Shown here piece by piece: positions 1-64,000 of a stretch of DNA of 64,000 nucleotides. Position numbers and translations under genes: made by a program. How positions within the stretch are numbered: the first letter of the stretch is position 1; every line of letters starts with the position of its first letter. A model generated the notes under the pieces. The model was given only the letters and a program-made list of their open reading frames with translations. It did not search any database and was not told the DNA's origin. Where the stretch lies: positions 806,001 to 870,000 of the forward strand of contig CAVNZM010000010.1 in the NCBI GenBank assembly GCA_963693365.1. Direction: 5' to 3'. This DNA is from Amoebidium appalachense (lineage: Eukaryota > Protista > Ichthyosporea).

Positions 1-605
1 TCAGTTAGGGTGTGAGAGTGTGATTGAATGGTTGAATTGGTATATTTTCTTTAAAAAAAAGTGCAGTTCAGAGTGTGTTGGCTTAGAAAAAGGGGGGACC
101 GTGTCCCCCCCCTCCCCCCCCCCCCTCCCCGGGGGGTGTTTCCTTGTTTCCTTCTTCTTTATACCCTAACCTGCATTTTCTCACACGTATAGCGTATAGT
201 CATTCCCCGCTCATTCCCGGCTGTTCCACATAGCCTGCACTGCCTTGTTGTGTTTCGCGTTTCCAAATTCGTTACGCGTAATAGCTCCTGCTATGATCTT
301 TAGATGAGTTATGTTAGGCTTCCGAAAAAATCACCTTATCCCCCCCCCCCCCCCCCCCCCCCCACCCCCACACCACCACCACCACCACCACCACCACCAC
401 AGACAAACACCCCCATTTTATTTTTCTTTTCTTTTCACACATACACACACACATTTGCACACACGTGTCACCCCTCCCTCCTCTCCTACTCCCGCACATG
501 GAACATCACTCCACAAACTTGATACTCAGCCACCGGTCTACCCCTACAACACGCACCACACACCTAACCATACACACATGCATGCACGTGTGCACACGAG
601 TGCGC

Positions 606-16752
<16,147 letters not shown>

Positions 16753-16926
16753 ATGGACTCTATTTTTTTTTGAGTCGGTTGCATTTTATTCCTTTTTCAT
16801 CATTGAAATGATTTTTACTTTCCAAGAAACCTTGAGAAGTTTGAATTTATGATGGTGGTGTGTTGCTAATTTTGGAAAAGGCTGTCATCATTTCCTCCCT
16901 CTCTTTCGTTTTCATCCTGGCCTTGT

Positions 16927-17027
<101 letters not shown>

Positions 17028-17144
17028 TTGGGGGCGGGAGGGGGGGAAGGGGGGGGGGGGGGGGGGGGGGGGGTATTTTGGTTTGTGCCCTAGGTTGTAT
17101 GTGGCGAGGGGTTCCGTGCAACATTTTTGAGATGGAAGGAAGAA

Positions 17145-17195
<51 letters not shown>

Positions 17196-19114
17196 TCCTG
17201 CAAATGTGAGAGGACATAATAGTTATGATACAATTGAAAGCGAAGGACTCGCTGCTCTCTTTCCCACGGACAGCTTTCGAATGTGCACAGTCTGGTTTGC
17301 ATTGTGGATTGACTGAGCGAGAAATTACCGGACCAAGACATATCAGGCATGAATATAAATATCGGGTTTAACCCCCGTTTTAAATATTGGACGGTATTGC
17401 AGGCAAAAACCCGAGTCTGTGTGTGTCCCTGAGACGAGGTGAACCTCTGTGAAGGAAACAGAATACAATAATTGTGAAAGCAACCAAGCAAAGAAAAATA
17501 AAAGTGAGTGTGTATTGATTTGGGTGAGTGGGTGCGTGGGTGTGTACGGTGTGTGTGTGTGTTAATGTGTGTGCGTGTGTGTGCGTGCGTGGGCTTGTGT
17601 GTGTGTGCACGTTGTCTATGTATATGTGTGTGTGACACTGTGTGTATGTGTGAGAACGACGGTGACGGTGTGTTTAATACACCGTGTGACACGTTTGGGT
17701 GTGTGGGTGTATGTGTGTGTTACTATGCGTCACGGCATGCATGTGGTCATTGTATTCAGGTTTAGCATGCCATGCATAGGGCCGTTCTTTAGCCTTGTTA
17801 TTCGGTGTGGTTTGAAGTTGTACCGATTTTTCAGGGAACCTTGTAGTCCGATTAGTTATCTATTTTCTATGAGCATCGACGTAGTGTTGGGGCAAAAGCA
17901 GCGCTGGCTGATGCCATGACTCATGGTAGCCCCTCAATGCTGCATGTCCACCCATGTGTGTGTTCTAATTAGGCTACGCCAGGCTGGTGATGCAGAGAGG
18001 GAAGGACAGTGGTATGCTAGCCTACTGTGACAATCACTATATATGATTGCAGAGAGAGGATGGGGGGAAAAGGCAAGATGTGGTGCACCAATGCAAATCT
18101 GGTTATGCAGAGAGGGGGTGAGAAAAATATTTCTGTCTACTAGTACATGTGGTGATGCAGATCGGAGAGAGCGGGATCCTCGAGAAGAACGTGGACGTGC
18201 ACATCTGGTACCGGTGATGCAGAGAGATGGTGAAAAGAACAACCAATGTTTACTAAACAACATATGGTGATGCAGATCTAGAAAGAGAAGGAGACAGGAG
18301 AAGAGCGTGCAGCGCACTGCAGTTGCTTTCTGCTTTCGAAAACGTAGTAGGCCGTCACGTGAGGCTGGGCCCCAGACAGTGTCCATAGCAATAAAACACT
18401 TTCGAATTCTTCTTTTTTTTTCTTTCGCAACACAGGCTCACATCCCCCTTGATCATCGGTGCGCAATCAACCTATCAGCATTTCGGCAGTTCTCCCCCAA
18501 GACTTTTTCCCTTCCGTTTTCTCGTTCATAAACGCTTTTTTTTTTGCCATAGACAGCTCACGCGAACTTGCGAAGCCGCACTTGACTTATGATAGTTTTT
18601 AGGTCATTCCAAAAGTATAGTATAACTTGGCTTCGGTCGCGCTGTTCTTTTAACAACGGTGGTCGGACTGGACGAATTACTTAGTCTAGCGTTTAGTGCA
18701 ACTTCTTTCTGTGTGGCTGTTTCTTACTTAGTTAAATACTCTCCGGCGAGAAAAAGAATTTATAGCTCTACCCTCCCCCCCCCTCCCCCCGCCCCCCCTT
18801 CTCCCTCCCTTTCGTGGGCCCACCAACACTTGAATTTTTTCTTCCAAACCAAGGGCTAAGTTCGCCTTATTTCTGGCAGTTTGCAACGGGACAAACGTAC
18901 TAGTTAGGCAGCAGAATACACCTGCGTGCGAGTTCGTTACGTTGTGTTGCATCAGCAGAAACTCTTTCTACCACTTTGCCAAAAGTCAGACCGCCAACAC
19001 AGGCTTGTGTTGTTTTTCTATCATCTATTCAGTCGTCGTTCTATTTTTCCCTCCGAATTTTCCCTTTGCATTATCAAGCAGTTCAATCAACTAACTGATT
19101 TCTGGCACGTTTCA

Positions 19115-23342
<4,228 letters not shown>

Positions 23343-24087
23343 TACAAGGTTATATCACATCTAAAAATGTTTTTTAGTGGGTGTTTTACCGGTGAAGGCC
23401 CTTCTTTAGGTGTATGTCGACCCCCAGCGGATGTTAATGGACTATGGCATGACGTCGCATCATAACAATAGGCATTAATTGGAATCGACTATTAGTTTTG
23501 CCTATATTTGAGGTGATTGCCTTTTTTGGCGTAGAGAAATGTCTATCGTTTGGGTGAATTAGACTTATTTTACTGCATCACCTTCAAAATGTTCTATTTG
23601 CTTTTCTTTATAGCTTAGTAGGTAGAAAGTTCCGTTCAACTTAGAAACACGTATACACAAACTTTTTTTTTTTTTTTTTTTAAAAAAAAACACCCATCCT
23701 AAAATAGCTACGCATGGCTGATGCCAATGCAGGAACCATATGATGCGTCTTGGATGTGGTGGATTGTTAATGTATGTGGATAATGGCTCTATATCTGTAT
23801 GCTCTGAGTAGGCACATGTATGCACTTTTGACTGGTGGTAAAATCCATGATTTAAGATGCGTTGTGGCAACGGTCCCATACGATTAATACCAATTGCAGC
23901 CTAACAAACTGTCCATTTATCTCGTATCTACAAACATGCAGACACACGCACACACTAACACGTATTCGCACACGCACCAACTCGCATGCGCACGCACACA
24001 CGTGTCTCTCGCACATACGCGTGTGCGCACGCACAGCTCACAGTCACAAGCGCGAGCTGCGGGGTACCCGCGGACATTTGCACGCAT

Positions 24088-24158
<71 letters not shown>

Positions 24159-24480
24159 ACACATTTTTATTTTATTTCATCACGTTTTGTTCCCGGAGGA
24201 CCTCTGCAGGCCCTCTAGGGAAACTACCGTCTACCACACAGCACCGACAGTACACTAATTAGGGTGCTATCTATGTGTTCAGCTAAGCGAACCCATCCTT
24301 CACAATCCTAACTATATAAGTACACACTTTGCCTAGGTTTATTACCCCAGCCACGCCGGCAGGAGGCACCAGTCCTCCCCTTCAATCCAATCCTTAAAAT
24401 AAACGTTAGCCACGGTCTTCATTGGTCGATCTACAGTCGTGGAATGTCTGATGTGTTGTGTGTTGTGTTTACGGGGGATA

Positions 24481-24579
24481 CAGAGGCCGTCCGCCCTTAA
24501 GATCCTACGCTTTTAAAGGGGTTGGGACGCAATCTTATTTTCAATTAGAGGGTCAAATTTTGGTCGTGTCCATAATCTT

Positions 24580-24619
<40 letters not shown>

Positions 24620-25062
24620 CTTAGCGAGGGGGGCTTAGCGAATAATTGCAACCTGAAGGGGTGGTAGCGGATCCGCTTGCACGGGCTACTATTTGTGGTG
24701 GTGATGGTGGTGGTGGGGGGGGGGTGGGGGGAGGGTGGGGGGGGGGGGGGGGGGGGGGGCGGGGGGTAGTAGCCGTACAAAGGAAAGGGGGGGGGGAGGC
24801 TATGGGGCAGTCAGGGCAGGAAGGGTCGCAAAAGTCGCAAAGGCATTGTGAAGCCTAAACAAAATGCTGAAAAAGTCATTTTGGGGGGACCATTATGGTG
24901 TTATACAGCGTGAAAATATTCCCCCCGTTCCTCATCTTCGAATTCCCAATGTGCGATAAGATTGTCCCGAAAACAGACCCATCGGCTCAATCTTAAAATT
25001 TTGGCAAAATCGGCGTCGACGGAATCTTGTTGGCGGACAATCTTAAGGGCGGACGGCCTCTG
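24481..25062. mobile_element. Tc1/mariner-type MITE (TA TSD)
   Basis: TA|CAGAGGCCGTCCGCCCTTAAGAT at 24479-24503 and perfect reverse complement ATCTTAAGGGCGGACGGCCTCTG|TA at 25040-25064. Confidence 0.88.
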
Positions 25063-25770
25063 TAGGGGCGGCAGTGGGGTGTGGTGGTGACCGGTGGGGG
25101 AGGGGGTTGGGGGGGGGGGGGGGGGGGGTTGCTGCCTAATAATATGTGCTGTGTGTGTTGGTGTACATACTGTGTCAACGGTTAGTACTGCTATTGTGAA
25201 CTAAAAGGTGTGGTTTGCAGGGCACTGCAGCCGTGTGTCTGTGTGTGTGCCAGCAGTCCGGGCAGGCTGGCCGTGGATGTGTGGGGTGTCACGGTGCACA
25301 TGTGTGTGCATGTGTTTTTTGATTTTGGGGTGTGCCGTGTTTTTCTTTCTACGGGTGGTGGTGACGTGTGGTGGTGTTTTTGCATTTTGGGGTGGGTGGG
25401 TGGGAGTGTGGTGTTACTTGGGTGCCAAATTCTTGAAAAGAAAAACGACTGCAATTCTACTGTGATTTTCCTATGATGATGCGGTACACTTGCACATAGA
25501 TAGTATGGGACTAATATATATATGGGATGGCCCGGTGTGGCAACGGTGACAGACTCCCCAGAAATTCAGCAGAGTCTGTTTGAAATGGTAGAGCACTGGT
25601 GTACATAAATTTGCTGGGATGGTGAAATCAGATAGTGTAACAGTTGGGATATGAAGATCAATGTACATACCAACTTGTTCTGAGTGCTGCGATATGTATT
25701 ACAACGTATTATGGTATTTGATATCGCCATTTCACTTTGAAACTTATCATGCACACACAAGCATGCACAT

Positions 25771-25815
<45 letters not shown>

Positions 25816-25832
25816 CATACACACACACACAT

Positions 25833-25876
<44 letters not shown>

Positions 25877-26039
25877 ACCCACGCACGCATGCACGCGCGC
25901 ACGCACGCGCGCACCCACGCACGCACGCACGCACGCACGCGCACATACGCACACGGCACGCACGCACGCATGCGCACATGCACGTGCAGGGTACTGCTGA
26001 AAGCTGAGAAAAGAAACTGGTATCAAGGTACATAGAGCA

Positions 26040-26813
26040 CACAAACACTCTAACTCAGAGTAGGCATACAGCAGTGTGTAGATGCTAATCGAGATAATAG
26101 TGCGCGTGTTGACAAGAGGCTACTATTACACTCCGACTTTCCTTGGCTTTCTTAGTACCACCCTCTATCCATATTTACACTATCCTATGATCTTGGTGAG
26201 CCGGACACGGCCAGGGTGTGACGATAATACAGAGCCTGCAGTGCTTGATACGTTGAAGTTGGAAATGCTGGTGGAGGCCGATCAGTCTTGACACGTGCAT
26301 GGGTGTAGCTCAGATATAGTGTAAATGGATCTGAGCTACATACCTATACACCCGTGCACGTGTCAAGACTGATCGGTGTGCTTTCTTCGCCATCAACATG
26401 TACCGCCCTCATGGACTGCTCCCCACGTGCACCCCGGGGGTCAACCTTCTGTGTTCTTCTGGTTGGCTCTGTTGGCCACCGGTACCTGCACCCTCTTCAC
26501 CGGCTACCTCTACGTTTCCACCGTCAACCTGGGACAGCCAACCACCACCGTCACCGACTACTCCGACCCCGGATTCATCAACGCATCCACCAGCATTTCC
26601 AACGGCAACGTATCAAGCACTGCAGGCTCTGTATCATCGTCACACCCTGGCCGTGTCCGCCTCACCAAGGTATCTGTAGTGTAATGGATAGAGAGTGGTA
26701 CTAATAAAGTCAAGGGAAGGAGTGTAATCTGAGCAAGATCTTGTCAACACGCGCACTATTGTCTCGAGAGTATCTACACTGCTGTATGCCTACTCTGAGT
26801 TAGAGTGTTTGTG
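26040..26813. repeat. Long inverted repeat (~235-bp arms) enclosing a second ~100-nt hairpin
   Basis: 26040-26275 is an imperfect reverse complement of ~26586-26813; inner hairpin CCGATCAGTCTTGACACGTGCA...TGCACGTGTCAAGACTGATCGG at 26278-26376. Confidence 0.9.
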
Positions 26814-26826
26814 GTTGACCGGGGCT

Positions 26827-26841
26827 GCTCTTTATATAGTT
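26827..26841 (-). promoter_or_regulatory. Putative TATA box pointing into the hairpin
   Basis: Minus strand AACTATATAAAGAGC; an identical 15-mer lies upstream of the EEP gene (46520-46534); CCAAT at ~26870. Confidence 0.45.
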
Positions 26842-27552
26842 TTCGCGGAGAGCCCAGTCTGCACATGATCCAATAGGAGAGGACTTGTATTTTCCATTCC
26901 CAGCCTCGGACGGAGGCTGGGTTTTTCCCAGCCTCGGTCGGAGGCTGGGTTTTAGGAGATAGAGAGGGGTATGGGGGGAGGAAAGACTGAGCTGTTTGGC
27001 GCCGCAATCAGCTAGCGGAATAGATGGTGGGAACCTCCAATCAGGTGCGTTAATCTAAGCGGATCTAGGAGTGTGGCGTTTTTGGAACTGTTGGCCAATT
27101 AAACGCCTTAAAAAAAAAGCAAGGCCTTACCGGGCTAAAGTTTTGGTGACATTAATCGGAAATGGCATTGTGTGATTGGTGCATTGAAAGTTAGATCATC
27201 TGTCGACAATCGTAAATTGCTGATTGGCCATCTAACTTTAATTGAATAAAGCATAGAAAACGCAGGCGCATGGATCTATAAAACATGTGATCGTCTGCCA
27301 ATCACCTATTCTACCGAGGTCTGGAGCGATGCATTCCGCATCGTGATGCTATTAAGGGATACGGGATCGGCGATTTTGAGTGGTCCCCGATTTCTTTCTG
27401 GCGCCGCCTTTTTTTCCCCTGATTACGTAACGCGTTGCTACGCACCCACACCGTACAACGAGTTTTGTGTTCGCACGTTAACGCAGAGGGCGCACAACCC
27501 GAAAGAATTTTTTTCATGAAAAGAAACTACTTTGAATACATGCACTTTTACC

Positions 27553-28940
27553 ATGGGTGTGCAGGGCTTGCTCCCAGCACTCGGCATTAGTGCCGAAAAA
27601 GCCACAGATGTTACTGCAGAGTTGCAACGTGGGGTAGTTGCTTTTGACGGGATGGTGCAGGTCCACAAGTCCTTTTCAGTTTTCGCTGACACAGTAGCCA
27701 AACAGCAAATAGATGACAAAAAAGTCACAGACGACACATATGCTGCTATTGCAAATCACTTTTATGTCCAAAGTTAATACGTATAGGCTAGCAGGGGTCC
27801 AGCCACACTATGTGTTTGATGGGCGCAGATTGAAAGAGGGAAAACTAGTTGATAACGACCGTGCAGAAAAGGTGGTCAAAGCCCGCCAAGAAATAGCCAC
27901 AAAAAGAGAGAAACAGGAGGAGGTAATTAAAACCAACTTGAAATGGAGAAGCGCTGCAGAGTTAGATAACAGAGTTTTACATGCAATCATCCTTAGACTG
28001 AAAGATGAGAATGTCGATTACACAGTAGCTCCATACGAAGCAGACCCCCAGCTTGCCTATATGGCACGTACCGGTTTGGCACACACTGTTGTCACTGAGG
28101 ATGCCGACCTTCTTCTGTATAACATCCCGCGGGTTGTATACAAACTGCGCATTGCGGATGCGGCGGTCATCCCTGGGACCGCTAATGCGGTGCGCATTCC
28201 CAAACTGTACGGAGTGATTGTAACCCCCGCCGATGTTTTTACCAGAAGCACAAAGTACAACTTCGACGGATGGGATATAGAAATACTGCGTTATTTTGCT
28301 ATTGTGAATGGCTGTGATTATGTGAAAAAGCTCAGGGGAATCGGCATGGGCACTTTGCACGCAGCTGTAAGTGAGGCGTGCCGGGCCTGGGGACGCGAGG
28401 GAAGGCCGGTAGCTGCGGGGGTTGTGTTCACAGATCTGCTCCAGCATATCCAACGGGTCAGAAAGGGGAAAAGAGGGAAGGAAAAGCCCGTTAAAAGCAC
28501 AGAAAACAAGCAGGGTGGGGACGAACGGGCAGGAAGAGTCGAAATCGGACGGAAAGGAGGTGAAGCAGTGGAGGAAGAGGTTGAGTGGTGGGATCTTGAA
28601 TACGAACATGGAACGTATGAAAACGGGGCTGAGGTGATGAGGTTATAGAGATGCAATGATGAGGGTGAAGAGGTTATAGAGATGCAATATGCAGATGGTA
28701 CGAAAAAGAGGCGGATAGTAGGACCAAGTGTAGAAGAATTGGCCCAATCATACAAGCCTGACCTTGTAGGGCTCCGTGCATTTGTACAGCAAATAGACCC
28801 TACTGGACACAAGTATAGTTTTACCTGGAATGAAAAGTTTATGGTGCAAATGTATCCATCCCATCATACAGGGCAGAAAACCACAAAAAGTGGAAGAAGA
28901 AGAAGAAGAACACGAACACTGAAAATGCAACTGAATGATT
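27553..28940 (+). pseudogene. Intronless EXO1/XPG-FEN1 family PIN 5'-nuclease, frameshifted
   Basis: MGVQGLLPAL..VVAFDGMVQVHK (XPG-N); frameshift in TTTT at ~27761; GVQPHYVFDG, YTVAPYEADPQLAYM, VVTEDADLLLY (XPG-I), IVNGCDYVKKLRGIG (H3TH); second break at ~28630-28690 from a duplicated GAGGTTATAGAGATGCAAT. Confidence 0.9.
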
Positions 28941-29004
28941 CTGTTTTCCTTCCTTTTTTTTTTTTTTTTTTTTTTTTTTTTGTTTACGTTATCTTTCATA
29001 ATGT

Positions 29005-29035
<31 letters not shown>

Positions 29036-31836
29036 GGGGGGGGTTAGTAATCTTCTGACCGATCTAGTGAACCTGTAATGAATGAATGAAGACCGTGTGT
29101 CAAATCTGAGAGCAATGTACCAGACCCTGGTGCCTGCATATGTTTCCTACCCCCCCCCACCCCCCCCACCCCTCCCCCCGGTCCCTCCTCCCCCCTTGGT
29201 GTTTGCATACGTGCCTACCTGCCCCCCCCCCCCCCCCCCCCCCCCCCCGCGGATCAGCAAACTTCATCCGGCATCCGAAACCCATCTTATATATCATTTT
29301 GATATATGGCATACCAAACCCCACCCTAAATACGTCAAAAAGAGCCTGACAAGATATCATAGAATTCCCGGATAGAACCCATCAGATCCCTATCAATGAT
29401 ATCTTTGATAGGGTTCGGATTGGTTATGGTATGGCGCATATCCGAAACCCATCCTTTGCTGATATCCTTACGATATCCTTACGATATCATAGAAAACCAC
29501 GATGGTTTTGGTTTTTGACCGAAAATCTCAAAATTTCCTCATAGCATTATGATATCCATATGCTATCCTAGTGATATGTATGTTAGCAAGGTCATAATAG
29601 CTCTTTTGGATATGTTTCACATACGTTTAGGATATTGGTGCCCCAAACGATATCTGTTAGATGTCTTTGTTATAGCCTACAGATATCCCTCATTATAGAA
29701 TATCTTAATCCCATCCAATACGCATTACATGACGATATCTACCTGATGTCGTGGGACAATACAAATTGATATCCACGTGATATCTGATGGATAACATGTA
29801 TGCTTATAAATTGAATATAATACAGATGTTGTTTTGATATCGTCTGGACATCGTTGTGATGTACCTACAACCATTTTTTTGATATCGTTATGCGCCCATG
29901 GGGGTAATCCAGAAGATACCCTTGTACACAACCAGTAGGCATGTTGAAGACATCCTTTTGATATCCTTTCGGATATCCCTTTGTCCACAGGCCCAAGATA
30001 TGATATCTAATTCATATCATTGTACAGGTCGTAAGGATATGTACCAAATATATCTAAATAAAGACTTGTGATATATGTGATTGGTATGTGTAAGATGCCC
30101 CTATGTACATCAATGTGATATGCTGTAACTTATCATTTGAATATCCCGCTCTGTCTAAAACGGCAGCATTGTGGGTATCCTTTTGATATTCTTTTTGATA
30201 TCCCTTTTATATTCAATATGTTATCTGTTTTTGGTCCTACATCTCAAACATATCACAACTGCCTCTTTGCAGGCCCAAGCTACGATATCTAATTCATATC
30301 TTTGTACACGTCGTAAGGATATGTACCTGATATATCTAAATAAAGACTAGTGAGTTGTGTGATTGATATCGGTAAGATGTCGCTATGTACATCAATGTGA
30401 TATGCTGTAACCTATCATTTGAATATCCTAATCTGTCCAGAGCAGTAGTCCACGAGGTATCATCTACATATCTTTTAGAGGCCCTTAGATTATCATTGCG
30501 ATATCCGCATAGGGATATATTTATATATCGAATTCATAAGTATATGATACATAAGCTTGCCATCCCAGTGATATCTAAGCGGCAGTATTGTGGATATTAG
30601 AAAGATATCAGAAGAACATCCGTGCAGTAGAAGGTCAGTGTCTTTTGTAAGTACATCAATGTGATATCTAAACGGCAGCATTGTGGATATTAGAAAGATA
30701 TCAGAAGAACAATCGAAAAATCCTTTAGATGTCTATTAGATGTCCGATGAGAATGGTTGCGATATACGCGCAAAGAAAATTTTTGTGATCAAGCCAGCTG
30801 AGCAATCGTTGGGAAACCCGCCAATTACTCACACGGGGCATTGCGGGGCTCATTGCGGCCATCTGAATGTGATGGTGGCATGGCCATTTATATAGGGCCA
30901 GGAAATCACTTTTCCGTTCGATTGTGGGACGAAAATCACAAAATGGCAAACCCGATTTTGATTGGTTGTTATTCTTCAAAACGGCATGCTCAGGGTCACC
31001 CAACTGTGATCAGCCAATCACGTTTCATGTTTAATTGAGATTATCGCATACATCTAATGAAGATATGTTTCTGCCATCTTTACGACATCGCAACGACCTG
31101 ATCTTCTATGGTCTGATCTTGTACATATCCCACAGGGGTCATAAACATCTCATAATGATATTTGTTAGATAAACACGCAACCACAACGGCCGCAAATAAA
31201 ACTAAATTACCCCATTTGGCAAGTGCCATCTGGCAGAGTGTAAATTGCGAACGTCCGAAACACTAAACACTAGGCAAAATAGAGCAATCTAGTAACTACA
31301 TAGTACCAATTTCGAGCATCGAAGCAGGAAAATGGTTATTTATTGCAATTTTATATTTTGTGTGTTCCGAGGATGTTACCACCTTTGAAGGTTTATTAGC
31401 GCCTGAAAACAATACCTTACTGCATTAGGGCGGGTGCACATCACAGGCACGTGCACATTCTCCGGACACCAGATGATATATCGCAAGATATCCGTACGAT
31501 ATCTAATGTATGTATTGTTGATATCATTCTATTCTCATGCATCGTAGTTATAATGAACGTTACCATTTTATGACTATTTATGATATAAAACGCTAGTTAC
31601 GCTTGTGCTTTCTATAACCGGTAACGCACGTTAACATTATGCCTCCGCGCGCGTGAACTACAAAGTATGTGAAAACTGCAACGTAGTGATACACACTCTT
31701 CTTCTGAACCTATGTCGTCAATCATGACACACACACACACACACACACACAGCGAGACACGCACGCTGCCACACACACACACACAAACACACACACACAG
31801 AGAGAGATACACACACACAGACAGACACGTTGCCCT

Positions 31837-31867
<31 letters not shown>

Positions 31868-31900
31868 GCCACACACACACACACACACACAGGCACGTTG

Positions 31901-31987
<87 letters not shown>

Positions 31988-32000
31988 ACCATGCGCACCT

Positions 32001-32050
<50 letters not shown>

Positions 32051-32125
32051 ACACACACACACGTACATACACACACCCAAACACATGCCCGTGTGCACGT
32101 ACATCGGTAGACACGAACGCGCGAG

Positions 32126-32161
<36 letters not shown>

Positions 32162-32270
32162 GTTCACATAAAGACAGGGTACACCACGGTTGCCTCGATA
32201 TTCCTCTGTTCTTTATCTACACATTCTCGGCTCACTCTCCCGTTCATAAAATATCTCCTCCCTTGTAGCA

Positions 32271-34182
32271 CCTTGTAGCATAGTATATGTACATATGTTA
32301 CCTAGACATTATTGGTTTTTCAATAACTACCCACAGAACAGCCTCTAGCACGAGAAATTTACCACAACGTTTATGGGGGGGATGGTAAATGTGCCCCTGG
32401 AGTACGAGGGTCACACGAAAAAAACACAACCTTGTAGCTCGAATAGAACCCCCCTTGTAGCATAGTATAAGTACATGTGTTACCTAGACATTATTCGTTT
32501 TTTCAATAACTACCCACAGAACAGCTTCTAGCACGAGAGCTTTACCACAAAGTTTATGGGGGGGATGGTGAATGTGCCCCTGGAGTACGAGGGTCACACG
32601 AAAAAAACACAACGTTGTAGCTCGTATAGAACCCCCCTTGTAGCATAGTATATGTACATAGTATGTTACCTAGACATTATTGGTTTTTTCAATAACTACC
32701 CACAGAACAGCTTCTAGCACGAGACATTTACCACAAAGTTTATGGGGGAGATGGTGAATGTGCCCCTGGAGTACGAGGGTCACACGAAAAAAACACAATG
32801 TTGTAGCTCGAATAGACCCCCCTTGTAGCATAGTATATGTCCATGTGTTACCTAGACATTATTGGTTGTTTCAATAACTACCCACAGAACAGCTTCTAGC
32901 ACGAGACATTTACCACAACGTGTATGGGGGGGATGTTGAATGTGCCCCTGGAGTACAAGGGTCACACGAAAAAAACACAACGTTGTAGCTCGTATAGAAC
33001 CCCCCTTGTAGCATAGTATATGTACATAGTATGTTACCTAGACATTATTGGTTTTTTCAATAACTACCCACAGAACAGCTTCTAGCACGAGAGCTTTACC
33101 ACAACGTTTATGGGGGGGATGGTGAATGTGCCCCTGGAGTACGAGGGTCACACGAAAAAAACACAACGTTGTAGCTCGTATAGAACCCCCCTTGTAGCAT
33201 AGTATATGTACATATGTTACCTAGACATTATTGGTTTTTCAATAGCTACCCACAGAACAGCCTCTAGCACGAGAGATTTACCACAAAGTTTATGGGGTGG
33301 ATGGTGAATGTGCCCCTGGAGTACGAGGGTCACACGAAAAAAACACAACATTGTAGCTAGAATAGAACCCCCCTTGTAGCATAGTATAAGTACATGTGTT
33401 ACCTAGACATTATTCGTTTTTTCAATAACTACCCACAGAACAGCTTCTAGCACGAGAGCTTTACCACAACGTGTATGGGGGGGATGGTGAATGTGCCCCT
33501 GGAGTACGAGGGTCACACGAAAAAAGCACAACGTTGTAGCTCGTATAGAACCCCCCTTGTAGCATAGTATATGTACATAGTATGTTACCTAGACATTATT
33601 GGTTTTTTCAATAACTACCCACAGAACAGCTTCTAGCACGAGAGCTTTACCACAACGTTTATGGGGGGGATGGTGAATGTGCCCCTGGAGTACGAGGGTC
33701 ACACGAAAAAAACACAACGTTGTAGCTCGTATAGAACCCCCCTTGTAGCATAGTATATGTACATATATATGTTACCTAGACATTATTGGTTTTTCAATAA
33801 CTACCCACAGAACAGCCTCTAGGACGAGAGATTTACCACAACGTTTATGGGGTGGATGGTGAATTTGCCCCTGGAGTACGAGGGTCACACGAAAAAAACA
33901 CAACATTGTAGCTCGAATAGAACCCCCCTTGTAGCATAGCATATGTACATGTGTTACCTAGACATTATTCGTTTTTTCAATAACTACCCACAGAACAGCT
34001 TCTAGCACGAGAACTTTACCACAAAGTTTATGGGGGGGATGGTGAATGTGCCCCTGGAGTACGAGGGTCACACGAAAAAAACACAACGTTGTAGCTCGTA
34101 TAGAACCCCCTTTGTAGCATAGTATATGTACATCATACGGTATGTTACCTAGACATTATTGGTTTTTTCAATAACTACCCAC
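32271..34182 (+). repeat. ~184-bp satellite array, ~10.4 copies
   Basis: Unit CCTTGTAGCATAGTATATGTAC...CAATAACTACCCACAGAACAGC...GGAGTACGAGGGTCACACGAAAAAAACACAAC...AGAACCCC starts at ~32271, 32453, 32636, 32821, 33004, 33190, 33372, 33555, 33740, 33927, 34110. Confidence 0.97.
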
Positions 34183-34293
34183 ATGCGGCATGTGTTACTT
34201 TCACGTTATTGGTTTCCTAGCACGGGATATTCAGCACACAGTTGGGGATGTGGGGGCAGTGTACACCTCAATATTGGTAAGGTGGTGGGTGGG

Positions 34294-34332
<39 letters not shown>

Positions 34333-34868
34333 CCACACAACCGAAACTGTCGGTGTTACAAGTGGTTCGGTCTTAAGAAGTTAGAACGGTGATTTTTTAA
34401 TTAATAGCGGGAAACAATATTATCCCCATTGCATATGGGGGGAACGAGGAGGGGGGGAGGGGGGGGGGGGGGGGGGGTTCACAACGAATTCTATCGACTG
34501 TGCATAATTAATGTATATTGCACATGTAGCCTGAAAGATTAAAGTGAATGTGTGTATGTATATGGGCGAGTATATTTGTGTATGCAATACATGTACAATG
34601 TTTTCGTCTTTGTAGGTGGGTGGGTGGGGTGGGTGGGGGGGGGGGGGGGGGGGGGGTGCGCGGGGGGGGAAGAGGGAGGGGGGAGGGGGCATCATGATCA
34701 GGGATAACAGGGTGTGTGCGTGTGTGCGCTTGTGTGTGCATGTGCTGTGTGTGTTGTGTAGGTGTGCGCCTGTGTGTGTGTGCGTGCCTGTGTGTGCGCG
34801 CCTGTGTGTGTGTGTGTGTGTGTGTGTGCAGTGTGCATGTGTGAGTGTGTGTGCGTGCGCGCGTGCGC

Positions 34869-34899
<31 letters not shown>

Positions 34900-35244
34900 T
34901 GTGATTTCAAAGAAGTCGAAAGCGCCAGTGACACCCATGTTGAAAAAAAGACAAGCAAGCACGCTAAGAAGGACAGCAAGAAGTAACAGAAACCCTTTCA
35001 TGCCGAAAAAATGGTCAAGAACAAAGAAGTGGAGGACACGTAACTATAGCCTGATAGTTGTGACTAAGGGCACTAAGGGTAGCGCTAAGGGCACCAAGCT
35101 GATGCACGCGCGCGCGCGAGCCGAAATCTATTTTTATCTTTTTCCTAATCAGGCGCGGCGAATAGTGATTGGCTAAATCCCAATCCGGTTTGCAATTTTT
35201 TTCTCCATTTAAGCCTGTACGCACGTTGTTTTCTCCATTTCTCT

Positions 35245-35350
35245 TCCCCCTTCCCGCAGGTCCGCAGGTCCTTTCCCGCAGGTCGCCTGGTCGCAGGTCC
35301 CTTCCCGCAGGTCGCCTGGTCGCAGTTCCCTTCCCGCAGCGCCTGGTCAC
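35245..35350. repeat. ~29-bp GC-rich minisatellite, 3-4 copies
   Basis: CCCTTCCCGCAGGTCGCCTGGTCGCAGGT repeated. Confidence 0.8.
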
Positions 35351-36820
35351 AGATCCCCTCCGCAGATCGCGCAGCCACCGTGCTGATTGTTTTGGACCAT
35401 GCTGCATGCTGCAGCTTCTTCTTGAAGGTTAGTTTTGTGTTGCCTGCTTTTGTGCATATGGCGTTTGTCTGTCTGGTCTGTGTCTGTGTCTGTGTGTGTG
35501 TGTGTGTATGTGTGTGTGCGTGCGTGCGTGTGCGTGTGTCTGCTGGCTGCAGATGCACGTTGCCTTTCACGTTCATGAACCAGCGACTGTGGGCACTACT
35601 TTTGCTGTTAGCACTATAGCTATCATCCCCTCCACCGATCGTTCAAGCTATTTTCTGCTTCTCTAGACTTCATAAGTTCTGGTCCGGGTTTCCGTCCTTA
35701 CTATGTTTAAGGTTGGTTCTGTCGACTCTTTTTTTGCCACTCTCAGTCAGCCCCCTCAGTTCCCCCCCCCCCCCCCTCCCCCCACTTCTCGCAAGTAGGA
35801 TGAGCTAATTCTTAGCTCGAGTTCCTTTACAGGTTTTGGCAAGGTTGGCCCATGAAGTCATCAGCAGCTATAAGGCTACGTTATCATCTAGAGGTGGGTA
35901 CCGGCTCTTTGTCCTATGGCTGCTGTTGTTTCCGTTTTTCGTTTCATAGGTGGGTACCGGCTCTTTGTCCTGTTAAGGTAAATAAAGTATGGAGGCAAGA
36001 CCCTGTGGGTCTGGTTCTTTGTCCTATGGCTGCTGTTGTTTCCGTGTTTCGTTTCTGTGTTGCTCTTATAGCACATGAATGATCATGTGCATGTTTAGCA
36101 CCCATAGGTGGGTACCGGCTCTTTGTCCTGTTAATTACTCTGCCGGCATTTGGTATGGTATGGTTTGGTGTAAGAGTGCCCCCCTTATATTGTCATGTTG
36201 GGCGTCCTTTTTTTTTTTTTTGGGCCTCATACCCATACACACACACCTTGTTACTCTTCTGTCAAGGGATTAGCATGTGTTTAGTTTAATGATGTTGGGA
36301 GCTTCTTAGAAACCCGCATAATAGTTTGCTTGTTTTGAGTTTTGTTTATGTTCGTTGCTGCTCTTTTATACTCCTTCCCCCCCCCCCCCCCCCCCACACA
36401 CACACAAAAGAGTGACTTTTCTTTTTTTTTCTTTTTTTCTTTTTTTTTGTGTGTGTGTGTGCGAAGAGAAAAAGTAACAGAGCTTTTTATTATTTTTATT
36501 ATTATTATTATTATTTTGTGTGTGTCTGTGTATTTATTTTGTGTGTTTTCGTAGTTCGAATAAATTGTGTGAAGACATGTCCCGAGGACATGTCTTTAAA
36601 AATATTTGTCTTAGAAAATATTTGTCTTAGAAAATATTTGAAGTGACAGACACGCCCCAGTGGGACATAACCCTACGTAAAAGTTAATAGATGAGTTATA
36701 GTTGACACGTTCCAGTGGGACGTGTCTGCAGAAAATGGATCTGTAATCAGCGGCTCGACGACATATGACCACGTGACAGGCAGGTTCGAAAGGGGTGAGG
36801 GGCGGGGGGGGGGGGCCGGT

Positions 36821-36853
<33 letters not shown>

Positions 36854-38061
36854 AAACGACATCAAACAGTGATCGGAAACGACGTCTGGATGATATCAAC
36901 TTTGAAAATGGCTCAATCATATATATCAAGACATAACATAATGATATGAAAAGGATAATATAACTATATTGCGAAAATCATTCTTAATAAATCTTAATTA
37001 TACCTTAAATTTATCGTTTTGATATATGTGCTGTATGTCAAAAAGATGTGACAGAGTTATGTTAACGATATGCTACTAATATCATAAGGAATGGTTAGCT
37101 GATAAACTACTATATGTTTTAACGATATGTCACAGATACTAGAAAGATGTCGTGTAGAGGACATACAGCCAGAACTTCTCATATCTTTAAAGGCTCCTAA
37201 AACTATCAAAACGATATTATTACGAAATTTCTTTTGACCCATCCTAGTTATCTTTATGTTATGAGGCTTATATCGTTATGACATTTAACGTATGATCTTT
37301 AGATAATGTTTTCGGCATCCTATACCTATCCGTTGTATATGAAAAGGACATCTGTAATAGTATCTTATAGATGTATTACCATATACGAAACCTCCTATAA
37401 TGACCTCGAAATGATATCATATAGATATATATGTATCTTATGATCGATTATCATATATATCGTAAGGATATGTGATAGCTACCATAAGGATATGGGGAAG
37501 GGCTTCTAATCCGCTATTAGAGATATCTTTATTATGTCTAAAACGCTTCTGAACATCAGACTAAAAAGATTTTATGATATCAAATAGACTATCATAATGG
37601 TATCATACGGATATAACGAGGTTGTTGAATACATGGAACACAGGATAGAACAACGATGGGTTCAGGGTGCTCCGTATGAGCCCATTATGAGATCATTTTG
37701 ATATCTAGCAAAAGATACCAAAATGATATCCAGAAAACCCGTGATAGCAAAACGATGCTGTTATGTTATCTAAAAGACAAGAGGGGGATAAAGAGTGGCA
37801 AAAAGATGGGTTTATGGGTTTATGATATCTTTAATGGGTTTTTAATGGGTTTCGGATGCCGGATGAAGTTTGCTGATTGCGGCGGGCGGCCCTCCCCCCC
37901 CCCCCCCCCCCCAACACGTGTGTGTGTGTGTGGGGGGGGGGGGCATGCGTGTGTGTGTGCAAATGCGTGTGTGCAAATGCGTGCGTGCGTGCGTGCGTGC
38001 GTGTGTGCGTGCGTGCGTGCGTGCGTGCTTCCGTGTGTGCGTGGTTGTGTGTGTGTGTGAA

Positions 38062-38105
<44 letters not shown>

Positions 38106-38232
38106 GAACGACTCAAGGTTGTACTTGGCACACAAATACATAATAATTTCAATTATTATTATTATTTTCCTATACAGGAAAAGTGGAGCCCTACTGGCCG
38201 AATACATACATGCAAGCATTCATTCATATTTT

Positions 38233-38297
<65 letters not shown>

Positions 38298-38360
38298 AAA
38301 AAAAAAAAAAAAAAAAGCAGAGAAGGGGGCTTTAGGGAGAGGCAATCGAAAACGAAAATT

Positions 38361-38790
38361 CTACACCATGCTTTTGGTGTGCCCGGGCCCCACCATATCC
38401 TTATATAGTGGCTCTTGCATGTTACACAAGAAAGCCACAGCCTTAGCTACCATCCAATGGGTGCCTACCATCGACATCTGCACCTGATTGCTAAACAGCC
38501 GATAATTTTTCATGCGCCCAAAAGCCCTCTCACTGCTCGTCTCCCCCCGCTCCCTCGCTCGTTTCCGTGTTTGCTCAATATCTGAGGCATCCATTCCTAC
38601 AGCTTGCATATGACTATTGGCCCTTTCTTTCCTCCTGCCTGCCTATAGCATTTAACCAAGCATGCCTCCTAGCCAATACATTTGGTTTGCATCCATATGG
38701 AACAGTAAAAAGCTTTATCTTCCTGGTAGGATCTTTGGGAGAGACTGTTTCTTCGTCATTTTTGCAGTAGTTAGCCGCGCAAGTTGGCAT
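38361..38790 (-). pseudogene. Internally deleted transposase: N-terminal THAP domain joined to a DDE_Tnp_4-like C-terminus
   Basis: From ATG 38790: MPTCAANYCKN...KIKLFTVPYG...RRHAWLNAIGR (THAP C-x4-C, F-x-x-P, R-x-x-W), then GPIVICKL in a shifted frame. After the deletion: RERGETSSERAFGRMKNYRLF...LCNMQEPL*, matching the R..VER.IG..K.Y...LCN.Q.PL tail of ISL2EU/Harbinger-type transposases. Confidence 0.75.
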
Positions 38791-39652
38791 TGTGAGTGCC
38801 TAACATATATAGGTAGAAAACAACCCGCCTTCATGAAAAATGTGCAGCGCAGTTTTGTCCGGACACGTGTGTGGCATGCCGTGTGTACATGGTATAGTTC
38901 GGCCACACGATCTTAGGTGCCCAATAGGCAGATCAAGCCCACTCAATCCAGATAGATATCGATCTGAGCGGCGCCAGAAAGTATTCTAGCCGCGCGATCC
39001 CGTATCCCTTAATTGCACGAGATCGCCATCGATCGAAGATACCAGATAGTTCTGCGAGGCGAGCGAAGCGAGCCGCGCCGGGGCGAACGCCGCGCCGAGC
39101 GCAAGCGAGCCTCGGCAGTGAGCCCGGACGACCGAGGCTGGGCCCACAGCGATATGGCGTAGCCATTGAGCTCATTTATATTCAACTATTACGAATACCA
39201 ACTGATAAACAAATGAATAAACAACCAATCGGAACTCTACATTCTCGGACTCCCAGTACATCATACTGTACATGCAATGCCAATCTTCCAAACGCATGCG
39301 CATGGGCCACACAACTATTGGGACTCGTGCAGGGGCTGTCCCAAGCACTCATACATAGCAGGGGCATAACACATGGGCCACATGGCATGTCAAGATGCAG
39401 ATCTCTGTTGTCATAGTGATGTATACGTAGGGCTACCTTTCACGTAATGGTGTGACGTCATGATGAGGTAATTGTAAAGGACTGTGTACTACTGTACGTG
39501 TACGTGTCAAATGTTTGCTATCTACATGTATGCATATCATAGTAGCTTGCAGAAACGATAAACAAAGCGGGGGACTACGAAGGGGTGACTGACGCGTATA
39601 ATTTAACAGCTAGGCTCACTTGTGTTCTTTTAACACCACTGCCCCCCCCCCT

Positions 39653-39691
<39 letters not shown>

Positions 39692-40162
39692 CCCCCCCCC
39701 CCTCCCCTTTAATACTGGTACCACCACCACCACCATCACCACCACCATCACGTCACCACCACACACACACACAATCAAGATACACAGACCGACATGTACC
39801 ACTGTGCACATACGCACTGTTGAACACGTCCACATGCATAATCCGCACACACACACCACACACGCACATACATACATACCCAAACAATGGATAGCTGCCC
39901 AGACCCCCTCACACACTTGTGACACGAGTACGGTAGTGCACATGGACATGACATTGTGCACACCCCACGTTGCACACACATGCCGCAGACACACTTACGC
40001 CTGCAGGCTAGTAAACAATGCACATATGTACACACGTGCAGGAGAGAGCAGGACGTGGGTGGCGTGTTTATCATGTGTACCGGGAGTGTTGCAGCTGCAG
40101 GGAGATCTAAGAGGTGATACGAAACACTCGCGTGCCAAAGTACAAGGGTAAATATAAGACTA

Positions 40163-40659
40163 CAGGGGTCATTCAGGATTAAGATAATTCACCTATAAGA
40201 TAAGTAGTACTAGGTTTTTTGAAAAAAAAATAAGATTCTAGGGGCTACCGAGGCTGGGGGGGAAATAAGATAACGGAAAGGGGGGAGGGGGGGGGGGGGG
40301 GGGGGGAGGGGGGGGGGGGAAGGGGGGGAGGGGGGGCGACGGGGGGATTCGGAGGGGGGGCTGTGGCTTGCCTACTTCTAATTAGTCAAGAAAAGCCCTT
40401 CTGTGCAGCAGATAATATATCTCTTCTGATTAGCTTGAAGTCAAGACGTCCTCCGGAAGCTTTTCTTTTGCTTCATTAATCAATCAACAGACCGAAAAAG
40501 TCTATGTGTGTACGTGTTACTGTGTGTGTGTGTGTGGGTGGGTGGGCGAGTGTCCTTTCCTTGTGTGTGTGTGCACGTATGTGTTACACAACGTGTGTGT
40601 CTGTGTGTGTGTGTGTGTGTGTGTGTCTGCGGCCGCGTCACGGTGCACGGTGTGTGTGC

Positions 40660-40690
<31 letters not shown>

Positions 40691-41656
40691 GGCCTGTGGA
40701 TCCTTTCAAAGTTTGGGGTGTGGGGGGTATTTTTTTTTTTTTTTTTTTTTTTTGGGGGGGGGGGGGGAGGGGGGAGGGAGGGGGGGGGCTGAGCGAAAAT
40801 CCGTGCATATGCCTGTGGGTACATTCGGATTACGTGTTTGTTTGTCAATCTGGGTGTGTGTGTGTGTGTCCCGTAACGTGTATGTATCACAATGTGTGTG
40901 TGTTTGTGTGTGTGTGTCCGTGTGACGGTGCACGGTGTGTGTGCGCGTATCCCTCGAAACCCCCCCCCCCCCCCTCCCGTTTTCCCCCACTGCATGTCAG
41001 GGCTGTGGGTCCTTTTTATGGGCGGGGAGGTTAAAAAACCCGTTTTTTTTTTTCGAGGGGGGGAGGGGGGGAAAGGGGGGGGGGGGGGGGGGGTGGGAAG
41101 GAGGGGGCTGTGCCAAAATGTGTGCATATGTCTGTGTGTACATTTGGATTTTGTGCTCATTTGTCACTGTGTTTGTGTGTGTGTGGTGTGTGTGTGTGTG
41201 TGTGTGTGCACGTGTGTGTGTCACAATGAGTGTGTGTGTGTGAAAGTTTGTGTGTGTGTCCGTGTGACGGTGCACGGTGTGCGTGTGCGTCTGCCCCCAC
41301 CCTGCCCCCTTCCCCCCCTCCTCTTTTCCTGCCCTGTCCTGTGGGTCCTTTTTGTGGGCGGCGAGGTTTTTTTTTCTTCTTTTTTTTTCCTTTTGGTGGG
41401 GGGAGGGGGGAGGGGGGAGGGGGGAGGGGGGTTTAAATGCGCCATAAAGTACGAAGTACACAAGAACAACGGATAACACGATGCAGACTGCACACCATAC
41501 ATAGGGGGCGAGGGCTGTGCGAAAATGTCACAGTGTGCATATGTCTGTGTGTTCATTTGGATTTTGTGCTCTTTTGTCACTGGGTGTGTTTTTGTGTGTG
41601 TGGTGTGTGCGCGTGTGTGTCTCCGTGTCTCCGTGTCACGGTGCACGTGTTTTTGT

Positions 41657-41689
<33 letters not shown>

Positions 41690-41794
41690 AGAATAAAAAA
41701 AAAATAAAAAAAATAAAAAATAAACAACTCCTGCAGCCCAGAAGAAGGTCCCACAGGACCGAGGCAGGGGCGGGACGGGCGGGCGGGGGAGAGA

Positions 41795-41839
<45 letters not shown>

Positions 41840-41927
41840 TAAGATAATGTACCCTATGGCCGAGAAACCTTAAGATTTTAGACCCTAAACCGTATTTACC
41901 TGTTATCTTAAACGTGAGTGACCCCTG
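40163..41927. mobile_element. Tc1/mariner-type non-autonomous element (TA TSD) with ~4 internal 280-370-bp tandem units
   Basis: TA|CAGGGGTCATTCAGGATTAAGATAA versus TTATCTTAAACGTGAGTGACCCCTG|TA; internal motif GT(C/G)ACGGTGCACG at ~40636, 40921, 41262, 41634. Confidence 0.82.
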
Positions 41928-42511
41928 TACATGGATTTAAAAAATTGGGCGCAGCCAGCTAGAATCCTGAATTCCAGACATGTACACTCTAGCCCAAAAG
42001 AACAAAAGTAAAAAAAAATCTTAATTTTAATATGTGCAATGGGGGCTAGCCAGGCGCTAGAATCTTATTTTTTTCCAAGTTTCCAAGTGCGAGAATCTTA
42101 TACTCGGATAATCTTAAATTTAGCCTACCCCTGCAAAACATGTACCAAGAGCAGACTTGGGGAGGTGTGTTCAAGGGGCAATAAGGGTGGGGAATTTTGT
42201 AGGGGGGGTGAGGTGGGGGGGGGGAGGGGGGGATCGGGGGGGGGGGGGGGGAGGGAGGGAGGGAGGGGGGGGGGGGGGGGGGGGGGGTTGGTGCGCACAC
42301 GCAACCAGTCTGCTTCCCTGAGTAACGAAAAGCATGCACAGTGGTCTAACAATTTGCAAATAAGCAAAGAAAGCAACCCCCGCAAGAAGAGCAAACAAGC
42401 TTTGTAACTTTTGTTTTTTCAAGAAATTGCCACGAGTGCTTGTACCTTTTACTGACGTGTTTTCTCTTTCATTAGCAGTGATACGAGGGTCAAGACGTAG
42501 AGAGCCAATCA

Positions 42512-42566
<55 letters not shown>

Positions 42567-43341
42567 CCCCCTCTTCCGTGTGTGAATACCCACATATGTG
42601 TGTCCCCGTGTGCATTAGCGCGCTGCAAGTGTGTGTTTCTGTTTCAATGGTTTCCGCGTGTGTGTGCACATGAGTGTGTGTTGGAGGGGGGGGGGGGGGG
42701 GGGGGTGGTTGCGTTAAAACGAAGTACAATTCACGACGGACAACTTGACTGCAAAGTCGCAGGGCACACGCAAAGATTGTGTGCATGGGTGGGCTGTGGA
42801 GGTCTCGCGGGGGGGGGAGGGGGGCGGGGGGGTATATTTAACATATGTACAAGAACTTACAGGTCGGATGATGGCATATCATTTATTATCCAACCAGATT
42901 CATCAGATAAAAAATAAAAAGAGGGCGGGTTGATAACATAGAACCCTTGCCCAATCCTGCAGCCCATCAGTTCAAATAGCCAATTATCGGCCATATCGTA
43001 CCTTTGCCTCATTATAAGGCTACCTGCGATCTGTACAACTACGCAGTATCAACTTAAGACCTATGCACTATGCTCGGATATTTACATGGAACTATTGCAT
43101 ACTGATCAAGGCCTCTTCAATGGAGTGCTATTTAGCAGGCCTTGATACTGATATTATAACCCCTCCCCTCCCCCCCCCCCCCCCCCAAAAAAACAAAAAA
43201 ACAAAAAGGGGGGTAGGGGGGGGGGTATAAATGAAATGATGAGAGAACTCCCGAACCCACCTACACCCCCCCCCCCCCCTGTCCGCGCAAGCGCGCGACC
43301 ACGATAGCCACCCCAAAAACAACATATTCCATTCGATCAGG

Positions 43342-44140
43342 TCACAAAACCATAACATGGGCGAAAACCGCACACACCATCATCAAAGTCGATCCTACAC
43401 CCACCCTCCCAACCCCGGACTTATTTCCCGTCTGACTGCCAGCTGTCGCGCCGACCGCACCGTTGGAAGGTGGGTCGGAACCTTGGCCCGATTCGAAATT
43501 CAGAGCATCGAACTGAACCATAACCCCAAAATGGTCGCTCAGGGGAACCTTGTTCCCATTTTTCAGCGGAACGACATTTTCATTAAAGACAACACGGCCC
43601 GGCAGCTCCCTCGGTTTTTCCGATCCAGGCCCGAAAGCCGACCCGATTGTCAAAATGTGATCGATCCGCGATCCGATCCCCCTCCAGCATGAAGTGCAGT
43701 AGTTGGCCGGTGGCACGGAAACGTTCACCCACAGGTATTCCTTTACTAGAAGGTTCCACGAATCGATATCTGATTGAAGAATGTCGACACCGGGCTTGAA
43801 AGATGTGTCGTTTCTGGCCTTGCCCCACCCACAATTCATATCTCCCGCCAAAATGAAATTCGACACGTTATTTTTAGCTCCCTGTTCCCGCGCAACGCTG
43901 TACACCCGCCTAATTTGGTTGTGTTTCTCTTCAGTATTAGTGGTCGCGTTTCCGGCAAATCCCGCGACGTAATTTGTGTCATTTCTCGATCCGGGGGTGA
44001 TGTGGGTGCAAAGAATTCCGACCCTTTGTCCGTCTGTACCCACTATCCCCTCTGCGTACACGACGGATCGGTTTACACCAATCATGAGCAGAGGCTCAAC
44101 GGCAACGTTTTTGAGTGGCTGTTTGCTCGCAATGACAATG

Positions 44141-44185
<45 letters not shown>

Positions 44186-44328
44186 ATGTGCATGTGTGTG
44201 TGTGCACATGTGCGTGTGTGGGTGTAAATGTATGCGTGTACATGTGTGCTAGGGTGTGTGTAGGCGCTCGGTCTACAGGTGTTCTTGTGTGTAAGGATGG
44301 GAGGGGAGCTACATGCCCAGTGTGTGTT

Positions 44329-44385
<57 letters not shown>

Positions 44386-44936
44386 GTGCGTGTGCGCGCG
44401 TGCGCGCGGATGTGTGTGTGTGTGTGTGTGTGTGTGTTTTTTGGGAATTCGCTTTGGGGCTGTGGTGGTTGAGAAGGCGGGAGGGCGTACAAGGGGGGAG
44501 GGAGGGGAGAGGGGGGAGGGCGTCAAGGTCAGTGATTTTGCCTAACAACAAGCCCCCTTCGAGCCCAACATCAGCCCAACCACCAGACACTTGAACCAAA
44601 AGAAAAGCGCAGGGGAAAACCTTCACCCATACAAGGTCACGATAAACTCCTTCGATGAAAAGTACTCAACCTCAATATCCCAAAGCCCTCCCTCCCTCCC
44701 CCAATATATATATATATATATATATATATAACCCCCCCCCCCCCCACACACACACACGCGCGCATACACACATACCGCACAACCCGCCTAACCCCCCCCC
44801 CCCTCCCAATTCCCAACCACTCGATCCACCACCATCCACACACATTCACACACACACATACACACACATACACCCACACCCACACCCACACCCACACACA
44901 GCTCCCCGGCAGACTGTGATGTACCCAATGCCAGCC

Positions 44937-44981
<45 letters not shown>

Positions 44982-45663
44982 AAAAAAAAAAGAAGGCACA
45001 CCTCCAGTCCACGAATATCTTCTCTTAGCTTCCGTCTCATTCTTCACCGGCTGGAAGCAATTCACAGCCCCTTGAACGTTTTGCCTCATAATGCACCTCG
45101 CACACTCGGGATTCTTCGTCACACATTCATCAAAAACCTCCGGGCATTTTCTTGCAGGACATTCGATAATCTGTGACGCATCTTTTGATGTGATGACGCT
45201 GCCACAAGTAGTAGAGTTCAAGAAGCAGTTGACGAGGCCCGGGAGAGCAGGCGGTGGGCAGGGGGAGGTACCAATCTCCCGTGGAGGAAGGAGGGGTGCA
45301 TGATAAACATGTGGAAATGTCTTTTTGACTCCCTCGAGAACGAAAAGCATGTCTTGATCGTCCCAGAGTTCCTGTGTTTTTGTTTCGAGTCTTTAGAAAG
45401 GGATCTGCAACCATGGTTGCCCTTGGGTGTGTGTGTGAATGTGTGCATGTGATAGGCACGTGTGTGTGTGTGTTCGTGCCTGTGTGTGTGCAGGTAGAAC
45501 CCACGGACATGCACAGAGATCTATGGTTTGTGTACAAGTATGATGGTTCAACCACTAACATTTAGTTACAATCAGACACAGACCATTGTAAGCGTTCGGC
45601 AATACAGAGATCAATTTGCAAGAAACGACCGTTTAGAAGTCAAAGCAAGGACGCAGAAATGCC

Positions 45664-45703
<40 letters not shown>

Positions 45704-46179
45704 CACACGCACACACACCCTCCTCCCCCATCCCACTTCCCTCCCTCCTCCCGGAGAAATGAACCCTTAAGAAGCAACTACAAAACCATCACCGTAAAAA
45801 CACGTACACGTACACACACTCACACACATACACCCATACACATGCATAGAAAAACCACACACCCACACACAGACATACACACACGAGCACACTGTAACAA
45901 GCACACACACACGCACGCGCGCGCACATACACACACACATGCTCGCACACGCACACACACACTCGCACACACACACGCACACGCACACACACACACCTGC
46001 AAACACATCACATCCGCCTCTGTCAACTTCGCGATCTCGTCGCCTGCCACAGCCATCCTTTCATCCACATTAGGTGGGCCCCCGCGCAAAATCCCAACGT
46101 TAAATGTGACGATGTTTAAAGCCGCATCACTCAAGACTAGCAGTGAAGCTAGCACAGACAAACGAGAAAAAACAACCAT
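43342..46179 (-). CDS. Secreted, probably GPI-anchored endonuclease/exonuclease/phosphatase (EEP) family protein, ~450 aa, 3 exons
   Basis: Exons 46179-45997, 45371-45002, 44141-43342, in phase with GT-AG boundaries. Signal peptide [20 protein letters not shown]; EEP motifs [48 protein letters not shown]; Cys-rich insert; S/G-rich spacer and hydrophobic C-terminal tail. Confidence 0.88.
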
Positions 46180-46519
46180 TTTCGGTTTTTTTCCCAGGAC
46201 CGTAGGTTGGAGGACACAACAAAATGATATGAGTGAGTGACAGGATGTTCTTTAATGAACGGTACAACTCAGACGAAAGAACGAGAACGACAGGTCACGG
46301 TTAATCTCTCGAAGAAAGTAGATAAAGCTGATTTGGGTAGAAGAAAAGCCCTACTCACGCGTGCAAGTCCCCAACAACATCGCACGAAACACACTACACT
46401 ACACTACAAACACAAAGGTAACAAGTCACAACTTGCATACAGCGGCCAAAAAAAAGGCTGGGGAAGGGCAGGTGAGAGACAGTGTGGTACGATGACGACA
46501 GCTGACAGGCGAAAAGGCG

Positions 46520-46534
46520 GCTCTTTATATAGTT
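46520..46534 (-). promoter_or_regulatory. Putative TATA box of the EEP gene
   Basis: Minus strand CTATATAAAGAG ~345 bp upstream of the ATG, with CCAAT (plus-strand ATTGG, ~46563) further upstream. Confidence 0.5.
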
Positions 46535-46679
46535 GACGGATCTGCTTTCTTTGTGCGATTTGATTGGATGAATACATCACAATGAGTTCACATGAGAACG
46601 TGATCCATGTATGCAAGCTTTATCTAAACAAATTATCATGATTATTGTTTCTAATGCTATCAGTTACTTATGATTGTTT

Positions 46680-46719
<40 letters not shown>

Positions 46720-47179
46720 CTCTAAAAGATGCAGGTTTCTATTCTAACTCAATATGGCAGGCGCTTGTCAACATATGGCGTGTGAATCAAAAAAGTTTAC
46801 CCTCCCTCTAGACCAGATGCAGATAAACCATAGATGGTAAGCAAAATCGTTTCTATTGGGTTAACTTAGATTGTATATATATCTGTCTGCTTCAGCTCCG
46901 GCAGTGTCCACGCAATAAAAAGTGTGTAAACCCCCATGTAGTCTTCCGAAGCTGTTTTTTTTTCCCTTTTCGGCCTATTTTAATGTAAAAAAAAAATCCG
47001 TATTCAATAAATTCGTGTTGCTTGGTATTCTGTCGTTAAGAGGTTTCATGTTTATAGTGTCATTCTGAGCTGAGTGAGCCTTTCTTCAACCATATAGCGT
47101 CGACGTCCGACAATTGCAAGCTGAATGAACATTGATAATCTTTCGGAGCTACCGATGCTAGCCTCTGCTTACCCATAAT

Positions 47180-48290
47180 TAGTGCACCATCGCACGCGTG
47201 ACCCCCCCCCCCCCCCCCCCCCCCCCCTCCCCCCCCCCCCCCCCCCCCCCCCCCGGGGGGTGTTTTTGCCGCGCGGTACCCCTGATATTGTAGGTGTACA
47301 CTGCCCCCACAACCCCAACTGTGTGCTGAATATCTCGTGCTAGGAAACCAAAACGCGAAAGTAACACATGCTGCATGATATATGATGTATATGGTACAAG
47401 GGGGGTTTCAATCCGGGCTAAAATGTTGTGTTTTTTTCGTGTGACCCTCGTACTCCAAAGGCACACTCACCATCATCCCCATAAACTTTGTGGTATATTT
47501 CTCGTGCCAGACGCTGTTCTGTGGGTAGTTATTGAAAAAACCAATAATGTGTAAGTAACGTATGTACATATACTATGCTACAAGGGGGGGTTCTATTCGA
47601 GCTACAACGTTGTGTTTTTTTCGTGTGACCCTCGTACTCCAGGGACACATTCACCATCCCCCCCACAAACTTTGTGGTAAATTTCTCGTTCTAGAGGCTG
47701 TTCTGTGGGTAGTTATTGAGAAACCAATAATGTCTAGGTAACATATGTACCGTGATATACGATGCTACAAGGGGGGTTCTATACGAGCTACAACGTTGTG
47801 TTTTTTTCGTGTGACCCTCGTACTCCAGGGGCACATTCCCCATCCCCCCCATAAACTGTGTGGTAAATTTCTCGTGCTAGAAGCTGTTCTGTGGGTAGTT
47901 ATTGAAAAAACCAAAAATGTCTAGGTAACATATGTACATATACTATGCTACAAGGGGGGTTCTATACGAGCTACAACGTTGTGTTTTTTTCGTGTGACCC
48001 TCGTAATGCAGGGGCACATTCACCATCCCCCCCATAAACGTTTTGGTAAATTTCTCGTGCTAGAGGCTGTTCTGTGGGTAGTTATTGAAAAAACCAATAA
48101 TGTCTAGGTAACACATGGACATATACTATGCTACAAGGGGGGTTCTATACGAGCTACAACGTTGTGTTTTTTTCGTGTGGCCCTCGTACTCCAGGGGCAC
48201 ATTCACCATCCCCCCTTATAATTTGTTGTGAATTTCTCGTGGTAGAAGCTACTCTGTGGGTAGTTATTGAAAAAACCCGATGCTTATAAG
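47180..48290 (-). repeat. Second, inverted copy of the 184-bp satellite (~5 units) plus shared unique 3' flank; possible Helitron-like element end
   Basis: 47390-48290 is the reverse complement of the 32-34 kb unit; 47285-47377 matches 34182-34275; the minus strand ends G-run...CACGCGTGCGATGGTGCACTAA|T. Confidence 0.85.
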
Positions 48291-48525
48291 TAACGCATCA
48301 TGCGGCACAAATTCCATAGCATTATACTACCATAGTAGTTGGTCGACAATAACGATATATTGGGAACGTGGACACCATATTGTAAACCAAAAAATAATAA
48401 CACCATAATATACTACACATACCTAACAATGTATTGTGAATGAATAAAATACTTGCTTACGTGCTGGTAACATACGAGAAACAAGGATTCTCTCGCTCTT
48501 TTTTTCTTTCTTTTTTGTTTGTTTT

Positions 48526-48612
<87 letters not shown>

Positions 48613-49022
48613 AGGGGGGGGGGGGGGGGGGGGGGACGTTTTGCAGATATATCAACTAGAGTCCCTCATCAGGGGACACATTCACAGTGCTTTATTAAGA
48701 TCGGCCTTCAAGGCCAAAAAAGCTCAATTTCGAGTAAGATTAGATAGCATTTTATGAGGCCGGCCAGGCCTTAAATACAAAAAGGAGAAAAAACAATACA
48801 CAGCTAAACATAGATCTATTATTAGCTTAAATCAATCGACACACTGGTACATTGCCTGGAGTAAACAGCATCAATTCCACTGGTACATGACTGAGTGTGT
48901 GCATGTCTGTATGTGTGTGTGTGTGTGTGTTTTGCGTGTGTGTGTGAGTGCATATGTGAGTGTGCATGTGCATGTGCATGTGCATGTGCATGTGTGTGTG
49001 TGCATGTGCATGTGTGTGTGTG

Positions 49023-49076
<54 letters not shown>

Positions 49077-49378
49077 TGTGAAGGAGGGAGGGAGGGACGG
49101 AGGGAGGGAGGGACGGAGGGAGGGAGGGAGGGATGGTTGGGAGGGAGGGAGGGAGGGGGGGAGGGAGGGAGGGAGGGAGGGAGGGATGGTTGGGAGGGAG
49201 GGAGGGAGGGGGGAGGGTGGGTGGGAAGGAGGGAGAGAAAGAGAGAGAGACAGTGTGTGTGTGTGCATATCTGTATGTGTGTGTGTGTGTGTGTGCGTGT
49301 TTGCGTGTGTGTGTGTATGTGCATATGTGAGTGTGCATGTGCATGTGTGTGTGTCTGTGTGTGCATATGTGCATGTGC

Positions 49379-49418
<40 letters not shown>

Positions 49419-49815
49419 AGTGTCTGTGTCTGATGTGTGGATGTCTGTGTATGTTGTGTGTGTGTGCATGTCTGTGTGTGTGTATGTGCTCAGTTAAAAG
49501 GGAAGGGGGGAGAGGGGGGATGCACCGTGTGTGTGCATGTGTGACGTCGTGTGTGTGTGTGTGCTCTGTGGAGAGGGAAGGGGAGGGGGGAAATGCACCG
49601 TGTGTGCATGTGTGTGTGTGTGTGTGTGTGTGTGTCTGTGTGTATGTGTGTGTGTGTGTTGTGTGTTTGTGTGTGTGTGCATGTCTGTGTGCGTCGTGTG
49701 TGCTGTGTGTGTGTGTGTGCATGTCTGTGCATGTGTGCATGTGCTCGGTGGAGAGGGAAGGGGAAGGGGGGGATTCGTGTCCGTGCATGTGTGCATGTGT
49801 GCATGTGTGTGTGTC

Positions 49816-49879
<64 letters not shown>

Positions 49880-50079
49880 ATGTGTGTGTGTATGTGCTCG
49901 GTTGAGAGGGGGGGGGGGGGGGGGGGGGGATGCACCGTGTGTGTGCATGTGTGCACGTGTGTGTGTGTGTGTGCTCTGTGGAGAGGGAATGGGAGGGGAG
50001 GAAATGCACCGTGTGTGTGCACATGTGTGTGTGTCTCTCTGTATGTGTGTGTGTGTGTGTTGTGTGTTTGTGTGTGTGT

Positions 50080-50152
<73 letters not shown>

Positions 50153-50277
50153 GGTGTGTGTGTGTGTCCCGGTGTGCCTGTGCGTGCGTGTGTGTGAGTG
50201 CATGTTTCTGCATTGTGTGCGAGCATGTGGATGCCTTGGTGAGAACAAGATTGGACGGTATCGAATGCTGTGTGTGT

Positions 50278-50314
<37 letters not shown>

Positions 50315-50454
50315 ATCAATGATAAGCCGGCCATGTGTTTATCATGGCACACCGGTAAATGAATGTGGCGATTATGTGTAAATATATAAACGGAAATACA
50401 TTATAAAAAAGGGCTCACTCAACGAGATGAACGAGCGTTACAGAACGTACGTGT

Positions 50455-50490
<36 letters not shown>

Positions 50491-50662
50491 ACCCAACCCC
50501 CCCTGTCTTCCTTCCTTCCCACTACGACCCCCCCCCCCCTGCACGTGTCTAGGTGTATAGATCCTACAGGTAACGATGGCAGAACTTTCGCCATTTGGTA
50601 ATGGACTCCGTGCCGCTCTAGTGCATTATATTGTAAAGTAATATCACCAATAAAAAACGCAG

Positions 50663-50871
50663 GTTCGGCAAAGCTGCGTACGAGTGCTTCAAGGACTCCA
50701 CCAAGAACGAACTCAAAACATCGAAATTCCATGCTGGTGTGCATTATTCTGACGACTATCGCCTCTTTGGCCCGGTGGAGTCAGCTGAGAGCTGGGAGCG
50801 TGCACACAAATACTACTGCAAGATGCCGTATCATATGACCAACAAGAACTCTGCATGCATTCATTTTGCAG
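50663..50871 (+). other. Isolated exon-like segment of unknown gene or transposon
   Basis: CGCAG| open frame FGKAAYECFKDSTKNELKTSKFHAGVHYSDDYRLFGPVESAESWERAHKYYCKMPYHMTNKNSACIHFA |GTGAGT; no partner exons identified. Confidence 0.4.
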
Positions 50872-51139
50872 GTGAGTACTAGTTCTTTAAATTATGGTGA
50901 ATTCTACGATATCCTGCGAGCATGTTTGTATGTCGTAGTCCACATGTCGACGATAATATGTATCGTCTTACGACCGTTTGTACCGTACGATATATCGTTT
51001 TACGACAGTAATATGGATGGTATTGTTACAGTCTTGGGGATGGCCCATGGATATACATAAGGCGTCTTATGGACTATGTTTGGACATCTTTATTACACCG
51101 TAGACATGTGAACCACAGAAAGGTGGATACTACAAGATG

Positions 51140-52887
51140 GATACATTTGCACGGTTGATAACGTGCAGGGGATTGATGGGGGCCCAACCAAACTTTGTAT
51201 TAGGCAGTGTCTCTGTGTGGGTGATGTAACAAAACCGGTCGGATTGTCCCCCCATTTCTATGGGAAAAGTTATTGACCGTTGTACGTCCATATTAGGCAA
51301 AACGCGCTGTAATACATAGGGAAAGGGGGGGGATTCAACGGTTAATAACGTGCAGGGGATTGATGGGGGCACAACCAAACTTTGCATGAGGGAGTGTCTC
51401 TGTGTGGGGGGTCTAACAAAACCGGTCGGACTGTCTCCCCATTTCTGTGGGGAAAGTTATTAACCGTTGTACATCCATATTAGGCAAAATGCGCTATAAT
51501 ACATAAGGAAAAGGGGAGGCCTCAACAGTTAATAACGTGCAGGGGATTGTTGGGAGCACAACCAAACTTTGCATTAAGCAGTTTCTCTGTGTGGGGGGTC
51601 TAATTATCCCTACTATAATCCCCTGCCGTTCCAGGCACCCACAAACTCTGCTAGTTGTTGTACCCCCGCAGCATCCGATTCGTTCTCTTATGTATTCTCT
51701 TTCAAGTATGCCAGCAATCCCACGAAACCCCCATAAAACCGTCATTGTTATATGTATCCAGAAGGCCGTGCCACCAGTTATTATTTACAATTTTACAAGA
51801 AAATTAATAACATCTATATTACACATATCTGTCTAATGATAGTGGTATCATATAGCTATACAGCAGCCCCTCCAGATGCTCAATTAAAATGTACACAGCC
51901 CGGGTTTTTTACTACTAGTGCTAATTTATGTGAGTTCAACATGGCCTGCCATGACCATCCTATCGATACGGTAAACCCATCCATCAGGCGGGGTTTCAGA
52001 CGTCAAATGACAGTCTTACGATGGGGCATCATAATATCATCTAACGATGTCGTAATTTGCAGGTGTTTACGACAAACATGGTGACTGTGTCGTGGACCTT
52101 CAAATGGATACTGTAAACCAATCCATAAGGCGGGTTTTCAGACGTCTATTGACAGTCTTACGTTGGGTGTCGCAAGAGCATGTTACGATATCGTACTCTG
52201 GGGGGGTTTACGACAACTAATGGTTGTCGAGGACGTTCATATGGATATTGTAAACCCATCCATTCGACGGTTGTTTCCGACGTCTTAAGACAGTCTTCCG
52301 AGGGGGTGCAGCAAGACCATCCTATGATGTCGTAATCCGGAGGTGTGCACGACATGTAAACCAATCCATTAGGCGGGTTTTCAGACGTCTATATATTGAC
52401 AGTCTTACGTTGGGTGTCGCAAGAGCATGTTACGATATCGTACTCTGGGGGGGTTTACGACAACTAATGGTTGTCGAGGACATTCATATGGATATTGTAA
52501 ACCCATCCATTCGACGGTTGTTTCCAACGTCTTAAGACAGTCTTCCGAGGGGGTGCGGCAAGACCATCTTATGATGTCGTAATCCGGAGGTGTGCACGAC
52601 ATACAGTGTACATCCAATGTATGGGGTTAGGAGTACCACAAAAGTTGTGGTTGCTGTAAACCCATCCATAGGTGTGGTTAGGGTTATACATTGGGCTGTC
52701 CAAATACTGTCGGTCATCCCTAAAGGGGTCGTAAACCAATCCGCCGACGGTCTACGATGTCGTCGACGGGTTTGGAGGTTTTTCCTTCATATAGCGTAAA
52801 CCCATCCATTAGACAGTCCTAAACCAGTGCCAACCCATCGACGAGGTCTTCGGTGGGGTTACGAGGGGGGGGGGGGAGATTGCTGAT
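51140..52887. mobile_element. Right arm of a subterminal-repeat-rich DNA element (EnSpm-like), truncated
   Basis: ~187-bp unit x3 (AACGTGCAGGGGATTG at ~51160, 51347, 51535), ~247-bp unit x2 (52113-52590), recurring GTAAACCCATCCAT/TACGAC motifs; ends in TTGCTGAT like the 37.87-kb TIR. Confidence 0.5.
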
Positions 52888-52889
52888 GT

Positions 52890-53804
52890 ATGAAGGAGCT
52901 TGTTGCCCACATCACGAAGTCTGCCGAGTGCAAGGTCGGTCTGCCAGACATCTTCCTCGGCACCCAGCTGCTGTACACCAATTACTCCCTCAAGCTGCTG
53001 CAGTCCTCCTACATCAAGGACATCATCACCGACTTCAACCTGGCCGATGCCAAGCCCAAGGCCACCCCCATCCACGTGGGCACCGTCATCATCAACGAGG
53101 CCTCCCTCTCCTCCCTGCCCACCACCATCCCCTACCGTGAACTCCTCGGCCGTCTGCTGTGGGTTGCTCGGTGCTCCCAACCTGACATCTCATATGCCAT
53201 TTGCTACCTCGGCCGTTTCAGCTCCAAGCCCACCAAGACTGCCTGGAAGCTTCTCCTCCGTGTCGTTCGTTACCTGATCGGCACCATCAACCTCGGCCTC
53301 TACTACAAGAAGAAGGCCCCCAACAGCAAGGTGCCCATCCTTGAGTGCTACTCGGATTCTGACTTTGCTGGCTGCCCCACCACCCGTCGTACCACGTCTG
53401 GGTACGTCATCCTCCTCGAGGGCACCCCCGTCACCTACCACTCCAAGCTGCAGTCGATCACTGCCACTACCACATGTGAGGCCGAGCTCCTGGCCCTCAA
53501 TGCTGCCGTGCAAGATGTTGCCTGGCACCGTGATCTACTCAAGGAACTGGGCTACCCCATGACCGAGCCCACCCCGGTGTACTGTGACAATCAGTCCACC
53601 ATTGCTCTGGTCCACTCCAACACCATCAAGCACCGGACCAAGCACATTGCCGTTCGTTACTTCAACACCAAAGACTACATCAACAGTGGGGACGTTACCG
53701 TCACCTACATCGACACCAAGAAGAACCTGCCCGACATCTTCACCAAGCCTCTGGCTGGTCCGGCCCACGAGACACACCGTGCCAACCTCAGTCTTCGTGA
53801 CTGA
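52890..53804 (+). CDS. Ty1/Copia pol fragment (RT C-terminus + RNase H), 5'-truncated
   Basis: PYRELLGRLLW, QPDISYAICYLGRF, LLRVVRYLIGT, YSDSDFAG..TTRRTTSGY, TTCEAELLA, VYCDNQSTI, HRTKHIAVRY, NLPDIFTKPL: canonical Copia RT/RNase H motifs. Confidence 0.95.
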   Translation: MKELVAHITKSAECKVGLPDIFLGTQLLYTNYSLKLLQSSYIKDIITDFNLADAKPKATPIHVGTVIINEASLSSLPTTIPYRELLGRLLWVARCSQPDISYAICYLGRFSSKPTKTAWKLLLRVVRYLIGTINLGLYYKKKAPNSKVPILECYSDSDFAGCPTTRRTTSGYVILLEGTPVTYHSKLQSITATTTCEAELLALNAAVQDVAWHRDLLKELGYPMTEPTPVYCDNQSTIALVHSNTIKHRTKHIAVRYFNTKDYINSGDVTVTYIDTKKNLPDIFTKPLAGPAHETHRANLSLRD

Positions 53805-54463
53805 AACCGTGCACTGGTGTCCATCATCTAGTGGTTTTTGAGTAGGTTGGGCCGGGGCCCTGGACAGCAGTTGACACATCTACGGTGATCAAGATGCCTC
53901 CCAACGAAAGTCTACTACTCCTCATCGTATCTCTTCATCAGTGGGGACTCTGTCTTCCATCGTTACGTGTGTGCATCTTCAGTGGGGATTATTCTCCACC
54001 ATCCGTCGTTTATTTATTTATATTCATATCCCACCATATATATTGGTTTGCTTCTATATGGTCTAAACCTAGTCCACGGGATGAACCTTCCCCGTGTCAT
54101 AACTGGTTGACTACAGTCTATAAATTACTACCCACAAGATGTTTATGCCTTGTGTTTATCTGGGTGGTCCCAGTATAAAACATTAGCCACCAACACGTCA
54201 CACATACACTAGTGTTTCTTTTATATATAGTATATATATATATATCGACGTTAGCCACCATGACTTCCTTCATGTTCCGAGTCTTCCGAGGCAACCGTCG
54301 TTGTGTGCTTCTTCCGTTTTGGTTTTCTCCTTCCCACCTCAAGGATCTTCGGTTTGCATCCTCGAGTGGGGAGACTTGTGTGTGACGGCCCCATGTGTTA
54401 GGACCTCATCTACCGTCACATCAACAGACACGAGAACACAAACTTCAACCCCTTGAGTGGGGA

Positions 54464-54585
54464 TGTTGGAATATGTCACTACGTAGGACAGCAAGAGTCT
54501 TGATGTATGTATGTGTCTTAGCTTTGTTTGTATTCGTGTCTGCTCTCCTTCTTTGTGCTCTCTCCCCTCTCTCCTTTTTCTCTTT

Positions 54586-54677
<92 letters not shown>

Positions 54678-55468
54678 CCCCCCCCCCCCCCCCGTATCTC
54701 TCTCTCCCTTGTTTCTGTGTGCACAGATATCTGTAGATCTGTGCACACCTGGCCCTCTTGCCTGATAGAACTTATTGTATTTTATCTGTGTTTGCTCTCC
54801 TCTGTTTATCTGAGAGGTAGCGTGATTGGCTAGCTACTATTCCTTTTTTTTTTTTTTTTGGTTCAAAGAGGTTTAGTTTTTAGTTCACAATAAGATGACT
54901 CACCAATAGTCGCGAGTGAGTACCGCTATAGATCGTGTTGTACATACCTGTCTATTAATATACGTGTTATGATTGGACACAATAGAGATGTATGGAATTC
55001 GGTTTATCTTAATGTGTCTTCACTTTGAGAGTGTCGACTATTAGGAAATGTATGTATCTAAATGAGTTTCTTTATAGAGACGAGTATAAACATATATGTG
55101 TGTTAATAGTGACAAGATGTATAATTAATTAAGTTATTTAAGTAAGAATTTCTAAGCTTCAGTTATGTCGGAAGTTGGAATGCGTATGCTCTGTCGGAAT
55201 GTGTTTTTCTATCATCTGATAGAACCGATTGGTTCTCCTCTTTTAGTTGAGATACGATGATAAGTTGCAAGTACAAAAAGACCCGAGAGCACAATAAAAG
55301 GTCAGTTGTTGTTTGAAATATTTCATGTGACGTGAACAACTCCAATTGCCCTCTCTTTATTGTGTTGGTCATGTTTTACACGACACCTCTGTGCACTCTG
55401 CTCTCTTAGACCCGTACAATCATGACACCTCTGTGCACTCTGCTCCCTTAGACCCGTACAAAACAACA
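54464..55468 (+). mobile_element. Copia 3' LTR (~1005 bp)
   Basis: PPT GAGTGGGGA immediately before TGTTG at 54464; ends CAACA at 55468, exactly where the foldback element's left arm begins; ~42-bp tandem duplication at 55382-55461. Confidence 0.75.
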
Positions 55469-55945
55469 GGCCCCGCTTCCACCTGGGCACATTTGAGGGG
55501 GCATGATAATAAAGAGTTGTTACCCTCAATAAAATGTTTGAAAGGCTTGACTTTGCAACGGATAATGCAGCTGCAGTGGGGAAAAGGGAGGGGGGTGGCC
55601 CGGTGGGGGGGGGGGGGGGGGGGGGGGGGAGGGGGGGGGGGAGGGGAGGGAGGGGAGCCCGGTTGGGGAGGGGGAGGGGAAGGGGGGACTTTGTAAAGCA
55701 ACGTGGGGCCCCGGGGGCCCCGCTCTCACATGGGCACTTGTGTTACTGGGGGGGAGGGGGGGGGGGGGGGGGGGGGGGGAAGGGCAATGCGGGCCCCGTG
55801 GGCCCCGCTTCCACATGGGCACCCGGGATGGAATTTAAGTGTAAGGCCTTGCCAACTTGCAAACTTTAATGGACGTCGACGATGTCGGAATCATGGGTCC
55901 ATGCCTTGGTTGAGATCCGCCGGGGGATGGGTGGGGGGAGGGGGG

Positions 55946-55982
<37 letters not shown>

Positions 55983-58900
55983 AAAAAATATGCGAAGCAA
56001 AAGCTGAAGTTCACTATGAAAGACTCGTTGTTGCAAAGTGTCAACGGTTGGCAACAAAGAAGGCAGGGCCAAAACATTATTCGGTGCGGTACCTCCTTCA
56101 CCACCATGCATGCTTTGCACCTTCTTTTACTTAGGCCTAGTTACTGTGGGCCATCCGCGCTTTCCATCAATCAGGTTACCAGAATGATGCGTCCTGGAAA
56201 TGTGATAGGCCTCGGCAAAATATTCCCTGTTCTTCGTGCTTTCTTTTTTCCTAGTCCTGCCAACGGAGGAACAAAGTTGTTTTAGGCGAATTTGTTGATT
56301 CTGATGATGTTCTGGGTTCTCTCCATGCGCAAGCAAAAGGACCGTCAGGGTTAGCAGTAGAAAAATTTGAGTGAATTTGTGTGGCAGTGGATAATAGTTC
56401 TTGCGTGAGCTATCTTGACTAACAAATGGATAACTTCGATATGGCTGAAAAAGTTGATGTGGTCGAGTTCGCCTTTTGAAAGAGCTTGGTGAAATTTGCC
56501 TGCTGCAAGTTCAAGCAGGTGGGGCATGCACTAGGGTGTTCATTTGTAAATAACAGTTGAGTACATTCTGCTATTTTATGTGCAAAGCACGGAAACAGGT
56601 GTGCTGAAGCGGGTGTCAGCCGTTTGAGGAACTGGTGTTCAGGGAAACAGAATCTGAGATTTTTGGGAACATGAACACAAAAACAGATGACATCATGGTT
56701 GTCGTATTATCGTTGCTTGGTGGAGGGCGAGGTGGCATGGTGGAACAGAACAATGCCGCAACAGGCAAACCAACTAACAAAAATACAGTGGACCGCACGA
56801 GTCCATGCCTTCATCGTTTCTGCGTTACCAAAAACCCTTGACAACCACGCCATGGCCATGCAAAAAGTGCTCTCGATGGAAAAGAATAAGTAACACGCGT
56901 AGGATCATACGGGTTTGCGGGGTGATTGTTCTTTACGTAGGTAACTTAGGCTGTTTAGTTGCGGCTGTACGTAGTAACCTTATACGTAGCTTATACACAG
57001 AATTTCGTTATACGGGGGGAACTTGATCAAGGGGGGTGGTGTATGGTATTCCGGACCAGCACTGGCCCGCTCTAAAGTGCTGCATGCAGGTACAAATTAA
57101 AACGTAAGTCATTTTAATGTAAGTAAAGAGTTCGGAGTTTTGTGGTTTTGATTGGTTCGTTCATCTGCCTTAATAAGAAACATTTGGCGCGGTTGCAAAT
57201 TAATGTGCTTGATAAAAAAGGTTACGGGAAATGTTGATAATTTCTAAAATTAGATACTAAAAAAGCTTTACAAATCGACCCAGTTTGGTGTAAAACCCAG
57301 GAGTCGCATGTATTAAAGATACCAGAACAACTTCGAAGAAGAGAAGGCGCCATGTTGCCGTAATATGATATTACGAATGAGCAAGTTGATTTTTCGGTTC
57401 ACGGCCACAAAAAAAAACGTTAAGCACGTTAGATTATTGGCTGTAAGCTAAATTAAGTAATAGTGAGATTGCGCAATTTTATTTGCTTTATCAGCTGCAG
57501 GACTCCTTTGTCTTAATGCTTGATATGATTGGCTGCAAGCGGCGAATAGTAGGAAAACATTAATGGAGGAGAGTAAAACGTTCTTTAAATTGTGGAGGTC
57601 GGTCGCATTCTTGAGCTCCCGGAAGGCGCGGAAACAGTATAGAATTTACTTTAGAAATCCCCTCTAAACTAAAGTATAAACTGTTTCCGTGCATCCCGGG
57701 AACTCAAGAATGCGACCGACGGACCTCCACACACAATTTAAAGAAAAGTTTACTCTCCTCCGTTAATGTTTTCATATTCGCCGCTTACAGCCAATCATAT
57801 CAAGCATTAAGACAAAATATTCCTGCAGCCGATAAAGCAAATAGAATTGCGCAATTTCACTATTAGCTTACAGCCAATTATCTAACCCGTTTAATGTTTT
57901 GTTTCTAAGCTGCGAACCGAAAATCAACTTGCACATTCATATTACGTCAACATGGCGCCTTCCCTTTTTCGAAGTTGATCTGGTGTCTTTAATACACGCG
58001 ACTCCAGGGTTTTACATCAAACTGGGTCGATTTGTAAAGCTTTTTTGGTCTCTACTTTTAGAAATTTTTTAAAATTTTCCGTAACCTTAAATCAAGCACA
58101 TTAATTTGCAATCGCGCCGGCGCGCCAGATGTTTCTTACTTAATCAGATGAACAAACCAATCAAATCCACAAAACCCCGAACCATTTACTAACATAAAAA
58201 GGAACTACGTTTTAGTTTGCACTTGCATGCAGCACTATAATGCGGGCCAGTGCTGGACCGAATACCATACACCACCCCCCCTGGATCACGTTCCACCCGT
58301 ATAACCTGACATTATGTATAAGTTACGTATAACTTTACCATCCACAACCGCAACTAAACAGCATAAGTTACCTACGGAAAAAACAGTCATCCGCCAACAC
58401 GCGTGTTACTTATTCTCTTCCATCGCGACTCTCTTTGCGCGCGCCCTTCAAGTGGTTGTCAGTTTTTTCACTGCCAAGTTTGGAGGGAAAAAAAGCTTTT
58501 GCGCAGTAAGGGATCGGCGTGGACTCGTGCGGTCCACTGTATTTTTGTTTTGGTTTGTCTGTTACGGCATTGTCTGTTCCACCATGCCAACTCGCCCTCC
58601 ACCAAACAATGAACTTCACAACCATGATGTTAACTATTTTTGTGTCCATGGTTGTGAAATTTATTGTTTGATGTTAACTATTTTTGTGTCCATGTTCCCA
58701 AAAACCTCCGGTTCCGTTTCCCTGAACACCAGTTCCCTCAAACGGCTGACGCCCGCTCCAGCACACCTGTTTCCGTTCTTTGCGCGTAATATAGCAGAAT
58801 GTACTCAAATGTTACTTACAAATGAGCCCCCTGTACATGCCCCACCTGCTGGAACTTGCAGCAGGCGAAATTCACCAAGCTCTTGCAAACTTTGAGGCGA

Positions 58901-59582
58901 ACTCGACCACATCAACCTTTTTAGAGTCATACCGATGTTGTCCATTTGTTATAATTAGCAGAAACTGAGTCAAAATAGCTCACGCAAGAACTATTATCCA
59001 TTGCCACACAAATTCACACACACATTTTGCTACTGCTGACCCTGGCGGCCATTTTGCTTACACAGAGAGCGAACCCAGAAAAGTAAAAGAATCAACAATT
59101 TCACCCAAAACGCCTTTGTTCCTCCGTTGGCAGAACCAGAAAAAAAAAAATCATGAAGAACAGGGAATGCTTTGCCGATGCCTATCACATTTCCAGCTGC
59201 ATCATTTTGGTCACCTGATCGATGGAAACCCATGCGCAGATGGCAACTAAGCTTAAGAACAAGGTGAAATGCATGCATTGTGGAGGAGGCGGTATGATGT
59301 ATCTGTAAACAGTTGGACTAGTTAGGATAAGGCAGAGTACAACTGAATCCAAAAAAGGACAGAGAACGGGTAGAAAGGCACACGCGGCCAGGTTGCTTTT
59401 ACTATGGGCCGACTCAGTCTGTCCCAGACTGAAGTGAACCCCCGTACTGGGACGGCTTTCTTATATAGCCCCCAGGTTTCGGATCAAGGCCCAGGATTGG
59501 TTCATCCGCGGCCAGCGCGGGTGGCAAGTGGCAACATGCCATTCGTGATTATGGTGCGGTCCGAGCCAGTCAGACCTTTGTC

Positions 59583-61148
59583 TGTGACATAGAATACCGA
59601 CCACCCCTAGCAACTCTATATGTGAAGAACCCCCACGAAACGTAGAGCCCCCCCGTCACAATAAAGATGGCAGTATAAAAGGGGGGGCGGAGCAAGGAGC
59701 TCTCCTTCTTTTTCCTTCACACAAACACAAACCAAACTCGTGTCCCCGGTGTCGAGGCCATCCCGTTCATTACGTTGTTACATGGTAACAGGGTAGGAAG
59801 GTCTCCCTCTGTGGTGCCCAGTACGCTTCCCACGTTTTTTGCAGGGAGCCCGCACGGTGAGACCATCAAACACACAGATTCACGCGGATTCAAACTGGAT
59901 GGCCCGCTACAACACCACATTCCACATATCAACTTGACCGCGTGACCAAGGCCTCACGTCTACCCACACACGACGAAGCAATCAAAAGATAGCCCAAAAT
60001 AGAGATATACTTCATAGTTTACATGGACCACATCGGATTGCTAGGATAACCATCGGATAAACAACGGCCCGGGATTCCCCCCGACCTACGAAAATTTTTC
60101 GTCAACATGGCAGCTGCACCTCAAGCTATCACCGACTCGTCGACAACGCTGCGGGCTATGCAGCTAGCTAGCACAGGCCCCACCCGTAGCACTCCCGAAG
60201 TACGAAACGAGCCAGAATGCCGCTCCCACAGTGTCTAGGCACCACCGCCACCCCATTGTTCCACAGCACCATTCAACCACGCTTGCTGCAGGGACACTAC
60301 AACAACAACTGGCCCTGTTGAAACAAGACTTCCTCGACTTTTTCCACCGTGACGACCTTATCCGTCAAAAACAGTATAAGTCGGCCTTTAAGGGCTTCAA
60401 GTACGACCCCACGATCGACAACCCCAGACATGGACACAGGCGTTCGAGCTGGCAGCCCACGCGGTGGACGTCAACATGAACGACGGCAAAAAGCTCAAAC
60501 ACGGGCGCCGGCTGTTCAGCGAAGCCGGCACCGACTGCGCCAACTTTGCCCTGCTGTGGCAGACATGGGCACAAGCACGTTCGATGCTTCTCAACCCGGA
60601 GCTGACCGCACACCTCCCGGGCGTGGGCAATGCGTTCGCCCGTCCCACCGGCGCCGCACCGGCACTGTTTAACGTCAACACTAACCCAACCTCCAACCCT
60701 ACCACCCACCCCCACTACCCTCCTCCCACCAACCCGACCTACGACCCCCCTCAAACCAACCCCTACCATCCCCTTCCCCCCGAACCGGACCCCAACAGCA
60801 TGCCCCCCTTCCCCTACCAGACCTACCCTCACTTCCCCCAGTACCCCGCCTACCCCCCCATTTTCAACGTCCAAACCCCTCTCCTTCCCCCCCCCCAACC
60901 AGGCCCACCCTACCCGAGCGCCTGGAGGTCGCCCCCCCTTGCAGCATCTGTCTTGGGCGCGGCCAGACTAAGAGGGCCGAAACACACGTTGACGCCAACC
61001 ACTACGACTGCGAGTGGTGCCACACTCAGCACAGCCGCAACTATGCTGGGTGTCCGGGACACCCCGACCCCGACCCCAAACGTTGGCCGGTTGTGCGCCA
61101 CACGACAACCCGCGAAAACCCGGCCATCCCGTTCATTACGTTGTTACA
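59583..61148 (+). mobile_element. Deleted LTR retrotransposon: 200-bp 5' LTR, PBS, gag-like ORF, 27-bp 3' LTR remnant; 4-bp TSD TGTC
   Basis: LTR TGTGACA...GTATAAAA...TGTTACA 59583-59782 followed by TGGTAACAG; LTR end GGCCATCCCGTTCATTACGTTGTTACA repeated at 61122-61148; frameshifted Pro-rich ORF (~60230-61120) with CSIC..H..H.CEWC..H..C motif. Confidence 0.8.
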
Positions 61149-61227
61149 TGTCCTATTTATGCAAACCTCCTATTGGTTCACTTCGTTTATCAGGTATGCA
61201 GCGGAAGAGCCATATATGGTTCACTTC

Positions 61228-62480
61228 TGTGACGTAGATATACATCGAGTCACCCCAGACACGGAAGCCCCCCAGATCAATAAACATCACGATGTAAATG
61301 GGGCATCCGGGACCTGGCGTCCTCAGTCTTTTCCTTGTCCAAAACATATTTCTTGTCATCCGTCACCCATCCGACTTTCATCCGTGTTCAAATTCATGTT
61401 CCAATCACATTTCGATGTCGCATGGTAGCAGAAAAGGAAGGTCTCCCTCGGGGGTAACCAGGTAAACACGCTTCCACACGCGCGCTCTGCTAGCATGCTA
61501 CGATATCTCATTTTTACGGACGGATGGTCACAGCAGTCCACGGATAACTACGGATACACGAGGATGCATTTGCTTACTTATTCGGACGTCGCCCCGCAAT
61601 GAGGCCTTTTTTTTGCAACAGCCATATCATTTTTTATATTGTAGCACACACAACCCGGTTTTCGCACCAGCCCATTTCTCAGGAGCGCATCATCTTTTCC
61701 CATTTTCCACACACGACCACACAGTGATCGGCAAGTTTTGGTCCTGATACTTTGTGCGTATAAGCAAAGCACGAGAAACGCCACCCCCGTGTGCTGCTAA
61801 TCCCGCACAATGGGTGCCGGCCAGACACTAAGCCCAGCACACGTTTGCCGGAGGGTGTGAGTCTCGGACTTTGCTTATGCCCACACTGTGGTTAAGATCA
61901 GTACCTGACGATCACTAGAGTCGTGTGTTTTCCTTCAGTCTGAACAGCCGTCGTTTGCGCAAACTACGTGTATATACCCAATCACGATATATTTCAACAT
62001 GTACATCCAGGAAGATCTATGTCTGCTTCTCGCTCTTGCTCGCCTCTGCTTACATGTTTTGCTTTATGTTTTGTACCCACGTGAGGTCATCCTCAGAGGC
62101 ACTGCAGCCCGCCCACGTGTGGTTAGGGAGGTTTGCCTGTCCCTGACATATACACTGTGACCCCCCCCCCTACCCCTAGTATGCATCCACATGCTTTTAT
62201 GTTTGCACCCACGTACTAGCCTTATCCATGTGTGAGGACACACACTATCCTTCTCTTGTGCGCTTAACATGTGACGTAGATATACGTCGAGTCACCCCAG
62301 ACACGGAAGCCCCCCAGATCAATAAACATCACGATGTAAATGGGGCTTCCGGGACCTGGCGTCCTCAGTCTTTTCCTTGTCCAAAACATATTTCTTGTCA
62401 ACGAAAGCTGTGACCATCCGTCCCCCATCCGACTTTCATCCGTGTTCAAATTCATGTTCCCATCACATTTCGATGTCGCA
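61228..62480 (+). mobile_element. TRIM-like non-autonomous LTR element (195/211-bp LTRs, iMet-type PBS, 4-bp TSD CTTC)
   Basis: LTRs TGTGACGTAG...GATGTCGCA at 61228-61422 and 62270-62480; TGGTAGCAGA directly after the 5' LTR (complement of the initiator tRNA-Met 3' end); CTTC on both flanks; no coding capacity. Confidence 0.87.
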
Positions 62481-62735
62481 CTTCTTAGGTCAGAGTGATT
62501 CCGATTGGTGCAGACATAATATTTATGTGACATTCATGGCAAAGCACGAATCGTATGCTAGTAGATCACATTCTTTAGTAAACATGTACAGTTCATGTGT
62601 ACAGTTGTTTACAGTATCGCACTGAAAAGGTGTTTGGTCCCTGCCTTCTTTGTTGCCAACACTTTGGAGCAATGAGTTGTTCATAATGAGCTTTAGCTTT
62701 TGCTTCAGTTTTTTTGCGCCTTACCCCCCTCTCTC

Positions 62736-62801
<66 letters not shown>

Positions 62802-64000
62802 TGGATCTCAACCAAAGCATGGGCCCATGGATAAACCAATTCCGACACTGTAAACGTCCATGTACCAAGGCAATGCCTTATACACATAACTTCCCCTCTC
62901 GCGTGCCCATGTGGAAGCGGGGCCCCCAGGGGCCCCGCGTTGCCTTTCCTCCCCCCCCCCCCCCCCTCCCCCCCCCCCCTTCCCGGCCCCCCCCCTCCCC
63001 CCCCCCCCCCCCCCCCCCGCGTCCCCCGGTAACGCAAGTGCCCATGTGAGAGCTGGGCCCCCCCGGGCCCCGCGTTGCTTTACAAAATCCCCCCTCCCCC
63101 TCCCCCTCCCCAACCGGGCTCCCTCCCTCCGGGCCCCTCCCCCCTCCCCCCTCCCCGCCCCCCCAAACCTACCCCCCGCGTGCTCCCCCCGCGGCCGGGG
63201 GAGGCCTCTCTTTTCCCCACTGCAGCTGCATTATCCGTTGCTAAAAATCAAGCCTTTCAAACATTTTATTCGCGGTGACAACTCTTGGCATTTCCCCTCA
63301 AATGTGCCCAGGTGGAAGTGGGGCCCCCCCGGGGCCCCGCGTTGCCCTGAATACGTAAAATCTAGTAGTACATAGACTCCCGCGGCGGGCTTTCTCCGGA
63401 CTCCAGGAGTCTCCTGGTGAACTTGGAGGGTGAAAGTCATTGAGGCACAATTTAGAGAGCATAATTGCAATAGTTCAATCGTGTTGTATACATCATGCCA
63501 TATCAGAAAAACACAGTGATAGTAAACATTATTACAGCTACTACCATAATATAGTGCAGGTATGTCATGATGATCATTCGAGTTGACGACCCTGGAAATT
63601 CTTGCTCAGGCATACTGGGTCCTGCATATCAAGGTGTAATTATTACTGTGCAGGCCCTGGGGGCCTGGGGCTCGTGCTCAGGCACGTGCTCGCGAACATG
63701 TGATTGTCTGCGTAGGACGTCGACGTAGGCCTACGTGCCACTTCGTACGCAAAGGCCTGACCACGCACAGTTTGGCTGTAGCGTGACTAAATTTTTGTTT
63801 TGTTTCGGTTGTTGCCTGCAGCAGCTCAAAAGACTTGCAGAAATGTCTCAACTAAATACTTATCTAGTGCACTAATCGAACATTTCTACTACGGCATGTG
63901 CTGTTATGGCAGCTTCGAGGCCTCCTACAGCCTGGATCGATGGCTTTGCCAAGACCTACCTATTTATCCGTAACCACAAAATTTTTAAACCCGATATTAT

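What the first reader, a model, noticed from the sequence alone, without database searches (positions are those of the whole stretch)
27356..39008. Hidden two-gene DNA transposon pairing a THAP-DDE (ISL2EU/PHIS-like) transposase with an EXO1/XPG-family nuclease
Seen: an exact 19-bp inverted match ATTAAGGGATACGGGATCG at 27351/39013 plus an inverted subterminal 13-mer. An intronless EXO1-like ORF starts ~200 bp inside the left end; a THAP + DDE_Tnp_4-tail transposase remnant starts ~220 bp inside the right end; the two converge. Removing the nested 29247-37883 element leaves a ~3-kb unit. Established: ISL2EU elements encode a THAP/DDE transposase plus a YqaJ (lambda-exonuclease-like) protein, and Harbingers carry a Myb/SANT partner. 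Inference: this lineage carries a structurally unrelated 5'-3' exonuclease (PIN fold), either replacing YqaJ or fused to a now-deleted one, which would suggest a recurring need for end resection or flap processing in transposition. I do not recall a described family with this pairing. This copy is dead (frameshifts, deletion).
Basis: partly seen in the sequence, partly recalled or inferred. Interest (0 to 1): 0.88.

Follow-up and report, generated by a model that had tools for sequence, protein, structure and literature searches.

The report
Dead transposon carrying EXO1-like nuclease
This is a broken copy of a multi-copy jumping gene in a single-celled relative of animals; it carries its own EXO1-like DNA-trimming enzyme, while its animal cousins are described with an unrelated one, which suggests that this kind of transposon likely benefits from chewing back DNA ends when it moves.

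Summary
The element is real. Identical 17-bp terminal repeats enclose a nuclease gene and a convergent THAP + DDE_Tnp_4 transposase remnant. Contigs from public runs join the left flank straight to the right flank. This fixes the ends at 27353-39011 with an AT duplication, the ISL2EU signature, and rules out TTAA, assuming those related empty sites match the target. Two other left flanks point to further insertions, and one contig links such a flank, the terminal repeat and the nuclease start. Proteins 96-99% identical come from an Amoebidium transcriptome. The nuclease is EXO1-type, keeps all seven catalytic acids and is at most 33% identical to any other protein compared, so it is no recent retrocopy. 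This copy has lost most of the transposase and probably at least 1 kb of the nuclease gene; I could not read that kilobase, so a YqaJ or SWIM domain there is not excluded. No intact transposase was seen. I found no paper with this pairing; Repbase could not be searched. Unchecked notes of this scan report the same pairing in algae and diatoms. Verdict: new variant of ISL2EU.

The parts
27351..27352 (.). Left copy of the AT target-site duplication
   Evidence: Empty related sites join 27353 to 39015; only a 2-bp AT duplication or none fits symmetric ends
27353..27369 (+). Left terminal inverted repeat, 17 bp (TAAGGGATACGGGATCG)
27394..27407 (+). Left subterminal motif, 14 bp, inverted copy at the right end; likely a transposase binding site (inferred)
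27553..28648 (+). EXO1-type (XPG family) nuclease gene, one stretch without introns; frameshift at 27760; early stop at 28646-28648
   Evidence: Pfam XPG_N/XPG_I; EXO1 best in PDB by sequence and by fold; catalytic residues kept
28632..28654 (+). Likely deletion junction: 23 nt resembling the adjacent downstream sequence, standing where longer versions carry other sequence (one record has 1,013 unaligned nt ahead of 28655)
   Evidence: loose ends at 28631 and 28655, X14 record 5; sequence
28655..28940 (+). Likely C-terminal remnant of the nuclease gene, no recognised domain
   Evidence: no Pfam hit, no homologue, no match to an EXO1 C-terminal profile
29247..37883 (.). Separate nested insertion with its own inverted ends, in a C-rich run; not part of the 3-kb element
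   Evidence: 33-bp perfect inverted repeat; no transposase domain in the frames scanned
38361..38633 (-). Transposase remnant: linker piece joined to the last ~55 residues of the DDE domain; the first two catalytic aspartates are absent
   Evidence: DDE_Tnp_4 positions 102-158; 98% identical to P0042 residues 189-278
38617..38790 (-). Transposase start: first half of the THAP zinc finger; P0042 residues 57-188 are deleted here
38968..38981 (-). Right subterminal motif, 14 bp
38995..39011 (-). Right terminal inverted repeat, 17 bp
39012..39013 (.). Right copy of the AT target-site duplication

Best explanation
This is an internally deleted, non-autonomous copy of a multi-copy ISL2EU-like cut-and-paste transposon that inserts at AT and carries an EXO1-type 5'-3' nuclease gene opposite its THAP-DDE transposase gene; the nuclease likely chews back the broken ends left after excision so that the gap is refilled from a sister copy. 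Shown: ends, target, two genes, other insertion flanks, catalytic residues, near-identical transcript-derived proteins. Inferred steps: (1) the transposase of an intact copy binds the terminal and subterminal repeats, excises the element and inserts it at AT; (2) the nuclease resects 5' ends at the donor break and steers repair to homology-directed gap filling, which restores a copy and raises copy number; (3) interrupted gap filling gives deleted copies like this one, which intact copies can still move. I put the identity of the element at about 0.9, the nuclease as regular cargo at about 0.8, and this particular role at about 0.45.
For: Ends and target. Empty sites: in run X9, 4 records leave the window at 27353 and continue with 30 of 30 letters equal to 39015-39044; 2 more X9 records and 1 X14 record do so with variants. 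Other insertions: different left flanks in X2 and X14; X14 record 2 runs from a foreign 124-nt flank through the repeat to 28197. The main contigs of all 4 runs laid lack the extra base at 27760, so their frame is open there. Seven acidic active-site residues and the R92-equivalent match columns 99-100% conserved in 128 relatives, despite a branch of 1.76 against a median of 0.43; this suggests long selection for activity. ISL2EU: AT duplication, THAP-DDE transposase, second gene with YqaJ exonuclease (PMC4482050). For resection rather than an essential cut: Spy, sister to ISL2EU, mostly has one gene (PMC4122938 passages) and transposes in HeLa cells with its transposase supplied alone (PMC11304231 passages). 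The activity EXO1 and lambda-type YqaJ share is 5'-3' digestion from ends (recalled). The filler at 28632-28654 copies nearby sequence, as interrupted gap repair does (interpretation recalled from P and Ac/Ds elements).
Against: No intact transposase was seen: P0042 has the same loss of the DDE core and P0043 ends without it. The missing kilobase was not read. Two conserved basic arch residues differ (G where 99% have K, with K one place later; V where 93% have R). The transcript behind P0051/P0001 keeps the 27760 frameshift and has a second one at 28060. The empty sites are related copies of a host repeat, not the proven orthologous site, and assembled contigs can be chimeric across repeats. 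Filler at deletions occurs in transposons without nucleases, so it does not show a role for this one. No biochemical test exists here.
Confidence: 0.45

Rival explanations
1. Same element, but the nuclease is part of the cutting machine: the transposase nicks the 3' ends and the EXO1-type enzyme cuts or trims the non-transferred 5' strand or the 5' flaps after strand transfer, as TnsA does for Tn7 (recalled).
For: FEN1/EXO1 enzymes cut 5' flaps (EXO1-flap complexes among the fold matches). A second nuclease gene is the rule in candidate autonomous ISL2EU (YqaJ named in 13 rows of the 25-family table). AcademX versus AcademH duplication lengths are linked to nuclease versus helicase (PMC10045372 passage). 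Unchecked notes report fusion to the transposase in diatoms.
Against: Spy transposase works without a partner nuclease in HeLa cells; Harbinger uses a Myb-like partner, not a nuclease.
Confidence: 0.3
2. The intact second gene still encodes YqaJ (or a SWIM finger) in the missing kilobase, so the EXO1 domain was added to the usual ISL2EU partner rather than replacing it.
For: Longer versions exist: loose ends at 28631 and 28655 in X9 and X2/X14, and a 1,043-nt record with 1,013 nt unaligned. That is room for a YqaJ domain.
Against: No YqaJ or SWIM trace in 83 further reading frames of the element or the 6 first scanned. Unchecked notes describe algal partners as XPG + SWIM without YqaJ.
Confidence: 0.15
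3. The nuclease is a passenger: a host or viral EXO1/FEN1-like gene captured once and carried along with no role in transposition.
For: No close relative outside this genus among 1.84 billion representatives (2 of 3,224 hits better than 1e-30, both its own transcript). The genus has many giant-virus insertions (bioRxiv 10.1101/2024.01.08.574619 passages), and those viruses carry XPG-type and YqaJ nucleases (PMC3493329 passages).
Against: Catalytic residues kept over a long branch; the gene starts 200 nt inside the repeat, mirroring the transposase, and both starts share an 11-nt upstream motif. The one viral relative found is only 28% identical over 120 residues, with no transposase among its listed frames.
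Confidence: 0.07
4. The element is a TTAA-targeting Kolobok or piggyBac-type transposon with ends GGG...CCC.
For: TTAA flanks GGG/CCC on both sides.
Against: Empty sites hold no TTAA and the inserted length does not fit; the transposase tail matches DDE_Tnp_4.
Confidence: 0.03

Closest known systems
ISL2EU group of the PHIS superfamily (PMC4482050, PMC4122938, PMC9179366)
   Same: AT duplication; THAP + DDE_Tnp_4 transposase; short terminal repeats (6-259 bp described); second gene encoding a nuclease.
   Different: The second gene is EXO1/XPG-type, not YqaJ, in the part that can be read; repeats begin TAAGGG, not GG; flanks seen read T-AT (3 left junctions) and AT-T (1 right) rather than A|AT|T; the host is a protist, while the 25 families of Han et al. 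are all from animals.
Spy group (PMC4122938, PMC11304231)
   Same: Sister group of ISL2EU; the junction here can formally also be read as a blunt insertion without duplication.
   Different: Spy mostly has one gene, no THAP, and inserts in AAA|TTT.
PIF/Harbinger, Pangu, NuwaI/II, PHISTA (PMC4482050, PMC12730594)
   Same: DDE_Tnp_4-type transposase and a second gene.
   Different: 3-bp or TA duplications; Myb/SANT or unknown partner; no THAP described.
AcademX (Academ superfamily)
   Same: A DNA transposon that encodes an extra nuclease (PMC10045372 passage); that it is XPG-like is recalled, the primary paper was not held.
   Different: Unrelated transposase, 3-4-bp duplications; nuclease fused to the transposase (recalled).
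Eukaryotic exonuclease 1 (EXO1)
   Same: Best match by sequence (E 5e-19 against 8e-9 for FEN1) and by fold (ranks 1-14); same catalytic residues.
   Different: At most 33% identity; no match to the EXO1 region after the helix-hairpin motif; sits inside terminal repeats.

Membership tests
ISL2EU | 2-bp AT target-site duplication | tested here: met
   formally equal to a blunt insertion between A and T; empty sites are related repeat copies
ISL2EU | Transposase with N-terminal THAP | tested here: met
   E 2.9e-4 in the window; E 1.1e-8, above cut-off, in P0042
ISL2EU | DDE_Tnp_4 catalytic core that groups with ISL2EU in a tree | tested here: inconclusive
   Only the C-terminal third survives (E 1.4e-4); no intact transposase found; no tree built
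ISL2EU | Second gene with a YqaJ exonuclease domain | tested here: inconclusive
   Not in the window, where an XPG-type domain stands instead; at least 1 kb of the gene is unread
ISL2EU | Terminal repeats usually begin with GG; target A|AT|T | tested here: not met
   Repeats begin TAAGGG; left flanks read T-AT. Han et al. say 'usually'
PIF/Harbinger | 3-bp TWA duplication and Myb/SANT partner | tested here: not met
   An odd duplication length does not fit symmetric ends; no Myb/SANT hit
Spy | Insertion in AAA|TTT, single gene, no THAP | tested here: not met
Kolobok / piggyBac | TTAA duplication (piggyBac; Kolobok: recalled) | tested here: not met
EXO1 subfamily of XPG/FEN1 nucleases | XPG_N + XPG_I + helix-hairpin motif with seven acidic catalytic residues | tested here: met
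EXO1 subfamily of XPG/FEN1 nucleases | Groups with EXO1 against FEN1, GEN1 and XPG in a rooted tree | not tested
   The tree held no FEN1/GEN1/XPG outgroup and the row is a long branch
Catalogued Repbase/Dfam family | Match to a deposited consensus | not testable with these tools
   No such library on hand

The most novel reading that the evidence does not exclude
ISL2EU-type transposons always travel with a 5'-3' exonuclease, and the slot has been filled by two unrelated folds. With this holozoan copy beside the algal and diatom cases noted elsewhere in this scan, the EXO1-type partner would be the ancestral eukaryotic state and YqaJ an animal replacement. These elements would then encode their own end-resection step, turning cut-and-paste into copy-gaining transposition.
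Probability: 0.25. Interest if true: 0.85.

Novelty: new variant of a known kind. Interest (0 to 1): 0.6.

Why it matters
What the YqaJ partner of ISL2EU does is not tested in the papers I read. A lineage that holds an unrelated 5'-3' nuclease in the same position suggests that the activity, not the fold, is what is selected, and makes the question testable by swapping or inactivating the partner. It also extends ISL2EU-like elements, described from animals, to an ichthyosporean. The value of this window alone is limited: the copy is dead, no intact transposase was recovered, and the scan has noted the pairing in other genomes.

Tried and rejected
No whole genome is held, so no genome-wide copy count. 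No RNA holder was on record in the run list; X14 is only guessed to be RNA. Contig depth over the nuclease (979 in X2, 120 in X9) is far above that of single flank contigs (26-42 and 12-23), which hints at several to tens of copies, but the tool says depth is no copy number. Search for a longer nuclease protein with the C-terminal piece: 0 of 55 candidates. ESM Atlas on that piece gave RHS-repeat clusters with low recognition and about 100 shared features; rejected as chance. The idea that this piece is the end of the EXO1 domain was rejected. Metagenome scan with the nuclease: 0 of 592 stretches; with the repeat: 36 matches, none with the subterminal motif or a tblastn hit to either protein, taken as chance. 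Viral contigs: 0 of 26 and 0 of 7 stretches with single proteins, 1 of 12 with an alignment, a giant-virus flap nuclease. None of 148 scanned HMMER hits showed THAP, DDE, SWIM or YqaJ (82 at E 1e-3; 66 at the stricter E 1e-7), and a SWIM-like pattern occurred in 0 of 198 proteins. Look-ups in earlier findings by place and sequence were empty.

Full report
Observation. The inverted match at 27351-27369 / 38995-39013 is exact. Its 18-nt core occurs twice in 64 kb at up to 3 mismatches, against 0.03 expected. A 14-nt subterminal motif is also inverted at both ends. Pfam finds XPG_N (weak, E 0.074) and XPG_I (E 1.3e-13) on the plus strand from 27553, and THAP (E 2.9e-4) and the last third of DDE_Tnp_4 (E 1.4e-4) on the minus strand from 38790. 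A nested insertion with a perfect 33-bp inverted repeat fills 29247-37883; without it the element is 3,022 bp.

Host. Proteins 96-99% identical to both genes carry EukProt labels for Amoebidium, an ichthyosporean, with transcript-assembly names: P0001 and P0051 for the nuclease, P0042-P0044 for the transposase. This suggests both genes are transcribed; DNA carried into the library is not excluded. No whole genome is held.

Ends and target. I laid 4 of the 24 listed runs on 27060-28945. In X9, 4 records follow the left flank to 27353 and continue with 30 letters equal to 39015-39044; 2 more X9 records and 1 X14 record do so with variants; 34 loose-end rows were not shown. These are empty copies of the host repeat in which the element sits. 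With symmetric ends the inserted length fits only a 2-bp AT duplication (element 27353-39011) or no duplication (27352-39012); TTAA and 3-bp duplications do not fit. X2 and X14 each show another left flank ahead of T-AT and the repeat, so there are likely at least three insertion sites. X14 record 2 runs from such a flank through the repeat to 28197, linking the end to the nuclease in another copy.

State of this copy. The main contigs of all 4 runs lack one base at 27760, six at 27935 and five at 28856, so their frame is open at 27760. The transcript behind P0051 keeps that frameshift and adds one at 28060, so broken copies are also transcribed. Loose ends at 28631 and 28655 and a 1,043-nt record that aligns only by its last 30 nt point to a longer version with at least 1 kb more; X5 and X14 also hold the short, window-like junction. 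The 23 nt at the junction resemble the adjacent sequence. The transposase has lost P0042 residues 57-188 and, like P0042, the core with the first two aspartates; P0043 ends without a DDE domain. Listed ISL2EU transposases with THAP are 426-576 residues (supplement 1 of PMC4482050). No intact transposase was found.

The nuclease. The best solved relatives are EXO1 by sequence (E 5e-19; FEN1 8e-9) and by fold of a model with mean pLDDT 74 (ranks 1-14; the alignment behind the model was mostly EXO1-like, so this is not independent). Of 3,224 HMMER hits only its own transcript pieces beat 1e-30; the next are 30-44% identical. In an alignment with 128 of 192 relatives (64 lacked the full domain and were dropped), all seven acidic residues and the R92-equivalent are kept, two basic arch residues differ, best identity is 33% and median 28%, against 37% among the others (human numbering recalled, D173, D225 and R92 appear in PDB titles). 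In a 100-row FastTree (29 near-duplicates dropped, no FEN1/XPG outgroup) its branch is 1.76 against a median 0.43 and its place is unresolved. It is an old, divergent EXO1-type enzyme, not a recent retrocopy; the host's own EXO1 was not identified. A viral origin found no support. No YqaJ or SWIM domain appears in 83 further frames of the element.

Mechanism. Shown: a two-gene element with ISL2EU's target and transposase type. Inferred: the nuclease acts on 5'-ended strands at breaks the transposase makes. I favour resection of the donor ends and refilling from a sister copy (0.45) over cutting the non-transferred strand (0.3), because the sister group Spy transposes in HeLa cells with its transposase supplied alone (PMC11304231 passages) and because end resection is the activity EXO1 and lambda-type YqaJ share (recalled). 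Neither is tested.

What is known. ISL2EU: AT duplication, THAP-HTH-DDE transposase, YqaJ partner, animals only (PMC4482050, parts 1-2 of 4 and a term search of supplement 1, where XPG occurs 0 times; PMC4122938 passages; PMC9179366 passages). PHISTA has TA duplications (PMC12730594 passages and section 14). AcademX encodes a nuclease (PMC10045372 passage); its XPG type is recalled and the primary paper was not held. The genome preprint for the genus names neither ISL2EU nor Harbinger in its main text (passages); its supplements are closed and could bear on this. Searches for the pairing gave no paper describing it; I judged most from listings only, and one search was swamped by DNA-repair papers. 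Repbase, Dfam and most subscription journals were not searchable.

Earlier findings. Eight AI notes from other genomes (Ostreococcus-type algae, diatoms) describe ISL2EU-like elements with an EXO1/XPG nuclease, separate or fused, often with SWIM. I did not test them. None of 148 scanned hits of my nuclease search had THAP, DDE, SWIM or YqaJ, so this nuclease is not visibly closer to such proteins than to host EXO1s, a weak point against a single origin.

Verdict. Real; a new variant of the ISL2EU kind, not filed as a strict member because the YqaJ test and the transposase tree are open and the ends differ from the usual GG. Interest 0.6.

Noticed in passing
window 29247-37883: Nested 8.6-kb insertion with a perfect 33-bp inverted repeat and AT-rich arms full of GATATC-like motifs; no transposase domain found, superfamily unknown.
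   Followed up: partly
window 32271-34227 and 47422-48215: Tandem array of ten 183-186-bp units inside the nested insertion, with an inverted relative 13 kb away.
   Followed up: no
window 27060-27352 and from 39014: The element sits in a dispersed host repeat with many divergent copies in the runs laid; not identified.
   Followed up: partly
window about 27510-27520 (+) and 38829-38839 (-): The same 11-nt motif TTTTTCATGAA lies 35-40 nt upstream of both start codons; perhaps a shared promoter element.
   Followed up: no
window 26040-26813: MITE-like unit with 38-bp inverted ends and an inner 87-bp inverted repeat.
   Followed up: no
window 52887-53804 (+): Frame that looks by eye like a copia-type reverse transcriptase/RNase H remnant.
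   Followed up: no
window 43342-44541 (-): Frame with motifs that look by eye like an endonuclease/exonuclease/phosphatase family protein.
   Followed up: no
L037 5521-7994: Giant-virus contig with a flap-nuclease gene next to what looks like the major capsid gene; only 28% identical to the window nuclease.
   Followed up: partly
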